The notes below the pieces were generated by a model. The model ran no database searches, was not told the DNA's origin, and was given only the letters and a program-made list of their open reading frames with translations. The position numbers and the translations under genes were made by a program. Of a stretch of DNA of 64,000 nucleotides, positions 1 through 64,000 are shown one piece after another (positions within the stretch are counted from its first letter, which is position 1; each line of letters opens with the position of its first letter). The stretch covers positions 138,434 through 202,433 of the forward strand of contig NZ_JARUJP010000006.1 in assembly GCF_033659955.1 (NCBI RefSeq), written 5' to 3'. This DNA is from Clostridium tanneri. GTDB lineage: Bacteria > Bacillota > Clostridia > Clostridiales > Clostridiaceae.

Positions 1-1117
1 GAATTTCAGCCGGCGTACGGTGGTCCGCTACTTCAAATTGAGGTTTTTCATCTGAATGTTTTAGCGCGTTGCTTTCTGCATAACTTCCTACTCCCACGCA
101 GGAGCCAGCACTTATCTGTGATATACCTACAGATATAACCTTGTCTCTAAAATTTGCTTCCTCTCTAGTTGAAAGAATCATTCCAGTATAAGGGACTGCT
201 AATCTTAAAACTGCTACTATTTTTATAAACTGCTCATCAGTGATTAGGTGAGGAAATTCTTTAAAATCTACTCCATCTGCAGCTCTTAATCTTGGCATAG
301 ATATAGTATGAGGGCCAACTCCTGTTGCTTTTTCCAAGTGTTCGGCATGCATAAGCATTGCTACTGTATCATACTGATGATCGTATAGACCGTATAGCAC
401 GCCAATTCCTACATCATCAATTCCGGCAGCCCTTGCTCTGTGCATAGCAGTAGTATGCCAATTGTAGTTATGTTTTGGTCCTACTGGGTGTAACTTTTCA
501 TAAGTTTCTTTATTATAGGTTTCTTGGAAAAGCGTATATGTTCCTATTTCTGCATCTTTTAACCTCTTATAGTCCTCTACAGTAGTAGCTGCAATATTAA
601 TATTTATACGTCTTATACTGCCATTTTTAAATTTCATAGAGTAAATAGTTTTAATACAATCGATTATATAATCTAGAGAACAGTTAACAGGATCTTCCCC
701 TGCCTCTAACACTATTCTCTTATGTCCTAATGCCTCTATATACTCTACCTCTTGCTTTATCTCATCCATAGTCAATTTTCTTCTTGGGAAATCCTTATTA
801 GTGCACTTATATCCACAATATTTACAGCCATTAACACAATAGTCGCTTACATAAAGTGGTGCAAATAAAACTATTCTATTTCCATAGATAGTCTCCTTTA
901 CCTTTCTCGCAGCTCTAAACATTTCCTCTAATATTTCTTTATCTTCAATATTTAGTAATACTGCTGCTTCTCTATGTGTAAGACCTTTACATGCCTTCGC
1001 CTTTTCTATAAGTCCTACTACATATTCTTTATCCTTGACTTTTTCTTTTCCTTCTTCTATAGATTCTCTTATTTCAGAATCTATAATGAACTCTTCTGCT
1101 AAAAATTCTTTCATCAT
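1..1117 (-). CDS. hydG: radical SAM enzyme, [FeFe]-hydrogenase maturase HydG-like (ThiH/HydG family); N-terminal part only, the gene runs off the left edge
   Basis: Absent from the ORF track because it is truncated. The reverse strand shows GGGGGG-N4-ATGATG (start at 1117), then MMKEFLAEEF...FAPLYVSDYCVNGCKYCGY with a CX3CX2C radical-SAM triad, and ...LEAGEDPVNCSLDYIIDCIKTIYS. The N-terminal layout resembles clostridial HydG. ThiH cannot be excluded without the C-terminus. Confidence 0.6.
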   Translation of the reverse strand, partial: MMKEFLAEEFIIDSEIRESIEEGKEKVKDKEYVVGLIEKAKACKGLTHREAAVLLNIEDKEILEEMFRAARKVKETIYGNRIVLFAPLYVSDYCVNGCKYCGYKCTNKDFPRRKLTMDEIKQEVEYIEALGHKRIVLEAGEDPVNCSLDYIIDCIKTIYSMKFKNGSIRRININIAATTVEDYKRLKDAEIGTYTLFQETYNKETYEKLHPVGPKHNYNWHTTAMHRARAAGIDDVGIGVLYGLYDHQYDTVAMLMHAEHLEKATGVGPHTISMPRLRAADGVDFKEFPHLITDEQFIKIVAVLRLAVPYTGMILSTREEANFRDKVISVGISQISAGSCVGVGSYAESNALKHSDEKPQFEVADHRTPAEI

Positions 1118-1268
1118 TTTACCCCCCAATTTCTTCTAGCTTGGAATGGAGAATCAGAAACTTAAAACTATAGAAAAACTGTAATCTTAATTCTTTATTC
1201 CCTATTCTCAATTTTATTTAAAATAAATTACTTAACAAACTGTATAATAACTTTCTACAAACCTGTGG

Positions 1269-2027
1269 CTATGTACTTAAAAGCTGATCCATTATTTGTT
1301 CCCTTAGTCTTATAAACTCCAAAGAAGCAGCATCTCTATAATAGCCCAAAGACACAGGAATTTCACTTAAGATACTCCCTTTGTCTAACACCACTACCTT
1401 CTGCCCCAAATAAATGGCTTCTTCTACATCATGTGTTACAAAAATTATAGTTTTATTATTTTCTCTGAATATATTTATAAATTCATTTTGTAGTTTTCTC
1501 CTATTAAAGGCATCTAAAGCTCCTAATGGTTCATCCATTAAAATTACTTCAGGATCATAACAAAGAGTTCTTCCCAAGGCTACCCTCTGTGCCATGCCTC
1601 CTGAAATTTGAGCTGGGTAAGCATCCTTGAAACTTTCCAATCCCAACATATCTAAGTATTTATGAACTATATAATAAACTTCTTCTTTATCTCTATTTTT
1701 AGTAAGAGGAAAGGCCATGTTTTGTTCTACAGTTAGCCAAGGCATAAGTCTAGGTTCCTGAAAAACAATACCTACTCTTTTAGCTCTATCTAGTTCCCTT
1801 ATTGTTTGTCCAAAATTAATTTCCCCCTCTGTTTGCTGCTCTAATCCACATATTATTTTAAGGAGGGTTGTCTTTCCGCAGCCACTTTTACCAACTATTG
1901 ATGTGAAACTTCCCTCTTTTATAGATAGATTTACATTGTTAAGGGCCTTTACTTCCCTTCCTTTTATATTAAAATTCTTGGATAGATTCCTTATTATCAG
2001 TGCCTCCATACTCAACCTCTTTTCCAT
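1269..2027 (-). CDS. ABC transporter ATP-binding protein (NitT/TauT family, SsuB/TauB/ThiZ-like)
   Basis: Walker A GKSGCGKTT, signature LSGGMAQRVALGRTL and Walker B ILMDEPLGALD. The real start may be the internal Met at 2009, which would remove the overlap with the permease gene. Confidence 0.85.
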   Translation of the reverse strand: MEKRLSMEALIIRNLSKNFNIKGREVKALNNVNLSIKEGSFTSIVGKSGCGKTTLLKIICGLEQQTEGEINFGQTIRELDRAKRVGIVFQEPRLMPWLTVEQNMAFPLTKNRDKEEVYYIVHKYLDMLGLESFKDAYPAQISGGMAQRVALGRTLCYDPEVILMDEPLGALDAFNRRKLQNEFINIFRENNKTIIFVTHDVEEAIYLGQKVVVLDKGSILSEIPVSLGYYRDAASLEFIRLREQIMDQLLST

Positions 2028-2760
2028 GATAAATTACAAGTTTATTTGTAAGCTTTAAGCAGATATAGTCAACAGCATAGCCTAAAATTCCTATAGAAAA
2101 AATTCCTACTATAATAATATCTGGTCTGGACAGTTGCTCTGCATCCATTATCATGTATCCTATACCTGAAGATGCTGCAATAAGTTCTGCCCCCATTAAA
2201 GCTCTCCAACTGTAACCAAGTCCTAGCTGTATTCCGGTTAATATATATGGAACTGCTTGAGGAAATATTATCTTAAAAAACTTATCTCTACTGCTAAAAT
2301 TAAATACTTCTCCTACTTCTAAAAGCTTTCTGTCATAATTAGTAATGCCAGTTAACGTACTTGAAAACACGGGAAAAAAGGTAGCAAGAAAAATAACTGC
2401 CAATTTGGAGGTTTCTCCAATGCCAAACCACAATATTAACATAGGAATAACAGCCATTGGTGGAATATGTCTATTAAATTCTAAAAAAGGTTCCAAATAG
2501 TCCATAGTTTTTTTATTCATTCCTACGAAAATAGCAAAAGGAAAAGCTATTGCAAAGGTTATTATAAAGCCTAAAAACACTCTGTAAAAACTAACCATCA
2601 AATGCTTAAGCAAAATACCGCTTTTTAATAATTCATAAGCAGTACTTGCTACAGCCAACGGCTTTGGTATTATATAATCATTAAAAATATGTAAAACAGA
2701 GCCTGTCCACCATATTATTAAAATAAATATCGGTATAATCATTCCCCTTATCGTCTTCAT
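1969..2760 (-). CDS. ABC transporter permease (NitT/TauT family, binding-protein-dependent inner-membrane component)
   Basis: 263-aa polytopic membrane protein with an EAA-like loop (GAELIAASSGIGYMI). It is directly upstream of and overlapping the ATPase gene. No substrate-binding protein gene is adjacent. Confidence 0.85.
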   Translation of the reverse strand: MKTIRGMIIPIFILIIWWTGSVLHIFNDYIIPKPLAVASTAYELLKSGILLKHLMVSFYRVFLGFIITFAIAFPFAIFVGMNKKTMDYLEPFLEFNRHIPPMAVIPMLILWFGIGETSKLAVIFLATFFPVFSSTLTGITNYDRKLLEVGEVFNFSSRDKFFKIIFPQAVPYILTGIQLGLGYSWRALMGAELIAASSGIGYMIMDAEQLSRPDIIIVGIFSIGILGYAVDYICLKLTNKLVIYHGKEVEYGGTDNKESIQEF

Positions 2761-2785
2761 CTAAAGTCCCCTTCATTATTTCAGA

Positions 2786-2824
2786 AAATAAAAAACTTTC
2801 CCTAAATTATACTTTAGGGAAAGT
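2786..2824 (-). terminator. intrinsic terminator / attenuator hairpin in the leader of the ABC permease gene
   Basis: On the minus strand: ACTTTCCCTAAAgtataaTTTAGGGAAAGT followed by TTTTTTATTTT. The hairpin ends about 15 nt before the permease SD (GAAGGGGAC) and start codon. Confidence 0.5.
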
Positions 2825-3007
2825 CAGATTTCTACCCAATTTTATAGATATAAATACCTATTTATTGTGTGTACTCTAATTTCCCTTCAGATCAGATATT
2901 TCCTTTCTGTTAGGTTTTACTCAAAACACATTGAATTTATCTGCTAATCCAACATTTTAGAAATTTCTAAAAATATCCGATTTCACAAATAATTAGGTTA
3001 TACTTTA

Positions 3008-3035
3008 ATTCTATCACCATATTTGCATTTGTCAA
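3008..3035 (-). promoter_or_regulatory. sigma-A-type promoter for the ABC operon leader
   Basis: Minus strand: TTGACA (3035..3030), 16-nt spacer, extended -10 TGaTAGAAT (-10 hexamer at 3013..3008). It would give a leader of roughly 240 nt. Confidence 0.4.
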
Positions 3036-3424
3036 CTTTTTTCCAACAATTGCAACTTAGAGAATTTTATTACACATATTGTTCTCCATCTTTATTTTCA
3101 TAACCACTTTCGTTATAGGCCCTTTTTTCTATAGTTTGTTTTATTTGATTTTTTGAAAATTGATTTTGATCTTTAAAGCCCTTTTGTTTAAAGTTTCTTT
3201 TATCTCCAACTTTCATAATATAAAACACCTCCACTTTATCATCTTGTACATTGTTTATGCTTTCCTACAGTAAAATTTATTATACTTGCATATATTAACT
3301 ACCGTTTTTACGTTATAGCAGATTTGAAAATCCATTATTTTCAATCCATTATACATATTTTTTTATAAGTATGGCTATAATTACCTTAATGGCATTACAA
3401 AATCTTGATTAAGGTGGAATGTAA

Positions 3425-3892
3425 ATGAACGGTGATAAACAAGATAATCCAAAAAATAGTGGTGAGTATTTTATCGACGACTTTATATATCCTGGCGCTA
3501 AAAAAATTAAAATTAGCTTAAATGATTTAAATGTAGTATACTCTTCCACTGCTCATGCTTTAGGAAGTGCTGAATCCCTTCTTTCTAAAATCATTGAAGG
3601 ACATGTTCATCATAGTGAACATGTTGCTGTATTAAAAAGGAGAATATCAGTATATAGTACAGTGTTATCATTATGCAGAAATGCATTGGATAAAGATGAA
3701 GATATAGAACTAAACCTTAAAGCCTTTGATTTAAAGCTTTTGATTCAGATGTTAGAATATGAATTAAAACTAACTCAGGCCTTTAAGAAGTTATCTTCCT
3801 TCAATATAGAAAACTTAAACAAGGAGTATAGTAGACTAAAAAAGGTTTATACTGAACTTTCTGTAATCTATGAAAATTCAATACCTCACTAA
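3425..3892 (+). CDS. hypothetical protein (155 aa)
   Basis: ORF preceded by SD AAGGTGGAA. No recognisable motifs. Confidence 0.5.
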   Translation: MNGDKQDNPKNSGEYFIDDFIYPGAKKIKISLNDLNVVYSSTAHALGSAESLLSKIIEGHVHHSEHVAVLKRRISVYSTVLSLCRNALDKDEDIELNLKAFDLKLLIQMLEYELKLTQAFKKLSSFNIENLNKEYSRLKKVYTELSVIYENSIPH

Positions 3893-3896
3893 TATT

Positions 3897-3946
3897 AAAA
3901 TACGACATAACTTAGGATAATCATATCTAAGTTTATGCCGTATTTT
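3897..3946. terminator. bidirectional intrinsic terminator (long imperfect hairpin)
   Basis: AAAATACGACATAACTTAG ... CTAAGTTTATGCCGTATTTT, flanked by A/T runs. It lies between convergent genes. Confidence 0.5.
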
Positions 3947-3951
3947 AATAT

Positions 3952-4092
3952 TTAGTAGTCCCAAGGATACTTTTCATCTGGTTTGCTCTTAGCAGCCTTC
4001 TTCTGGTCTTTTTTATTATTGCTTAGGACTGTGTCAAAATCTAGCTTTTCCCCTTTTAGATCTTTGTTATCTGACCTAATTCCACTTTTCAT
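3952..4092 (-). CDS. small lysine-rich hydrophilic protein (46 aa), unannotated
   Basis: Minus strand: GAGGTGAAATTT-ATG, encoding MKSGIRSDNKDLKGEKLDFDTVLSNNKKDQKKAAKSKPDEKYPWDY*. It is below the ORF-track size cut-off. Confidence 0.3.
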   Translation of the reverse strand: MKSGIRSDNKDLKGEKLDFDTVLSNNKKDQKKAAKSKPDEKYPWDY

Positions 4093-4380
4093 AAATTTCA
4101 CCTCACTTTTGGAAAGCATATTTTCACCTTAGATTTAACTAACAGCATTACCATAGTTCTAAATTTACTTTGATAATAAATATAATACTATTTCACTTTA
4201 TATTATTTGCAAAGTATTAAAAAACATGAAAATTCACAAGTATTTTTTTAAATCGTTTTTCTTAATAACCTGTCCAACTGTGGTATACAGTGGCTTGGAA
4301 GTATTTCCTTGATTTATTTCTATTATAGATGTCGAATACTACTAATAATAATCTTGATTTAAGTCAAGGAGGACCCAAAG

Positions 4381-5454
4381 ATGAGACGAAAAAGAAGGCA
4401 TAAAAAAAGATATCTAAAAAAAATAATCTTTCTCACAATCATATTTATAACAATAGCCGGCTTAGGAAGTTTTTTATATGTTAACTATCAGTTAGATAAA
4501 ATAAAAATTAACCCTATTACTAGAGAAGAAAATAACTCAGAGAGTTTATCCAATGATGAATACGGCTCCTATACTAAAAAGAACATAGAAAAAGATTCTT
4601 CCAAGCTCTATGATGAACAAAGTAAAACAAATAACTCAATAGTTAATATAGCATTATTCGGAGTAGACTCTAGAAGTAGCAAGTCAGATCCTCCTCATTC
4701 AGATTGTATAATAATTGCTACTATCGATTATAAGCATAATAAAATTAAATTGTCTTCAATAATGCGGGATACTTATGTTGCAGTAACTGGTCATAACCAA
4801 ACTAAAATTACTGAGGCATATACCTATGGAGGACCAAAATTAGCCTTAGACACAATTAATTATAATTTTGACTTAAATATTAAAGACTATGTAACTGTAG
4901 ATTTTAATGGAATGACAAAAATCATTGATAGTTTAGGAGGCATTGACGTTGACGTAAAAAAATACGAACTAAGAGAGCTTAACAGATGTATTGCTGAAAC
5001 TGGAGAAATCGAAAAAAAAGGTTATTCCCTTGTTAAAACATCTGGACTCCAAACATTAGATGGTATTCAAACTGTTGCCTATGCAAGAATACGGAAGGTT
5101 GGAGATGGCGATTTTGAAAGAACAGAAAGGCAGCGTCTAATTTTAAACCAAATAATAAGCAAGATGAAAACAGTATCCCCTGGAAAATATCCATATATAG
5201 TTTCTGAGCTTTTACCATCGGTGGAAACAAGTCTCGATAAGTCAGAGATACTGGCTGTAGGAGGGAAATTTATTTTTTCTGGTATTTCTAATTTAGAACA
5301 ACAAAGATTTCCTGTAGATGGTTATTGTAAAGGAGAAGTAGTAGATGACATATGGTATCTTGTACCTAAACCAAGCTTAAGTACAACTAAAGAGCAAATA
5401 TATAATTATATTTTTCAAGATATAAAACCACTTCCTAAAGATCCACTATTCTAA
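4381..5454 (+). CDS. LytR-CpsA-Psr (LCP) family cell-envelope protein
   Basis: N-terminal TM helix followed by an LCP domain (NIALFGVDSR, SDCIIIATID, KLSSIMRDTYV, DFNGMTKIIDSLGGIDVDV). Confidence 0.85.
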   Translation: MRRKRRHKKRYLKKIIFLTIIFITIAGLGSFLYVNYQLDKIKINPITREENNSESLSNDEYGSYTKKNIEKDSSKLYDEQSKTNNSIVNIALFGVDSRSSKSDPPHSDCIIIATIDYKHNKIKLSSIMRDTYVAVTGHNQTKITEAYTYGGPKLALDTINYNFDLNIKDYVTVDFNGMTKIIDSLGGIDVDVKKYELRELNRCIAETGEIEKKGYSLVKTSGLQTLDGIQTVAYARIRKVGDGDFERTERQRLILNQIISKMKTVSPGKYPYIVSELLPSVETSLDKSEILAVGGKFIFSGISNLEQQRFPVDGYCKGEVVDDIWYLVPKPSLSTTKEQIYNYIFQDIKPLPKDPLF

Positions 5455-5584
5455 ATATATTTATCATAATAACTTAGAGCCATTGTCATTTTTCTTGCGT
5501 AGAGAGAAGAATACTAATGGCTCTATTACAATTAATTATGGAATAAAATTCATTTTATATTGATATTCCCTGTCTTTGGTGATA

Positions 5585-5624
5585 ATATTGTTTTACAGGT
5601 GTATATACACCTGTAAAACAATAT
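5585..5624. promoter_or_regulatory. 40-bp perfect palindrome (operator candidate) immediately upstream of nadA
   Basis: ATATTGTTTTACAGGTGTAT|ATACACCTGTAAAACAATAT, ending 24 nt before the nadA start codon. Confidence 0.5.
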
Positions 5625-5647
5625 GTATATCGAGCGGGGGAATAGTA

Positions 5648-6559
5648 ATGGAAATCAATCTAAATGAAGAAATCATAAAGTTAAAAAAAGAGAAAAATGC
5701 CATAATTTTAGCTCATTATTATCAAAGACCTGAAATTCAAGATATAGCTGATGCTGTTGGAGACTCCTATTATCTAAGCAAAATGGCAAGAGAATGTAGT
5801 GAAAATTTAATAGTTTTTTGTGGGGTAAGATTTATGGCTGAAAGCGCGAAAATCTTATCACCAGAAAAAATAGTTCTTCTTCCTGCTGCAGATGCTGGTT
5901 GTCCTATGGCTGACATGGCAGCAGCTGAAGAAGTTAAAATTTTAAAAGAAAAGCATCCTCATGCAAAGGTTGTTTGTTACATAAATTCTTCTGCTGAGGT
6001 AAAGTCTCTATCTGATGTATGCTGCACTTCTTCTAATGCATTAAAAATTATAAATAGTATAGAGGAAAAGGAAATAATATTTCTACCGGATAAGAACCTA
6101 GGTGAACATATAGCAGAGCAAATTCCTGATAAAGAATTTATACTATGGGATGGATTCTGTATAACTCATAAAAAAGTTAAAGCTGAAGCATTAGAAAAAG
6201 CTAGAAGTCTACATAAGGATATACTAATTGCAGCCCACCCTGAATGTGAAAAACCTGTACGAGCTGCTGCAGATTTTATAGGAAGTACTGGTGAAATTAT
6301 CAACTTTGTAAGTACAAGCTCTAATAGCAAGTTTCTTATTGTAACGGAGGAAGGTGTTCTTCATGAGATAAAAAGAAAAAATCCTGAAAAGAAATTTTAT
6401 CTTCCAGGAGGCGGTATGAGCTGTATAAATATGAAAAAAACCTATTTAAAAGATGTATATAATAGTCTATTGAATATGGAAAATAAGATAGAAATAAATG
6501 AAGAGATAAGAAAAAAAGCTTATGTATCACTAGCTAACATGCATGAGCTTGGGAGGTAA
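5648..6559 (+). CDS. nadA: quinolinate synthase NadA
   Basis: The real start is MEINLNEE... after SD GAGCGGGGGAATAGTA; the track ORF beginning at 5576 is a 5' over-extension. Conserved NadA blocks are present (ILAHYYQ, FCGVRFMAE). Confidence 0.9.
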   Translation: MEINLNEEIIKLKKEKNAIILAHYYQRPEIQDIADAVGDSYYLSKMARECSENLIVFCGVRFMAESAKILSPEKIVLLPAADAGCPMADMAAAEEVKILKEKHPHAKVVCYINSSAEVKSLSDVCCTSSNALKIINSIEEKEIIFLPDKNLGEHIAEQIPDKEFILWDGFCITHKKVKAEALEKARSLHKDILIAAHPECEKPVRAAADFIGSTGEIINFVSTSSNSKFLIVTEEGVLHEIKRKNPEKKFYLPGGGMSCINMKKTYLKDVYNSLLNMENKIEINEEIRKKAYVSLANMHELGR

Positions 6560-6564
6560 TATCC

Positions 6565-7866
6565 ATGGATATTTTAGCGGATGTTTTGATAGTCGGCACA
6601 GGCATCGCAGGGTTGTATACCGCCCTTAATTTAAGAAAAGATTTAAAAATAGTGATTATTTCAAAGGGTAATATAGACCAATGTAACACCAGTCTTGCCC
6701 AGGGAGGAATATCTGTTGCTAGGGGCTACACTGATATAGATTCTTTTACACAAGATACTTTAAGGGCTGGGCAAATGGAAAATAGTGTAGAAGCGGTAAA
6801 AACTTTAGTTGAAGAATCAATGGAAAATATAAATCACCTTTGTAATTTAGGTGTAGATTTTGATAAAGACAGAGAAGGCCTATGCTATACCCGTGAAGGA
6901 GCTCATAGTATAAATAGAATAGTGCATTGTAAGGACTTTACTGGTGAAAAAGTAGAAGATATTCTTATTACTAATATTAAGTCAAGAAAAAACATAACTA
7001 TATTGGAGAATTGTTGTTTAATAGATATTATACAAAAGGATAATGTTTGTATGGGAGGAATTTGTCTAAAAAACAATGAACAAATTAATATCCTAACCAA
7101 AGTTACAACCCTTGCTACCGGAGGAATCGGCGGTATATTTAAGAACTCTACTAACCAGAGAATACTTACTGGAGACGGTATCGCCATCGCAATAAAAAAC
7201 AAAGTAAAAGTTAAAAATCTAAATTATATTCAGTTTCACCCTACAGCTTTTTTTTGCTCTAATCAAGATGAAAAGAGGTTTTTAATCTCTGAATCTGTTA
7301 GAGGTGAAGGCGGTAAACTAATAAATAATGAAGGTAAAAGATTTGTAGAGGAACTTCTTCCTCGGGATGTAGTTACAAGGTATATATATGAAGAAGAAAA
7401 AAGGACTAATAGTCGCAACGTCTATCTTGATGTTAGTTTTATGAATAAGGACTTTTTAATTAAAAGGTTTCCAAATATATATATAAAGTGTTTAGAAAAT
7501 GGTGTTGATATAGCAAAAGAACCTATTCCAGTTTCACCGGCTCAACATTATTTTATGGGAGGTATAGATGTAGATTTACAGGGCAGAACCTCTCTTAAAA
7601 ACCTGTATGCCTTTGGAGAAGTAAGTTGTACTGGAGTTCATGGTGCTAATAGATTAGCTAGTAATTCTCTACTAGAGGGATTGGTTTTTTCAAAGCGAGG
7701 TGCTATTCAAATAAATAGCATTATTGATACCCTAAAAATATATAAAATGCAAGCTCCTAGGCTTAAATATCACACTAAGTATTATGAGAAGGAGTATAAA
7801 CAAATTTTAATAGATAACATACTTAAGTTGAGAGGAGATCTTAAAAATGAACTGGTTACTTGTTGA
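6565..7866 (+). CDS. nadB: L-aspartate oxidase NadB
   Basis: FAD dinucleotide fold DVLIVGTGIAGL and a succinate-dehydrogenase/fumarate-reductase-type flavoprotein. It sits between nadA and nadC. Confidence 0.9.
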   Translation: MDILADVLIVGTGIAGLYTALNLRKDLKIVIISKGNIDQCNTSLAQGGISVARGYTDIDSFTQDTLRAGQMENSVEAVKTLVEESMENINHLCNLGVDFDKDREGLCYTREGAHSINRIVHCKDFTGEKVEDILITNIKSRKNITILENCCLIDIIQKDNVCMGGICLKNNEQINILTKVTTLATGGIGGIFKNSTNQRILTGDGIAIAIKNKVKVKNLNYIQFHPTAFFCSNQDEKRFLISESVRGEGGKLINNEGKRFVEELLPRDVVTRYIYEEEKRTNSRNVYLDVSFMNKDFLIKRFPNIYIKCLENGVDIAKEPIPVSPAQHYFMGGIDVDLQGRTSLKNLYAFGEVSCTGVHGANRLASNSLLEGLVFSKRGAIQINSIIDTLKIYKMQAPRLKYHTKYYEKEYKQILIDNILKLRGDLKNELVTC

Positions 7867-8701
7867 TGAACTTATTAAAGGTGCTCTTAAAGAAGATATT
7901 TATTATGAGGATATAACTACTAACTCTATAGTTGGACATTGTTCTCAGTCTACTGTAGACTTAATTTCCAAAGAAGATGGCATTATAGCAGGTACAGAAA
8001 TTTTTACGAGAGTTTTTACTCTCTTAGGCAGTGCTAATACAGAACTCTATGTTAATGATGGAGATAAAATCTATAAGGGCCAGAAGCTTGGTGAGATTTA
8101 CGGAAATACTAGAGCTATCCTCACTGGAGAAAGAGTAGCGCTAAATTTCCTTCAAAGAATGAGTGGTATTGCTACTCTTACAGATAAATTTGTAAGAAAA
8201 TTAGAAGGAACCACTACAAAGCTCTTAGATACAAGAAAAACTACTCCTGGTATGAGAGTTTTTGAAAAATATGCAGTAAAAGTAGGTGGAGGATGTAATC
8301 ATAGGTTTGGGCTAAATGATGGAGTTCTTATAAAAGATAACCATATAGATGCTGCTGGAGGAATAAAAAATGCAATTGAGTTGTTAAAAAAGAATGCATC
8401 CTTTGTTAGAAAAATAGAAGTTGAAGTAGAAAATTTAAGTCAACTTGAAGAAGCTCTAGAAGCTAAAGCGGATATAATAATGTTAGATAACATGGATATA
8501 GAAACCTTAAAGACAGCAGTAAAAATTGTAAACAGAAAAGCAACCACAGAAGCTTCCGGCAATGTTACCTTAGATAGTATAGATGAGATTGCTAAAACTG
8601 GAGTAGACTATATCTCTACAGGTGTATTAACACACTCCTTCAAAGTTTTAGACTTAAGCATAAAAAATTTAAGAATGTTAAAAAATAACATTAACCTTTA
8701 A
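7847..8701 (+). CDS. nadC: nicotinate-nucleotide pyrophosphorylase (quinolinate phosphoribosyltransferase) NadC
   Basis: QPRTase motifs (LDTRKTTPG, DNHI). Overlaps nadB by 20 nt. Confidence 0.9.
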   Translation: MNWLLVDELIKGALKEDIYYEDITTNSIVGHCSQSTVDLISKEDGIIAGTEIFTRVFTLLGSANTELYVNDGDKIYKGQKLGEIYGNTRAILTGERVALNFLQRMSGIATLTDKFVRKLEGTTTKLLDTRKTTPGMRVFEKYAVKVGGGCNHRFGLNDGVLIKDNHIDAAGGIKNAIELLKKNASFVRKIEVEVENLSQLEEALEAKADIIMLDNMDIETLKTAVKIVNRKATTEASGNVTLDSIDEIAKTGVDYISTGVLTHSFKVLDLSIKNLRMLKNNINL

Positions 8702-8824
8702 TATAAAATTAGAAATAATACTTGCTAAAATAATTGTAATTTTAGAAAACTTTCTATAGTATTAAAACTCCTCTTAGAAGTCAAAATAATAGTGTATCAT
8801 ATGACATGTGAGGAGGAATTATAA

Positions 8825-9214
8825 ATGACAAATCAACAAGAAAAAGATAGATTAATGCAAAAAACAAGAGAACAAGAAAAAGATGCACATCGTATAGATC
8901 AGCTAATAGATACCGTAGAAAACTATACTAGAACAGAGAGACATCTTGAGCAATATTCTCATATAGGTGATCCTAAAAACAAAGCTCATGCTAGAGATAT
9001 ACAATGTGCTAGAGAAGCGGAGATTCAACACCTAAAAAATGAGATTGTTTATGGTGCTGAATATGATGATCATCCATTAGAGAACTTAAAGGAAAATTAT
9101 GAAGATACAAAGGAATACTTAGACCACTTTGGCAATAGATTAGATAGTAAAACTTTAGCTAATGTAGAAGAAAAACAAAAAAATAGAGCAAGAACAATAG
9201 ATCAAATGGAGTAA
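8825..9214 (+). CDS. hypothetical protein, possibly a Tlp-like small acid-soluble spore protein
   Basis: 129-aa highly charged protein. The N-terminal region (QEKDRLMQKTREQEKDAHRIDQLIDTVENYTRTERHLEQ) resembles the Tlp family. SD GAGGAGGAA precedes the start. Confidence 0.4.
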   Translation: MTNQQEKDRLMQKTREQEKDAHRIDQLIDTVENYTRTERHLEQYSHIGDPKNKAHARDIQCAREAEIQHLKNEIVYGAEYDDHPLENLKENYEDTKEYLDHFGNRLDSKTLANVEEKQKNRARTIDQME

Positions 9215-9231
9215 TTTAATCTCTTAACCAC

Positions 9232-9285
9232 AAAGGCAGTACAATGCAAGTAAATCGCTTGTTATATTGTACTGCCTTTACTATT
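9232..9285 (+). terminator. intrinsic terminator hairpin after the 8825-9214 gene
   Basis: AAAGGCAGTACAAT ... ATTGTACTGCCTTT; the U-tract is weak. Confidence 0.45.
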
Positions 9286-9405
9286 GAGTCAACTTAACTT
9301 CTCTAAACTTGATAATAAAATTTTAGAAATTAGAAGGATTTTTTAATATGTTGTAGAAATTATTACAAGGTAGTAATTTATATTATTTAATAATTTAAGT
9401 TTGAA

Positions 9406-9873
9406 TTGAATAAAATTAAGGAAAGGGTGAATTTATTGGAAACAGATATAAACTTTAATTCTCTTATAACTTCTGTTGGTAAATGCTGCTTAGGAGAAAA
9501 GGATTGTGGTACATGCTCTAAAGAGAGCTGTTTAATTGGTTATTGCAAAAAAAATCTACTTACCTGTTTGAAAACTAATGAACAATTTATTAATGGAGAA
9601 ATAGATAACATACCTTTGTTTGATACAAAGATCTTTGACGAAAGCTCCATAGTTGAAACTGTTGGCCTTATTCTTAATCAGTGTAAAAATTGCAATGCTT
9701 ATCATGATGAAGAATGTATCATTAACATACTTAGGAGTTCTTGTGAAGTAATTTTATTTGGAAATCCTAAAGACTATAACGGAAGCGTTTTATTATACTT
9801 AAATGATGTAAAACAAGATAATGCTGAACTATCCAGCAGGATATATGAGGCATTTGTCAATGCTAAAAAATAA
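9406..9873 (+). CDS. cysteine-rich hypothetical protein (about 145-155 aa)
   Basis: Many Cys in CxxC/CC arrangements (GKCCLGEKDCGTCSKESCLIGYCKK, NQCKNCNAYHDEEC). The real start is probably the TTG at 9436, which is preceded by AAGGAAAGGGTG. Confidence 0.5.
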   Translation: MNKIKERVNLLETDINFNSLITSVGKCCLGEKDCGTCSKESCLIGYCKKNLLTCLKTNEQFINGEIDNIPLFDTKIFDESSIVETVGLILNQCKNCNAYHDEECIINILRSSCEVILFGNPKDYNGSVLLYLNDVKQDNAELSSRIYEAFVNAKK

Positions 9874-9916
9874 AATCTAAAAGACTATTTAAAATAATAG
9901 AAAGGATGTTTGAATT

Positions 9917-10345
9917 ATGGATGAAATTAAACTAACCATCGAAAGTACTTTAGGAGATACTAAAGGTACTATATTAGAAAGAGCTGTTAAACAAACCTTT
10001 ACTGGTGAAACAAAGGAAGCAGGTTTATACATGGCCATAGCCCGCCAGGCTCAGAGACAAGGCTATGGAGATATAGCAGAAATTCTAAAGGTTATGGCTT
10101 TAGAAGAATTAGACCACGCTGCAACCTGTGCTGAACTTAACGGAATGATTACTGATAACTGCTTTCAAGATATACGGCAAATGTTAGAGGGAGAAATTTT
10201 CGCTAATAATGCTAAAAATTCCGATTCCTTAAAGGCAGATGAACTTAAAATTGATTCAGCCAGAGAATTCTTTAGCATAGCCGCTAAAGATGAAGGTAGA
10301 CATGCTAGAATATTAGAAGGAATACTTAAAAACTATAACAAATAA
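9917..10345 (+). CDS. rubrerythrin/ferritin-like diiron protein (no rubredoxin domain)
   Basis: Two E..H diiron-type motifs (ALEELDH and AKDEGRHARILE) in a 142-aa four-helix-type protein. Confidence 0.6.
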   Translation: MDEIKLTIESTLGDTKGTILERAVKQTFTGETKEAGLYMAIARQAQRQGYGDIAEILKVMALEELDHAATCAELNGMITDNCFQDIRQMLEGEIFANNAKNSDSLKADELKIDSAREFFSIAAKDEGRHARILEGILKNYNK

Positions 10346-10442
10346 TACTAAACATGATTATGACTATATTCAGTAGTATAGTTTGTAACGCTAACTCTAC
10401 TAATTCATATAATAATATATAAGCAATTTATTGGAGAAAATT

Positions 10443-10592
10443 ATGAGTTCTTCTAATGAAATTGTAAGAATTTATGATTCTATTATAAGCTTTTTTCAAA
10501 CAATAGGATATCCAACTATAGATTTAGCTTTTCAACTTATAAGAATAAGAAAACCTCTATTTGATTACTTAAAATATTATAAATCTAGCTAA
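10443..10592 (+). CDS. small hypothetical protein (49 aa), unannotated
   Basis: SD GGAGAAAATT-ATG, encoding MSSSNEIVRIYDSIISFFQTIGYPTIDLAFQLIRIRKPLFDYLKYYKSS*. Confidence 0.25.
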   Translation: MSSSNEIVRIYDSIISFFQTIGYPTIDLAFQLIRIRKPLFDYLKYYKSS

Positions 10593-10782
10593 CTTAAACT
10601 AGCTTCTTCTTAAAAATTCAATATTTACTACATTAAACTTATTTACCGTAAGACCCTATGTTTTTAACATGGGGTTTTTATAACTTTACATTTATTTCAA
10701 TGCTGATATAATTATAATAATTTGGATAACCTAAATCTTAGTATTTATCTTATAAATCTATTATGTAAAGTAGGTGTAATTT

Positions 10783-11346
10783 ATGTTTAAAAGAATTCAT
10801 TATAACTCTCCAGTGATTTTAACCTTTACCTTTATTTCTTTTGCTGTTCTTCTACTTGATAAGTCTACTGGCGGGTTTACTAATAACTTACTCTTTACAA
10901 ACTTTAGAACTTCCATTAAAGACCCTCTTCAATACGTACGTCTTTTCAGTTATATTTTAGGTCATGCTAATTGGAGTCATTTTTCAGGTAATTTTTTAAT
11001 TATTCTACTTGTCGGGCCTATGGTAGAAGAAAAATATGGTTCTTCCTCTCTAATGGAAATGATTTTAGTAACAGCCTTTTTAACTGGTCTTATAAATACA
11101 ATATTCTTTAACGCTGGCCTTCTTGGAGCTAGTGGAATTGTTTTTATGCTAATACTACTTAGTTCCTTTGCAAATGTTGAATCTGGAAAGGTACCTCTTA
11201 CTCTTATTATTGTTACATTTGTATTTCTCGGAAAGGAAATTCTAAGTGGGCTTCTAATTAAAGATAATATATCACAGTTTGCTCACATATTTGGCGGACT
11301 ATGCGGCGGAATTTTTGGCTACCTAAGGCATAGAGGTGAATTGTAG
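10783..11346 (+). CDS. rhomboid-family intramembrane serine protease
   Basis: Polytopic membrane protein with GxSG (GLLGASGIV) and a downstream His in a TM segment (FAHIFGGLCGG). Confidence 0.7.
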   Translation: MFKRIHYNSPVILTFTFISFAVLLLDKSTGGFTNNLLFTNFRTSIKDPLQYVRLFSYILGHANWSHFSGNFLIILLVGPMVEEKYGSSSLMEMILVTAFLTGLINTIFFNAGLLGASGIVFMLILLSSFANVESGKVPLTLIIVTFVFLGKEILSGLLIKDNISQFAHIFGGLCGGIFGYLRHRGEL

Positions 11347-11487
11347 TACCCTTTTATTTTATTTATGTAGTCGGTGAATTAATCAATTATGTAGACAATT
11401 TATATATTTTATGATATACTAATATAATTGCATAAGAACACGCCCTATGGCGCAAAACAATTTTATCAATAAATTAAGATATTATTC

Positions 11488-11527
11488 GGCTCTTGTGATT
11501 TTTATTACAAGAGCTTTTGTTTTTTTA
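11488..11527 (+). terminator. leader terminator/attenuator immediately upstream of the 11551 gene
   Basis: GGCTCTTGTgatttttattACAAGAGC followed by TTTTGTTTTTTTATT. It ends about 25 nt before SD AGGAGGTAAA. Confidence 0.45.
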
Positions 11528-11550
11528 TTGCAACAAAAATTAGGAGGTAA

Positions 11551-12034
11551 AATGGAAATTTTAATAGTATTTTTACTTAAATTACTGGATAACACTCTGG
11601 GCACAATGAAGAATATATATCTAACCCGTGAAAAATTCTTCTTTTCCAGCTTGCTAGCAGCGTTATCTACAACTGTATATATGCTTGCTGTTGTGAGGAT
11701 GGCAAAGTCAGATGGTATACTCAGCATCATAGCGATATGTACCGCAACATTTATAGGAACTCTGATTCCGGGGCTTGTCGTTAAAAAATCTGAGAAGGAG
11801 AAGCTTTTCATCTTTGATATTACAGCAGACAATATGGACAGCGGCAAAGAGTTTGCAGATATTTTAAGAAACGCAAACATTGCCACAAAAACCAGCGTTG
11901 TCTATGACAAAATGATGATAAAGACACTCTCTATAAAGGCATACTGTAACAACAGGGAGGAAAGCAAAGTGGTGAATGAAGCCATATATCCGGCTTTCAA
12001 ATACAATGTTTATGCACCAATGAACTTGGATTAA
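11551..12034 (+). CDS. UPF0316/DUF2179-like membrane protein
   Basis: Start chosen at MEILIVFLL... after SD TTAGGAGGTAAA; the track ORF beginning at 11447 is over-extended. The N-terminus has 3 TM helices and the C-terminus is a soluble domain. Confidence 0.5.
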
Positions 12035-12098
12035 TCTCGGCATAAGTGCCTCGGAAAAAGGGACTCAGCTGAGTCCCTAAATTCATGATATAAAAATC

Positions 12099-12236
12099 TA
12101 TACACTTAATATCTTAGAGACAGCATCAACTATATCTTCTCCCTTTCTATTTACTGCTAACTTCCACATGTAAAGTTTTTTTCCTATCTCTTTTAGGGAC
12201 TTGTCATATTTATATTTTTCTTTCTGCTGTTCCATA
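12099..12236 (-). CDS. small hypothetical protein (45 aa), unannotated
   Basis: Minus strand: GGGGGGGTAATT-ATG, encoding MEQQKEKYKYDKSLKEIGKKLYMWKLAVNRKGEDIVDAVSKILSV*. A GGGACTCAGCTGAGTCCC hairpin plus T-run lies downstream. Confidence 0.25.
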
Positions 12237-12708
12237 ATTACCCCCCCTTATGGTGTGTTTTTTTAACTATTTTTATAAAATCTTATATTTATCTTTTATT
12301 TGCACACTATAAGAAATGGAGGTGTTAACTGTGGATGCTAATAAAAACATTCCAACTAAAGGCAGTGATGATAAAAGATTGAAAAATTACTCTCAAGTTA
12401 ATAGCTTTAATAGACTATCTGATAGAGATTCTGAAACTACTTCTTCATTAACTGCTGGTGGTGATAAATCAGTTATTAACGAAGATATAAATGATTCACT
12501 ATATCGAGACTGATAATACTTAAATATCATATGACTTTTATTTGAGGATAGAGTATTTTACTCTATTCTCATTTAAAGCCTGCATCTTAAACAGAGACTG
12601 GATTTATTGCTATAATAAAACTCCTCTATTTGTATTCAGAATAAATAAGCACCAGTATTTCTACCAGTGCTTTTCCATATATAACAAGGGGGACTTATTA
12701 TATAATCT

Positions 12709-12837
12709 CTATTTTGTATTTATATTTAGTTTATTTAAACTCTCCTGAATCCTTTCAGCTTTACCACTTGCTTTACACAATGCTAAAGTTGTTACTATTG
12801 TCATTATGTCTAATAGACCAAGAACTAGCTCTTTCAT
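12709..12837 (-). CDS. small hydrophobic peptide (42 aa), unannotated
   Basis: Minus strand: AGGAGGTATTATT-ATG, encoding MKELVLGLLDIMTIVTTLALCKASGKAERIQESLNKLNINTK*. Confidence 0.25.
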   Translation of the reverse strand: MKELVLGLLDIMTIVTTLALCKASGKAERIQESLNKLNINTK

Positions 12838-12951
12838 AATAATACCTCCTAAAAAGGATTTTCCTCTAAGTTCTATCAACTTAGGACAATTATTATTATA
12901 GATATCTAATGTTACAGTCTTGTGTCGTTAGTATTACATAATTATTAAATT

Positions 12952-12985
12952 AAAGGCACCTGATATTTCTCCAAGTGCCTTTTCT
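12952..12985. terminator. intrinsic terminator hairpin
   Basis: AGGCAC ctgatatttctccaa GTGCCT followed by TTTT. Confidence 0.4.
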
Positions 12986-13607
12986 CAGAGTATGGGGATG
13001 TTTAGTAGGAACAAATAGGATTCTAACCTATCATGTAAGCCCCAGTTGCTTATTATTTCATATTTAAAGGGGAGTTTCCTCTCCCAGCTGTGCCACGTAA
13101 TACCCATTGCCTAACACAGCCTTTAGTCCAAATTTCTATACTACTATTATAAATCACTTTTAACAGTGTTTTGTCTCAATAAAATCTCAAATTTGTCTCA
13201 TGATTTTAACTATAAATCTTTTATATTTTTCTCAAACCTCTTTATTAATGATTCTTCATGGTTCATATTTTTTTTCATTTTCTCTACTTCCGTAATGTCT
13301 TTACTTAAGTCAGCGGCTACCTTAGCGAACGCAAGCATTATCCTTTTATTTTCTACTTTAAGTTGAAATGCATGTTCTATAGCGCATATCTTCTAGTGCT
13401 AATCTCACATATTGCTTACTCATACATATTCTCTCTTTCACTTGATTTTATAGGAATTATACCTGATTAGGCACAAATATAAGTAAGTTGCATATCATAT
13501 TACCACAGGTACCCACTCCATATTACATAGAAAATCAAGTTTTGCTCAAAAACTAAGGACAAGCTATAATCTTGATTTTCTAAAAAATATTATAGGGGTG
13601 ACTTAAG

Positions 13608-14051
13608 ATGACAGATTGTCATAAAAAAACTAAAGATTCTTGTAGCCACACTAAAAATCCTTGTAATCTTTGCAACCAATTTGCCAGGATACTTGGAGCA
13701 GAAATTTTAACATCTACAAGAGATTTATGCGTTGTGACATTTCTTAGAGATATAGATGCAACAATATTAGGAAGACCAACTCATTCTCCATTAGCTTTAG
13801 CTGCTTTATTCTCTTTCGAATCTACCGATAGCTGTGGAAGAACTCTTAATTTAGGTGAAACAGTAATTTTACAGAAAGAAATTAATGATTTCATTACAAT
13901 TCTTAGAGAACATGGAATAACAGTTACTGCTCTCCATAACCATTGGTTATTTGATAATCCAAGACTCATGTATATTCACTTTGAATCTATTGATGAACCT
14001 TTAAATTTCGCAAGAAAAGTAGCAGATGCTTTACGCGTCTTAAGGTGCTGA
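13608..14051 (+). CDS. hypothetical protein with a Cys-rich N-terminus (147 aa)
   Basis: SD GGGGTGA. N-terminal CHKKTKDSCSHTKNPCNLCNQ, and a C-terminal HNHW motif. Confidence 0.5.
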   Translation: MTDCHKKTKDSCSHTKNPCNLCNQFARILGAEILTSTRDLCVVTFLRDIDATILGRPTHSPLALAALFSFESTDSCGRTLNLGETVILQKEINDFITILREHGITVTALHNHWLFDNPRLMYIHFESIDEPLNFARKVADALRVLRC

Positions 14052-14262
14052 TGCTTTACACGTTTTAATATAATTAGCTCGGGTAACTGCTGAATATTCT
14101 GCAGTTACTTTATTACATAAAAACCCCTATTATTATATCCTCAATTTTTCTTATTACCTAGACACATATTATTTCGCATCTAAATTTACCTATATTCCTA
14201 ATCATAATTTTTAAGTGTAACATTAATATTTTTTAATTTTTGCCGTTTTTTTGCCGTTTGCC

Positions 14263-14291
14263 TTGTCAATACCCCGGAAGTGTTGTATAAT
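14263..14291 (+). promoter_or_regulatory. sigma-A promoter (TTGTCA, 17-nt spacer, TATAAT)
   Basis: TTGTCA at 14263-14268 and TATAAT at 14286-14291 with an exact 17-nt spacer. It is upstream of the riboswitch-like leader. Confidence 0.5.
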
Positions 14292-14305
14292 CAATGTTTG
14301 TAAGC

Positions 14306-14356
14306 CGTGAGAAGTGTTCCTTGCCTAACCACTTCTACAATAAAAAAAACAAGGAG
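14306..14356 (+). promoter_or_regulatory. candidate class-I preQ1 riboswitch (translational)
   Basis: P1 AGAAGTG/CACTTCT closes a 13-nt loop TTCCTTGCCTAAC. An A-rich tail ACAATAAAAAAAA follows. Loop CCTTG (14318-14322) is complementary to CAAGG (14349-14353) inside SD AAGGAGG, which fits the H-type pseudoknot layout of preQ1-I aptamers. Confidence 0.55.
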
Positions 14357-14367
14357 GTAAATAAAAA

Positions 14368-15060
14368 ATGATACGATACAGCTTAGTAGAAGATAAAAAT
14401 CAACGTGAAATTGTTTTACTTAAGGCGTCACCATGTATTTGGAGTCGCTGTTCTTTTTGTGACTATATACACGACAATAGCGAAGATACCGCCGCCAATG
14501 TAAGGCTAAACAAAGAAGTTCTTGAAAATATTACAGGCAAGTACAGATCCTTAGAAGTGATAAATTCAGGAAGCTGTTTTGAATTACCTAAGGATACTTT
14601 AACCGACGTTAAAGAAGCAATATTCTCTAAAGGTATAGAAAAGCTATTTTTAGAAAGTCACTGGATTTATAGAAACAGACTTAATGAAATGAGGGAGTTC
14701 TTTGAAGTTCCCATTATCTTTAAATGCGGTATAGAAACCTTCGATGACAATTTCAGAAACAATGTTCTAAATAAAGGAGCCATATTCTCAGGTCCAGAGG
14801 AAGTATCTAAATATTTCAACTCTATATGTCTCATGGTAGGAATTAAAGGGCAAACTAAAGATATGATTAAAAAAGACATTGAATATTTATTAAAGTATTT
14901 CCAATACGGATGTATAAACATGTATGTTGAAAATACTACACCCCTGAAGAGAGACGCTGAGCTAATTCAATGGTTTAGAGAGAATTACAGTTTCTTAGAG
15001 CATAATGATAATATAGAAATTCTTTGGAATAATACTGACTTTGGAGTTGGAGGAGAATAA
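14368..15060 (+). CDS. radical-SAM-like protein with a noncanonical CX4CX2C cluster motif; candidate queuine lyase (QueL-like) / Q-precursor salvage enzyme
   Basis: 230 aa, with N-terminal ...LLKASPCIWSRCSFCDYIHD. It is co-transcribed with a QueT-family gene behind a preQ1-riboswitch-like leader. Confidence 0.45.
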   Translation: MIRYSLVEDKNQREIVLLKASPCIWSRCSFCDYIHDNSEDTAANVRLNKEVLENITGKYRSLEVINSGSCFELPKDTLTDVKEAIFSKGIEKLFLESHWIYRNRLNEMREFFEVPIIFKCGIETFDDNFRNNVLNKGAIFSGPEEVSKYFNSICLMVGIKGQTKDMIKKDIEYLLKYFQYGCINMYVENTTPLKRDAELIQWFRENYSFLEHNDNIEILWNNTDFGVGGE

Positions 15061-15061
15061 A

Positions 15062-15550
15062 ATGAATAATAGTAGTAAAAACATAAAAAAATTAGTCAAA
15101 ATTGCAATAACTGCTGCCATATATGCAGTAGCAACAGTATCCATAGCTCCCTTAAGTTACGGTGCTGTGCAATTTAGATTTTCCGAGGTGATGACTCTTT
15201 TAGCATTCATTGATCCTATATATATACCTGGTCTTGTACTTGGATGTGCTATATCAAATCTTTACAGCCCTTTAGGGATAGTTGATGTATTAGTTGGAAC
15301 TACAGCTACTCTATTGGCAGTTTACATGATAAAGAAAACAAAAAGTTTATTTATTGCAACCCTTTGGCCTACTATAGCAAACGGATTAATTGTAGGGGCT
15401 GAATTATATTTTGCATTAAATCTTCCATTTTTGGAATCTGCTTTATATGTCGCTCTAGGAGAATTTGTTGTAGTCACCTGTATAGGATACCCTTTATTTA
15501 AATTATTAATGAAAAGAGAAGATGTGATGAAGGTACTGAAATACCAGTAA
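15062..15550 (+). CDS. queT: QueT-family queuosine-precursor transporter (ECF S-component-like)
   Basis: Start at MNNSSKN after SD GGAGGAGAATAAA. About 163 aa with 5-6 TM helices and the QueT-typical ...GAVQFRFSEVMT... block. Confidence 0.7.
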   Translation: MNNSSKNIKKLVKIAITAAIYAVATVSIAPLSYGAVQFRFSEVMTLLAFIDPIYIPGLVLGCAISNLYSPLGIVDVLVGTTATLLAVYMIKKTKSLFIATLWPTIANGLIVGAELYFALNLPFLESALYVALGEFVVVTCIGYPLFKLLMKREDVMKVLKYQ

Positions 15551-15607
15551 ATTTTTATCCGATATTCTATCTGATTCTTAGTTTATCTTCATTACTAAAT
15601 ATTTAAT

Positions 15608-15669
15608 AAAAGCAGAAAAGTTAAGAACTTGCTATCAGTTTTATAAAAAGTTCTTAGCTTTTCTGCTTT
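15608..15669. terminator. bidirectional intrinsic terminator (22-bp stem)
   Basis: AAAGCAGAAAAGTTAAGAACTT ... AAGTTCTTAGCTTTTCTGCTTT followed by ATTT. It lies between the convergent queT and GGDEF-EAL genes. Confidence 0.6.
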
Positions 15670-15682
15670 ATTTCTAATATTT

Positions 15683-17617
15683 TTACTTTATCCCCTTTTG
15701 AAAGGATGAGTTTTCGAAAACTGTAGCCATTTCTTCTGGCGGAAGAGGTCTTCCAAAATAATATCCTTGAATTTTATTACAACTTTTAACTTCTAGAGAT
15801 TTTAGTTGTTCCTCTAGCTCTACCCCTTCTGCAACGACCTCTAAATCCATTTTATGTGCAAGATTTATTATTTGCTCAGTGATTATTTCTTCATAGGAAT
15901 TTTTACAAAGTCCATCAATAAATGTTTTGTCTATTTTTAGCGTGTTTATAGGTAAGCTTTTTAAATAATTTAAGGAAGAATATCCCGTTCCAAAGTCATC
16001 TAGAGCTACTCTTACCCCTATACCTCTTAACTCGTTTAAGGCACTTAAATTTAATTCTAAGGACTCCATCATAACACTCTCTGTTATTTCAATTTCCAAA
16101 GCTTGCGGATCTGTATTTGTTTCCTTCAAAACCTTCTTAACTGCCGCTACAAAATCACTTTTTTGAAGCTGAATGGCAGAGACGTTAACAGAAATAAAAT
16201 TATAACAATAACCTTTATTTCTCCACTCCCTGTTTTGCTTACAAGCAGTTCTTAAAACCCACTCACCGATTGGTACTATTAAGCCTGTTTCCTCAGCTAG
16301 GCTAATAAATTCTCTAGGTGAAACCCACCCGAATTTTTTATTATTCCACCTAATAAGTGCTTCGAAACTTACTATTTTTCTAGTCTCTACATCTACTTGC
16401 GGCTGATAATATAGCGTAAATTCTCTATTTTTGATAGCCTTTCTAAGCTCAGCTTCTAATTCGGTTTTTCTAAGAACCTCATCATACATTGATCTTTTAA
16501 AGAACTTATAGGAACTCTTTCCATCAGCCTTAGCTTTGTTTACTGCTATATTTGCATTTCTTAATATTCTAGTAATATCTTCACCATCACCTGGATAAAT
16601 GCTTATACCTATACTAACTGATATGAAAAACTCTTTTTCATCAATTTCCCACAAACCATTTGAGGATGCTAATAATCTCTCTGCAGTTGCTGCAACTACT
16701 TCTTTATCTTCTACCCCTGTCTGCAGTATCAAGAACTCATCTCCACCAGTTCTTGATACTATAAACCCTTCGCCAAGCTCATTTTGAATAGCCTGTCCTA
16801 TTTTCTTTAACAGCTTATCTCCATACTCATGTCCAAAGGTATCGTTAACATTTTTAAAATTATCTAAATCAATGTGGTAAACAGCAAAGTACTCATGGTT
16901 ATCTATCCTATCGTTCAGCTCTTTTCTAAAAAAGTTCCAGTTAGGTAAATCCGTAACAAAATCATAGTATGCCATTCGTTCCATCTCTTTGTACTGTTCT
17001 CTAAGCTCTTGTTCTGCAGCACTAAGCTGTTCATATACAGCTGAAAGTTCTAAATAATTTTCGTTTATTAATTTATTAGCTTCTAATTCTTTTAGATTCT
17101 TATATCCTAATTCTCCGAACATCCTTGCACCCTTACAAAGAAAATCTATCATTTTTTTAATATCATCTTCTGAAACCACAGGAATTTGCTGTATAGTTTT
17201 TATATATTCATCTTCAATAAGTCCAAAATACTTAGCCTGATTTTTAAAATATTCAATTTTAGGTTCTTTAAAAAATACTTGACCTGCAAATAATGTAGCT
17301 ATGTTTTTCCCATTAATTATTATCGGAGCACCTATATATATCAAACCGCTCGTACATCTACATATAGCGTATTCCTTACCCTCTTTTATTTGTTTTAAAA
17401 TATTTCTTTCCGCCCCATCACATTTAAATCTATATAAGAAATCATATTTGTTTATATCACTACAATTATCACTATTTTTGGCTACTAATTTATCATCGTT
17501 GTCCTTTATTAGACAACTTATCCCTGTTACTGAATAAAAACTATTAACCAACTCCTGTAACTCGCCCATGTTCACTAGTTCCGAAAATTTATATTCCAAG
17601 CTCCCACCAACTTTCAT
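15683..17617 (-). CDS. PocR-like sensor domain / GGDEF / EAL protein (c-di-GMP turnover)
   Basis: N-terminal Cys-containing sensory domain (CRCTSGLIYIGAPIIINGKNIATLFAGQV, PocR-like), a GGDEF motif (RTGGDEFLIL) and an EAL domain (EALIRWNN, DDFGTGYSSL). Confidence 0.85.
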   Translation of the reverse strand: MKVGGSLEYKFSELVNMGELQELVNSFYSVTGISCLIKDNDDKLVAKNSDNCSDINKYDFLYRFKCDGAERNILKQIKEGKEYAICRCTSGLIYIGAPIIINGKNIATLFAGQVFFKEPKIEYFKNQAKYFGLIEDEYIKTIQQIPVVSEDDIKKMIDFLCKGARMFGELGYKNLKELEANKLINENYLELSAVYEQLSAAEQELREQYKEMERMAYYDFVTDLPNWNFFRKELNDRIDNHEYFAVYHIDLDNFKNVNDTFGHEYGDKLLKKIGQAIQNELGEGFIVSRTGGDEFLILQTGVEDKEVVAATAERLLASSNGLWEIDEKEFFISVSIGISIYPGDGEDITRILRNANIAVNKAKADGKSSYKFFKRSMYDEVLRKTELEAELRKAIKNREFTLYYQPQVDVETRKIVSFEALIRWNNKKFGWVSPREFISLAEETGLIVPIGEWVLRTACKQNREWRNKGYCYNFISVNVSAIQLQKSDFVAAVKKVLKETNTDPQALEIEITESVMMESLELNLSALNELRGIGVRVALDDFGTGYSSLNYLKSLPINTLKIDKTFIDGLCKNSYEEIITEQIINLAHKMDLEVVAEGVELEEQLKSLEVKSCNKIQGYYFGRPLPPEEMATVFENSSFQKGIK

Positions 17618-17950
17618 TTTCTATACTGAACTAATTATATTAATTGCATGGAATTTTCTGTGCCTTTTAATTAAAATAAATTTACCATTAAATTTTAAAA
17701 ATAACATGCATAAATTAAATAAATATACACTCTTGTTTACATTTTACCATATTAAATGGCTCATGTGTTAAAAATTTATAATTTTTTTGTCAAATTTTAA
17801 AAGTTCCTAATTATTGTGGAAATATCTCTCCACATATTAACATACCATAACCTACCAGCTCATGTAAACAAAATAAAACAAGCTATCACTATTTTGATAA
17901 CTTGTTCTATCAACTAAAAACTACTATATTACAATAAAATTACTTTTTCT

Positions 17951-19129
17951 TTAATCAAACTTAAAATCCTTTAGTTTGTCTTTGAATAAATCTCCAAGAG
18001 TCACCCCTGAAGCTGTATCAACATATTTTTTAATGTCTTCCTTTGGCTTTTCCACAGCTTCCTTTATACTTAAGCTTATTTTCTTTTCTTTCTCATCTAT
18101 ATTTAGTATCTTAACTTTTACCTTTTGTCCTAAAGTTAACACATCACTTGCCTTAGTAATTCTTTCTTCGGATATCTCTGAAAGATGAACTAATCCTTCA
18201 ACTCCTAGCCCTATCTCAACAAAAGCACCAAAGTTTAAAAATTTAGTGACTGTTCCCTCAATTACATCTCCAATCTTAAAGTTTTTTATGATATTGTTCC
18301 AAGGATCTTCACTTAGATCTTTTAAAGCTAAGGATATTCTATTTTTTTCTTTATCTGCTTCCAACACATACACTTCTACCTGTTGACCAACAGAGACCAC
18401 TTCTGAAGGGTCTTTAACTCTCTTCCATGAAAGCTCTGATATATGAATTAGACCATCTATTCCTCCCAAGTCAACAAAGGCACCAAACTTGGCAAGTCTG
18501 CTTACCTTACCTATTCTTTTTTCCCCTGGTTTAATTTCCTCCCATAGCTTTTCTTTCTTACTTTCACGCTCCTTTAGCTCTACCTCTTTTCTAGATAGCA
18601 CTAATCTTTGTTTATCTCTATCAAGTTCAATCACCTTTACTTCCAGAGTTTTGCCTACAAATTCATTTAAATCCTTTACAAAGGATGCTGATAGTTGAGA
18701 TGCTGGAATAAAAGCTCTAACCCCCTTTACGTTGGCTACTACTCCTCCTTTTACTACTTCCTTAACTACTACATCAAAAGTATTGTTTGCAGTAAATAAC
18801 TCCTGTAACTGCTCCCAGACCTTTTCTCTATCTGCTGTCTTTTTAGACACAACAACATTGCCCTCTCCATCGTTCATATCTAATATGTAAACATAAATCT
18901 CATCATTTTCTTTTAATAATTCATTAAGGTTTACCTCTGTATCTTCAGTAACTTCACTTTTTGGCAAAACTCCATCTGACATATATCCTAAATTAATAAT
19001 TGCCCCATTATTTGTAACAGAGATTACTTTCCCCTTTACTATTTCTCCCCTTTTAACAGTTTTCATTGAGGATTCAATCTCATTCATAGCCTCATTCATT
19101 GAACTTACTTCGTTATTATCAAATGACAT
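17951..19129 (-). CDS. rpsA: 30S ribosomal protein S1 homolog (four S1 domains)
   Basis: 392 aa with repeated S1 RNA-binding domains (GxV, KEGD..V.V). Confidence 0.8.
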   Translation of the reverse strand: MSFDNNEVSSMNEAMNEIESSMKTVKRGEIVKGKVISVTNNGAIINLGYMSDGVLPKSEVTEDTEVNLNELLKENDEIYVYILDMNDGEGNVVVSKKTADREKVWEQLQELFTANNTFDVVVKEVVKGGVVANVKGVRAFIPASQLSASFVKDLNEFVGKTLEVKVIELDRDKQRLVLSRKEVELKERESKKEKLWEEIKPGEKRIGKVSRLAKFGAFVDLGGIDGLIHISELSWKRVKDPSEVVSVGQQVEVYVLEADKEKNRISLALKDLSEDPWNNIIKNFKIGDVIEGTVTKFLNFGAFVEIGLGVEGLVHLSEISEERITKASDVLTLGQKVKVKILNIDEKEKKISLSIKEAVEKPKEDIKKYVDTASGVTLGDLFKDKLKDFKFD

Positions 19130-19518
19130 ATAACCAGCTCCTTTTATATTGATATATATTAAGATTTACTTTAATTACAATTTTATTCTATCACAAACCT
19201 AATGGAACATTCTACCACTAAGTACGCCTAATACCAAAGATAGTTGTGAAAGGGGATTTTTTAAGAAAAATTCGTTGAAAATTTGAAGATATATAGGTCT
19301 CTATCTTCATTAAACTTCAAAATAAATATTGTAAAATTAATTACTTTAGATATGATTAAAGTAATAGTTTATATGTTCTTAATTATTAGGTTGGTAAAAA
19401 TTTATTCCTTAACAAAAATTTTAAAACTTTTCATTTATTTTTTGAAGCATAAGACGCTTATAATGCGTCTAATATGCTGAAAGGGGGAAATATCTTAACA
19501 TAAGATATTATTGCGTAT

Positions 19519-20034
19519 ATGGATAAAGAGATTGAGAAACTAATTGACGAATATGGGAATGATGTACTCAGAATTGCCTATATATACTTGAAGGACAAGC
19601 ATCTTGCAGAAGATGCATTCCAAGAAGTGTTTGTGAAGGTCTATAAGAACCTTAATAAATTTCAAGGAAATAGCAGTGTAAAAACTTGGATTTTATCTAT
19701 TACTATGAATACTTGTAAAGATATATTAAGAAGTTCTTGGTTAAAAAGAATAGTATTCAACCAAGATCAAAAACTTTTCAATTGTGATACCAATATTTTG
19801 GACAATCCCGATGAAGAAGTTATTAAACAATTCGAATATAATGAATTACTAAAGGAAGTTATGAAACTTCCTAAAAAATATAAGGAAGTAGTTATTCTTT
19901 TTTATTATGAAGAAGTTTCAACTGCTGAAATAAGTAAAATACTATGTATACCTGAGGGAACAGTAAGGAGTCAGTTATTTAGGGCTAGAGAAATTTTAAA
20001 ATATAATTTAGATGGGAAGATAAGCTATGAGTAA
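19519..20034 (+). CDS. ECF (sigma-70 family) RNA polymerase sigma factor
   Basis: 171 aa with region 2 (AEDAFQEVFVKVYKN) and region 4 (EVSTAEISKILCIPEGTVRSQLFRAR). Confidence 0.85.
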   Translation: MDKEIEKLIDEYGNDVLRIAYIYLKDKHLAEDAFQEVFVKVYKNLNKFQGNSSVKTWILSITMNTCKDILRSSWLKRIVFNQDQKLFNCDTNILDNPDEEVIKQFEYNELLKEVMKLPKKYKEVVILFYYEEVSTAEISKILCIPEGTVRSQLFRAREILKYNLDGKISYE

Positions 20035-21043
20035 AGATATTAATAATTTGAGAGAAATTACGGATTCTGTTCTTAAGGATATTAAAGTTACTGATGAACT
20101 AAAATCATTAACTTTAAAAAAGTGCAAAGAAAAAAAAGAACATAGTACTAAACCAATTTTTATAACTGCTGCATCAGCAGCTATTATAGCATTTTCAATT
20201 TTCAACTATAAATTTATATTACATAACCCTAAACTAAATAATAATGTTAGTAAAGAATTACCTAATAAATCAATTAGTCTTAATAATATTGATAATGATA
20301 CTTTTCCAAAGGAAAGTAAGACAAATGATCAAGATACTTTAAAAAGCGATCTTACAAAGGGTGAAATTCAATCAAAAGACAAAAGTCAACAGAATGACTA
20401 TGATACCATTATTAAAAATAACCAAAGGGAAGAAAAAGTTATTTCCTCTAATAATGATAATAACCTAACTGACTCAAGCAAAAATGAAAGCTTAACCAGA
20501 GTACCAGAAACAGAGGCTTCCAGAACCTTGCCACAACATAATACAACAAATAGTATACCAGAAAAATCATCATTGGACTTTAATATAGATGAAACAAATG
20601 ATATTCCTCAAAGTAGCCTTTTAAACATGGATACGCCTTCTATGAAAGTTGCATTAGACTCTCCTAATCCTATAAGTGTTGCTGATGCCGAAAACTTTTG
20701 GGGAGATAAAATTCTCATGCCTTCTTATTTACCAAATGGCTTCCAGCTTACAGATGTATCAATACCAAAAGATAACTCTAAGGAAGTATATGTAAAATTG
20801 AACTATAGTTTTGAAAATACTTACTTTAGAATAGTACAAAATAAAAGCACTACTTATATAAATTATGTTGGTGAGAGTATCGACTTTAATGGTTCAAAGG
20901 CATATGTTTCTAAGACTAAGGATACAGCTAACCCAAACATACTAATAACGGAAATCAAATGGATAAATAACAATATAGAATATACAATCACAGGAAACTT
21001 ATCCGAAAGTGAGTTAACCAAAATATTAAAATCCATTGGTTAA
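20027..21043 (+). CDS. putative anti-sigma factor (single TM helix, extracytoplasmic C-terminal domain)
   Basis: Overlaps the sigma gene by 8 nt. It has a TM helix (PIFITAASAAIIAFSIF), a low-complexity linker and a DUF4367-like C-terminal domain. Confidence 0.55.
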   Translation: MSKDINNLREITDSVLKDIKVTDELKSLTLKKCKEKKEHSTKPIFITAASAAIIAFSIFNYKFILHNPKLNNNVSKELPNKSISLNNIDNDTFPKESKTNDQDTLKSDLTKGEIQSKDKSQQNDYDTIIKNNQREEKVISSNNDNNLTDSSKNESLTRVPETEASRTLPQHNTTNSIPEKSSLDFNIDETNDIPQSSLLNMDTPSMKVALDSPNPISVADAENFWGDKILMPSYLPNGFQLTDVSIPKDNSKEVYVKLNYSFENTYFRIVQNKSTTYINYVGESIDFNGSKAYVSKTKDTANPNILITEIKWINNNIEYTITGNLSESELTKILKSIG

Positions 21044-21102
21044 CTCAATCAAATTAAGTTTTTTCTAAATTTGCGATTATTGTTATCTGTAAGTTAAACC
21101 TA

Positions 21103-21606
21103 TTATACAGCCCTTCTTAATGCTGTATTTACTACATTAGATAATATAAGTGAGGCTACAGTATTTATCAAAGATGCCGGTAAAACCACAGATAAAAATA
21201 GTATAGTGAATTTAGTCGGTAGGCCTACCATAAGAGAAGCTGCTGTTAAAAACACTGTGCCGCTTACTATAGTTCCTACTATTGTAACTAAAACAATTTT
21301 TAATTGATGGTTTATATTATTTCTCATAGGTTTTAAGAATAAAAATATTACATTTGCTGTTATAATCTTGTCTATAAAATTTGCTATTTGTCCCCCAGGA
21401 AAAGTAGTTGTTGCTGCTGATAGTATTCCTGCTACAATTCCTGCACTTATACAAGTTTTATAATCCTTATTTAGAATCATTATTATAAATAACATTACCA
21501 AAGAAAAATCCGGCTTCATACCTAATACTATTGGAGGGGAAATTTGATGCAATACAGCACCTATAGCTAAAAACAGTGAGTTTAAGATAAGGTTTTTTAC
21601 ATTCAT
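21103..21606 (-). CDS. trpP: TrpP-family tryptophan transporter (ECF S-component-like)
   Basis: About 167-aa membrane protein, likely starting at MNVKNL. A T-box leader with terminator is directly upstream. Confidence 0.6.
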   Translation of the reverse strand: MNVKNLILNSLFLAIGAVLHQISPPIVLGMKPDFSLVMLFIIMILNKDYKTCISAGIVAGILSAATTTFPGGQIANFIDKIITANVIFLFLKPMRNNINHQLKIVLVTIVGTIVSGTVFLTAASLMVGLPTKFTILFLSVVLPASLINTVASLILSNVVNTALRRAV

Positions 21607-21619
21607 GAAATACATCTCC

Positions 21620-21997
21620 TTTTCAAATAATAATCAAATGATAATAGATGAATATATAAACTCTTTCACAACATAGCAACTCCTCCTGAAATATTTATTT
21701 AAAATAAAAAACTCCGTCCTAATAAATAGGACGGAGATATCCGCGGTACCACCTAAATTGTGTTTAAAATAAACACCTCTTAATTTCAGGCACTAACATG
21801 CCTCATCCACTATAACGTGTGGCTTACGGTAATTGACTACTCTTTAAAAACTCTAAATTTCGATTTACTCCTCAAAGGCCCATTCACTGGTAACTATCGT
21901 ATTGAGATCACACCATCCTCAACTCTCTGTAACTAAGTAATACAGCTACTCTTCCTCATCAAAGGATTAATTAATATTAAACTGTATTTATATACTA
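21620..21997 (-). promoter_or_regulatory. T-box riboswitch leader (probably Trp-specific) with promoter
   Basis: Minus strand: TTGACA-17-TGgTAGTAT promoter (22020..21992). The conserved T-box sequence AATTTAGGTGGTACCGCGG is at 21758..21740. A terminator follows, with candidate UGG specifier positions (GAAUGGG, GAUGGU). Confidence 0.7.
21701..21735 (-). terminator. T-box leader terminator
   Basis: Minus strand: CTCCGTCCT atttat AGGACGGAG followed by TTTTTTATTTT. The 5' arm overlaps the region that would pair with the T-box sequence in an antiterminator. Confidence 0.7.
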
Positions 21998-22063
21998 CCA
22001 GTTTAATAGAGCATTGTCAACGATAGTTTTCCCAATAGTCCAAAAAATTATTATATTACAAAT

Positions 22064-22786
22064 TCACTTACAAGTATTTGCTATAGCCTTACAGAGAATA
22101 TTTGTGAACTTTTCCCCTATCTTTGGCAGCTCCTCTTTTTTATCAGATATCCTTAGCATAAGAGGTAATTCAATATGATAGCTCACCCATCTCTTATCAG
22201 TTATGGTGGACGATTTAGTTGCTTTGAAATATATATTATCAAAATCTGAATTTATTCTTAGCTTTTTTAATTCTGCTAAATCTCCGTCACTATCATTTTT
22301 TAAGCATTCGTTATTTATTAATCTTTGAATTTCCTTTCTAAGATTATGTGCATAGATTTCTTCTTCCTTACTTCCACAGGATATTTCTATATCATACTCA
22401 CCAGCATTAAAGGGTCCATGTCCATGTATTTCGACTAAATATCTAGGCCTGCACCTCTGAAGTGCCAAATAATAATCGCTATAGTTATAATCATGATTTT
22501 TATTTGGATCTATAAAATAATTACAAGCGCATAAGAAAGAACAGTTTAGCATTTCCGCAATGTAATTACCAATATATCCTGTATTTTCATCTCCATATTT
22601 ATGACTTTCACAAGGCATTTTGTAAGTTCCAGATGGAGTATGATGTGGAACTCCTATTGCAAGACTATTGTTTTCTTTTATATCTGCAGTAAATATACTA
22701 ACATCATTTAATTTTAATATATCTGAATGCAAAAAATCACCTCTCAATCTTTTTTTAGTTACAAGTGCGAGTTGAATTTTAGACAT
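22064..22786 (-). CDS. hypothetical protein, possibly N-formylglutamate amidohydrolase-like (FGase family)
   Basis: 240 aa; AIGVPHHTPSG and EIHGHG motifs suggest a metal-dependent amidohydrolase fold. The assignment is weak. Confidence 0.35.
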   Translation of the reverse strand: MSKIQLALVTKKRLRGDFLHSDILKLNDVSIFTADIKENNSLAIGVPHHTPSGTYKMPCESHKYGDENTGYIGNYIAEMLNCSFLCACNYFIDPNKNHDYNYSDYYLALQRCRPRYLVEIHGHGPFNAGEYDIEISCGSKEEEIYAHNLRKEIQRLINNECLKNDSDGDLAELKKLRINSDFDNIYFKATKSSTITDKRWVSYHIELPLMLRISDKKEELPKIGEKFTNILCKAIANTCK

Positions 22787-22912
22787 TTAGATAACATTAT
22801 TTTGTCCTATTCTTTTATAATTTACTTTAAACAATAATGGAATATTAGCCACTGATTATAAAGAATAAAACTGTTCCAGTAGGAAAAAATAATTTTGAAA
22901 GGGGAGTTGTAA

Positions 22913-23038
22913 ATGGTTAAGAAAAAAATTGAGGTTCTTACAAAAAAAGATAGAGTTCACAATCCTGCAGTTAAAGATGCAGAGAGAAGAATAAATAAGG
23001 AAATCCCCGGAATGTCTGGAAAGTATTCTGGAAGATAA
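22913..23038 (+). CDS. small basic protein (41 aa), unannotated
   Basis: SD GAAAGGGGAGTTGTAA-ATG, encoding MVKKKIEVLTKKDRVHNPAVKDAERRINKEIPGMSGKYSGR*. It is antisense to the 81-aa track ORF at 22957-23202, which is judged spurious. Confidence 0.3.
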   Translation: MVKKKIEVLTKKDRVHNPAVKDAERRINKEIPGMSGKYSGR

Positions 23039-23070
23039 TACAAGAAGAAAAATAAAGGTGGGATAAATTT

Positions 23071-23241
23071 ATGGCAAACAAAAAGTCTGATCCAACAACA
23101 GATGCAAAAATGAAGTCTATGGATGCTGAAGATAACGCCAGTAGAGAAGCAGATAATGGATATATGCAGCGTGGAAACCCTGCAGGTATTGCTCAAAAAC
23201 AAAGAGTTTTAGCTAATAACGATAACGGCTCTCATATGTAG
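23071..23241 (+). CDS. small hydrophilic protein (56 aa), possibly spore-associated, unannotated
   Basis: SD AAAGGTGGGATAAATTT-ATG, encoding MANKKSDPTTDAKMKSMDAEDNASREADNGYMQRGNPAGIAQKQRVLANNDNGSHM*. A perfect 18-bp-stem terminator follows. Confidence 0.35.
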   Translation: MANKKSDPTTDAKMKSMDAEDNASREADNGYMQRGNPAGIAQKQRVLANNDNGSHM

Positions 23242-23258
23242 ACATATTTAATTTCACT

Positions 23259-23303
23259 AAGTTTGTTCCAGAAAAGATTTTACACCTTTTCTGGAACAAA
23301 CTT
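23259..23303. terminator. bidirectional intrinsic terminator (perfect 18-bp stem)
   Basis: AAGTTTGTTCCAGAAAAG attttacac CTTTTCTGGAACAAACTT. Confidence 0.6.
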
Positions 23304-23395
23304 AAATTAAAATCCATGAATATTCCTTAAAGTAAGTGGAACAAATTATGTTAGATATAATCATTAGACTAACGTAATATAGCCTAAGCTGATTT

Positions 23396-23809
23396 TTAAT
23401 CTTTTTTAGCAAATAAATTCTTATACCAATAGTTGATTATATCACTTCTTTTGATTATCCCAATAAATATTTCGTTATCGTCTACTACTGGAACGAAATT
23501 TTGGTTAATAGATAAGGTTATTAAGTCTTCAATATCAGAATTAATATAGACTGGCTTGTTATTCACCCTTCTCTCTATATCTTTTATAAAAACCTTACTT
23601 GTATCGTCAAAAGTTAGCCCAGAGGTATTCTTTAATTTCCAAAGCAAATCTCCCTCTGTCAAAGTTCCAACATATTTTCCTTTTTCATCGATAAGAGGTA
23701 TAGCAGTATATCTATGATACTCCATCCTCTCCAATGCTTGTCTCATTGTTGAATTTAAACTCGCATATATTACATCATTTTTTGGTGTAAGAAAAAAAGC
23801 TATATTCAT
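23396..23809 (-). CDS. CBS-domain pair protein
   Basis: Start at MNIAFF after SD GGAGAAAGGG. Tandem CBS motifs are present. Confidence 0.75.
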   Translation of the reverse strand: MNIAFFLTPKNDVIYASLNSTMRQALERMEYHRYTAIPLIDEKGKYVGTLTEGDLLWKLKNTSGLTFDDTSKVFIKDIERRVNNKPVYINSDIEDLITLSINQNFVPVVDDNEIFIGIIKRSDIINYWYKNLFAKKD

Positions 23810-23984
23810 ATTATCCCTTTCTCCTAACATACTTTTCTTTAAAAACCTTATAGGTATTCTTTGTTTTTACAATAAGTTTTTATACTTTATATTCTACTCT
23901 TTAAATATAATTATAATGCTAAATATTTAATCAGTCAAAAAACCTGCTGATATTTAAATTTTATAACAGCAGGTTTTTGTCTTA

Positions 23985-25061
23985 CTATTCTACTATAATT
24001 AATTCTTTGTCATACTTATTAAGTATTTCGCATCCGTCCTCAGTTACTAAAACTAAATCCTCTATTCTAACTCCAACTTCACCTGGTAAGTATATACCTG
24101 GTTCTACAGAGAATATCATACCTGGCTGTACTCTATCAGTATTTACTGAAGAAACATCACCAAAGTCATGAGTTTCAATACCTATTGAGTGTCCTGTTCT
24201 ATGAGTAAAGAACTTTCCATATCCATGAGCTGATATATGATCTCTTGCTGCAGCATCTATATCACAGAATCTTACTCCTGGTTTAACTATATCAATAGCT
24301 CTTCTATTAGCTTCTAGTACTATATTGTATATTTCTTTACCTTTATCTGAAGCGTATTTATAGAATACAGTTCTTGTCATATCTGAACAATAAGAATCCT
24401 TTACGCAACCTATATCTACTATTACACTATCTCCTTCTTTTACTACGGAGTTATCGCATCCATGATGTGGGTCTGCAGCATTTGCTCCATAAGCTATAAT
24501 TGGGTCAAAGGAATAACCTTCTGCACCTAACTCTTCATATATGCTTAATAATAACTGTCCCATCTTCTTTTCAGAATGTTTTTCTGGTATTAGCTTTATC
24601 ATTCTGTCTACAGCTAAATCATTTATTCTTGAAGCCTCTCTCATCAAATCTCTCTCTGCAGCATCTTTACACATTCTAACTCTGTCTAATATTGCTGAAC
24701 CATTAATAAAAGTGCTTCCTCCTTTTAGCTCCATAAGTCTTAGTAAGAAACGAGCTGGCCAGTTTTTATCAACTCCCATTGGTTTATCCTTTTCTACATA
24801 TCGGGAAACGATTTCAACTGCATCCTGAGTGTCATTAAACCAAACCTTTTCAACTCCTAAGTCTTCAGTAACAGGGAATAATTCATTTATAAATAATTTA
24901 TTATTACCATTTAAATTTATGTATAGTGCAAGCATTCTTTCACCAGGATGAATCCATTTTCCAGTTAGATAGAATATAGCTGCTGGATCAGAAACCAACA
25001 TTTGAGGTGTATTTGCAGCTTCCATTTCTTTTAACACTTTATTAAGTCTTTCCATATTCAT
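23985..25061 (-). CDS. M24-family Xaa-Pro aminopeptidase/dipeptidase
   Basis: Creatinase N-terminal domain plus a pita-bread catalytic domain with metal ligands (DIGC..D.TRT, HRTGHSIG, EPGIY). Confidence 0.85.
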   Translation of the reverse strand: MNMERLNKVLKEMEAANTPQMLVSDPAAIFYLTGKWIHPGERMLALYINLNGNNKLFINELFPVTEDLGVEKVWFNDTQDAVEIVSRYVEKDKPMGVDKNWPARFLLRLMELKGGSTFINGSAILDRVRMCKDAAERDLMREASRINDLAVDRMIKLIPEKHSEKKMGQLLLSIYEELGAEGYSFDPIIAYGANAADPHHGCDNSVVKEGDSVIVDIGCVKDSYCSDMTRTVFYKYASDKGKEIYNIVLEANRRAIDIVKPGVRFCDIDAAARDHISAHGYGKFFTHRTGHSIGIETHDFGDVSSVNTDRVQPGMIFSVEPGIYLPGEVGVRIEDLVLVTEDGCEILNKYDKELIIVE

Positions 25062-25361
25062 AGTTTAGCTCCTCCTTTATTATGCTTAAGTCTTTGTTAA
25101 CTCTTATTAAGTAAGAATTACTAGATTAAGTCTTGGAAAAATATTTTTGTTGCTTAATTAAATATTTTTAAGTGATTCCTTATTTATATAATATAAAAAG
25201 TTTCTAAATTTCGCAAGTTCAAATCTTAAAATTAGCAAAATTAATTTTAATTTTCAGCATATAAATAATATCTTTATGACATAAATTATTCATTTTCTTA
25301 AAAATATGATTAAGTAAAAACTAACTTATAATTTCTACTTAATCATACTTTTTTATACTTT

Positions 25362-26789
25362 TTATTGTGAAATTCTTTTACTTTCCACTCTATCTTTAAA
25401 CCCTGTTTTCTTAACGAAGCTGCTCCAGATTCTCAGCCCTAGTCCTACAACTACAACAGCTCCACCTACCATTTCTATCTCATATAGTAGATTTTCCTTA
25501 AAAGTATTCATAACAGGCGCTGCTGATAACACTATTCCTAGCACAGTAACTATTAGCACTAAGTATGCTAACCCAATAGCATTCTTGTTGTATTTTGACA
25601 TTTCATAGGGTCTAATCTCACCTAACCTAGTCTTTCTCAATTTTATGTAGGCAGCAAATAAAAGAACATATGGAAACAATGCTGTTAAAGCAGTCATTGT
25701 AAGAAGTACGTTATATATAGCATCAACAGATGGCAGCAAATTAGTGCCAAGTAATATAATACTTACTATTACCGCCTGAAGTATAACAGCATTAACAGGT
25801 ATATTCCTGTCATTAACCTTTGTTAATCTTTCTGAAAATATACCTTTCTGCACACTTCCAAATAACATTTTTATAGGGGACGCTATATAAATTATTATAG
25901 TACCTATTACTGAGAGTGCTATTCCAAAGGCTACAATACGTATAAACCATGGACCTATTCCTAAATCTCCTGCAACTGCTGAAAGAGCCTCTAATATTCC
26001 CTGTGATGCAGTAATCTTATCGGATGGAAGTACCATAGTAATGGCTATTGATCCTAAAACATAAAGTCCTCCAACTAATGCTGCAGCTATTATAGTCGCT
26101 CTTGGAAAAGTCTTTTTAACATCTTCAACTTCTGTTACGAAATTTGCAGAAATTTCAGCACCAGCAAGTGCAAACATTATAGAGGAAATTGAAGCAAAGG
26201 AATCTGCGCTTAACTTAGGAGTTAAGGTAGCCATTGTATAGGTTGATGCTGGTCTATTCCCAAATATAAACACCGAAATAAAGGCCATACTTATTAAAAG
26301 TATCGCCGGCACTGTAGAACCCAAAGCTCCAGCACTTGTAAAAACTTTTCCTAAGGCCATTCCTCTAGTGCTTATTAGAGATAATATCCAAAAAAGAACT
26401 AGTGATGCTATCAGTACAAATAGTTTGCTGGTAGCAAGTTCTGGTCTTCCTAATATATAGGAAATATTAACAGTTAAAAAAGTTAGAAAAGACGAATACC
26501 AAAATATCTTGGCAGTCCAATTTAGCCAAGATACCATAAATCCCCACTTTTCACCATAAGCTTCTTTTACCCATTCATAGAGACCACCATCCCTAGGGTA
26601 TGTAGCCGCTAATTCTGCACATATTAAGGCACTAGGTACAAAAAAGATAAAGGCGAAAACAATCCATATTGGTATAGCCCCAAGCCCTAATCCGAAGCTG
26701 GAGGCAGTAGATTTTGCAATCCACCTAATTCCGAATAATGCCGATACATTCATGAAGACTAAATCCCATAAACCAATTTTTCTTTTCAT
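25362..26789 (-). CDS. APC-family amino acid permease
   Basis: 475 aa, about 12 TM helices, APC-type signature. Confidence 0.85.
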   Translation of the reverse strand: MKRKIGLWDLVFMNVSALFGIRWIAKSTASSFGLGLGAIPIWIVFAFIFFVPSALICAELAATYPRDGGLYEWVKEAYGEKWGFMVSWLNWTAKIFWYSSFLTFLTVNISYILGRPELATSKLFVLIASLVLFWILSLISTRGMALGKVFTSAGALGSTVPAILLISMAFISVFIFGNRPASTYTMATLTPKLSADSFASISSIMFALAGAEISANFVTEVEDVKKTFPRATIIAAALVGGLYVLGSIAITMVLPSDKITASQGILEALSAVAGDLGIGPWFIRIVAFGIALSVIGTIIIYIASPIKMLFGSVQKGIFSERLTKVNDRNIPVNAVILQAVIVSIILLGTNLLPSVDAIYNVLLTMTALTALFPYVLLFAAYIKLRKTRLGEIRPYEMSKYNKNAIGLAYLVLIVTVLGIVLSAAPVMNTFKENLLYEIEMVGGAVVVVGLGLRIWSSFVKKTGFKDRVESKRISQ

Positions 26790-26886
26790 TTCTACACCTC
26801 TTTGAATTTGATTTAGTTGATGCAGTAATAAATTTTATCATAATAGCTAGCACATGTACACATAGAATAAAATACCAAATATAAAC

Positions 26887-26925
26887 AAAAACCACCTTAT
26901 CTTTTTCAGAATAAGGTAGTTTTTG
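26887..26925. terminator. bidirectional terminator
   Basis: ACCTTAT ctttttcaga ATAAGGT flanked by A- and T-runs. Confidence 0.45.
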
Positions 26926-26943
26926 AAAGTTCAACTATAAATT

Positions 26944-27171
26944 TTAATCAATTTCTGGTTCATCTTTTTTACGATCCACTTGATCACCTTTGAGTAAGTT
27001 TTCTACATGTGTTCCGATTTCATGGCCTTTTCTATAGGATGAAAGTTTTTCCATAGGCACCTCATCCTTATGAATATCCTTGCCTAAAAGGCTGTCAATT
27101 ACTCCTTTTTTAGCTATTGGAACATCACCTACATGAATATCTTTTATATCATCTAATTCAAATCTATCCAT
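26944..27171 (-). CDS. hypothetical small protein (75 aa)
   Basis: Strong SD AAGGGGGC, and an acidic/basic soluble protein. Confidence 0.45.
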   Translation of the reverse strand: MDRFELDDIKDIHVGDVPIAKKGVIDSLLGKDIHKDEVPMEKLSSYRKGHEIGTHVENLLKGDQVDRKKDEPEID

Positions 27172-27284
27172 ATTTAAAAAGCCCCCTTATCTGTTTTTTC
27201 ATTTATAGGTTATCCATGTAGATAAAAATAATGTATTTATAAATAAGATTGTTTTAAAGAATTTTCTAAAGATAATCTTCGTAA

Positions 27285-27473
27285 CTAGCTTTTTGAACAA
27301 TCATATTGAGCTTTTAATAGCTTTATAAGCATATCCTCTAAATTGTCCTTTTCTTTCTCGTTAAATTTGCCTTCATTCTCATCCATAAAAAGCAATCCAT
27401 ACTTTAATCCTTCTGTAATTTTCTTAATTTCATCTAAAGTTAAAATCATTAAAATATTTTCTTGCATTTCCAT
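27285..27473 (-). CDS. hypothetical small protein (60-62 aa)
   Basis: SD GGGGGGATGG. The start is probably the second ATG (MQENILMIL..., 27467). Confidence 0.4.
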   Translation of the reverse strand: MEMQENILMILTLDEIKKITEGLKYGLLFMDENEGKFNEKEKDNLEDMLIKLLKAQYDCSKS

Positions 27474-27757
27474 CCCCCCATATTTCTGTTGTGATATTGT
27501 TAAATCATATAATCCCCACAGATTCTAACCATTTGTTATAATAATTCAAGAAAATTTCAATATAAAAAAATAGAAAAGCCAGTTTCTCACACAGTCTTTT
27601 TCATAATGCTAAATATTCTGAAAAATGTTTTTTTACTAAAGTAAAGTGTCTATAATTACCTTACCTTAGTAATAAATTCTACTTAAATATTCCATTATTA
27701 AATCCCTAGATACTTATTTACTATTATATAAAATCCTTATCAGATAATTTACCTTAA

Positions 27758-28153
27758 TTAAAAGTTTGCTATAAAATCATAATATTCTTCAAGCATATAT
27801 TCTGTGTATACTTTTTTTCCCATAAGTCTAAATACTATATCGGATTTTTTATAACCTTCTTTATATAGTTTATAATCCTTAAAAAGCTTCTTTAACATTC
27901 CTTTATTTATTTGAAGCAAGAGCACAAGTTCATCTATACTGTAATATTCCTTGTATAATAACTGCTCTAAGCTTTTCTGCATCTGCAACTTATATTCTAA
28001 GTCTAATCTCCTATTCTTGTGAGGGCCTTCTTTTCCTCTATGATGTTCAGAACAGAGATATCTAAAATTCAATGGAAAATCCACGCCTCCTTGGCTTCTG
28101 TATACTATATGATGTTTATCCGCTTGTCTACCACAGATTTCGCACCTTAGCAA
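27758..28153 (-). CDS. HNH endonuclease family protein (YisB-like)
   Basis: TTG start after AGGAGGGG. CEICGR...HHIVYRSQGG...CSEHH zinc-finger HNH motif. Confidence 0.7.
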   Translation of the reverse strand: MLRCEICGRQADKHHIVYRSQGGVDFPLNFRYLCSEHHRGKEGPHKNRRLDLEYKLQMQKSLEQLLYKEYYSIDELVLLLQINKGMLKKLFKDYKLYKEGYKKSDIVFRLMGKKVYTEYMLEEYYDFIANF

Positions 28154-28378
28154 TTTTTCCCCTCCTATTATTAAAACATTAATTTATAGCTCAATTATAT
28201 CACAGCTTTTGAGATATTACACATGAAAATAATTATGGAATTGGTTTAATTTAGAATATTAAATCAAATGACAAATTCAGTACTTTATTTATAGCTTAAT
28301 TTGCTTTATATGTTATAATTAAAAATAGTAATTTTAACCTAATCTTAGAACCATTAATTTAATAAGGGGGGTTTTTAA

Positions 28379-29308
28379 ATGAGTGCTATGTTTAAGGTTA
28401 TCCTTTCAATGGCTATATGGGGAAGTATTGGACTCTTCGTCAAAAATATTGATTTACCATCAATTGAAACTGTATTTCTTCGTGCAACCATAGCTAGTAT
28501 ATTTCTTATAGTATATGGTTTCACGAGAAAAAGTATAAGCAAATCTAGTTCCATAGAAAATAGTCTAGAATCTCAATCTATAAATAAAAATGATGATAGA
28601 AAAAAAATCTACATCCTAATTGCCTCTGGTATAACCATGGCATTTAACTGGATGCTTTTATTTCAATCCTACAAATATACTACTATTTCAAACGCTACCT
28701 TAAGTTATTACTTTGCTCCAGTGTTTGTAATACTGTTGTCACCCTTTATCCTAAAAGAAAAATTTACTAAATCTAAATTTTTTGCTGTAGCTGGTGCTAT
28801 GCTTGGTTTATTCCTAATATTAAACAACCAAGGGGTTACTTCTAGCGCTAATTACAATCATATTAAAGGAATTATTTTTGGGCTTATGGCTGCAGTATTT
28901 TATGCTTCAGTTGTTTTATTAAACAAGTACATAAAGGGTTTGTCCGGTTATGAAATGACTGTAGTTCAGATCTCTACCGCCGCAATAGTATTACTTCCAA
29001 TTATAATATACAGAAACAATTTGCATATCTCTGGATTAAAAAGCCTAATATTTATTCTTATAGTTGGAATAGTACATACAGGAATACCTTATTTATTATA
29101 CTTTTCCGCTATGAAGGATTTAAAAGCTCAAAGCATAGCTGTAGTAAGTTATATCGATCCTATATCCGCTGTCATCTTTGGCTTTGTATTCCTAAAAGAA
29201 ACTATGACAGTATTCCAGGTAATTGGTGGTTTATTAATTTTATTCTCAACCTTTTTTGGCAGCAAAGAAAAAAAGGTCTCAGAATCCCCATCTGAAACCT
29301 CTGTATAA
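28379..29308 (+). CDS. DMT-superfamily (EamA-like) transporter
   Basis: About 10 TM helices with two EamA repeats. Confidence 0.8.
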   Translation: MSAMFKVILSMAIWGSIGLFVKNIDLPSIETVFLRATIASIFLIVYGFTRKSISKSSSIENSLESQSINKNDDRKKIYILIASGITMAFNWMLLFQSYKYTTISNATLSYYFAPVFVILLSPFILKEKFTKSKFFAVAGAMLGLFLILNNQGVTSSANYNHIKGIIFGLMAAVFYASVVLLNKYIKGLSGYEMTVVQISTAAIVLLPIIIYRNNLHISGLKSLIFILIVGIVHTGIPYLLYFSAMKDLKAQSIAVVSYIDPISAVIFGFVFLKETMTVFQVIGGLLILFSTFFGSKEKKVSESPSETSV

Positions 29309-29336
29309 TTGTAAAACCATAGAGTTTAGAGAAACT

Positions 29337-31235
29337 CTATGGTTTTAGATATTTAATAAATTTATCTACTAATTCAGGGTCGAATTGAACACCACCACAT
29401 TTTTTAAGTTCTTCTATGGCTTCCCTCTTACTCATGGGTTTTTTATAAGGACTATTACTTGTCATTGCATCATAGGCATCTACAATAGATATTATCCTAC
29501 ATTCTATAGGAATACGTACTCCTTTCAATCCTATTGGATATCCATTCCCATCCCAAGCTTCATGATGCTTTAGTATTAGTTCTGCGATATGCTCCAAAGC
29601 AGTAGCATGTTTTGCTATTCTATAACCTATCTCACTATGCCGTTTCAACTCCTTTTTTTCCTCATCATTTAGCATACCAGGTTTCTGCAACAACTCACTA
29701 GACACCCCTACCTTACCAATATCACGAAATTCAGCTAAAAGCCCTATTGAGTTTATGATTTTCTTTGGCAGCCCTAAATTAGCAGCAAATCCAACGGATA
29801 TCTTTTTCATTCTTTCTATATGTCCCTCTGTAACAAAATCTGTTTCCTTTAAAGCTTTTATCATAGTTTTCATTATTGCATTTCTATTACTCTCTCTATT
29901 GTGTAACTTACATATGTACATATCATTGTCTGCTTGTTTAAAAATATCCTTCATAGACTTGAATGTTTGTCCACTGAAAGCTATTCCCTTTGATATACTC
30001 AGATGCAGTCTATTATTGTTTTTATTGTATGTTTTTATTTCATTTTCAATTTTACTATTTAACTCCTCTATTTCTTTTTTACTAGTATTTTTCAATACAA
30101 CTACAAATTCATCTCCACCAATTCTGGCAACTATGCAATTACTGCCACATGCTTTTTTTAGAACTTCCGTAGTAGCTATTAGTAATTCATCACCTACAAA
30201 ATGACCTAGGGTATCATTAATTATTTTTAATCCATCTAAATCACAAAGAATTAACCCAAGATTTTGAGATTTTTTACTATCATGTTCATTGCTAATACTG
30301 TGGAAATAAGTCCTGTTATATACCTCTGTAAGGCTGTCGTATAAACTCATCTTTATAAGTTTTTCTTCCATTAACACTCTGTCTGTAATATTTTGAAATG
30401 TAATTACCATTCCTATACTCTTTCCACCTTCTATTTGTATTGGTGCTGCTGATATACTTATGTTATATGCTTTTTTATCTTTAGAAATCAACTGAACATT
30501 TTCTTCACTTTTAAAAGTTTTCCCTTCATTTATCACTGTCATAAGTATAAGGTCTTTTCTCTCACTATCATCATCATAGCTTTTTCCCCATGACACATTA
30601 AATATATCAGTTAACGCACTCCCTTCAGCTTCAGTTACTGAGTGTCCAGTGAGTTCTGCAGCAGCATTATTCATAAAATTTATTTTTCCTTCTCTATCTG
30701 TAGCTATAACTCCGTCTCCAATACTAGATAGAGTTACCTTAAGCCATTCTTTTTGTTCTTTCAGTGCCTTTTCAATAACTTTCTGCTCAGTTATATCTTC
30801 GTATACAGCATATATACCTATTTGAGTATTGCTTACTATTATAGGAAAGGCTGTCATCTTTACATTTACTAATTGTCCATCTTTTCTTTTTCTAGTAGTT
30901 TCCCGACTTACAAAGCCACCTTGTAAAACGATTTTAGATATATCAAAAGCGTCTTTTGTCAATTTTCTATCTGCTATTACCTCATTTATGGATTTCCCAA
31001 CTACCTCATTAAGTTCATACTTAAAAATCTTTGTAAAACTCTTATTTATACTTATTATTTCATCTTGATTATTAAGAATGGCTACTGCCTCAAAGGAATT
31101 TTCATAAAGCTGACTAAAGTATGCCATCTGAAGTTTAAATTCATTTTTTATATTGATGCAATTAAATTTCAGCTTCTTATTCTTGCTGTTCCTTTTTCTC
31201 CAACTACAAGTTATACAACTAATTTTATCTTCCAT
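29337..31235 (-). CDS. PAS-PAS-GGDEF-HD-GYP signalling protein (c-di-GMP)
   Basis: GGDEF (RIGGDEFVVV), HD (HSEIGYRIAKH) and GYP (HHEAWDGNGYP) motifs. The exact start is uncertain. Confidence 0.8.
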   Translation of the reverse strand: MEDKISCITCSWRKRNSKNKKLKFNCINIKNEFKLQMAYFSQLYENSFEAVAILNNQDEIISINKSFTKIFKYELNEVVGKSINEVIADRKLTKDAFDISKIVLQGGFVSRETTRKRKDGQLVNVKMTAFPIIVSNTQIGIYAVYEDITEQKVIEKALKEQKEWLKVTLSSIGDGVIATDREGKINFMNNAAAELTGHSVTEAEGSALTDIFNVSWGKSYDDDSERKDLILMTVINEGKTFKSEENVQLISKDKKAYNISISAAPIQIEGGKSIGMVITFQNITDRVLMEEKLIKMSLYDSLTEVYNRTYFHSISNEHDSKKSQNLGLILCDLDGLKIINDTLGHFVGDELLIATTEVLKKACGSNCIVARIGGDEFVVVLKNTSKKEIEELNSKIENEIKTYNKNNNRLHLSISKGIAFSGQTFKSMKDIFKQADNDMYICKLHNRESNRNAIMKTMIKALKETDFVTEGHIERMKKISVGFAANLGLPKKIINSIGLLAEFRDIGKVGVSSELLQKPGMLNDEEKKELKRHSEIGYRIAKHATALEHIAELILKHHEAWDGNGYPIGLKGVRIPIECRIISIVDAYDAMTSNSPYKKPMSKREAIEELKKCGGVQFDPELVDKFIKYLKP

Positions 31236-31394
31236 ATCCCTATCACCATATTCATAAATTCTTTTTAAATCTTAAAAATAATATATATGTACTTTTTCTT
31301 ATTAAAAAGAACGAAATTTTTTCTCCAAAATTTCGTCCTAAAAAGGTATATTAATTATTGATATCTTATATCTTAAAACTAAAAATTAATACCG

Positions 31395-31850
31395 TTAATG
31401 TTTAGACATTGTAACTGCTTCTATCTGTAGTTTTACCGGATTATTAATGGTGTCTACTACTGGTGCCTTTTCTTGCAAAGTTTTAATTAAACTATCAATT
31501 TTTCTGGAGCTTTCATTAGTATCTAACAGTAACCTACAACTTATTCCGCTATACCCTGATCTTACATCCTTTATTCCAAGTATACCATCAGTATCAAATT
31601 CTCCTTCCAATTCAACTGAAACGCCTTCTAAATCAATATTATGCTTTTTAGCATAGTTAATTGTTGTGATAACTTGACATCCTCCTAAAGCACAAAGTAA
31701 CGCTTCCATAGGATTCATAGCATAATTTTTTTCCGGATTCTCTTCTGATTGTTGAAGAGTAAAAGTAAATCCTCTACTTTCACATTTTACTGTTGTACTG
31801 TTATATAAACTGATAGCCTTTGCTTTCAATGTTAATGGTGGCATATTCAA
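31395..31850 (-). CDS. OsmC/Ohr-family peroxiredoxin-like protein
   Basis: OsmC fold signature LLCALGGC. Confidence 0.8.
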   Translation of the reverse strand: MNMPPLTLKAKAISLYNSTTVKCESRGFTFTLQQSEENPEKNYAMNPMEALLCALGGCQVITTINYAKKHNIDLEGVSVELEGEFDTDGILGIKDVRSGYSGISCRLLLDTNESSRKIDSLIKTLQEKAPVVDTINNPVKLQIEAVTMSKH

Positions 31851-31940
31851 ATCACTCCTAGCTCATAATTAACTTTCTTAATTTATTATGAGCATTTAAA
31901 TACCTTTTATTAATGCAACATATTTACAATAGTGCCACCT

Positions 31941-32051
31941 TTATTGCTTTTTATTATTTTTCAAATTTTTTACTAGGGCATAGGCCAAAAAAATAAACAA
32001 TAATACAAAGGTAGGTGTGGCACCATAGTATAATATTTTATCAAAGTCCAT
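31941..32051 (-). CDS. small membrane peptide (36 aa), unannotated
   Basis: Minus strand: AAAGGGTGAGTTTT-ATG, encoding MDFDKILYYGATPTFVLLFIFLAYALVKNLKNNKKQ*. This is the internal Met of the 77-aa track ORF. Confidence 0.2.
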   Translation of the reverse strand: MDFDKILYYGATPTFVLLFIFLAYALVKNLKNNKKQ

Positions 32052-32396
32052 AAAACTCACCCTTTCAATTAAACTATAACTAAATTTTACTTTACAAATA
32101 AAATATTCTATATATTCCGTGAAAACCCTTTTTTTATAATAGTTATTAAAAAACTTTACTCTTAATGCTCCCATTTTAAACTATTATACTAATGTGAGTA
32201 ATTTCATATACTAGTGGGTAAAATAGCTAATACTGTTTTATTCTTATAAAAATTACTTGGTACCTATTTAACTTTTCTAAATATGTTATAATTAAGAAAG
32301 AATTTTATTAATTAAATAAAATTCTTCAAGAAGTTAACTACGTGAAACTTAAAAATCAAATATAAAAAATTATAACTGTAAGGAGGTGGAAATAAG

Positions 32397-33821
32397 TTGA
32401 AAACTACTCTCTATTGGTTATTTTTAATTAACGCAATAGTATCTATATTTATAATTATATTAGAAAGGAAAAATCCAGAAAAAACTATTGCTTGGCTGCT
32501 AGTTTTTATTTTATTTCCTCCTATAGGTTTTTTTCTATATATATTCCTAGGACGAAACTGGAAAAAGCATAAACTTCATAATGAAACCAATATAAATGTG
32601 GAAAGACTAATCTATGAGGCAATAAAAAATGTAAAAAATAACAGTTACACTACTTTAATCGAATTACTCTCAAAAAACAGTGAGTCCCCTCTTTTTAAAG
32701 ACAATAGTATCAAAATCTTTAAAGATGGTACAGAAAAATTCGAATCATTAAAGGAAGAACTGTTAAAAGCTAAAAATCATATTCATATGGAATACTATAT
32801 TGTAAAAAGTGATGGTATAGGTAGTGAAATAAAAGAAATTCTTATAAAGAAATCTTTAGAAGGAGTGAAAGTAAGATTAATATTTGATAGAGTAGGCTGT
32901 ATAAAGTTAAAAAAATCCTACATCACAGAACTTAAAGAAGCGGGAGTAGATATAGTTCAATACTCTTATTTCTTAGCACCTTTGCTTAGGTATATTAATA
33001 CTCAAATTAATTATCGAAACCATAGAAAAATTGTAGTAATAGATGGCCAGGTTGGCTTTGTTGGAGGTATAAATATAGGAGATGAGTATATAGGAAAAAG
33101 TAAATTTGGATACTGGAGAGACACTCACATTATGGTAAAAGGTGATTTCGCCTATGGTCTTCAAGCAGTATTTTTAGATGATTTTGCAACTATAAAGTCA
33201 GCCAATAAGGAAGAGTTTTCCTACGGAGACAATTTCGAAGATTTTTTTCCCCAAACCAAGTATGGCAACGGAAAACTAATGCAATTAGTAAAAAGTGGAC
33301 CTGATTCAGAATTTCCAGCAATCGAGCAGGCAGTTTTAAAAATGATAAGTATGGCACAGGACCATATTTATATAACAACTCCTTATTTTATCCCAAGTGA
33401 AAGCATCTTAAATGCTTTAAAAATTGCTGTACTAAGCGGCGTTAGTGTTCATATTTTATTTCCTGGAAAATATGATCACCTCCTAGTTCATTATGCTTCA
33501 AGAACATATCTAGAAGATTTAGCTAGAAATGGGGTAAAGATATATTTTTATGACTATAATGGATTTATCCACGGGAAAACTACTTCTATAGATGGAAAGA
33601 TATGTACAATAGGCACTGCTAATATGGATATAAGAAGCTATGTATTAAACTATGAAATCAACGCTGTAATTTACGATGAGGAAACTACAGAAGAACTGGA
33701 AAATTTATTTTTTGAGGACTTGAAAAGAAGCAAAAGGATAACAGAAGACTTTTTTAACAATCTTTCTCCAATTACAAAAGCCTTTGAAGCCTTCTGCAGA
33801 ATGTTTTCATCACTATTATAA
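32397..33821 (+). CDS. cls: cardiolipin synthase
   Basis: Two N-terminal TM helices and two PLD HKD motifs (HRKIVVIDG and HGKTTSIDG). TTG start after AAGGAGGTGGAAA. Confidence 0.9.
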   Translation: MKTTLYWLFLINAIVSIFIIILERKNPEKTIAWLLVFILFPPIGFFLYIFLGRNWKKHKLHNETNINVERLIYEAIKNVKNNSYTTLIELLSKNSESPLFKDNSIKIFKDGTEKFESLKEELLKAKNHIHMEYYIVKSDGIGSEIKEILIKKSLEGVKVRLIFDRVGCIKLKKSYITELKEAGVDIVQYSYFLAPLLRYINTQINYRNHRKIVVIDGQVGFVGGINIGDEYIGKSKFGYWRDTHIMVKGDFAYGLQAVFLDDFATIKSANKEEFSYGDNFEDFFPQTKYGNGKLMQLVKSGPDSEFPAIEQAVLKMISMAQDHIYITTPYFIPSESILNALKIAVLSGVSVHILFPGKYDHLLVHYASRTYLEDLARNGVKIYFYDYNGFIHGKTTSIDGKICTIGTANMDIRSYVLNYEINAVIYDEETTEELENLFFEDLKRSKRITEDFFNNLSPITKAFEAFCRMFSSLL

Positions 33822-33896
33822 GAAGTATTATGGGACACAAAAATTTGAAGCACCAGTGTTCAGTGCTTCAAATTTTTGTATCGCATAAAACTGCTT

Positions 33897-35900
33897 TTAT
33901 GATACTATTTCCTCACTACCTTCTTTAATAAGTCCTTTTCTATAAGCTATTAAAAGCTTTTCTAAATCAGCTACTCTTTCTCTTAAGCCTACTCCTACAT
34001 CAGTATCTGCAACTCTCTTTCGTGCAACTACATGTTCTAATATTCTAGTAGAGGAGATGATATCCTTGTCCTCTTGAACCGCCCTTTTAATAGCTGCAAA
34101 TGGTTCGTGGGATGTAAGCAACAGACCATAGGAATTATAAATTAGTGTATATCCTGCAATCCCTGTTTGTGGTTGATAAGCTTTACAAAAGCCCCCATCA
34201 ATAACAAGAAGCCGTCCATTTGCTTTAATAGGACTCTCCCCTTCCTTAGTTTTTACAGGAATATGTCCATTAATAATATGGGAAGTATTAGGATTAAGAT
34301 TAAACTCAGATAAAATATTCTTGCATACCTGTTCATTATCTCTATACTTATAATAATAATCTTTTTCCTCATAATGAGTGGATTTATCGTCAATGAAATA
34401 TCTTTCAAAGGTAGTCATTCTCTTCTTCCCAAATACAGGTGAATCTGGTCCACACCATAAATACCACATCATGTCCATTCCGTATTTCTTCAATTTAATG
34501 TCATCTTTGAAGAAATAGGAATCTCTTGCAACCCTGTCAATTCTATCCAAAAGTGCCTTACCACTATATTTTATAGTTCCTATTTTTACTTCTTTAAAGC
34601 TTCCATCTTCTTTTAAAGGTATACATCCATGGAATAAAAGATTAGAATTATAAGTTAAATACATACTTCCTTTACTATATAAAAACTTAATATGTCTCTG
34701 TAATTTTTCACTGTTAACAAAAGATGCTGTTAGCTTTTTAAGTAAATCTTCTTCTCTCTCAGTTAACTTATAAGGATCGCTCCAATCAACAGTTGGAAAC
34801 ACTATATCATTAAGTTTATAATTTTTTCCGTATAACTGGATTTCTTCGGTTTCCACATTTATTTTATCTAAAAGCAATCTGTCATCCATTTGAAACTCTG
34901 GATGCCTTTTAATAATATGACCTTCTACTTTAAATTGAAGCAAAGAAATAGCCTTATGCATCTTAGCAAGAAGATTTAATTCATTTTCACTTACATTCTT
35001 GTCTAATGTTTTAGATACAAAGCCCTTGCAGGAATCATCATTGTAAAACTCCATAGCAAAGGTAGCTAAAGGTAGTAGATTAATGCCATATCCATCTTCA
35101 ATAGTTCTGAGGTTCGCATATCTAAGGGATATTCTAAGTACATTACAGATACAAGCCTCACAGCCAGCTGCAGCTCCCATCCATAATAAATCATGATTTC
35201 CCCACTGTATATCTACTGAGTGATGATCCATTAATGCATCCATTATTATTTCAGCACCAGGTCCCCTGTCATATATATCTCCTATAATGTGTAATCTATC
35301 TACTACTAATCTTTGTATAACGTTAGATATAGCAATGATAAATTCTCCTGCTCTATCTATATCGATTATAGTTTTTATAATACCATTATAGTACGCCTGT
35401 TTATCCACTCTATCATCATGTTCATGAAGCAACTCTTCAATTATATATGCAAAATCTTGAGTTAAAGCCTTTCTAACTTTCGAACGAGTATATTTTGAAC
35501 ATATATTTTTGCACAAATCAATTAGTTGATAAAGAGTTATTTTATACCAGTCCTCAAGATTAGTTTCCGTTTGCTTAATCAGCTCTAACTTTTGTTCTGG
35601 ATAGTAAATTAATGTTGCAAGACTAGACTTTTGCTCTTCCCTAAGTGAATTTCCAAACACATCGTCAATCTTTCTTTTTATCACACCTGAAGCATTTCTA
35701 AGCATATGGGTAAAGGACTCATATTCACCATGAACATCAGTCATAAAATGCTCTGTTCCTTTGGGCAAGTTTAAAATCGCCTGAAGGTTAATTATTTCCG
35801 TACTAGCAACTGAAATTGTTGGATATTGCTTAGATAATAATTGCAAATATCTTAAATCTTTTTCTATTAAATCCAAATTATTTTCATCATAGAAAATCAT
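33897..35900 (-). CDS. fbp: fructose-1,6-bisphosphatase class 3
   Basis: 667 aa, typical FBPase class III length and motifs ([12 protein letters not shown]). Confidence 0.9.
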
Positions 35901-36440
35901 ATTGTTTATCTCCTTTAAAGCATTATTACACTAAATTAATGATATACTTTATTTAATTTTCCCAAACATTTAGTATACTTTATAATACATATTATACAAT
36001 TAGTATAACATATACGTGCATATAAAAACAATTTAATTTTTGCTTACCTAGCATATAGGTTGCATGTTGATTTAACTTTGCAGCTTTCCTTTCTTTGAAT
36101 TTTCTAAATATTCTAAAACAAGCGTTGATTTTAAATCTTCATATGCTATAATAATTATAGGAAGTAATGTTTATTGCTTCTTATAGTTTCTAATCCAGCT
36201 TATTTAGGACTCTCCCCCTAAATATGTATTGTTATTTCTCAACCCCTTTAAAATATCGAATTTTAATCTTATAAAAATAGAGATTATAATAATTTTGAAA
36301 GATCTTATTTTCAACTTATTATAATCTTCAAAATTTCTATATTGGAAATATTATTATCTTTGCTTTGAAAGCTTTTAGCTTATAAGTAACTATAATATAA
36401 TTCTAAAGAACCAAATGTATTTAGGATTAGAAGCTAGTTA

Positions 36441-36474
36441 AACAGCTGATTCATACTAATGAATCAGCTGTTAT
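36441..36474. terminator. hairpin terminator downstream of the MCP gene
   Basis: AACAGCTGATTCAT acta ATGAATCAGCTGTT, a perfect 14-bp stem. Confidence 0.5.
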
Positions 36475-36482
36475 TTCAGTAT

Positions 36483-38492
36483 TTATATATTAAATTTATC
36501 TGTCTCATCATTAAGCTGCTTTACTACATCATTTAGCTTAAATGTAAATTTAGAAACTTCCTCAGTGCTTGCCATCATTTCCTGAGAAGATGCTGAAATT
36601 TCCTCTGAAGCCGCAGACGTTTCTTCTGCTACTGAAGTTACTTCTTCTATTTTACTTAAAACTAATTCTTTGGATTTCATAGTTTTTTCTAGAGATACAT
36701 AAGAGTCATTTACCAATGGTGTTATATTGGATACAGCCTTAATCATATCGTCGAAAGATATAATTGTGTTCTTTACAATGTTAACCTGGTTTTCCACCAA
36801 GCTTTTAACATCATTTGACGTTGTTATTACCTCTCCAGTTTCACTGCTTATTGAATAAATTAATCTTTGTATTTCTTCAGTGGACCCTTTTGATTGTTCA
36901 GCGAGTCTTCTTACTTCCTCTGCTACCACCGCAAACCCCTTGCCTGATTCTCCTGCCCTTGCCGCTTCTATCGCCGCATTAAGAGCTAAAAGATTTGTTT
37001 GTTCTGATATTCCATTTATTACCTCTGTTATATTTCCCACCTTTGACACACTGGTATTCAAGCTGTTAACCTTATCCACCACCATTTCAAAGGATAGCTT
37101 TATATCTTGAATTGATTTTAACAAAATATCAATTTGATCTTTTCCAGCTGCCGCCTTATCTCCAGTAGCATCTGAGCTTTCTTTTACTATGGATATTTTT
37201 CTTTCTATATTTTCTAGTTCATCAGATAGACTAGACATATGATTAGCAACCTCAACTAGAGCATTGGCCTGCTCTTCTGCTCCCTTAGTTACCTCCTGAA
37301 TTGCTCCTGCAACTTCACTTGCAGCACCACTCATATGCTCTGCATTCATATTTAGACTTTGTGCCATATCATTTACATTGGCACTTTGCATTTTTATCAT
37401 TCCCATGGTTTTTTTAAGACTATCTGACATATTCCTAAAACTTAATGCCAGTACCCCTATTTCATCATTACTTTGAATAGATATCTCATTATCAAAATCC
37501 CCCTCAGATATCTTCTTTGATACTTGTACTAGTTTCAAAAGCGGATCTATTATTCCCCTAGATATTTTCATCATAATTAATGAGGATATTATAAAAGCAG
37601 CTAATGCAATGGCTGAAATTAACATTACTGTATTATATACAGTCTTGGTTACGTTTTCTAGAGACAACCCTATATCTATAGCTCCTATATGAGCACCATT
37701 TTTATAAACTGGAACTAATACATCATATACTTTTACCTTATCTTTATAAAGGAAAGTTGAAGAATGTGTCTTTCCTTCTACTGCTGCTTTTTTACTTCCT
37801 TCATCATTGAGTGATATTCCAATTCTATCCTTTTCACTATGAGCTACAGCTTTTAAGTTTTTATCTATAAATAATGCATACACTATATTTTTATCCTTAG
37901 TTAAATCTTGAATTAAAGTTTGCAGCTGTAGATTTTCACTTAATTTTTGAACTTTATTTGCAAGTACTCCTATTTGAACCATTCCACCATTTTGGTTTGC
38001 TATATAACCATATTTATAGTAGTTGTCACCTACAGAGCTTTTTCTTATAGCTTCCATAAGCTCGCTTTTCTCATTCTTTAGCACTGAGTTAGAGATATGC
38101 TTATCGTCAAATACGAATCCTATATTAGGTTGTAAATTTGAATAAACTATCTTTCTACTAGAATCTACAATGTTTATTTCATCAACTTCAAATTGCTTTG
38201 CTATAGCTAGTAAATATTCATTATTTACGCTATTAGAGTTAGTTACAATGAAATTTCCTAAAGTTTTTATTCTAGTGTCTATAGACTCATTTAAAGTATC
38301 TATAGCAGCACTGTTTTTCCCAAATTCGCTTGCCAATTGATTTGCCATATTTGCCCCATCATTCTGCATTTGGCCTATTATTTTGCCTCTAGCGATAGTA
38401 ATAGCTACTGTAGCTATTATAGCTATAACTATAAACATTATAGTTAAAGGCACTGTTAAAATCTTTAATTTTATGGATATATTTTTTTTCAT
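36483..38492 (-). CDS. methyl-accepting chemotaxis protein (dCache-type sensor, HAMP, MA domain)
   Basis: Two TM helices flank the periplasmic sensor. HAMP and a conserved MCP signalling domain ([15 protein letters not shown]). Confidence 0.85.
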
Positions 38493-38879
38493 AAAGTTCT
38501 TCCTTTCAAAGTTTAATTATACTTTAATTGTCGTAAAAAATTAGCTTTTTTTAATATTTTACAGACAATTTTAATTTTGTAGATGGTAAACTTTATTTGT
38601 AATCTTATTAAAACTTAAAATTTTATAGTTCCTTATTTTGATAACATTTTCTCTAGAGAGCCTTTAGTTCAGTCTCTTCATTAGTTAACTAACATCACTA
38701 AGAAAATATTTTCTTCAACATTTTATAATAAAATATTACATTTTTACAAATAGATTTTAGCACAGTTCAAAGAGAAAATCACTATTATTTAACTATTTAT
38801 TTTTATGTATTAAATTTTTAAAATATATCAGATCTCGTAATCAGCAAATAAACTGTCTATATAAAACTATTTTTCCCAA

Positions 38880-38912
38880 AGCAAAAAGAGCTCTTCAGTT
38901 GAACAGCTCTTC
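38880..38912 (-). terminator. pflA terminator
   Basis: Minus strand: AAGAGCTGTTC aact GAAGAGCTCTT followed by TTTGCTTT. Confidence 0.5.
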
Positions 38913-38953
38913 TTAACTTAGGGGATTACCAAAGCCCTTTATTATTATTCCAC

Positions 38954-39670
38954 TTAATTATTTAACTCTTCTTTTAAAGTATTTTCTAACTCTTTCAAGT
39001 CTTCTTCATCCATAGTCTCTACATTCTCCAATTTGTACTCTATGCCAAGTTTTTTATACTTGTCAACACCTAAAGTATGATATGGAAGAAGTTCTATCTT
39101 TTCAACATTTTTTATATTTCTTATCATTCCAGCTAATTTTAAAATATGCTCTTTAGAATCCGTTATACCTGGTACTATTACATGTCTTATCCAAAGCTTG
39201 GTACCTGCCTTTTGCACAGCGTCCAAAAACTCATCAAAACCTCTTTTACTAGCTCCAGTTAAGTCTTTATAACCTTCGTCAGTAACATGCTTTATATCAA
39301 GGAGAACTAAATCTATATATTTTAATATTTCCTCATACCCTCCTCTACCATAGCCTGCGGTGTCTATGGTAGTATGGATTCCCGCATCCTTGCATAGTTT
39401 TAATGTTTCTACTAAAAAATCCGGCTGCATTAAAGGATCTCCACCTGAAAATGTTACTCCGCCACCATCCTTAAAATAAGGTTTAAATCTTATAATCTTT
39501 TTCACTAATTCCTGTGGTGTTATCTCTGTTCCTCCAGCAAAGATCCATGTATCTGGATTGTGGCAGTAGGAACATCTTAAAGCACAGCCCTGCATAAACA
39601 CTACAGTTCTAATTCCAGGCCCATCTACTAAACCCATACTCTCAAAGGAATGTATTCTTCCTAGTGTCAT
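38954..39670 (-). CDS. pflA: pyruvate formate-lyase activating enzyme
   Basis: CX3CX2C motif (CALRCSYCHN), glycine-radical activase family. Immediately downstream of pflB. Confidence 0.9.
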   Translation of the reverse strand: MTLGRIHSFESMGLVDGPGIRTVVFMQGCALRCSYCHNPDTWIFAGGTEITPQELVKKIIRFKPYFKDGGGVTFSGGDPLMQPDFLVETLKLCKDAGIHTTIDTAGYGRGGYEEILKYIDLVLLDIKHVTDEGYKDLTGASKRGFDEFLDAVQKAGTKLWIRHVIVPGITDSKEHILKLAGMIRNIKNVEKIELLPYHTLGVDKYKKLGIEYKLENVETMDEEDLKELENTLKEELNN

Positions 39671-39819
39671 TTTATTATCCTCCCTTTGTAAAATTTAAAA
39701 TTCGAAAGTTTTCTTAGCAAAACTAAATCTATCGTTAGCTAAAACTTTAGCCCGCTGCATTAAAACAACGGGCCCATCCATGATGTTATATAATTATAGG
39801 GGATACTACAATATACTAA

Positions 39820-42069
39820 CTACATTGTTCCATGGAATGTTCTGCTTATAACTTCTCTTTGCTGTTCTTTAGTTAGTCTGTTAAAGTGAACAGCATATCC
39901 TGAAACTCTTATTGTTAAAGTTGGATATTTTTCTGGATGCTCCATAGCATCTTCTAATGTTTCTCTTCTAAGAACATTAACATTTAAATGGAAAGCAGCT
40001 TGTCCGAAATATCCATCCATCATATTTACAAGGTTATTTATTCTACTTTCTTCATCTTTTCCAAGAGCATCTGGTATTATGGAGAATGTGTTTGAAACTC
40101 CATCTTGGCAGTACTCTCTGTAAGGTATTTTAGCTACTGAGTTAAGTGATGCTAAGGCTCCATTCTCATCTCTTCCGTGCATAGGGTTAGCTCCTGGAGC
40201 AAAAGCTTCTCCTGCTTTTCTTCCATCTGGAGTTGATCCAGTTTTCTTACCATATACTACGTTAGATGTTATTGTAAGAACAGAAAGTGAATGTTCTGCA
40301 TCTCTATAAGTTTTATGCTTCTTAAGTTCAGTAGAGAATTTCTTTGTAACCTCTACAGCTAGGTCATCTACTCTATCATCATCATTTCCAAACTTAGGGA
40401 AATCTCCTTCTATGTTAAAGTCAACAGCTATTCCCTCTTCGTTTCTTACAGGTGTAACCTTAGCATACTTTATAGCACTTAGTGAGTCTGCTGCAACAGA
40501 TAATCCTGCTATACCAAATGCCATAAATCTCTTGATATCTGTGTCATGTAAAGCCATTTGTCCTGCTTCATAAGCATATTTATCATGCATATAGTGAATT
40601 GTATTCATTGTATCTACATATAACTCAGCTACGTATTCCATAACTTTGTTGTAGTTTTTCATTACCTTATCAAAATCTAGAACTTCATCAGTTATTCTAT
40701 CTATTCCAGGTACAACTTGGATTAAGCTGCCATCTTTAGCCTTTTTCTTCTCGTCAACTCCACCATTTATAGCATAAAGTAATGCTTTAGCAAGGTTTGT
40801 TCTTGCGCCGAAGAACTGCATTCTCTTACCAACTTCCATAGCAGATACACAGCAAGCTATAGCATAATCATCTCCATATATTGGTCTCATTATATCATCA
40901 TTTTCGTACTGAATAGCATCAGTTTTTATAGACATTTCTGCACAGTACTTCTTGAAGTTAGCTGGTAACTTTTCTGACCATAGTACCGTCATGTTTGGTT
41001 CTGGTGCTGGTGTTAAATTAGTTAAAGTGTGTAGGAATCTAAAAGCTGTTTTAGTAACAAGCGGCTTTCCATTTACTCCTACTCCTCCAATTGATTCTGT
41101 TATCCAGTTAGGATCTCCTGCAAATAGGTCGTTATATTCTGGAGTTCTTAAATGTCTTACCATTCTTAACTTTATAACAAATTGGTCAATTATTTCTTGA
41201 GCTTCTTCTTCTGAAATAATTCCACTTTCAAGGTCTCTCTCGATAAATATATCTAGGAAAGTAGTATTTCTTCCAAGAGACATTGCAGCTCCATTATTTT
41301 CCTTAACTGCAGCTAAATATCCAAAGTATAAGAATTGAACTGCTTCTCTAGCATTTTCAGCTGGGCTTGATATATCAAATCCGTATGACGCAGCCATTTC
41401 CTTTAATTCTACCATAGCACGGATTTGCATATTCACTTCTTCTCTAAGTCTTATAATTTCTTCTGATGAACCTTTTAATTCTTTTAAATCTTTTTTCTTT
41501 TGAGCTATTAAGAAGTCTATTCCATAAAGAGCTATTCTTCTATAGTCGCCTATTATTCTTCCTCTTCCATAAGCGTCTGGAAGTCCTGTAAGTAGTCCTA
41601 CTGTTCTTGCCTTTCTTGTTTCTTCTGTATAAGCATCAAAAACTCCTTCGTTGTGAGTTTTTCTGTACTTTTTAAAATTCTTATTTAACTCTTCATCCAT
41701 CTTAAATCCATAAGCTTCAAGAGATTGTTCTACCATTCTCATTCCACCATATGGGTTCATTATTCTCTTTAAAGGGGCGTCTGTTTGAAAACCAACTATT
41801 ACTTCATTTTCTCTATCAAGGTATCCTGGCTCGAAACTGTTTATACCAGAAAACCTACTAGTTTCAACATCCATAACACCTTTTTTAATTTCTTCTATTA
41901 TAAGCGTTTCTGCCTGCTCCCAAACCTTCTTAGTTTTTTCTGTAGGAGATGCTAAAAAACTTTTGTCTCCTTCATATACTTTATAGTTCTTTTGTATAAA
42001 GTCTCTAACATTTATTTCTTCTGTCCATTTACCTTCATTAAAACCCATCCATTGTTTTATCATCTGCAT
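39820..42069 (-). CDS. pflB: pyruvate formate-lyase (formate C-acetyltransferase)
   Basis: 749 aa, with the C-terminal glycine-radical motif RVSGYAV and active-site CC. Confidence 0.9.
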
Positions 42070-42430
42070 TCACTCCTTAATTCTATAAATGAATTATCCC
42101 TATTTTAATTCCTTCATTTATACTTTAATCAATTACGACTTTTTCTTATCTTATGAGTCTATTATATACTATTTTGAAATCTGTATCAATAGTTTTTTTG
42201 TTTATTTTTAAGATTTTATAATGCAATTCACCACAGTTCGATAAGCTGTATTACTTTTTTATAATCTTCTGTATTAGTCTGAATTTTTCTATTCTATCTC
42301 TTTAAATTTGTCCTCATTATATGACATTAATTCTTTTATTATATTTAATTTTACATATTTCATTACAAACTATTAAAAAATAATACTTATTTCAAAAAAT
42401 AAATTATCCACGTAATATTCTTTTAGCAAA

Positions 42431-42475
42431 ATAAGAACCCATTTCCTAACGTCTTTTAAGAAATGGGTTCTTATT
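42431..42475 (-). terminator. terminator after the class-V aminotransferase gene
   Basis: ATAAGAACCCATTTC ... GAAATGGGTTCTTAT, a 15-bp stem. Confidence 0.6.
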
Positions 42476-42481
42476 AGTGTT

Positions 42482-43732
42482 TTACTGCAGTTGACTAACT
42501 AATGTTCTTACTGCATTAATAAATAAATCTACTTCCTCTTCACTGTTATAAGGCGCAATTCCTACCCTAATCCAACCTTCTGTTTTATTTACATTAAGCT
42601 TTTCGGCTAAGGTAGTTGCATAAAAATGCCCATCTCCAGCAAATATAGAATATTCTTCTGACATTATTCTGCATACTTCCTTTGAAGACATCCCGTCTAT
42701 TGTAAAGGCAATAGTGGGAGTTTTTCCAGCCCACTCAGGGGCCTGGTATAAAGTTACTCTTTCTAATTTACTTAATCTTTTTCTAATCTTACTAGCTAAT
42801 CTATTCTCGTAATCTTCTATTTTTTTAAAGCCTGATATTATTTTTTCTCTCCGTGTTTCTCCTGTGCCAAGAGATGCTATAAATTCAATAGCTGGCTTTA
42901 TGCCGGCTATTCCTTCATGACTTTGAGTACCAGTTTCTAATTTATCAGGAATATAAGATGGAGCTGGTTCTAACTTATAGGAGTTTAAGCTTTTGAATAG
43001 ATTTTCTTTAATTACTGCTATACCTATATGTGGTCCAAAGAATTTATAAGCTGAACATAGTAAAATATCTGCTCCTAACTCATCACGATTAATTGAAAAA
43101 TGGGGTGCGGCATGAACAGCATCCACTACTACAATAGCGTTAACTGCTCTTGCACGAGATGATACTATTTGAACTTCATTTATTGTGCCTACAGCATTGG
43201 AAGCAAGTCCTATGGCTATAAGACGAGTTTTATCCGTTATAATAGAACCAAGAGTAGTAAAATCTAAAGTAAGAGTATCCTTATTTACTTTTAACCAATT
43301 TACTATCATTCCTTTTTCCTTTGCAATAGCTAACCAAGGATCTACGTTTGCTCTATGATCTGACTCACAAAGAACTATCTCATCTCCTTTTCGCCAATTG
43401 CGCCCAAGAGCCCTAGAAATTGAGAACTCTAAACTTGTAGCATTTGCTCCAAAGGCCACTTCCTTCGACTTTGCTCCAAACATATCTGCAATTGCTTCCT
43501 TTGCTTCTCTTATTAATTCTTCTGTTTCTCTACTAGTTGGGAACTGACCATGAAGATTTGCACTACCACTAGACATATAGTTTGATATTGCTTGAATTGA
43601 AGTGTCAACTACCTGTGAACCTCCAGGTCCGTCTAAATAAACAGCCAGTTTACCATTATAGATTCTTCTTAAAGCCGGAAACTGTTTGCGTATTTCGCTT
43701 ACAGGAAAAGTATAGGAATGACTTACAAGCAT
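42482..43732 (-). CDS. class-V aminotransferase / cysteine desulfurase-family PLP enzyme
   Basis: PLP-fold class V with the Lys region SAYKFFGPHIG. Confidence 0.75.
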   Translation of the reverse strand: MLVSHSYTFPVSEIRKQFPALRRIYNGKLAVYLDGPGGSQVVDTSIQAISNYMSSGSANLHGQFPTSRETEELIREAKEAIADMFGAKSKEVAFGANATSLEFSISRALGRNWRKGDEIVLCESDHRANVDPWLAIAKEKGMIVNWLKVNKDTLTLDFTTLGSIITDKTRLIAIGLASNAVGTINEVQIVSSRARAVNAIVVVDAVHAAPHFSINRDELGADILLCSAYKFFGPHIGIAVIKENLFKSLNSYKLEPAPSYIPDKLETGTQSHEGIAGIKPAIEFIASLGTGETRREKIISGFKKIEDYENRLASKIRKRLSKLERVTLYQAPEWAGKTPTIAFTIDGMSSKEVCRIMSEEYSIFAGDGHFYATTLAEKLNVNKTEGWIRVGIAPYNSEEEVDLFINAVRTLVSQLQ

Positions 43733-43844
43733 TGTTTCGTATGCCTCCTTTGAATAGCTTTGATTGAGAGCATCTTAATTAGTACTTTGAGTACTATATC
43801 ATTATGATTTTTTTTCAATGAACATTCCAACTTTCTAAAACTTT

Positions 43845-45125
43845 TTAAAAATTGGATTTCACCTTATTTACAGCTTTATAAGCATTGACTAAGCCATGAC
43901 CAGACTGTAAATCTTCCCCTGTTGTTAATATATCTGTTGTAGTACTATTTAAAACCTCAGCAATTTCATCCGGTGTCAAATTAGGGTTTTGTGCTTTAAC
44001 TAATGCAGAGATTCCAGATACTATAGGTGCAGCCATACTGGTACCATCCCAAACTGCATACCCATTAGGTACAGTACTTATTATTTTAACTCCCGGTGCA
44101 GCAGCATCAATTGACGTTCCATAATTAGAAAAACTAGCTTTTTTATACTGTTGACTTATAGCAGATACTGTATAAACATCTTTATCATCTCCAGCAGGAG
44201 TGTATAAATCAGCATCTGAATTGTCATTACCTGCAGCAACTACAATAAATACTCCTTTTTCTTTGGCATATGCTATAGCACTTTCAATAACCCTGCTTTC
44301 ACCTTCAGTACCAAAGCTTAGGTTTATAATATCTGCACCGTTATCTGCAGCATATTTAATTCCTTTAGCAACCACATCTGCCTCTCCTTCTCCCTGTGCA
44401 TCTAGGACCTTTATAGGTATAATCTTTACATCCAATGCTCCTACTATCCCTGTTATACCTTCATTATTATTGGCCTCTGCTGCAATAATTCCAGATACAT
44501 GAGTTCCATGTCCATTATCATCCATTACATTTTTGTTATTATCAATAAAATTATACCCCAAATCCGTAAGAACTCTATTCTTTAAATCATTATGAGTATA
44601 ATCAACTCCTGTGTCTACTACTGCAACTTTAATTTGTCGCTGTTGGTTAATTAAAGCCCATGACTTATTTGCCTCTGTTAAAGTCACAGCCCATTCATAC
44701 TTATATCCCGGATCATTTACAGCGGAATCAGTGTTTAAAGCTATATCGGTAATGCCAGAATTTTTATTTACAGGAGTCCTTTTTATCGGCTCAACTATTC
44801 CTACTGGATTTTGTCCTTGTACTCTCCTAATTTCCCTACCTCTTAACTGTCTTTTCATATCTTGTTTATTATTATATCGCCCTGATGCATCTATATAATT
44901 TTTACCACTAGGCAAATCTTTTTTTATATTTCCTGTATTAACACCACTATGATAGAAAGCCTGTACAGTTTTATTTATGTTTGTATTATTTATACCATTA
45001 CTATTTAGTGCTTCAGGTTCCCAAGTTAGAAAATTGCCTCCAACTATTAAAACCGCCAGTGATACTAACGCTAAAACCTTCCTAGATACCATAAATATTC
45101 TCCCTTCAATAAATGATAACTCCAA
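43845..45125 (-). CDS. secreted subtilisin-like S8 serine peptidase
   Basis: Signal peptide, then Asp (DTGVD), His (HGTHVSG) and Ser (GTSMAAP) catalytic motifs. Confidence 0.85.
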   Translation of the reverse strand: MELSFIEGRIFMVSRKVLALVSLAVLIVGGNFLTWEPEALNSNGINNTNINKTVQAFYHSGVNTGNIKKDLPSGKNYIDASGRYNNKQDMKRQLRGREIRRVQGQNPVGIVEPIKRTPVNKNSGITDIALNTDSAVNDPGYKYEWAVTLTEANKSWALINQQRQIKVAVVDTGVDYTHNDLKNRVLTDLGYNFIDNNKNVMDDNGHGTHVSGIIAAEANNNEGITGIVGALDVKIIPIKVLDAQGEGEADVVAKGIKYAADNGADIINLSFGTEGESRVIESAIAYAKEKGVFIVVAAGNDNSDADLYTPAGDDKDVYTVSAISQQYKKASFSNYGTSIDAAAPGVKIISTVPNGYAVWDGTSMAAPIVSGISALVKAQNPNLTPDEIAEVLNSTTTDILTTGEDLQSGHGLVNAYKAVNKVKSNF

Positions 45126-45276
45126 ATTATAGTGATAAGTATTTAAATTTTCCTCAGCTAAACTTATTTTCTAATTATATCACCCCATTGTGTATGTTCT
45201 GTTACAAAAATGCTCTTTTACAAAAATTTAATGTGATATTTTCCAACTGATAAATTTAAAGCTTATTACAGAAAAA

Positions 45277-45310
45277 AGTCTCTACGGAATTTTGCGCTTC
45301 CATAGAGACT
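45277..45310 (-). terminator. cadA terminator
   Basis: AGTCTCTACGG ... CCATAGAGACT with a flanking A/T run. Confidence 0.55.
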
Positions 45311-45390
45311 TCTTTGACTCTGTTTTATTTAATCTATTTTTCTCTTTAATTTTCTGTATTTATTAATGATTTAATTTACACTTGTAATTT

Positions 45391-47829
45391 TTAGGCCCTA
45401 TCTATCTTCATTGCTCTCATTGCATTTAGCACTGCTATCAATGCCACTCCTACATCTCCGAATACGGCTTCCCACATAGTAGCCACACCTAAAGCTCCTA
45501 AAACTAGTATTATAGCCTTAACTCCCAATGCAAATATTATATTCTGCCATACTATGCTTTTTGTCCTCTTAGCTATTTTAATTGCAGTAGCTATTTTAGA
45601 AGGCTCATCTGTCATAATTACTACATCTGCCGCTTCTATAGCCGCATCAGAACCTATTCCTCCCATAGCTATTCCTATATCCGCCCTTGCAAGTACAGGA
45701 GCGTCATTAATTCCATCTCCTACAAATATCAGCTTACTCTTAGAGGATTTTTCTCTATCTAGTTTTTCTAATTTCTCAACCTTTTGATTTGGTAAAAGTT
45801 CTGAATACACTTCGTCAAGACCTAAGCCGCTAGCTATCTTCTCTGCGGCAATCTTATTGTCGCCAGTAAGCATTACAGTCTTCTTAACTCCAACAGCTCT
45901 TAAAGCTTCTATTGCCCTTGCTGAATCTTCCTTTAATTCATCAGAGATAAGTATATAACCTGCATATTGTCTATCCACAGCCAGATAAACTACTGTTCCT
46001 ACTACTTCTGTAGTATCATATGAAATTCCTTGACTCTTCATTAACCTTGAATTTCCTGCTAATATTTCTTTTCCTTTTAATCTTACTTTCACTCCTTGGC
46101 CTGAAATTTCATTATAACCTTGAACTTCCTCTTTTTTCACTCTTTTACCATAAGCGTTTAATATAGATGTTGCAATAGGGTGACTTGAGTAACTTTCTGC
46201 ATATGCCGCATATTCTAGTAACTCTTCTCTTGTAACATTTCTCTTAGGCTTTATTTCTGTAACTTTAAATACTCCCTTTGTTAAAGTACCAGTTTTGTCG
46301 AATATTACTGTCTCTACATTATTAAGAGCTTCCAAGTAGTTTCCACCTTTTACAAGAATACCATTTTTAGATGCTCCACCTATTCCTCCAAAGAACCCAA
46401 GAGGAATCGAAACAACTAAAGCACAAGGGCAGGAAACCACTAGAAAAACTAATGCTCTATACAACCATTCTGAAAAGGTTGCTCCAGTTATAAATAATGG
46501 TGGTAAGAAAGCTAAAGCTGCTGCAAGTATTACAACTGCTGGTGTATAATATCTTGCGAATTTAGTTATGAAACTCTCCGTTGGTGCTTTTTTACTACTT
46601 GCGTTTTGTACTAAGTCTAGTATTTTAGCTACTGTTGACTCCCCAAACTCTTTAGTTATTTTAATAGTTAAAAGTCCATTCTTATTTATAAAACCGCCTA
46701 GCACATTATCTCCAGATTGAACTTCTCTAGGAAGAGACTCACCGGTTAAGGCTGATGTATCAAGCATAGAACTTCCTTCAACTACCTTACCATCCAAGGG
46801 AATCTTCTCACCAGGCTTTACCAAAATAAAATCTCCCACCTTAACTTCTTCTGGTGCTACCCTTTTTATACTCTGTCCAACTTTCACATTTGCAAAGTCT
46901 GGTCTAATATTCATCAGTTCAGATATAGATTTTCTAGATCGATCCACTGCTAAGTCCTGAAAAAACTCGCCTATTTGATAAAACATCATAACCGCTACAG
47001 CTTCTGGAAATTGTTTAATTGCAAAGGCTCCTATGGTCGCTATACACATTAAGAAATTCTCATCAAAAATTTGCCCTCTACCTATATTTTTGATTGCTTT
47101 TATTAATACCTCTCCTCCTATTAATAAATAACTTACCAGGTATAGGGTAAACTCTATCCAAAAGGAAAAGTTTAAAACTGTAGCTATTCCGAAGGCAGCA
47201 GCGCCTAATGCAAATTTTACAAAATCGTCTTTGTCCACACCTCCATGTTCATGAGTATGCTGATGACTTTCTAAGCTTTTAGTTTTACCCTGCTCCCCTA
47301 TAATCACTTTTACATCTGGCTCTATTCTATTTACAATCTTTGTTACTTCATGAAAAATTTCATCTCTTCTATTAGTATCTATTATATCTATAATTAACTT
47401 TTTAGATACAAAGTCTACTGTGGCTGCTTGTACACCAAGTATCTTTTCCGTTTCTCTTTCAATTTTAGCTGCACAGTTTGCACAACACAATCCTTCTAAT
47501 ATTAATACTGTCTTAACGCTCTTGTCTGTTACTTTTTCTCTAACCACTACATCCGGTTCTATTTTATTTATGATACTTTTTGCTGCTGCTATAAATTCGT
47601 CCATCTTGTTTATTTCTTCTAATTCTACCGCTAAAGTTTTTGTAATAAAGTTCATAGAGGCACTGGCTACTCCATTTAACTGTCCAACCTTCTGCTCAAT
47701 TTTAGCTGCACAGTTTGCACAGCATAACCCCTCTAATATTAATTCTTTTTTGAGCTTTCCCGGTTTCTTTTTAACTACTGTTATAAGATTTCCACCAGTC
47801 ACTCCCTTTTCTTTAACATTAGTATCCAT
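45391..47829 (-). CDS. cadA: Cd2+/Zn2+-type P1B heavy-metal-translocating ATPase with two N-terminal HMA domains
   Basis: Two GLCCANCAAKIE metal-binding domains (CadA-type CANC motif), a His-rich stretch, a CPC motif in TM6 (SCPCALV), DKTGT and GDGIND. Confidence 0.85.
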   Translation of the reverse strand: MDTNVKEKGVTGGNLITVVKKKPGKLKKELILEGLCCANCAAKIEQKVGQLNGVASASMNFITKTLAVELEEINKMDEFIAAAKSIINKIEPDVVVREKVTDKSVKTVLILEGLCCANCAAKIERETEKILGVQAATVDFVSKKLIIDIIDTNRRDEIFHEVTKIVNRIEPDVKVIIGEQGKTKSLESHQHTHEHGGVDKDDFVKFALGAAAFGIATVLNFSFWIEFTLYLVSYLLIGGEVLIKAIKNIGRGQIFDENFLMCIATIGAFAIKQFPEAVAVMMFYQIGEFFQDLAVDRSRKSISELMNIRPDFANVKVGQSIKRVAPEEVKVGDFILVKPGEKIPLDGKVVEGSSMLDTSALTGESLPREVQSGDNVLGGFINKNGLLTIKITKEFGESTVAKILDLVQNASSKKAPTESFITKFARYYTPAVVILAAALAFLPPLFITGATFSEWLYRALVFLVVSCPCALVVSIPLGFFGGIGGASKNGILVKGGNYLEALNNVETVIFDKTGTLTKGVFKVTEIKPKRNVTREELLEYAAYAESYSSHPIATSILNAYGKRVKKEEVQGYNEISGQGVKVRLKGKEILAGNSRLMKSQGISYDTTEVVGTVVYLAVDRQYAGYILISDELKEDSARAIEALRAVGVKKTVMLTGDNKIAAEKIASGLGLDEVYSELLPNQKVEKLEKLDREKSSKSKLIFVGDGINDAPVLARADIGIAMGGIGSDAAIEAADVVIMTDEPSKIATAIKIAKRTKSIVWQNIIFALGVKAIILVLGALGVATMWEAVFGDVGVALIAVLNAMRAMKIDRA
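47465..47741. repeat. intragenic tandem duplication (period 231 bp) encoding the two HMA domains of cadA
   Basis: ATTTTAGCTGCACAGTTTGCACAaCAcAAtCCtTCTAATATTAAT and ATTTTAGCTGCACAGTTTGCACAgCAtAAcCCcTCTAATATTAAT are repeated 231 bp apart. Confidence 0.6.
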
Positions 47830-47953
47830 ATTATTTCCCCCTTAAAATATTAAATTTAATAGTCTGAGGTTACTTTTAAATTTCAATGAATATTACACTT
47901 GATCCTAATTCATTATTTTTAGATTAACATATATTGGATAAAATGCAAATTTA

Positions 47954-48361
47954 TTATTTTTCGCTTATATGAACTAATCCTTGATCAAATATTTGCTTAA
48001 CATGTTCATCATCTAAAGAGTAATAAACAATCTTACCTTCTCTTCTATACTTTACAAGTCTTGATTGCTTTAGAATTCTAAGTTGGTGAGATATAGCAGA
48101 TTGAGTCATATTGAATAATGCCGCAATATCACATACACACATTTCCGCATTAAGTAAAGCATATAAAATTTTAACTCTAGTAGGTTCACCTAAAACTTTA
48201 AACAACTCTGATAAACTGTAGAGAGTTTCTTCCTTAGGTATATTACTTCTTACCTCTTGCACTATATCTTCATGTATTACATTACAATTGCAAACATCTA
48301 TATTATTTTCAAAAATAATCACCTTTATCACCTTTTTCTTTATATTTGAACATATATTCAT
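47954..48361 (-). CDS. cadC: ArsR/SmtB-family metalloregulator (CadC-like)
   Basis: Winged-HTH ArsR fold with the CVC metal site (AEMCVCDIAALF). Confidence 0.85.
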   Translation of the reverse strand: MNICSNIKKKVIKVIIFENNIDVCNCNVIHEDIVQEVRSNIPKEETLYSLSELFKVLGEPTRVKILYALLNAEMCVCDIAALFNMTQSAISHQLRILKQSRLVKYRREGKIVYYSLDDEHVKQIFDQGLVHISEK

Positions 48362-48366
48362 ATGTT
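48349..48366. promoter_or_regulatory. 7-4-7 inverted repeat overlapping the cadC start codon (candidate CadC operator)
   Basis: AACATAT attc ATATGTT. A TTGACA-18-TATACT promoter lies just upstream on the minus strand. Confidence 0.4.
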
Positions 48367-48680
48367 TAAGTATAGTATACCATTTATGTTGTATCTGTCA
48401 ACTAGATTTACCATATTTGCTTAATAATATTATATTAAGATATAGGGTTTTTGTGACTCCTTATAAAGATATTTTATATTAATAAATATTGACATCTGCA
48501 TTATTTAAAGATATAATTTTTACTACAAAACAAAAAGAATACTTATCGGTTGGGCAAATTTAAAAATTTGCTTTCAAGCAGTTCGGTTTCTAGGGAGGGA
48601 AACTCTTTTATGAGTTTTCCTTCTTTTTATTTTTTGCATTTATGCTACTAAACAAAAAAGGTTAACAATTTAAAGTTATA

Positions 48681-48702
48681 CAGATAATAATATTATTATC
48701 TG
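48681..48702. promoter_or_regulatory. 22-bp perfect palindrome upstream of nhaA (operator candidate)
   Basis: CAGATAATAAT|ATTATTATCTG, 44-65 nt upstream of the nhaA ATG. Confidence 0.35.
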
Positions 48703-48745
48703 TGATTAGACTATTAGTTAGATAACATAAAGGAGTGATTAAATT

Positions 48746-49942
48746 ATGGTAAAACTTGCACGTAAAATTCTTGCCCCTTTTAGAGAATTTTTCAAACATG
48801 AATCTACTAGCGGCATTGTACTTATGATTTGCGCTATTATAGCAATAATTGCTGCAAACTCTCCCATAGCATCTACTTATAACAATATACTGCATAGCTA
48901 TGTAACCATTGGATATGGTAAGTACTCCTTATCAATGTCAGTTCTTCATTGGATAAATGATGGGCTAATGGCTGTGTTTTTCTTTGTCATTGGCATGGAA
49001 ATTAAAAGAGAAGTGCTAGTTGGTGAACTTAAGGATATTAAAAAAACCATACTTCCTGTAGCTGCTGCCTTTAGTGGAATGATTATCCCTGCATTAATTT
49101 ATATAGTGTTTAACTATAACCAAGAAACTATTGCTGGTTGGGGTACACCTATGGCCACTGATATAGCCTTTGCCTTAGGCATACTTTCGTTAGTAGGAAG
49201 GAAAAAAGCACCTAAAGGCCTTGCTGTTTTTTTAACTGCCTTAGCTATAGTAGATGACCTTGGTGCTATTTTGGTAATTGCTATATTCTATACTAACCAA
49301 ATTTCTTGGATAGCCCTTATAATTGCTCTGGCAATACTAATAATTCTTATACTGGCAAATAAATTCAAAGTCAACTCCGTCCCTGTATTTCTAACTTTAG
49401 GCCTTATTATGTGGGTTAGCTTTTTAAAGTCCGGTATACATGCAACTTTCGCTGGAGTTTTACTTGGAATGACAATACCATCTGGAAGAGATATTCGTAC
49501 ATTCAAAAAATCAATGTTGTATAAACTAGAACATCTTTTAGAGCCTTGGTCTGCACTTTTAATAATGCCTATATTTGCATTAGCTAACTCAGGGGTAACC
49601 ATTCAAATCAACAGCTTTACTGAACAGTTTTTAAACCCTGTCAGTCTTGGGATTTTCCTAGGTCTTTTCTTAGGAAAACAATTAGGTATTTTTATAACCT
49701 CTTATTTATTAGTTAAATTTCAAATCTCTAAGCTACCTTCAAAAGTAACCTTTAAGCATCTCTACGGTGCCAGCTTACTTAGCGGTATTGGGTTCACAAT
49801 GTCATTATTTATTGCATCACTATCCTTTACTGAGGGGCCTTTATTGTCTACTGCTAAGATTAGTATAATATCTGCATCCGTTGTATCGGCACTAGCAGGA
49901 TTTTTAGTTTTAAAATCCATTAAGACTGAGGCTAAAACTTAA
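48746..49942 (+). CDS. nhaA: Na+/H+ antiporter NhaA
   Basis: 398 aa with the NhaA family signature (GLALGIP-like, DD in TM5: IVDDLGAI). Confidence 0.9.
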   Translation: MVKLARKILAPFREFFKHESTSGIVLMICAIIAIIAANSPIASTYNNILHSYVTIGYGKYSLSMSVLHWINDGLMAVFFFVIGMEIKREVLVGELKDIKKTILPVAAAFSGMIIPALIYIVFNYNQETIAGWGTPMATDIAFALGILSLVGRKKAPKGLAVFLTALAIVDDLGAILVIAIFYTNQISWIALIIALAILIILILANKFKVNSVPVFLTLGLIMWVSFLKSGIHATFAGVLLGMTIPSGRDIRTFKKSMLYKLEHLLEPWSALLIMPIFALANSGVTIQINSFTEQFLNPVSLGIFLGLFLGKQLGIFITSYLLVKFQISKLPSKVTFKHLYGASLLSGIGFTMSLFIASLSFTEGPLLSTAKISIISASVVSALAGFLVLKSIKTEAKT

Positions 49943-49967
49943 AGCTAGGCCATTGTCCTAAATACTA

Positions 49968-50051
49968 AAAGTTTGGGTGCACTGAACACCGGTGTGACCG
50001 ATAGAGGTATACTGCTACCTACACACCTGTTTTTAGTGCACCCAAAAGTTT
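49968..50051 (+). terminator. compound (nested) hairpin terminator after nhaA
   Basis: Outer arms AAAAGTTTGGGTGCACT / AGTGCACCCAAAAGTTTT. Inner GGTGTG...CACACC followed by TGTTTTT. Confidence 0.5.
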
Positions 50052-50139
50052 TATAACGCTAGGGCTTATCGCCCTATAATATAAGGATATTTTTATTTAG
50101 ATAAAAAGGAAAGTTATGGTAAGAATTAAAACTTAGTAA

Positions 50140-50347
50140 CCTGTGTGTAGGTAGTTATGTAGTGTGAAAATTAGCTTCAATCAAGACTACAGCCTCTTAT
50201 TCTGGCGAGTTTAAAAAGGACTCAAATTTTTCAGTTCTCGAAGAGACGCATTGAAAAATTTGACCTTTTTAAAAATCGAGCCAGCATTAGAGGCTGTTGT
50301 CGAAGTGAGGGCTAATAGAACACTACATAACTGCCCACATACACAGG
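50140..50347. ncRNA. roughly 208-nt rod-like nested inverted-repeat element (candidate 6S-like structured RNA or MITE remnant)
   Basis: Closing helix 50140-50166/50321-50347 with a 13-bp perfect core AGTTATGTAGTGT/ACACTACATAACT. Helices 50189-50197/50289-50297 and 50210-50219/50264-50273. Apical 11-bp stem 50222-50232/50253-50263 with a 20-nt loop. The strand is unresolved. Confidence 0.3.
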
Positions 50348-50392
50348 CTGCCAAGTCTAATTGCTAGGCTACCTTTGTGTCGCATAATAATG

Positions 50393-50884
50393 CTACATAT
50401 CCATCTTCATATTTGACATATCATTTATAATTGAAGGATCTACCATACCAAAAATCATTGCAATATGTGCAACAACTAAGAAACCACCTACTAAAATAAA
50501 ATGAATTTTCATTTTTTCATTGTCAGTCTTTTTTCTAAATATAATACCTAGCTCCATTAATGCAATTGGAAGTAGGAATAAAACTCCACTTAGATAAAAA
50601 CCAACAGCTACCACATCTACCCAGGTATGCCAACCACCAGTTTTGGTTAAAGGAATAACTGCATTAAACAATAGATAAATAAAAATTCCTGTAAAATAAA
50701 AACCATCAAAAATTCCAACTACTTTATTCAGCGTCCTTAGGCCACCACTTTTAGTTCTGTTAAAAATAATAAAAAATTCAGTTATGGTAAGTGTTTCTGC
50801 CATTATAACAGGTATAGCCATAAATATTATTAAGTTCCAAGGCTGATTCTCTGCTAGAAGGGACATATAATGTGTCATGTTCAA
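50393..50884 (-). CDS. hypothetical integral membrane protein (163 aa)
   Basis: 4-5 predicted TM helices. No recognised motif. Confidence 0.5.
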   Translation of the reverse strand: MNMTHYMSLLAENQPWNLIIFMAIPVIMAETLTITEFFIIFNRTKSGGLRTLNKVVGIFDGFYFTGIFIYLLFNAVIPLTKTGGWHTWVDVVAVGFYLSGVLFLLPIALMELGIIFRKKTDNEKMKIHFILVGGFLVVAHIAMIFGMVDPSIINDMSNMKMDM

Positions 50885-50946
50885 TGTTATTACCTCCTCT
50901 TTTTCTTTGAGAAGATAATATCACTTTCTTATGAAGAAAATATGAA

Positions 50947-50986
50947 GAAAAAAATCAGGTAGTAAATGACCTACCTGATTTTTTTC
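50947..50986. terminator. bidirectional terminator
   Basis: AAAAAAATCAGGTAG taaatgac CTACCTGATTTTTTT. Confidence 0.65.
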
Positions 50987-50992
50987 TTCATA

Positions 50993-51193
50993 TTATTTTA
51001 AACCTTGCTCATAAGCTTCAACCATTTTTTTAACCATGTTTCCACCTACTGATCCAGCCTCTCTTGCTGTAAGATCTCCATTATAGCCTTCTTTTAAATC
51101 TACTCCTACTTCTCTAGCTGATTCCATTTTAAATTGATTTAATCCTGCCTTTGCTTCTGGTACTAATACTCTATTACTATTTCTGCTTGCCAT
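50993..51193 (-). CDS. ssp: alpha/beta-type small acid-soluble spore protein
   Basis: 66 aa; the family signature blocks are present in MASRNSNRVLVPEAKAGLNQFKMESAREVGVDLKEGYNGDLTAREAGSVGGNMVKKMV. Confidence 0.85.
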   Translation of the reverse strand: MASRNSNRVLVPEAKAGLNQFKMESAREVGVDLKEGYNGDLTAREAGSVGGNMVKKMVEAYEQGLK

Positions 51194-51329
51194 AATGTTA
51201 TTCCTCCTTAGCTTTTCTTTAATTTAAATTTCCTTTGTAATGACAGTTTGTGCATTTATAAGATTATTAACCTATTAAATTAAATGAAAAAAAACCATCC
51301 TTTACTAAAGATGGTTTTTTTATATATTA

Positions 51330-52379
51330 TTAATTAACTCTTCTTGCAGTTAAATAATCTCTTCTATTAAGTGGTGATATTTTTACTACATCTCCTGTCT
51401 GAGGAGCATGAATGTAGGCACCGTTTCCTAGGTAAATACCTACATGAGTAGGGTTTCCGCTTGTCCCAAAAAACACTAAGTCTCCTGCCTGAAGCTGGTC
51501 TCTTGATACAGCTGCCCCATGATTTATTTGATCGTAAGTTGTTCTGCCTGTAGATACACCAAAGTGTCCATAAACATACTGAACAAATCCTGAACAATCA
51601 AAGCCAGGATTAGGAGAAGTTCCACCCCATACATAAGGTGTTCCTAAAAAATTGGAAGCATAGGCTATTACATTGTTACTGCTAGTTGATGCTGCACCTC
51701 TTGATAAATTTACTTTAGGTGCTGCTTTCCTTATATCCTGAACCTGTTTTGATGCACTATTAACTACAGCCTGGTCTGCTGAAGCTAATAGCCTTTGTTG
51801 TTGTCTTGCTTGGGCAACTAAAGCCTTTTGCTTTTCTTTATCTTCATTAAGTTTAGATAATTTTTTTTCGTTATCTGATTTTAAAGATACTAACCTTTTA
51901 TTTTCTGCAGTTAGCTTGTCCTTTTTATTTTTAATATCACTCTGCTTTACCTTATAATCTTCTACTACTTTTTTATCAAAGCTGATAACTCTTTTCATCA
52001 TATCAACTCTTGAAATAAAATCTCCAATACCTTCTGAATCCAATACTAAATTTATATATCCACTAGAACCATTTATGTACATTGCTCTCATTCTACTATT
52101 AAATATACCTTGTTGCTTTTTTATATTATCTTCCGCAGTTTTTATTTCCTTTTCTGCAGTCTTTATATCATTTCCTGTTTTAGCTATCTGTTTTTTATTA
52201 TCCTCTAAATTATGTAACACGCTTTCTATTTGATTGTCTAGCTTTTCAATATTTATCTCTAAATTCTCAACCTGAGACTGAGAATTGCTTCTAGGCGCTG
52301 CAAAAACTGCACCATTAACTGTAAAAACCGTCGCCAGTGCTAATAAGAAAACTTTTACTGTTCTGTTCACTGCTACCAC
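51330..52379 (-). CDS. secreted coiled-coil NlpC/P60 (C40) peptidoglycan endopeptidase, CwlO-like
   Basis: Signal peptide, a long coiled-coil, and a C-terminal NlpC/P60 domain with the catalytic Cys (DCSGFVQYVY) and His. Confidence 0.8.
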   Translation of the reverse strand: MVAVNRTVKVFLLALATVFTVNGAVFAAPRSNSQSQVENLEINIEKLDNQIESVLHNLEDNKKQIAKTGNDIKTAEKEIKTAEDNIKKQQGIFNSRMRAMYINGSSGYINLVLDSEGIGDFISRVDMMKRVISFDKKVVEDYKVKQSDIKNKKDKLTAENKRLVSLKSDNEKKLSKLNEDKEKQKALVAQARQQQRLLASADQAVVNSASKQVQDIRKAAPKVNLSRGAASTSSNNVIAYASNFLGTPYVWGGTSPNPGFDCSGFVQYVYGHFGVSTGRTTYDQINHGAAVSRDQLQAGDLVFFGTSGNPTHVGIYLGNGAYIHAPQTGDVVKISPLNRRDYLTARRVN

Positions 52380-52536
52380 TCCTATTCAATCACATATACT
52401 ATATAAAATATCATTAATTTCTAATAATGTAAAGTTTCAATTTAAAATTTACACTTTTATCTTCATAAATTCTACATAAAAATGTTGTATACTTCTAAAT
52501 AATAACTGAAGCTATTATTGATTAAGAGGTGGATTT

Positions 52537-54318
52537 ATGACTTTAAAAAAAATAAAGATAAAAGTATATGATATGACCTGTTCATCTTGTGAAAAGACTA
52601 TTGAAGGAAAGCTTTTAAAGCAAGTTGGAGTTTTAAAGGCAAAAGCAGATTATGTTAAACAATTTGTAGCTATTGAGTTCGATTCGGATTTGTGCAGCTT
52701 AAATGAGCTAAAAACTATTATAAATAATGCAGGGTACTCTACTGAAAAATCTGGAAGCTTTCATCTAGCTGGAATATTTGTAATCGCAGCAGCTATTATT
52801 CTACTTGGTTCTTCAACTTCTGGAATTGATATGAGCAGTATGCTAAATGGTGCTACCTACTTTGTTCTGTTTATAGTGGGAATCCTGACATCTATTCACT
52901 GTGTAGGTATGTGCGGTGGAATAATGCTCTCTCAAAGTTTATCATATAAAGACACTAGTAAGCTGGAAGCAATAAAACCAACATTATTATATAACCTAGG
53001 AAGAGTAATCTCTTATACTATTTTAGGAGGCATAGTTGGTGCCCTAGGTTCTGTTTTATCTCTTTCTTTAAGAACTCAATCAGCACTTCAAATTTTTGCA
53101 GGGATATTTATGATCATAATGGGGCTTAATATGGCTGGTTTTTCCTTGTTTAGGAAGCTTCAAGTAAAACTTCCTTGGTCTTTTTGTAAGGTTAAAAACA
53201 AACCAAAAGCCCCTTTTGTAGTAGGTATTTTAAACGGCTTTATGCCCTGCGGCCCCCTGCAAACTATGCAGCTCTATGCTTTAGGCACAGGTAGTGCATT
53301 AAAAGGCGCCTTATCAATGTTTATATTCGCTCTTGGAACAGTGCCTTTAATGATGACTTTTGGTGCAATTTCAGGACTGCTAAGCAAAGGGTATACAAAG
53401 AAAATTTTAAAATTTAGCGGAATTCTTGTGGTGGTTCTTGGGCTTATAATGGGAAGAAGAGGCCTGGCACTAGCCGGTGTAAACCTCCCTACAATAGGCT
53501 CACTTATGCCACAAAGGGCTGTAGGATCTTCTGGTGCAAATGTAGCTAAAGCTACATTAAAAGATGGTGTTCAAATTATAAATATGACTGCAGACAGCAG
53601 CGGATATATTCCTAATGCTTTTTATGTCCAAAAAGGTATTCCAGTTAAATGGATAATTGATGGTAAGCAAATTACATCCTGTAATAACGAAATTGTTGTT
53701 CCTTCTCAAAATATAAGAAAAAAACTAAAAAGTGGAGAAAATATAATAGAATTTACACCAACAGCTGATGATATTACCTTTAGCTGCTGGATGGGAATGA
53801 TAAGAGGAGTTATTAAAGTAACAGATAATTTAGATTCAGTGGATACATCCAAAACAGATTCCTCCCTGCCTCCTGCAGGAAGCAGCGGCTGCTGTGGAGG
53901 AGGCGCTGCTGTACCTCAACAGGACAGTATTTACGGTGATTTAAGTAAAGTTCCTACTGAGATAGTAGTTAACAAAGCTTTGGTAGTTGGTAATAATCAA
54001 AGCACTACAATTAAAGGAGTTGGTTACGAACTAAAGCCTCTCATCGTTGTTGTAGATAAGGACAAAAAGACTAAGCTAACCTTTGACTTAACTTCCTTTG
54101 ATAACGCTGAAGGAAGATTTGATTTGGTATCTGCTGAAACCGGTGATGTACTAACATATTTTGAAGGAAAAAAAGGAGTTGTGGACCTAGAGATAACTTT
54201 CGATAAACTAGGTGGCTATGGGATAGTTAAAGATGAAACTATTCTTGGTGTTATCGAAGTTGTAGAGGATGTAAAAAAAGCTAATCTTGAGGAAATAAGA
54301 AAAAAATACATTGAATAG
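52537..54318 (+). CDS. HMA-domain / DsbD_2-type transmembrane / cupredoxin-like C-terminal fusion protein (putative metal-handling)
   Basis: N-terminal MTCSSCEKTIE HMA motif; TM core with HCVGMCGG and NGFMPCGP; Cys/Met-rich soluble region (ITSCNNEIVVP...FSCWMGMIRG, GCCGGG). Confidence 0.6.
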   Translation: MTLKKIKIKVYDMTCSSCEKTIEGKLLKQVGVLKAKADYVKQFVAIEFDSDLCSLNELKTIINNAGYSTEKSGSFHLAGIFVIAAAIILLGSSTSGIDMSSMLNGATYFVLFIVGILTSIHCVGMCGGIMLSQSLSYKDTSKLEAIKPTLLYNLGRVISYTILGGIVGALGSVLSLSLRTQSALQIFAGIFMIIMGLNMAGFSLFRKLQVKLPWSFCKVKNKPKAPFVVGILNGFMPCGPLQTMQLYALGTGSALKGALSMFIFALGTVPLMMTFGAISGLLSKGYTKKILKFSGILVVVLGLIMGRRGLALAGVNLPTIGSLMPQRAVGSSGANVAKATLKDGVQIINMTADSSGYIPNAFYVQKGIPVKWIIDGKQITSCNNEIVVPSQNIRKKLKSGENIIEFTPTADDITFSCWMGMIRGVIKVTDNLDSVDTSKTDSSLPPAGSSGCCGGGAAVPQQDSIYGDLSKVPTEIVVNKALVVGNNQSTTIKGVGYELKPLIVVVDKDKKTKLTFDLTSFDNAEGRFDLVSAETGDVLTYFEGKKGVVDLEITFDKLGGYGIVKDETILGVIEVVEDVKKANLEEIRKKYIE

Positions 54319-54337
54319 CCGGATTTAGCTAAACTAT

Positions 54338-54382
54338 AAAAAAAGATGACTTCTCTGTAATACAAGGAAGTCATCTTTTTTA
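54338..54382. terminator. bidirectional terminator
   Basis: AAAAAAAGATGACTTC tctgtaatacaag GAAGTCATCTTTTTTATTTT. Confidence 0.65.
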
Positions 54383-54412
54383 TTTTATAAAATAGATCTG
54401 TTATATTAACAT

Positions 54413-55801
54413 TTATGCAGTTTCAGCTATGTTGTTATCATTATTATCAGAGTCTTTATCTTCTAACAGTTTTACAAGCTTCTTATCAAATAAGAACAGT
54501 AATGCTGCACATACAAACAAGATGACCGGAATGATAACATAGGACTGCATTATTGGATATTTTGAAGCAATAGCATACAGGTATCCATAGGATTTACCTG
54601 CAACAAAGGTAGCAAAAATCCAAACTCCCATTAATACTGAATAGATTTTGTTTGGTGCATACTTAGTAACAAAGGAATTTCCAAGTGGTGAGAACAACAT
54701 TTCTCCTATACTAAGAAGTATACCAAATGCTATGATCCAAACTATGCTTGCCTTAGATGTATCTGCTGCCCCTACACCTCTTGAAAGTTCTGCAAATACA
54801 AGCATCAAGAAAGACATTCCTAGAAAACCAAGTCCTAGTGCTAACTTTTTGAATAAACTTAAATCACCCTTAGGACCCTTGGAAAGCTTAAACCACAATG
54901 CGGCCAATACTGGTCCAAGAGCAATACATACCAAACCATTTAGAGAGTCGAACCATGAAAGAGGCACTGCAAAGCTACCTAGATTCATGTTAACAAACTG
55001 AGCGCCGTAATCGTAAACAGCCAAATAAGTTAGATACCAGAATACCCAGAATACAACTGAAAACATAGATACTAAGACAATTGCAAAAACCTTTCTTTTC
55101 TCCACTTTTGTTAATGGCTTGACTTCAGTTTCAACTTTCTTTTCAACGTGTTTGCCCTCTTTAAAAGGCTTTTTACCTACTTCTCCAAGAAATCTTGTCC
55201 CAAAAAGGAACCATAAAGCATCAATAAGACAGATGGCACCGCATACTTGAAACGCAGGTCTAAATCCCTGAATAGCACCATTTGCAAAAGTAGTTGCTAC
55301 AAGAATACCAACAAATGTTGTTCCAATAAAGGATCCCAAGTTAACGAAGGAATATTGAACTGAAAATGCTGAATCCAGCTGTTTCTCATCTTCAAATAAA
55401 GAACCGTTAATTGCGGAAACATTACCTTTGAAAAGGCCCGTACCAATGGCTACAAGGGCCACCATTATATTCATAGTTGTAACACTGGTTGCGAATCCAC
55501 CTACAAAGTATCCCACAGCCATCAAAGCTAATCCAACAGGAATACAGTATCTAGCGCCGATATATCTATCGGAAATGTATCCACCAACAATAGGTGCAAG
55601 GTACGTAAAAGCAACAAGATTTGATTGAATAAGTGCAGCCTCAACCTTTGTGAGACCTAATCCACCTGTTACCACCGTAGCAGCAACAAAAACGAAAATT
55701 AAATACTTGGCAGAATAATATGCCATTCTTTCTAACATGAACGATATTGAACAAACATAGAAACCAAAAGGACGTTTGTTCTTTGCTAGTGTTTCACTCA
55801 T
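54413..55801 (-). CDS. POT/PTR2-family proton-dependent di/tripeptide transporter (MFS)
   Basis: Start at MSETLAKN after SD AGGAGGAAAATT. About 14 TM helices and POT signature blocks. Confidence 0.85.
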   Translation of the reverse strand: MSETLAKNKRPFGFYVCSISFMLERMAYYSAKYLIFVFVAATVVTGGLGLTKVEAALIQSNLVAFTYLAPIVGGYISDRYIGARYCIPVGLALMAVGYFVGGFATSVTTMNIMVALVAIGTGLFKGNVSAINGSLFEDEKQLDSAFSVQYSFVNLGSFIGTTFVGILVATTFANGAIQGFRPAFQVCGAICLIDALWFLFGTRFLGEVGKKPFKEGKHVEKKVETEVKPLTKVEKRKVFAIVLVSMFSVVFWVFWYLTYLAVYDYGAQFVNMNLGSFAVPLSWFDSLNGLVCIALGPVLAALWFKLSKGPKGDLSLFKKLALGLGFLGMSFLMLVFAELSRGVGAADTSKASIVWIIAFGILLSIGEMLFSPLGNSFVTKYAPNKIYSVLMGVWIFATFVAGKSYGYLYAIASKYPIMQSYVIIPVILFVCAALLFLFDKKLVKLLEDKDSDNNDNNIAETA

Positions 55802-56396
55802 AATTTTCCTCCTTTGAATATATTTTTTATTTCTCCTGTATAGGATTTCAGCCACACCCTCTATTGATCACTTAGGTGCTCTGCTAATTTCTCGTACACA
55901 AGTTTATGATAACTATTTAATATAGTTTTTCATCACCGTTAAGCTCTTCCGTATTTATGACATACCAATATATTGGAGCATAGATAACTGCATAAAAATA
56001 CAAATTCTCTGCTTCAATTTTTTGGTTTAATTTGGAATAATTTCCTTCAACAAGAAAAACGTTTTCACCAACTAGTCTATGGCAACTTTCTTATATCATA
56101 CTGATAAATTAGTTGCATTTAATGTTAATTAAACTTTTTTATTAGTATAATAGTTTGACCTTTATCATTACCATAATTTTGTTTTAAGCACTGCAAGATT
56201 TAACTCACAATGTAATTATATGATATAGCATTATTTTGTCAAGTAAATTTAAAATATCAACCTCTTATTAGACAAAATTCTAAGCTTCTGACAGAGTTTA
56301 CCTATGGTTATGGTTTAATATGTCTATTATAATGACAATTAAAGACTTTTCTCATATCTGAAACTTAGAATTTGTTAATTAAAAATTTAACTTATG

Positions 56397-57212
56397 TTAT
56401 TTTACAAAGCGTCCCTGTTCTGGTACCGCAATTTCTTTAAAGTCATTAACTAACATTAGTAGGTGTTCTCTTAATTTTTCTCCCTTCATTGGTAAACCAT
56501 GACTTACTATTGCCAATGCCGGTTTTAATTCTGCAATTTTTTTCACTGATTGCTCTGCTGCCTTCCAGTCTGTAGTTAAATATTTAGGTGGTCCACTTAT
56601 CTGTTCTTCTTGGCTAAGCACTGAGAATAGTGATTCCTGTTTTAAAGTACAGAAGGCATCTGCTGCTATAACTGTACGGTCTCTATCACGAAATAATGAA
56701 ATATGCCCTTCTGTATGTCCCGGTGTATGTATCCAGGTCCACTCTGGCATACCAGGCACTGTTCCATCCTGTGGTAAAGAGTGAATCTTATCACCTAAAT
56801 TTAAAGCCTTGTGCGGGAAGGCTGAAGACATTTCTGATACCAATCCTCCATCTACTGTTGAGTCTCCTTGAGGATAGTCCTTCTTCCCTGTAAGATAAGG
56901 AAGCTCTAACTGATGGGCGTATACTGGTATATTCCAATGATTTGCTAAATTAATCACTGATCCCACATGATCAAAATGACCATGAGTAAGTATAATTGCT
57001 TTAGGTTTAGTATTCCTACCAAATCTTTCCGCCACCTCTTTTAAAATAAAATCTGCTGAATTTTCCATACCTGTATCCACAAGAACAAATCCATCTTTAC
57101 TTCCTACTAAACATGCATTAACAATAGTAAATTGTAAAAGTACAATGTCTTCTGTAACTTGTTCGGATTTCATGGTAACATTAGATATTTTGTGAAGCAT
57201 TTCAGTTATCAT
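56397..57212 (-). CDS. MBL-fold metallo-hydrolase
   Basis: HxHxDH motif (THGHFDHVG). Confidence 0.8.
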   Translation of the reverse strand: MITEMLHKISNVTMKSEQVTEDIVLLQFTIVNACLVGSKDGFVLVDTGMENSADFILKEVAERFGRNTKPKAIILTHGHFDHVGSVINLANHWNIPVYAHQLELPYLTGKKDYPQGDSTVDGGLVSEMSSAFPHKALNLGDKIHSLPQDGTVPGMPEWTWIHTPGHTEGHISLFRDRDRTVIAADAFCTLKQESLFSVLSQEEQISGPPKYLTTDWKAAEQSVKKIAELKPALAIVSHGLPMKGEKLREHLLMLVNDFKEIAVPEQGRFVK

Positions 57213-57399
57213 TATAAATACCTCCAGTAAATGACTTTAATTTACTCATATTCTATAGATATTATGTGCATATTAAAATCACTATATTACTAAAAGCTTT
57301 AACTATCCAATAGCTTTGTCAACTTCTTCACAAGTTTGTTATTTTCAAAACATGGTTATATAACCAATATTAAAAGACTGATGACAAAATATATAATCA

Positions 57400-57975
57400 T
57401 CAGTCTTCTTTTATAGTAAAGCCTTGTTTAGGAACTCCCAATTTATATTTTTTATCTGATGGATAAAATCTTAGCACTATCTTTGCGGAAAATAATCCCA
57501 CTATAACTCCTGTTAAGATATCTGACGGATAATGCACAAAGAGATATAGTCTTGATAAGGCTATCAGCACCGCTAGTATAATAATCGGTACCCTATATTT
57601 TTTAAACTGAGTTGCTAGTATACCTGCAGCAGCAAAGGCTGTTGATGTATGCCCTGACGGAAAAGAGTATGATGATGGCTTAGGTATTATTAAATCAACA
57701 GTTGGCACTAGTACAAAAGGTCTCTGTCTTTGAAATAAATGTTTCAATATTCCCTCTCCAATAATAGTATTCACCAATAATGCTAGTCCACATATTAATC
57801 CAATCCTTCTATACCTTTTGGTAATCACTAAAGCAACTGTTATAGTGATCCAAAGTATGCCTCCATTTCCCAAATAAGTTATGAATGGTACTATTCTATC
57901 TAGTATAGGATTTTGCAAATTATCATGGATAAACCTTAGCAAATTTAGGTCCATATTTTGTAGGCTTTGCATCAC
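57400..57975 (-). CDS. PAP2-family phosphatase (undecaprenyl-diphosphatase-like)
   Basis: KX6RP, PSGH (SFPSGHTS) and SRX5HX3D motifs with 4-5 TM helices. Confidence 0.8.
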   Translation of the reverse strand: MMQSLQNMDLNLLRFIHDNLQNPILDRIVPFITYLGNGGILWITITVALVITKRYRRIGLICGLALLVNTIIGEGILKHLFQRQRPFVLVPTVDLIIPKPSSYSFPSGHTSTAFAAAGILATQFKKYRVPIIILAVLIALSRLYLFVHYPSDILTGVIVGLFSAKIVLRFYPSDKKYKLGVPKQGFTIKED

Positions 57976-58122
57976 AGTTACCTCCCCTTTATCCTAAATA
58001 TAAGGTTTCATTTTAATAACCTCTTCCTGATAGTATATATAATACAATATTTTTTTTACTTATAGTAGTACTTTTTATTGTCATTGGAGGAGTAATTAAT
58101 GGATTATTTATTCCTAATCTTA

Positions 58123-58216
58123 GCTTTAGTGGTAACTATAATTAAGAATAACTTGAAAGCAAGGTAGTAGGTTCCTGGATAATCTTCTTTAGTGATAACT
58201 ATAATTAAGAATAACT
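58123..58216. repeat. about 30-nt direct repeat (two copies, period 63) upstream of the 58274 gene
   Basis: GCTTTAGTGGTAACTATAATTAAGAATAACT and TCTTTAGTGATAACTATAATTAAGAATAACT. Confidence 0.5.
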
Positions 58217-58273
58217 AGCTTATAAAAAAGTAATAATAAAATAAATAATACTAGTTTAAAGGAGAGAATTTTC

Positions 58274-59602
58274 ATGATTGAAGGTATTACAGGATACGTT
58301 TCAAATGCTTTAATTGACAATATGCTTCCAAAATTACTTACAACTCAGTACGGTGAAAATCTTTTTGACACAGTAACAACTGCACAAAAGGTAACAGTTC
58401 ATGCAGCACTAGAAGCTTGTTTGAGAGGAGAACTGGGAAAAGCACTTGAACGCCCTTTAGGAAGTCCTAATGTGCATTCCTACTGGAGTAAACTTTTTTT
58501 AAATCCTACTCAATTGTTTTCACTGCCTACAGCTGATAACACTACTATAAGCACAGAAGTTACAATAGGAAAAAATGCAAAAAAACCATTAAAGTTAAGC
58601 ATGCCTATAATGATTTCAGCAATGTCCTATGGTGGTTCCTTAAGTCTTGATGCAAAGGTTTCATTAGCAAAAGCTGCTAGTAAAGTAGGTACAGCTACTA
58701 ATACAGGGGAATCTGCTCTTTCAAATGAGGAAAGAGAAAGTGCCAGCCTTCTTATAGGTCAATATAATCGATATGAAGTAATGAATACAAAAGATCAACT
58801 TTCAAGACTTGATGCTATAGAGGTGCAATTAGGTCAGGGTGCTTGGGGTGGTGCATTACCTGCTAATATTAAGGCAGATAAAATAAGACAACACATGCGA
58901 GAAACTTGGCACCTAAAACATGGGCAAGACGGAATTCGTGGAGCAAGATTTAAAGGTATAAACAGTTCGCAGGATATCATTAACTTGTTAAATAATTTAA
59001 AATCTCAGTATGATGTGCCTATTGGAGTTAAAATTGCAGGTACTCATTACATTGAAAAGGAATTAGACGTAATTTTACAAACAAATGTAGATTTTATAGT
59101 AATCGATGGTTCCGAAGGTGGTACCGCAGCATCTATGGTTACTCTGCAGGATGATGTAGGACTTCCAACATTGTATTCTCTATCAAGGGCAGCAAAATAC
59201 CTGGATAGTAAGGGTGTAAAGAATAAGTATGACTTGATTATAACTGGCGGTTTAAAAACACCTGGAGATTTTGTTAAAGCATTAGCCCTTGGTGCTAATG
59301 CAGTTTATATAGGAACAATAGCACTTATGGCACTAATTCAAAGTCAAATTACTAAGGCTCTTCCTGAATATCCTGCTCCACAAATGGTGCTGTATAATGG
59401 AAAGCTAACAGACAGGCTCGATATTGATAGAGGCGCTGAAACATTAGCTAATTTTTTAACTTCTTCTGTAGAAGAGATGAAGCTAGTATTAATTGCAATG
59501 GGAAAGGATAACATAAACCAGCTGAATTCTAAGGATTTAGTTTCCGTTGATAAGGAACTCTCAGAGGTTTTAGGAATAGGCTACGCTGGTTATCCTTCTT
59601 AA
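58274..59602 (+). CDS. glutamate synthase domain-2-like FMN-binding protein
   Basis: PF01645-like TIM-barrel blocks (IGVKIAG, IVIDGSEGGTAA, GGLKTPGD). Confidence 0.75.
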   Translation: MIEGITGYVSNALIDNMLPKLLTTQYGENLFDTVTTAQKVTVHAALEACLRGELGKALERPLGSPNVHSYWSKLFLNPTQLFSLPTADNTTISTEVTIGKNAKKPLKLSMPIMISAMSYGGSLSLDAKVSLAKAASKVGTATNTGESALSNEERESASLLIGQYNRYEVMNTKDQLSRLDAIEVQLGQGAWGGALPANIKADKIRQHMRETWHLKHGQDGIRGARFKGINSSQDIINLLNNLKSQYDVPIGVKIAGTHYIEKELDVILQTNVDFIVIDGSEGGTAASMVTLQDDVGLPTLYSLSRAAKYLDSKGVKNKYDLIITGGLKTPGDFVKALALGANAVYIGTIALMALIQSQITKALPEYPAPQMVLYNGKLTDRLDIDRGAETLANFLTSSVEEMKLVLIAMGKDNINQLNSKDLVSVDKELSEVLGIGYAGYPS

Positions 59603-59656
59603 ATATTTAAGGAGAGTTCATTAATTTACCCTTGGGAATTAATGAACTCTCCTGTT

Positions 59657-61051
59657 TTATATCTCTACTTCATCCCTCTGCTCTTCTTTGAGCAAGTCAC
59701 CTTTTAAATATTTTGGCAGTTCCATGCCAGCTGTTTTGAAAACATCCTCTAGTGGTGGGATAGATTTCATCATTCCAGAAAGAAAATTAGCAGTAGCTGG
59801 TGTTCCATTACCGCCCATACTATCCCAAACAGTAATCTTATCAATTTTAATATTTTTAATAGCCTCAACCTGAAGTTTAACAAGTTCCTCCATTTTATCA
59901 GCCATCATAAGCATTACTGCATTTTGTGCATCATCTCCTGCTGCCTCTACTATCCTTTTAAAACCTTCTGCCTGTTTACTTAGTATTTCCATTGTACCTT
60001 TAGCCTGTGCTTCCATCTTAGCAAGTATCGCATCTGCTTCCCCTTTTGCCTGTCTTCTGATTCTTTCCGCTTCTGCTTCAGCATCAATTTCTGCTTTTCT
60101 TTTTTCAATTTCTGCATGGACTATAATATCTGCTTCCTTAGTTGCTCTTTCTCTTTCAGCACGAGACTTCTCTGCTAGTTCCTCTGCTATATATGCTTCC
60201 TCTAACGCCTTTGCTGCCTGAACCTTTTCTGCAGCTATAGCTCTCCTGTTTGCTTCCGCTTCCTTTTCTCTCTTTTCTGCCTCTGAGTTAGCAACAGTTA
60301 TTTTTGCTAAATTCTCCCCTTGCAGCGCCTTAGCATTTGCTTCTGATACACTGACTCTCTCTTCTTGTTTAGCATTAGCCTCACCTATAGCTCCATCACG
60401 GTTTTTCTCTGCAACAGATTTTTTTGCATCATTTATAGCTTTAGCTGCTGCTTCCTTACCGAGGGCTTCAATATATCCAGATTCATCCTTAATATCTGTT
60501 ACATTAACATTTATAAGTTTTAAACCTATTTTCTTGAGTTCTGCTTCAACATTTTGAGAAACATTAGCAAGAAACTTATCTCTATCACAATTGATTTCTT
60601 CAATGTCCATTGTAGCTATAACCAGTCTTAACTGACCAAATATAATATCTTTAGCAAGTTCTTGAATATCTCTTAATTGTAATCCTAATAATCTTTCAGC
60701 TGCATTAGGCATGATGGTAGGTTCTGTAGAAATACCTACAGTAAACCTTGAAGGAACATCAACCCTTATATTTTGTTTACTTAAGGCATTGGTTAAGTTT
60801 ACTTCGATAGAAATAGGAGTTAAATCTAAAAACTCATAACTTTGAATTACAGGCCAAATAAATGCTGCACCACCATGTATACATTTGGCAGAACGAGAAG
60901 CTCCGTCGTTCCCTTTGCCAGTTTTACCGTAAACTACAAGAACCTTATCTGATGGACATTTTTTATACCTGGAAACTACTGAAATAACAGTAATAAAAAT
61001 TACCGCTATAATAACTGAAATTAGTATAATTGAAGAAAATTCCACAAGCAA
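59657..61051 (-). CDS. flotillin-like SPFH-domain protein
   Basis: N-terminal TM, an SPFH/band-7 domain, and a long Ala/Glu-rich coiled coil (EAERIRRQAKGEADA). Confidence 0.85.
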   Translation of the reverse strand: MLVEFSSIILISVIIAVIFITVISVVSRYKKCPSDKVLVVYGKTGKGNDGASRSAKCIHGGAAFIWPVIQSYEFLDLTPISIEVNLTNALSKQNIRVDVPSRFTVGISTEPTIMPNAAERLLGLQLRDIQELAKDIIFGQLRLVIATMDIEEINCDRDKFLANVSQNVEAELKKIGLKLINVNVTDIKDESGYIEALGKEAAAKAINDAKKSVAEKNRDGAIGEANAKQEERVSVSEANAKALQGENLAKITVANSEAEKREKEAEANRRAIAAEKVQAAKALEEAYIAEELAEKSRAERERATKEADIIVHAEIEKRKAEIDAEAEAERIRRQAKGEADAILAKMEAQAKGTMEILSKQAEGFKRIVEAAGDDAQNAVMLMMADKMEELVKLQVEAIKNIKIDKITVWDSMGGNGTPATANFLSGMMKSIPPLEDVFKTAGMELPKYLKGDLLKEEQRDEVEI

Positions 61052-61062
61052 ATCCCCCTAAC

Positions 61063-61680
61063 TTAGTTTATTTTTTCAACCAACAAAAGTTGGTTATCAA
61101 CAACTTTAATAACTATTACTTTCTCTCCTGTAGCCAGTTTTTCTCCATAAGTAACAGCATCCATAGTCCTTAAGACCCCTTGCACCACTACCTGTATTTT
61201 TCCTGAGCCTTCCCCCTGTTTTGGTATGGTTAAATAAACTTCTCCTTCTTTCCCAATGGCATTGTTAATATCCATGTTTCCTTCTTCTGTAAGTTTTTGA
61301 ACAAAGTAATATATAAAGGAAACAACAAGCATCATTATAAATCCTAAGGACATAGCTATTAGCAATGAAGTCAAATGCTCTTTACCATGCCTTTCAGCTA
61401 CAATTCCTGCCCATGAAGATACGGTAAAAAATACAGTTATACTTCTTATGGTAAATAATTTAAATTTAACATCTAAAATACCTAACGAATTTTCATTGCC
61501 CAATATATTATGTTCATGAAGATCTTGAGACATATCTAAATTATGCACTTCAAAGTCATGTCCATTCTCTATTCCCAATAAAGTCATAATAGTCTGAATC
61601 ACAAAAATAACACTAGAAGGAAAAGCCACTATCCAAAAAAACCTTTCGAAGACTGGTATGCCATTCCACCATTCTATCAT
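61063..61680 (-). CDS. NfeD-like membrane protein partnered with flotillin
   Basis: N-terminal TM helices plus a C-terminal OB-fold-like domain. Directly upstream of the flotillin gene. Confidence 0.7.
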   Translation of the reverse strand: MIEWWNGIPVFERFFWIVAFPSSVIFVIQTIMTLLGIENGHDFEVHNLDMSQDLHEHNILGNENSLGILDVKFKLFTIRSITVFFTVSSWAGIVAERHGKEHLTSLLIAMSLGFIMMLVVSFIYYFVQKLTEEGNMDINNAIGKEGEVYLTIPKQGEGSGKIQVVVQGVLRTMDAVTYGEKLATGEKVIVIKVVDNQLLLVEKIN

Positions 61681-61874
61681 AACTCTCCCCCTTTCCCATT
61701 CAGTACCATTATACCATAAAACTGTAAGTCATCTTACTTTTCTCATTAAATAATTTTGTTTATTTATAAATTCAGCCTTTTTCCTATTTATCTTTAGACT
61801 ACCTATAGATAAATATTCCATAATATGATAATTTATTATCATGTATTTAAGTAAAGAATAACAGGAGAGGAGAA

Positions 61875-62216
61875 ATGCACTTGGAAATTATTAAATCAAT
61901 ATTTTATTTTATACTAGCTGGATTATTTGAAATAGGTGGAGGCTACCTAGTGTGGCTGTGGATAAGGGATGGTAAAAGTTTTTGGTATGGATTAGCTGGT
62001 GCTGTTTCTTTAATTATCTACGGAATTGTACCAACTCTTCAACCGCCTAACTCTAACTTCGGAAGAGTTTACGCCGCTTATGGTGGAATTTTCATAGTTC
62101 TTTCAATTTTATGGGGATGGAAGATAGATAACATAGTTCCTGATAGATTTGATTTAATTGGTGGATTTATCGCTCTCATTGGAGTACTAATAATTATGTA
62201 TTCTCCACGAGGATAA
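61875..62216 (+). CDS. YnfA/UPF0060-family small membrane protein
   Basis: 113 aa with 4 TM helices and a conserved EIGGGY motif. Confidence 0.8.
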
Positions 62217-62247
62217 CAATAAAAACAAATAGGTAAAGGAGTGGTGC

Positions 62248-62706
62248 ATGGTGAATCAACAACTAATCAATTATGCTGAGGAAATTATAGATATATTTAG
62301 ATTGTTAAGCAAAATTTTAAAAGGCCATATAACAAAAGAAGCAGATGACTTGGGTTTCACAGTTCCCCAAATAATGCTTATGAATATCCTATCTGAGCAT
62401 CCAGGAATCAGCTTGAATGAATTAAGCAAAAGATTGAGTTTATCCAAAAGCACCGTTTCTGGAATTGTAGATCGTCTAGAGAAAAATGGTAACCTAATAA
62501 GAGAAATTCCTGAAGAAAATCGTAGAACTGTTAAAATATTTCTATCTGAAAACTGTCCGGATTTTAAGAGGGTCAGAGATATTAAAACCCAACATCTTTC
62601 CAAAATTCTAGAGGAATTAGGTATAGAAGAAACAGAAAAATTCCTTATTTCCTTCAATAAACTTAAGGAGGCTATTATAAGTTACGAAAAAGATTTTCTC
62701 AAATAG
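62248..62706 (+). CDS. MarR-family transcriptional regulator
   Basis: Winged HTH (LNELSKRLSLSKSTVSGIVDRLEKNG). Confidence 0.85.
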   Translation: MVNQQLINYAEEIIDIFRLLSKILKGHITKEADDLGFTVPQIMLMNILSEHPGISLNELSKRLSLSKSTVSGIVDRLEKNGNLIREIPEENRRTVKIFLSENCPDFKRVRDIKTQHLSKILEELGIEETEKFLISFNKLKEAIISYEKDFLK

Positions 62707-62836
62707 TGGAATGACTTGTAATCTCATTCCACTATTTGTCTAATATGATGTAGATGAGGAAAATTTAAAAAGTATTATGCTAATTGATGTGTATCAATAA
62801 TACTCTCCTGTATCTTTTTTCTAAAAGTATATATTT

Positions 62837-63925
62837 CTAATCCCTTATAAAAGGTTTTAAGAACTTACTTATTAACTTTAAAAAATTAAACTCAACACTT
62901 TTATCTAAGGCTCGACTAGTCAGATTTCTGTTAAGTATGGAAACTAAAACATCCAGTTTATCATTATCCAGTTTTTCTAAACCTCTTCTAAGTACTAGTG
63001 AATCTTCGTAGGATTGTCGAAGTGGCTTAGTTAATTCATCATAACTTCCCTTTCTACATATATCCAAAGCTGCATATATACCCGTTAACATAGCTGGAAT
63101 TTGCCCGCATCCGTAGGCAGGCATAATAGCACCAAAACAATTTCCTGTAAAATAGGTGTTGTTAATCTTAGGCTTCTTACAAATACCTACCTTATATCCT
63201 TTAATACTAAAGTTATCAGTAATGTTTAAGTTATTTCCAACATCTTCTTGAACCTCTTGGCAAAATCTACTCCACAACTCATCCTTATCTATTCTATCTT
63301 CTTTTATATACTCTGGGTATGCAATAGAAATTTGTGCTCTGCTTTGTGAAAAAGGCACTAAATATCCGTATCCTTTAGGTGCAAAATCATTATTATACCA
63401 AGTACTAATATGGCTAGGATTGAATTCTCCACCTATAGTAGCACCTATTATGCTAACCTGTAAATCCTGTGTGTAATTTTTCATGCTAGCGGCGTCCTCT
63501 CCGTTCCCTGTGGCTATTACAATATGTGAGTAATCCTTTAACAATTCATTATAACTACACTGAGAATTATAAATTATTTGGGATTTAATCTTTAAAAGTA
63601 GCTGATTCTCGAAAGAGTCCTCGTGTCTTCCTCTAATATTAGAATACCCAAAGTTACCTTTTAAGTGTCCTTTTCTATTTTTTGAATGTGCTGTTATTTC
63701 CTTCACTTCACTTATTGGTTTTAGGGTTATTCCATAGGTATCTTTCAAGTAATTTAAAGAATCACTTACTGGTCTTTCTAGTATATTAAAAATGTTCTCC
63801 ATATTTACAAACCTGTCACCAACTCTACTTCTCTTTTCAAATATAGTAGGATAAATGCCCTGCTGTTCTAAAATAATGGCACAGGCTAGTCCGGATAATC
63901 CAGCCCCCATAATAGCAACTTTCAT
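62837..63925 (-). CDS. FAD/NAD(P)-dependent oxidoreductase
   Basis: N-terminal GxGxxG (KVAIMGAGLSGLA) followed by an EKR acidic-residue motif. Confidence 0.7.
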   Translation of the reverse strand: MKVAIMGAGLSGLACAIILEQQGIYPTIFEKRSRVGDRFVNMENIFNILERPVSDSLNYLKDTYGITLKPISEVKEITAHSKNRKGHLKGNFGYSNIRGRHEDSFENQLLLKIKSQIIYNSQCSYNELLKDYSHIVIATGNGEDAASMKNYTQDLQVSIIGATIGGEFNPSHISTWYNNDFAPKGYGYLVPFSQSRAQISIAYPEYIKEDRIDKDELWSRFCQEVQEDVGNNLNITDNFSIKGYKVGICKKPKINNTYFTGNCFGAIMPAYGCGQIPAMLTGIYAALDICRKGSYDELTKPLRQSYEDSLVLRRGLEKLDNDKLDVLVSILNRNLTSRALDKSVEFNFLKLISKFLKPFIRD

Positions 63926-64000
63926 AAATCTACCTTCTTTCCTCCTTTTTATACTATTATTAGTTTAAATACGGCTATTTATTAAGCATTAAAAAACTAA

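What the first reader, a model, noticed from the sequence alone, without database searches (positions are those of the whole stretch)
14241..15550. Candidate preQ1-I riboswitch controlling a noncanonical radical-SAM gene plus a QueT transporter: likely queuine/preQ1 salvage module
Seen in sequence:
- A textbook promoter TTGTCA-17-TATAAT (14263-14291) sits upstream of a short leader.
- In that leader a 7-bp helix AGAAGTG/CACTTCT encloses the loop TTCCTTGCCTAAC.
- The helix is followed by an A-rich tail ACAATAAAAAAAA.
- Loop CCTTG (14318-14322) is exactly complementary to CAAGG (14349-14353) inside the SD AAGGAGG.
- This is the H-type pseudoknot logic of class-I preQ1 riboswitches, where ligand binding sequesters the SD.
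- The first gene (14368-15060) encodes a 230-aa protein whose only Cys cluster is CIWSRCSFC, i.e. CX4CX2C rather than the canonical radical-SAM CX3CX2C.
- The second gene (15062-15550) is a QueT-family S-component (VQFRFSE block).
Established knowledge:
- QueT/QrtT transporters are typical preQ1-riboswitch targets.
- Clostridioides difficile salvages queuine through a radical-SAM queuine lyase encoded beside a Q-precursor transporter.
Inference:
- This operon is a Q-precursor salvage unit.
- The enzyme may be a QueL-type lyase or a distinct rSAM-like enzyme with unusual cluster ligation.
- No queuosine hydrolase gene is adjacent, so a hydrolase partner may be elsewhere or absent.
Basis: partly seen in the sequence, partly recalled or inferred. 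Interest (0 to 1): 0.7.

Follow-up and report, generated by a model that had tools for sequence, protein, structure and literature searches.

The report
Riboswitch-controlled queuine salvage operon queL-queT
A small RNA switch of the known preQ1 class I kind sits in front of a two-gene operon, a queuine lyase (QueL) and a QueT transporter; this is a new example of a published queuine salvage system, not a new one.

Summary

**Enzyme.** The 230-aa protein is an orthologue of the characterised radical-SAM queuine lyase QueL:
- 55% identity to crystal structure 6P78, with TM-score 0.95 for the predicted model
- 63% identity to C. difficile QueL
- Its CX4CX2C motif is the family norm, also present in 6P78, not an oddity.

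**Transporter.** The second gene is a QueT-family S-component (PF06177, 148.7 bits).

**Leader RNA.** It has every sequence hallmark of a type-II preQ1-I pseudoknot:
- UU after the P1 5' strand
- AC before the P1 3' strand
- an A-rich tail
- a 5-6 bp P2 that covers the ribosome-binding site

It scores only 17.5 bits on Rfam RF00522 (threshold 39), and the alignments point to its 7-bp P1 and longer tail as the cause.

Independent support for the leader:
- A covariance model built from 14 leaders of other genomes finds this one site in the 64 kb, at 60.6 bits (E about 6e-10).
- In 25 distinct relatives, the six loop-proximal P1 pairs always form, and four of the six show compensatory changes.
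- The same loop core also precedes stand-alone queT genes and a queT-tgt pair.

**Differences from the C. difficile operon.** There is no queK, the transporter is QueT rather than QrtT, and queL comes first.

**Verdict.** A new member of a known kind, of modest interest.

The parts
14263..14291 (+). Sigma-70-type promoter: -35 TTGTCA (14263-14268), 17-nt spacer, -10 TATAAT (14286-14291). The inferred transcription start near 14298 gives a leader of about 70 nt.
   Evidence: 11 of 12 consensus matches, the best site in 14000-15800. This is a consensus match only; the transcription start is inferred.
14310..14355 (+). preQ1-I-like H-type pseudoknot aptamer:
- P1 5' strand 14310-14316
- L1 UU 14317-14318
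- P2 5' strand CCUUG 14319-14323 (U14318 can add a sixth pair)
- L2 CCUAAC 14324-14329; C14329 is the predicted specificity base, preceded by A
- P1 3' strand 14330-14336
- A-rich L3 14337-14349
- P2 3' strand CAAGG(A) 14350-14354(5)
   Evidence: anatomy. (independent CM: 60.6 bits, only hit in the window). (covariation). (RF00522 at 17.5 bits, below threshold). (definitions of the types).
14351..14357 (+). Shine-Dalgarno AAGGAGG of queL. Its first 4-5 bases form the 3' strand of P2. The ATG follows at 14368.
   Evidence: P2 pairs 1-5 can form in all 24 distinct relatives.
14368..15060 (+). queL: radical-SAM queuine lyase orthologue, 230 aa, with cluster motif C23-x4-C28-x2-C31.
   Evidence: 6P78: E 1.8e-78, residues 1-228. 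(AF2 model pLDDT 90.8; TM 0.95 to 6P78). (63% identity to C. difficile QueL). (invariant Cys triad).
15062..15550 (+). queT: QueT-family ECF S-component, 162 aa. It has its own SD, GGAGGAG at 15049-15055, inside the 3' end of queL. Its start codon lies one base after the queL stop.
   Evidence: PF06177, 148.7 bits. (junction). (queT follows queL in 45 of 80 species).
15609..15669 (.). Hairpin with a 22-bp stem followed by a T-rich run. It is the likely bidirectional terminator shared by queT (+) and the convergent PocR-GGDEF-EAL gene (-).
   Evidence: MFE -36 kcal/mol, z-score -7.0, 0 of 200 shuffles as stable. The terminator role is inferred.

Best explanation
This is a self-contained, feedback-regulated queuine/preQ1 salvage operon.

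1. A sigma-70-type promoter drives a leader of about 70 nt.
2. Leader bases 14310-14355 fold into a preQ1 class I (type-II-like) H-type pseudoknot.
3. When preQ1 is plentiful, it stacks between P1 and P2, paired to C14329. This stabilises the 5-6 bp P2 helix, which hides AAGGA of the queL ribosome-binding site, so translation of queL falls (an OFF switch). Expression of the closely following queT probably falls as well.
4. When preQ1 is scarce, the tail is free and both genes are made.
5. QueT, docking on a shared ECF energising module encoded elsewhere, imports the Q precursor.
6. QueL, a radical-SAM enzyme with a CX4CX2C-bound 4Fe-4S cluster, cleaves the cyclopentenediol from queuine to regenerate preQ1. 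The ordinary bacterial Tgt then inserts preQ1 into tRNA.

**Shown here:** sequence and fold identity of QueL and QueT; conservation and covariation of the RNA; its position over the SD; its association with queL, queT and tgt.

**Inferred:** preQ1 as the ligand; the OFF logic; that this QueT imports queuine (about 0.6); coupling of queT expression to queL.
For: **QueL**
- PDB 6P78 'queuine lyase': 266 bits, E 1.8e-78, residues 1-228 aligned, same C-x4-C-x2-C.
- The AF2 model (pLDDT 90.8) matches 6P78, which was solved bound to SAM and queuine, at TM 0.95, rmsd 1.6 A, 55% identity. The next hit is HydE at TM 0.48.
- 63% identity to the QueL of the C. difficile queK-qrtT-queL operon. That operon is documented as preQ1-I-riboswitch-controlled salvage (PMC11477304).

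**QueT**
- PF06177, 148.7 bits.

**RNA**
- CM R1, built from 14 leaders of other genomes, gives one hit in the window: 14305-14360, 60.6 bits, E 6e-10.
- In 25 distinct sequences, 99.3% of cells pair. All 6 loop-proximal P1 pairs always form, and 4 of them show compensatory changes. 0 of 500 shuffles reach this, and slid registers pair only 28-68%.
- Type-II hallmarks are all present: UU atop the P1 5' strand, AC before the P1 3' strand, and an A-rich L3 ending in A before P2.
- RF00522 is the only riboswitch family that touches the site, here and in its relatives.

**Context**
- A metagenome scan for the loop core found 11 sites that also had a P1 of at least 5 bp and a nearby CA[AG]G. The downstream ORF could be read in 10 of them, and all 10 encode QueT. 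One of these is followed by tgt.
- In C. difficile-type operons the same position carries RF00522 hits above threshold, 43-58 bits.
Against: - RF00522 scores 17.5 bits, far below the gathering score of 39.
- The leader's MFE is no better than shuffled sequence (z -0.08).
- P2 shows almost no covariation because it is also the SD.
- The 11 metagenomic sequences were filtered for a P1 of at least 5 bp, and the alignment was fitted to the P1 model. Both inflate the percentage paired.
- P1 (7 bp) and L3 (13 nt) are longer than in the solved 5-bp aptamers.
- QueT-type transporters under type-II switches are described as moving only preQ1 (PMC11625349). One C. difficile transporter moves only preQ1. 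How queuine reaches QueL is therefore unproven.
Confidence: 0.85

Rival explanations
1. Same operon and switch, but QueT imports only preQ1. QueL would then act on queuine that enters by another transporter or arises inside the cell from tRNA turnover. The two genes would be parallel routes to preQ1, not a linked import-then-cleave pair.
For: A review states that queT genes under type-II switches encode a transporter that exclusively transports preQ1. One of the two C. difficile S-components moves only preQ1. The C. difficile operon partner of QueL is a different family (QrtT, PF12822-like).
Against: queT directly follows queL in 45 of 80 species, and none of the 45 shows another recognised Q-precursor transporter (QrtT) or queK within 3 kb. 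39 of 43 queL-linked QueT form a clade apart from 9 stand-alone QueT. That tree is small, biased in its sampling and has no bootstrap. An enzyme whose substrate cannot enter the cell would be useless.
Confidence: 0.25
2. The leader is a variant aptamer with a changed ligand, such as queuine or preQ0, or with a changed stoichiometry. It would not be a preQ1 sensor.
For: The Rfam score is below threshold, and P1 and L3 are extended. The operon's substrate is queuine. Type-I members of the class are known to bind two ligands.
Against: The positions that define preQ1 recognition in type II are invariant: the specificity C preceded by A, U after P1, and A before P2. SD sequestration on ligand binding is end-product OFF logic, the wrong sign for substrate induction by queuine. 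The same loop core precedes queT and tgt genes that have no queL.
Confidence: 0.07
3. The hairpin and A-tail are conserved leader sequence without ligand sensing. They could be an mRNA-stability element or a protein-binding element, with the SD complementarity incidental.
For: No thermodynamic signal. P2 lacks covariation. There is no Rfam hit at threshold.
Against: P1 shows compensatory changes at 4 of 6 pairs, while the loop and tail bases that would contact the ligand stay invariant. The association is exclusively with Q-precursor genes, across Clostridium, Tyzzerella, Oscillospiraceae and metagenomes. RF00522 is the best riboswitch-family hit in every copy.
Confidence: 0.05
4. The 230-aa protein is a radical-SAM enzyme with another function, RaSEA-like or novel, and its CX4CX2C motif signals unusual chemistry.
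For: PF04055 scores only 20.8 bits, below its cut-off of 29.5. There is a weak hit to RaSEA TIGR01210, 48.6 bits. Public records call it only 'radical SAM protein'.
Against: RaSEA's cut-off is 212 bits, so that test is not met. The match to queuine lyase 6P78 is full-length, with the same Cys spacing and TM 0.95. It is 63% identical to the genetically validated C. difficile QueL.
Confidence: 0.03

Closest known systems
Clostridioides difficile queK-qrtT-queL salvage operon under a preQ1-I riboswitch (Yuan et al. 2019 PNAS, as summarised in PMC11477304 and PMC11570991)
   Same: Both have a QueL orthologue (63% identity). In both, an ECF S-component gene sits beside it and a preQ1-I-type leader precedes the operon. 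Both follow the logic of regenerating preQ1 from queuine.
   Different: Here there is no queK hydrolase in the operon or anywhere in the 64 kb. The transporter is QueT (PF06177), not QrtT (PF12822-like). queL comes first. The aptamer overlaps the SD (translational control) and scores below the Rfam threshold, whereas the C. difficile leader scores 43.2 bits and lies about 100 nt upstream of queK.
Queuine lyase QueL, PDB 6P78 (Clostridium spiroforme, bound to SAM and queuine)
   Same: 55% identity over the whole length, TM 0.95, rmsd 1.6 A, and an identical C-x4-C-x2-C cluster motif.
   Different: Only ordinary orthologue divergence. No activity data exist for this protein.
preQ1-I type II translational riboswitch (Thermoanaerobacter tengcongensis queT leader; Bacillus subtilis queC leader)
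   Same: Both form an H-type pseudoknot with AC before the P1 3' strand and an A-rich L3. P2 uses SD bases. Both are found upstream of queT. From my own recollection of the Tte 33-mer, not checked here, it shares the L2 ending UAAC and the tail AAAACAAGG.
   Different: P1 is 7 bp here (6-9 bp in the 24 relatives) against 5 bp. L3 is 13 nt. P2 is 5-6 Watson-Crick pairs covering AAGGA of the SD, whereas Tte buries two SD bases. RF00522 scores 17.5 bits against a threshold of 39.
preQ1-I type III riboswitch (E. coli yhhQ leader, PDB 8FZA)
   Same: Both have UU after P1 and AC at the specificity position. Both have a pyrimidine-rich 5' half of the loop and a variable linker followed by poly-A before AAGG. 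In both, AAGG is occluded by Watson-Crick pairing.
   Different: Type III has a short loop with a 3-nt L2 and a G-C-rich short P1. It occurs almost only in Gammaproteobacteria and controls yhhQ. Here the loop is 13 nt, P1 is A-U rich and long, and the host is a Clostridium.
Archaeal RaSEA (TIGR01210), the radical-SAM enzyme of archaeosine synthesis
   Same: Weak similarity over residues 14-141. Both act on 7-deazaguanine derivatives.
   Different: 48.6 bits against a cut-off of 212. RaSEA is 313 aa and works on tRNA-bound substrate together with ArcS. The window protein is not a member.

Membership tests
preQ1-I riboswitch (Rfam RF00522) | Scores at or above the curated gathering threshold of the family covariance model | tested here: not met
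   17.5 bits against 39, and no hit at threshold in the whole window. Relatives also fall short at 20.7-27.8 bits. The cmscan alignments show the cause: extra bases between the P1 core and the A-tail.
preQ1-I riboswitch (Rfam RF00522) | H-type pseudoknot: a P1 hairpin, plus a P2 formed between the loop and the 3' tail | tested here: met
   P1 pairs in 100% of 25 distinct sequences, with compensatory changes at 4 of 6 pairs. P2 pairs in 98.4%, with little covariation. 0 of 500 shuffles reach this.
preQ1-I riboswitch (Rfam RF00522) | Specificity cytosine immediately 5' of the P1 3' strand, preceded by A (type II) or U (type I); U(U) after the P1 5' strand; A-rich L3 | tested here: met
   UU at 14317-14318, AC at 14328-14329, and L3 ACAAUAAAAAAAA. 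These positions are invariant in alignment A2. The definitions come from PMC11625349.
preQ1-I riboswitch (Rfam RF00522) | Compact aptamer of about 34 nt with a 5-bp P1 | tested here: not met
   P1 is 7 bp and the aptamer is 46 nt here. P1 is 6-9 bp and L3 is 6-14 nt in the 24 distinct relatives.
preQ1-I riboswitch (Rfam RF00522) | Located in the 5' leader of queuosine synthesis or transport genes | tested here: met
   It precedes queL-queT here and in 14 other genomes. The same core precedes queT in 10 metagenomic contigs, one of them queT-tgt.
preQ1-I riboswitch (Rfam RF00522) | Binds preQ1 and changes gene expression | not testable with these tools
   This needs ITC, in-line probing or reporter assays.
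QueL queuine lyase | Full-length sequence and fold homology to characterised QueL (6P78; C. difficile QueL) | tested here: met
   E 1.8e-78 over residues 1-228. TM 0.95, 55% identity. 63% identity to C. difficile QueL.
QueL queuine lyase | Three-Cys radical-SAM cluster motif with the family's spacing, CX4CX2C | tested here: met
   C23, C28 and C31 are invariant in 12 diverse members. 6P78 has the same spacing.
QueL queuine lyase | SAM-dependent conversion of queuine to preQ1 | not testable with these tools
   This needs an enzyme assay or complementation.
QueT transporter (PF06177) | Pfam model at the gathering threshold over its full length | tested here: met
   148.7 bits against 33.7, covering profile positions 1-141 of 141.
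QueT transporter (PF06177) | Works with an ECF energising module (EcfAA'T) | not tested
   No ECF core genes lie beside the operon. The rest of the window was not screened for them.
C. difficile-type queK-qrtT-queL operon | Queuosine hydrolase QueK and a QrtT-type S-component in the same operon | tested here: not met
   tblastn with C. difficile QueK and QrtT finds nothing in the window. C. difficile QrtT is PF12822-like, not PF06177.
RaSEA (TIGR01210) | NCBIfam equivalog cut-off | tested here: not met
   48.6 bits against 212.15, and only residues 14-141 align.
Canonical radical SAM (PF04055, CX3CX2C) | Pfam gathering score and CX3CX2C spacing | tested here: not met
   20.8 bits against 29.5, and the spacing is CX4CX2C. 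The fold is still a radical-SAM partial barrel: HydE, LipA, RlmN and Elp3 are the next structural hits.

The most novel reading that the evidence does not exclude
Aptamers with a P1 of at least 6 bp, upstream of queL-queT and queT in Clostridia and relatives, pair with most of the SD. They may form an uncurated subtype of preQ1-I that the current Rfam model misses in every copy scored here (17.5-27.8 bits). In addition, the queL-linked QueT clade may be queuine importers rather than preQ1-only importers. Free-queuine salvage without a nucleoside hydrolase would then be common in environmental Clostridia, not only in host-associated pathogens.
Probability: 0.3. Interest if true: 0.45.

Novelty: new member of a known kind. 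Interest (0 to 1): 0.3.

Why it matters
The region needs no new biology. The enzyme, the transporter family and the riboswitch class are all published, and their joint use for queuine salvage is known from C. difficile. Three things are practically useful.

1. **Annotation.** Public records call this protein only 'radical SAM protein', although it is a clear QueL. The name could be propagated to more than 2,000 homologues.
2. **Riboswitch detection.** Every leader of this kind that was scored here falls below the Rfam RF00522 threshold. That covers both queL-queT and queT leaders (17.5-27.8 bits). Riboswitch censuses based on that threshold therefore undercount preQ1 regulation in Clostridia.
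3. **Transporter specificity.** The two-gene queL-queT form, without queK, is the commonest arrangement among the 80 nearest species. This suggests that some QueT proteins carry queuine itself, which is a testable extension of that transporter's known specificity.

Tried and rejected
- **Rfam at gathering threshold on the whole window.** No PreQ1 hit. The local permissive scan gave 17.5 bits with a mis-registered P1. I did not take this as refutation, because the relatives show the same shortfall and the alignments show an insertion after P1.
- **MFE folding of the leader.** z = -0.08, uninformative. The pseudoknot is not modelled and the helix is short.
- **P1 length against L3 length.** I tested whether the two co-vary, as a pseudoknot signature. 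Across the long- and short-P1 groups rho is 0.65. Within the long-P1 group rho is 0.01. The correlation is therefore a between-clade difference and I do not use it as evidence.
- **Type III membership.** Considered because of UU plus AC plus AAGG occlusion. Rejected because the loop is 13 nt with a 6-nt L2, P1 is long and A-U rich, and the host is not a gammaproteobacterium.
- **RaSEA membership and 'novel rSAM with odd ligation'.** Both rejected.
- **Papers not held.** Yuan et al. 2019 (PNAS), McCown et al. 2014 and the 2024 MMBR review could not be read. What those papers say about queL gene neighbourhoods and about type-2 consensus limits could not be checked.
- **Metagenome pattern scan.** Most of the 121 matches were chance hits. 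Only 11 passed the structural filter.
- **Flanking genes.** They are rubrerythrin, rhomboid, DUF1529, PocR-GGDEF-EAL, S1, a sigma-70-family sigma factor with DUF4367, and TrpP. None has a link to queuosine.
Full report
**1. What is in the sequence**

- A near-consensus promoter, TTGTCA-17-TATAAT, lies at 14263-14291. It matches 11 of 12 positions and is the best site in the region.
- The leader contains the helix AGAAGTG (14310-14316) / CACTTCT (14330-14336) around the 13-nt loop TTCCTTGCCTAAC.
- The tail ACAATAAAAAAAA (14337-14349) follows.
- CAAGGAGG comes next. Its CAAGG (14350-14354) is complementary to loop CCTTG (14319-14323). A sixth U-A pair is possible.
- The ATG is at 14368.
- ORF 14368-15060 encodes 230 aa with CIWSRCSFC.
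- ORF 15062-15550 (162 aa) starts one base after the queL stop and has its own GGAGGAG at 15049-15055.
- A hairpin with a 22-bp stem at 15609-15669 (z -7.0) closes the unit. It faces a convergent PocR-GGDEF-EAL gene.
- Other neighbours are DUF1529, rhomboid, rubrerythrin, S1, a sigma factor with DUF4367, and TrpP. None is related to queuosine.

**2. The proteins**

The 230-aa protein falls below Pfam's radical-SAM cut-off (20.8 against 29.5 bits). It only grazes archaeal RaSEA (48.6 against 212 bits).

Against solved structures the answer is unambiguous.
- It matches chain 6P78_A, 'queuine lyase', at E 1.8e-78 over residues 1-228. That chain carries the same C-x4-C-x2-C spacing.
- An AlphaFold model (pLDDT 90.8) superposes on 6P78 at TM 0.95, rmsd 1.6 A, 55% identity. 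6P78 is the Clostridium spiroforme enzyme bound to SAM and queuine. The next hit, HydE, is at TM 0.48.
- The three cysteines are invariant in 12 members from different genera.
- More than 2,200 homologues exist. The nearest is from Clostridium sp. CX1 (98%), and those that carry a functional name are labelled 'radical SAM protein' or similar generic terms.
- A scan of one genome per species returned 80 loci, including C. difficile (63% identity). There the gene is the last of queK-qrtT-queL. That operon is documented as preQ1-riboswitch-controlled salvage, in which QueK frees queuine from queuosine and QueL turns queuine into preQ1.

The protein is therefore QueL, and its 'non-canonical' motif is the family norm. 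The second protein is QueT (PF06177, 148.7 bits).

**3. Operon forms**

Among the 80 loci:
- 45 have queL followed directly by queT, as here, and none of these 45 has queK within 3 kb
- 29 have the C. difficile form, (queK-)qrtT-queL
- 7 show queL alone

(The 45 also counts the query window itself.) C. difficile QrtT is PF12822-like and is not a QueT. The window holds no QueK or QrtT homologue. The missing hydrolase is thus a regular feature of a widespread two-gene form.

**4. The RNA**

*Rfam and folding.* Rfam at threshold finds only a T-box and a Na+ riboswitch in the window. A local permissive scan gives RF00522 PreQ1 at 17.5 bits (threshold 39), with P1 mis-registered. Folding energy is uninformative (z -0.08).

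*Comparative evidence.* Fourteen queL-queT leaders from Clostridium, Tyzzerella, Fimicola, Oscillospiraceae and others carry the same architecture directly before the start codon.
- A covariance model built from those 14, without the window, finds exactly one site in the 64 kb. It is 14305-14360 at 60.6 bits, E about 6e-10. The next best is 17.1 bits.
- A metagenome scan for the loop core added 11 more copies with quite different P1 sequences.
- In the combined 25 distinct sequences, the six loop-proximal P1 pairs are always formed. Four of the six show compensatory changes, with G-U intermediates.
- P2 forms in 98% of cells.
- No shuffle out of 500 matches these values, and slid registers pair only 28-68%.

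*Caveats.* The alignment was fitted to P1. The metagenomic copies were pre-filtered for a P1 of at least 5 bp. P2 cannot covary much because it is the ribosome-binding site.

*An unselected check.* In all 10 metagenomic copies whose downstream ORF could be read, that ORF is a QueT. One is followed by tgt.

**5. Which kind of preQ1 switch**

A recent review gives the defining marks of the three types:
- Type I has UC before the P1 3' strand and binds two ligands.
- Type II has AC.
- Type III has UU plus AC, a short pyrimidine loop, and AAGG occlusion, and occurs in Gammaproteobacteria.

Here UU follows the P1 5' strand and AC precedes the P1 3' strand. The tail is A-rich and ends in A before P2. 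The element therefore fits type II, the type known to control queT translationally.

It departs in three ways:
- P1 is 7 bp here, and 6-9 bp in relatives.
- L3 is 13 nt.
- P2 is a fully Watson-Crick helix of 5-6 bp that covers AAGGA of the SD.

The cmscan alignments of relatives show the extra bases between the P1 core and the A-tail that cost the Rfam score. All relatives tested score 20.7-27.8 bits. Leaders of the C. difficile-type operons score 43-58 bits.

I tested whether P1 and L3 lengths co-vary. They do between clades (rho 0.65) but not within the long-P1 group (rho 0.01), so I do not count this as evidence.

**6. Mechanism**

*Shown:* the identities above, and the position of P2 over the SD.

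*Inferred:*
1. preQ1 stacks between P1 and P2, paired with C14329.
2. This stabilises P2 and blocks ribosome binding at queL, an end-product OFF switch. No terminator lies between the aptamer and the ATG.
3. queT, starting one base after the queL stop, probably follows by coupling or mRNA decay.
4. QueT, with an ECF core encoded elsewhere, imports the precursor.
5. QueL regenerates preQ1 from queuine for the ordinary Tgt.

The weakest step is the substrate of QueT. The literature describes QueT under type-II switches as preQ1-only, and one C. difficile S-component as preQ1-only. The tight queL-queT linkage in 45 species argues for queuine transport by this subgroup. So does the tentative separate clade of queL-linked QueT (39 of 43; small biased sample, no bootstrap). 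It remains unproven.

**7. Verdict**

This is a new member of a known system (preQ1-I riboswitch, QueL, Q-precursor S-component). Two modest variations stand out:
- a hydrolase-free queL-queT form that uses QueT instead of QrtT
- an extended-P1, SD-covering aptamer that the curated Rfam model misses

I could not read Yuan et al. 2019 or McCown et al. 2014, so these variations may already be described there. Interest is modest (0.3).

Noticed in passing
window 21724-21971 (-) and 21103-21615 (-): A T-box leader (RF00230, 125 bits) lies directly upstream of a TrpP tryptophan-transporter gene (PF17099, 204.7 bits). This is presumably tRNA-Trp-sensing control of Trp uptake.
   Followed up: partly
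window 48548-48604 (+): A Na+ riboswitch aptamer (DUF1646 motif, RF03071) at 57.1 bits, above its threshold of 40.5. The downstream gene was not examined.
   Followed up: no
window 15609-15669 and 15683-17617 (-): A PocR-GGDEF-EAL signalling protein converges on queT. The two genes share one very stable hairpin with a 22-bp stem (z -7), probably a bidirectional terminator.
   Followed up: partly
window 14240-14259: The 9-nt direct repeat TTGCCGTTT occurs twice, 11 nt apart (14240-14248 and 14251-14259), immediately upstream of the -35 box of the queL promoter. It could be a regulator site or an UP-like element. It was not seen in the leaders of the closest loci.
   Followed up: no
L012, L031, L032, L053, L055, L061 (about 50-120 nt upstream of queL; e.g. 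L053 2905-2951): In these queL-queT loci the leader is instead a type-I-like aptamer (UC before the P1 3' strand, tail AAAACUAAGG). A terminator hairpin follows in most of them, which implies transcriptional control. L053 scores 25.3 bits on RF00522 with a 4-nt insertion after an 8-bp P1, so it too is missed at the threshold.
   Followed up: partly
L018, L023-L025, L027, L030, L040, L045, L046, L051, L064, L066, L068, L070, L073, L075, L079 (just upstream of queL): A second SD-overlapping leader type has a 4-6 bp P1 (AGUG/CACU) and the loop UUUCCUUGGUACC, with CC rather than AC or UC before the P1 3' strand, then CAAGGG. L018 scores 22.8 bits on RF00522. L018, L024, L027, L064, L070 and L073 gave no hit at the threshold. 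The CC dinucleotide fits none of the three published type definitions.
   Followed up: partly
L082, L090, L093, L094, L116, L148, L155, L160, L165, L195 (metagenome contigs): The same loop core as in the window (UUCCUUGNNUAAC) precedes stand-alone queT genes. In L116 it precedes queT-tgt (TGT, PF01702, 520 bits). All score below threshold on RF00522 where scored (20.7-27.8 bits).
   Followed up: yes
52 QueT proteins from the fetched loci: In a neighbour-joining tree, 39 of 43 queL-linked QueT form one clade, separate from 9 stand-alone QueT. This hints at a queuine-transporting subgroup. The sample is small and biased, and no support values were computed.
   Followed up: partly
L001, L003, L009, L011 (about 150-850 nt upstream of queL, opposite strand): In several Clostridium species, including C. 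muellerianum, C. carboxidivorans and C. tyrobutyricum, a cluster of three tRNA genes lies just upstream of queL on the other strand. Their anticodons were not checked.
   Followed up: no

Follow-up and report, generated by a model that had tools for sequence, protein, structure and literature searches.

The long hairpin between the convergent genes nhaA and DUF6803 in Clostridium tanneri is probably one member, here called copy B, of a low-copy, lineage-restricted family of MITE-like palindromes that are non-coding, about 250–265 bp long and now decaying. The analysis covers a window of 64 kb, meaning the whole 64,000-nucleotide stretch of DNA. Its coordinates are used throughout, and in it the hairpin itself, an imperfect rod, is confirmed. 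Beside copy B, in the opposite orientation, lies the remnant of a second rod, copy A, and each of the two is a discrete unit that occurs full-length, internally deleted or absent among near-identical strains. Judged from the genomes compared, the elements were acquired in the lineage of Clostridium tanneri and Clostridium sp. CX1 (hereafter CX1) and, as far as seen, are restricted to it. A sequence-only reading of the window had offered a 6S RNA and a MITE or IS-end remnant as equally compatible readings of the rod; the first is rejected and the second is essentially right.

The rod in the nhaA–DUF6803 spacer

The rod occupies part of a 450-bp interval (49943-50392) between a Na+/H+ antiporter gene and a membrane-protein gene (Table 1). 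The sequence-only reading had called this interval long and more GC-rich than its surroundings, of which the length stands, while the GC excess is only mild (0.38, where the window averages 0.32 with sd 0.046 in 268-bp tiles). The DUF6803 protein as annotated has 163 aa and starts with TTG at 50884, and an alternative form of 161 aa starts with ATG at 50878. It matches its counterpart in C. tanneri A1-XYC3 at 100% identity, and a SASP protein is likewise shared with CX1 and C. tanneri.

Inverted-repeat analysis located all of the nested repeats where they had been described, including a closing helix whose 13-bp perfect core sits inside the 24-nt repeat pair. It also found an additional outer pair which lengthens the structure, so that the single imperfect rod was rightly recognized but its length of about 208 nt becomes about 245 nt. 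Folding of both strands, which had been proposed as a check, gave about -110 kcal/mol on either strand, with z-scores of -13 and -12. Specifically, the segment 50120-50370 reaches -110.0 kcal/mol on the plus strand, compared with -54.1 ± 4.2 kcal/mol for its shuffles (z = -13.5, with 0/200 as good), and -105.7 kcal/mol on the minus strand (z = -12.1); the shuffles behind these scores preserved dinucleotides and had a mean of about -53 kcal/mol. When the whole 64-kb window was scanned with a sliding 260-nt fold, the rod was the extreme outlier at -6.3 SD after regression on GC. Next in the ranking comes a region near 5585-5624, unrelated to the rod, where a 40-bp palindrome resembling an operator lies upstream of a nadA-like gene.

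The details of the fold differ from those first proposed. A central bubble of 23 and 20 nt (50166-50188 and 50301-50320) had been described, but in both the minimum-energy and centroid folds this region is mostly paired, ATTAGCT-TCA with TGAgGGCTAAT, using G·U on the plus strand, and only loops of 4–5 nt are left, although it is still the least well paired part of the rod. Nor is there a 20-nt apical loop, as this sequence folds on into TCTC-GAA-GAGA and ends in a loop of 3 nt. Of the T-runs that were said to follow the rod on the minus strand, part (50123-50135) belongs to the element itself. Open reading frames inside the rod span only 20–47 codons and are not conserved between copies A and B, and a search in protein space for their relatives, or for spurious ORF calls over other copies, returned none; the one weak match, a 256-aa repeat protein at E = 9e-4, was set aside as irrelevant. 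A consensus scan found no sigma-70-like promoter and no intrinsic terminator bracketing the rod.

Table 1. Positions of the rods, their parts and their neighbours in the window, unless another contig is given.
Feature	Position	Strand	Description
nhaA	48746..49942	+	Na+/H+ antiporter, PF06965; gene upstream of rod
DUF6803 gene	50393..50884	-	membrane protein, PF20617; convergent with nhaA, other flank of rod
Copy A remnant	49967..50051	- (opposite to copy B)	85-nt hairpin with 30-nt arms, left over from 247-bp rod
Full-length copy A	L023:4152-4398		in CX1, 247 nt
Ends of copy A			GGGTGCACTGAAC...
AAAAGTTT, left	49967..49974	.	left member of 8/8 direct repeat flanking copy A; candidate target-site duplication
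AAAAGTTT, right	50044..50051	.	right member of the same direct repeat
Spacer between copies	50052..50122	.	AT-rich, 71 bp; small hairpin TAGGGC-TTATC-GCCCTA; in all strains examined
Rod proper of copy B	50122..50366	+ ('elem-', slightly better-folding strand)	continuous imperfect hairpin, from inverted repeats and folding
Outer inverted repeat	50122-50146 / 50341-50365		72% complementary
Closing inverted repeat	50142-50165 / 50320-50343		24 nt, 88% complementary
Inverted repeat	50185-50206 / 50280-50301		22 nt, 86% complementary
Inverted repeat	50210-50219 / 50264-50273		10 nt, 100% complementary
Inverted repeat	50222-50233 / 50252-50263		12 nt, 100% complementary
Apical tip TCTC-GAA-GAGA	50236..50246	+	TTCGAA-centred tip and GAA loop in both copies
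Conserved island GTGTGTAGGTAG	50143..50154	+	5' arm; identical in A and B; opposite arm differs and pairs partly via G·U
Conserved island GAGCCAGCATTAGA	50278..50291	+	3' arm; carries 2-nt 'ga' bulge and t·t mismatch common to A and B
Conserved island GAAGTGAGGGCT	50302..50313	+	single bulged G; inside the region first described as a bubble
Copy B, insertion segment	50123..50390	.	268 bp, or 261 bp if 50384-50390 is the duplicated target; defined by L001 junction
ATGGTAA, left flanking direct repeat	50116..50122	.	candidate target-site duplication or slippage repeat; ATAGTAA in L001 and CX1
ATAATAA, right flanking direct repeat	50384..50390	.	6/7 match to left repeat of other strains (ATAGTAA)
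Direct repeat ACCTGTGTGT	50139..50148	.	left endpoint of 232-bp CX1 deletion
Direct repeat ACCTTTGTGT	50371..50380	.	right endpoint of CX1 deletion; within 19-nt tail

Copy B as a unit of insertion or deletion

The same locus in other assemblies was recovered through exact-protein look-ups, and the alleles found there delimit copy B. In the strain of Logan sample SRR33114994 (L001), position 50122 is joined directly to 50391, so that 268 bp are missing between flanks that are 98.9% and 99.7% identical to the window. The empty site reads GTTATAGTAA followed immediately by TGCTACA, and in the filled site GTTATGGTAA and TGCTACA are separated by the segment GAATT...GTCGCATAATAA. A profile built from the two copies (nhmmer) covers nearly the same stretch, 50117-50389. 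Over 13 kb, CX1 (GCA_025398335.1, contig L023) and the window are 99.4-99.6% identical, with indels only at the two rods; CX1 is without 50149-50380 (232 bp) and retains 36 bp of copy B. The arms of copy B pair from 50122 to 50365, and its 19-nt tail (50366-50383) falls outside the inverted repeat. In a sister species (L025), whose DUF6803 protein is 93% identical, nhaA and DUF6803 are also convergent, and the 121 bp that separate them hold an ordinary terminator and neither rod copy. The conservation in relatives expected of a housekeeping 6S gene is thus missing, as L001 has no rod, CX1 a remnant of 36 bp and the syntenic L025 none.

The direct repeats at the copy B junction, ATAGTAA and ATAATAA, match at 6/7 positions as a candidate target duplication, and TA or TAA is also compatible; a SNP at 50118, within the left repeat, is specific to the window strain. 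Because the candidate duplication is imperfect, a deletion would account for the empty allele just as well.

Copy A, a shortened rod in the opposite orientation

Copy A in the window lacks 162 bp, with the gap between 50014 and 50015 (between GGTATACTG and CTACC). CX1 carries these 162 bp as extra sequence in the hairpin loop, which gives a 247-nt rod of -105.7 and -128.2 kcal/mol on its two strands. The AAAAGTTT pair at the ends of copy A matches 8/8 as a direct repeat and only 6/8 as an inverted repeat, and the terminal inverted repeats themselves, GGGTGCACTGAACACCGGTGTG and GGGTGCACTAAAAACAGGTGTG, match at 18/22 positions. The full form of copy A was found in CX1, SRR12632049 and SRR12632039, in the latter two at the ends of Logan contigs, and the short form in the window, SRR33114994 and SRR28624187. 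Every Logan contig of the nhaA–DUF6803 locus ends inside copy A. On its nhaA side the window matches L001 and not CX1 in its SNP patterns, so haplotype recombination explains the combinations of alleles without recurrent events.

All three indels at the locus have short imperfect direct repeats at their ends, GTATACTGCT/GTATACCCCT, ACCTGTGTGT/ACCTTTGTGT and ATAGTAA/ATAATAA, which match at 8/10, 9/10 and 6/7 positions and leave 2–5 bp of microhomology at the junctions. Deletion stimulated by a hairpin is expected to leave such a pattern. 'Precise' and 'nearly precise' excision, for which no transposase is required, is known from transposons with long inverted repeats such as Tn10 and Tn5. As in these excisions, each deletion at our locus joins two short direct repeats whose placement in a long hairpin is symmetrical or asymmetrical. 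What is left is a clean site in the L001 allele of B, and a shorter hairpin or stub in the window allele of A and the CX1 allele of B; the present case differs in that the repeats are imperfect and the process is inferred from natural alleles.

Copies A and B share one architecture

The 162 bp specific to CX1 align to the reverse complement of copy B with a local score of 50, compared with 17.9 ± 2.6 (maximum 33, n=500) for dinucleotide shuffles. Over the full rods the global identity is 56%, with shared islands at AGCCCTCAYTTC, TCTAATGCTGGCTC, TCTTCGA, CCAGMATAAGA and CTACCTACACAC, and the outer parts are homologous as well, for example at GTGTGTAGGTAG. Both copies place AGCT-TC(G/A) opposite TGAgGGCT with its bulged G, and both keep TCTtATGCTGG / CCAGCATtAGA, including a t·t mismatch and a 2-nt bulge, with an AT-rich helix distal to it. 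One helix is wholly rewritten between them, ACAGCC/GGCTGT in one copy corresponding to AGAAGG/CCTTCT in the other. The consensus structure on the better strand comprises 66 pairs, all of which form in both A and B and 16 of which are changed on both sides; this comparison is generous because the structure was derived from these same two sequences. When partner columns were slid by 1–3 positions as a control, 39-45% of cells were paired, with 0–3 double-sided changes. The alignment thus shows A and B to be homologous, having kept the same rod, bulges and tip despite about 44% divergence.

The termini are the least similar parts of A and B, and differ from each other. In the homologous alignment the indel boundaries of the two copies are out of register, lying 20 nt apart in the left arm, which indicates that the short forms are deletions from full-length copies. 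A nested insertion of an inner unit was considered and rejected on the same ground, as the A and B boundaries fall at different alignment positions.

Further copies and known families

No third copy was found in the 64-kb window by blastn self-search, by nhmmer with the two-copy profile, by inverted-repeat scan or by sliding fold scan, and nothing elsewhere in the window resembles the ends of the element. The blastn comparison that had been proposed to reveal a multi-copy rod returned, within these 64 kb, no near-identical scattered copies. A hairpin at 33817-33899 was considered as a third, deleted copy on the strength of weak similarity to the A terminus and the B tail, and was rejected as such; it is probably an ordinary terminator, since the same 75-bp spacer occurs in another sample and the flanking GCGACACAAAA is conserved in the sister species. 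Beyond the window, blastn of both copies against plasmid and phage collections gave no match, pattern scans of IMG/VR viral contigs gave zero or chance matches only, and pattern scans of JGI metagenome contigs gave zero matches. Among GTDB species-representative genomes, the 19-nt GTRGGYAGTTATGTAGTGT from the B closing helix had 4 matches, in Methylococcaceae and Bacteroidales, none of which extended past 19-21 nt. As the 19-mer gave chance matches only, near-identical copies of B are not widespread, and the case for a classical high-copy MITE is not made; the scan is specific to B and has no bearing on A-like or more diverged copies.

Rfam models were run over the window at gathering thresholds, where they returned only a T-box and a Na+ riboswitch, both unrelated to the rod, and at E <= 10 with permissive filters over 49700-50700 and L023 4000-4500, where only sub-threshold models of plant and animal miRNA-precursor hairpins appeared. 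The 6S family (RF00013), singled out by the sequence-only reading as the family to search, matched neither copy at E <= 10 and had no gathering-level match in the window.

Known bacterial hairpin repeats of the MITE type include ERIC/IRU, Correia/NEMIS, RUP and bcr1 of Bacillus cereus; when co-transcribed, such repeats can terminate transcripts, stabilise RNA or serve as targets of RNase III. Like these, the rods are non-coding, fall in the 100–300 bp range and form one long imperfect hairpin on either strand, and like them they are intergenic, here as often elsewhere between convergent genes, with filled and empty sites in close strains and short flanking direct repeats. At 261-268 bp, copy B is also short (<~500 bp) and non-coding in the sense in which MITEs are defined. 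In contrast to the known families, which number tens to hundreds per genome and keep their termini well conserved, there are here two adjacent copies of 56% identity that diverge most at their termini, no parent IS was found, and no member was seen outside one Clostridium lineage. Literature searches on Clostridium MITEs brought up no family matching the rod. Of the MITE or IS-end remnant first suggested, what holds is a discrete indel unit with a diverged homologous copy adjoining it; many near-identical scattered copies with target-site duplications were not found, and the two copies seen are neighbours. The rods are extragenic palindromes like REP/BIME elements and GTAG-tagged palindromes, and a conserved island contains GTAGGTAG. 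Unlike REPs, which are 20-40 bp long, high in copy number and RAYT-associated, the rod is about 250 bp long and of low copy, with no further copies in 64 kb. PMC3733652 reports no REPs for Clostridium (0 occurrences), and bacterial MITEs and hairpin intergenic repeats are treated in a review (PMC3184786) and a survey (PMC2267715).

Strand asymmetry and a possible single-stranded function

Although both strands of each rod fold stably, they do so unequally. Copy A reaches -128.2 kcal/mol on its better element strand and -105.7 on the other, with 9 vs 1 G·U pairs, and copy B (50122-50366) reaches -109.7 on the plus strand, with 5 G·U pairs, and -105.4 on the minus strand, with 4, the better strand being the same element strand as in A. 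The consensus energy is -56.9 kcal/mol on this strand vs -32.5 kcal/mol on the other. Pooled over A and B, the G·U pairs number 14 vs 5 (about p = 0.06), and the difference is significant in copy A only. An excess of G·U over A·C on one strand suggests, though not conclusively, that the fold was selected as a single strand, either RNA or ssDNA. Together with the conserved bulges, this bias is the sole feature that might lift the element above an ordinary hairpin repeat.

One alternative to a decaying MITE-like repeat builds on this asymmetry, taking the rod as a strand-specific structured functional unit, that is a mobile ncRNA gene or an ssDNA hairpin that an HUH- or tyrosine-type enzyme, or else a priming system of the single-strand-origin kind, recognises, with the bulges serving recognition and mobility or decay being secondary. 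The better folding of one element strand in both copies, with its G·U imbalance in A and its lower consensus energy, points this way, as do the helices rewritten by double changes around a 2-nt bulge, a 1-nt bulge, a t·t mismatch and a GAA tip that were all kept, and the concentration of conservation on one arm. The single-strand origins (sso) of rolling-circle plasmids and the attC sites of integrons function as strand-specifically folded single strands of 60–300 nt, whose helix sequence is less conserved than their structure, bulges and extrahelical bases. The rod copies resemble them in structure, keeping bulges and fold more than helix sequence, and differ in having no plasmid, Rep or integrase context and no match in plasmid or phage collections. 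With n=2 sequences, however, common descent may explain the shared bulges, the asymmetry reaches significance in only one of the copies, no Rfam family, ribozyme, promoter or associated enzyme gene was seen, and strains lose the element without obvious compensation. We therefore regard a structured functional unit as unlikely. The stronger version, in which the rods would found a new class of mobile, strand-specifically folded RNA or ssDNA element of about 250 nt whose bulges, t·t mismatch, one-arm islands and GAA tip are recognition features for a putative partner while the helices are free to co-vary, we consider decidedly unlikely. If single-strand recognition were true, the rods would be a functional structured nucleic acid and not inert transposon debris.

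Origin and decay of the rods

Under the reading that we favour, copies A and B are MITE-like palindromes, and two family members that had already diverged would have inserted into a permissive spacer between convergent genes, arriving by transposition in trans with candidate target duplications of 7-8 bp. Decay would then have proceeded independently of transposase, through hairpin-stimulated slipped-strand deletion between short imperfect direct repeats, and this erosion would leave shorter hairpins at the terminator positions of the convergent genes. Where the rod is full, read-through RNA from nhaA or DUF6803 would bear a highly stable hairpin of some 100 bp, which, like the remnant hairpins, is predicted to serve as a 3' stabiliser, a terminator or an RNase III substrate. 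The copies are few and adjacent, their termini have diverged, copy B has a 19-nt tail and no parent transposase was found, so our confidence in the MITE-like label goes only somewhat beyond even and leaves room for three rivals, of which the structured unit is one.

Of the remaining two, one takes A and B as the inverted structured ends of a single larger mobile element whose interior was lost, leaving a 70-bp scar. It accommodates two homologous, mutually inverted rods 70 bp apart in one intergenic region, and the lack of copies elsewhere in the window, the 19-mer genome scan and the metagenome scans. But L001 lost B precisely and kept A and the spacer, which makes B a unit of its own; copy A has its own 8/8 flanking direct repeat, a divergence of 44% is unlike the ends of one element, and the spacer holds no remnant coding sequence. 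We regard such a composite as very unlikely.

The other holds that the rods were never mobile and arose in place, by template switching or inverted duplication at a terminator region, with the strain variation reflecting palindrome instability. The slippage-like endpoints of all three indels, with their 2–5 bp of microhomology, fit this reading, as does the failure to find other copies. Against it, a divergence of 44% is too great for an origin in place because the sister species, with its 93% identical DUF6803, has neither copy, and rods of one architecture cannot have diverged to 56% identity in such a setting; moreover, the helices differ by coordinated double changes and not by random decay. 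We give it little credence.

A 6S (SsrS)-like RNA gene, mimicking an open promoter and sequestering RNA polymerase, is effectively refuted: the rod has the extended hairpin of about 200–250 nt and the interrupted, irregular middle of such an RNA, and its least-paired region holds a sequence island kept in both copies, but there is no covariance-model match, the supposed large central bubble shrinks to small loops, both DNA strands of what is a DNA-level palindrome fold almost equally well, no promoter or terminator consensus brackets it, and it is neither conserved nor single-copy and syntenic, where a housekeeping gene would not be so dispensable. The correspondence of closing stem, bubble and terminal stem to 6S architecture, on which that proposal had been based, does not hold up.

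For annotation, the MITE-like reading removes a false 6S or ncRNA candidate and explains a long structured spacer between convergent genes by a strain-variable hairpin repeat. The five allelic states of the two adjoining copies (B full, stub or absent, and A full or short) offer a natural example of long palindromes that enter an intergenic region of Clostridium and are later reduced, by deletion between repeats, to hairpins of terminator size. Short-read assemblies break at elements of this kind, which can also alter where the mRNAs of neighbouring genes end at the 3' side. Should further copies bear out the single-strand signature, the family would be a candidate for a structured mobile element of RNA or ssDNA that merits experiments.

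Copy A and strain differences

All of the Logan short-read contigs that carry nhaA (L150-L155) stop inside copy A, the rod-like palindromic element that is flanked by direct repeats and has full and short alleles among strains, at 63-102 nt past the nhaA stop codon, and one of them stops precisely at the point where the full allele parts from the short one. The hairpin itself, or the coexistence of alleles, therefore breaks assemblies at this site. The repeat flanking copy A differs among samples, reading AAAAGTTT, AAAAATTT or AAAGGTTT. Further along the window, the match to the CX1 contig (L023) is lost right after a gene ending near 54318, in a comparison of window 54334 onward with L023 1-101, and beyond this point L023 carries another terminator and other downstream sequence before the contig ends. 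The position (window ~54334 / L023 1-101) is a strain-specific breakpoint or island boundary.

Other structured features of the window

Inverted repeats, RNA leaders and the ATPase gene in the window
Feature	Position	Strand	Details
Perfect 40-bp palindrome	5585-5624		ATATTGTTTTACAGGTGTAT/ATACACCTGTAAAACAATAT
T-box leader (RF00230)	21724-21971	-	125 bits
Hairpin, 37-nt arms	33817-33899		between the cardiolipin synthase gene and a convergent class 3 fructose-1,6-bisphosphatase gene
P-type ATPase, two N-terminal HMA domains	47420-47845 / 45391-47829	-	domains ~82% identical in DNA
Na+ riboswitch aptamer (RF03071, DUF1646 motif)	48548-48604	+	57.1 bits vs gathering score 40.5
Hairpin, 29-nt arms, 93% complementary	50934-50999		T-runs on both strands; between SASP and DUF6803 genes

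The hairpin with 37-nt arms is probably an ordinary bidirectional terminator; its 75-bp spacer is the same in one other sample, and GCGACACAAAA is kept in a sister species. Less probably, it is a deleted copy of the rod family, as it weakly resembles copy A at the terminus (GCACTGAACACYGGTG) and copy B, the other rod between nhaA and the DUF6803 gene, at the tail (TTTGTRTCGCATAA). The palindrome, second by strength among the fold regions within the window, is unrelated to either rod; it lies a short distance upstream of a quinolinate-synthase-like ORF (MEINLNEEIIKLKKEKNAIILAHYYQRPEIQ...) and resembles an NAD-regulon (NiaR-type) operator. The hairpin with 29-nt arms scored as terminator-like on both strands, and because the SASP and DUF6803 genes lie on the same strand, it is probably the SASP terminator. 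Within the P-type ATPase gene, the HMA domains are ~82% identical in DNA, forming an internal repeat (~47459-47537 and 47696-47772). A long ORF overlaps these domains on the opposite strand and is almost certainly spurious. The nhaA start lies ~140 nt downstream of the Na+ riboswitch aptamer, a position consistent with sodium-responsive control of this antiporter.
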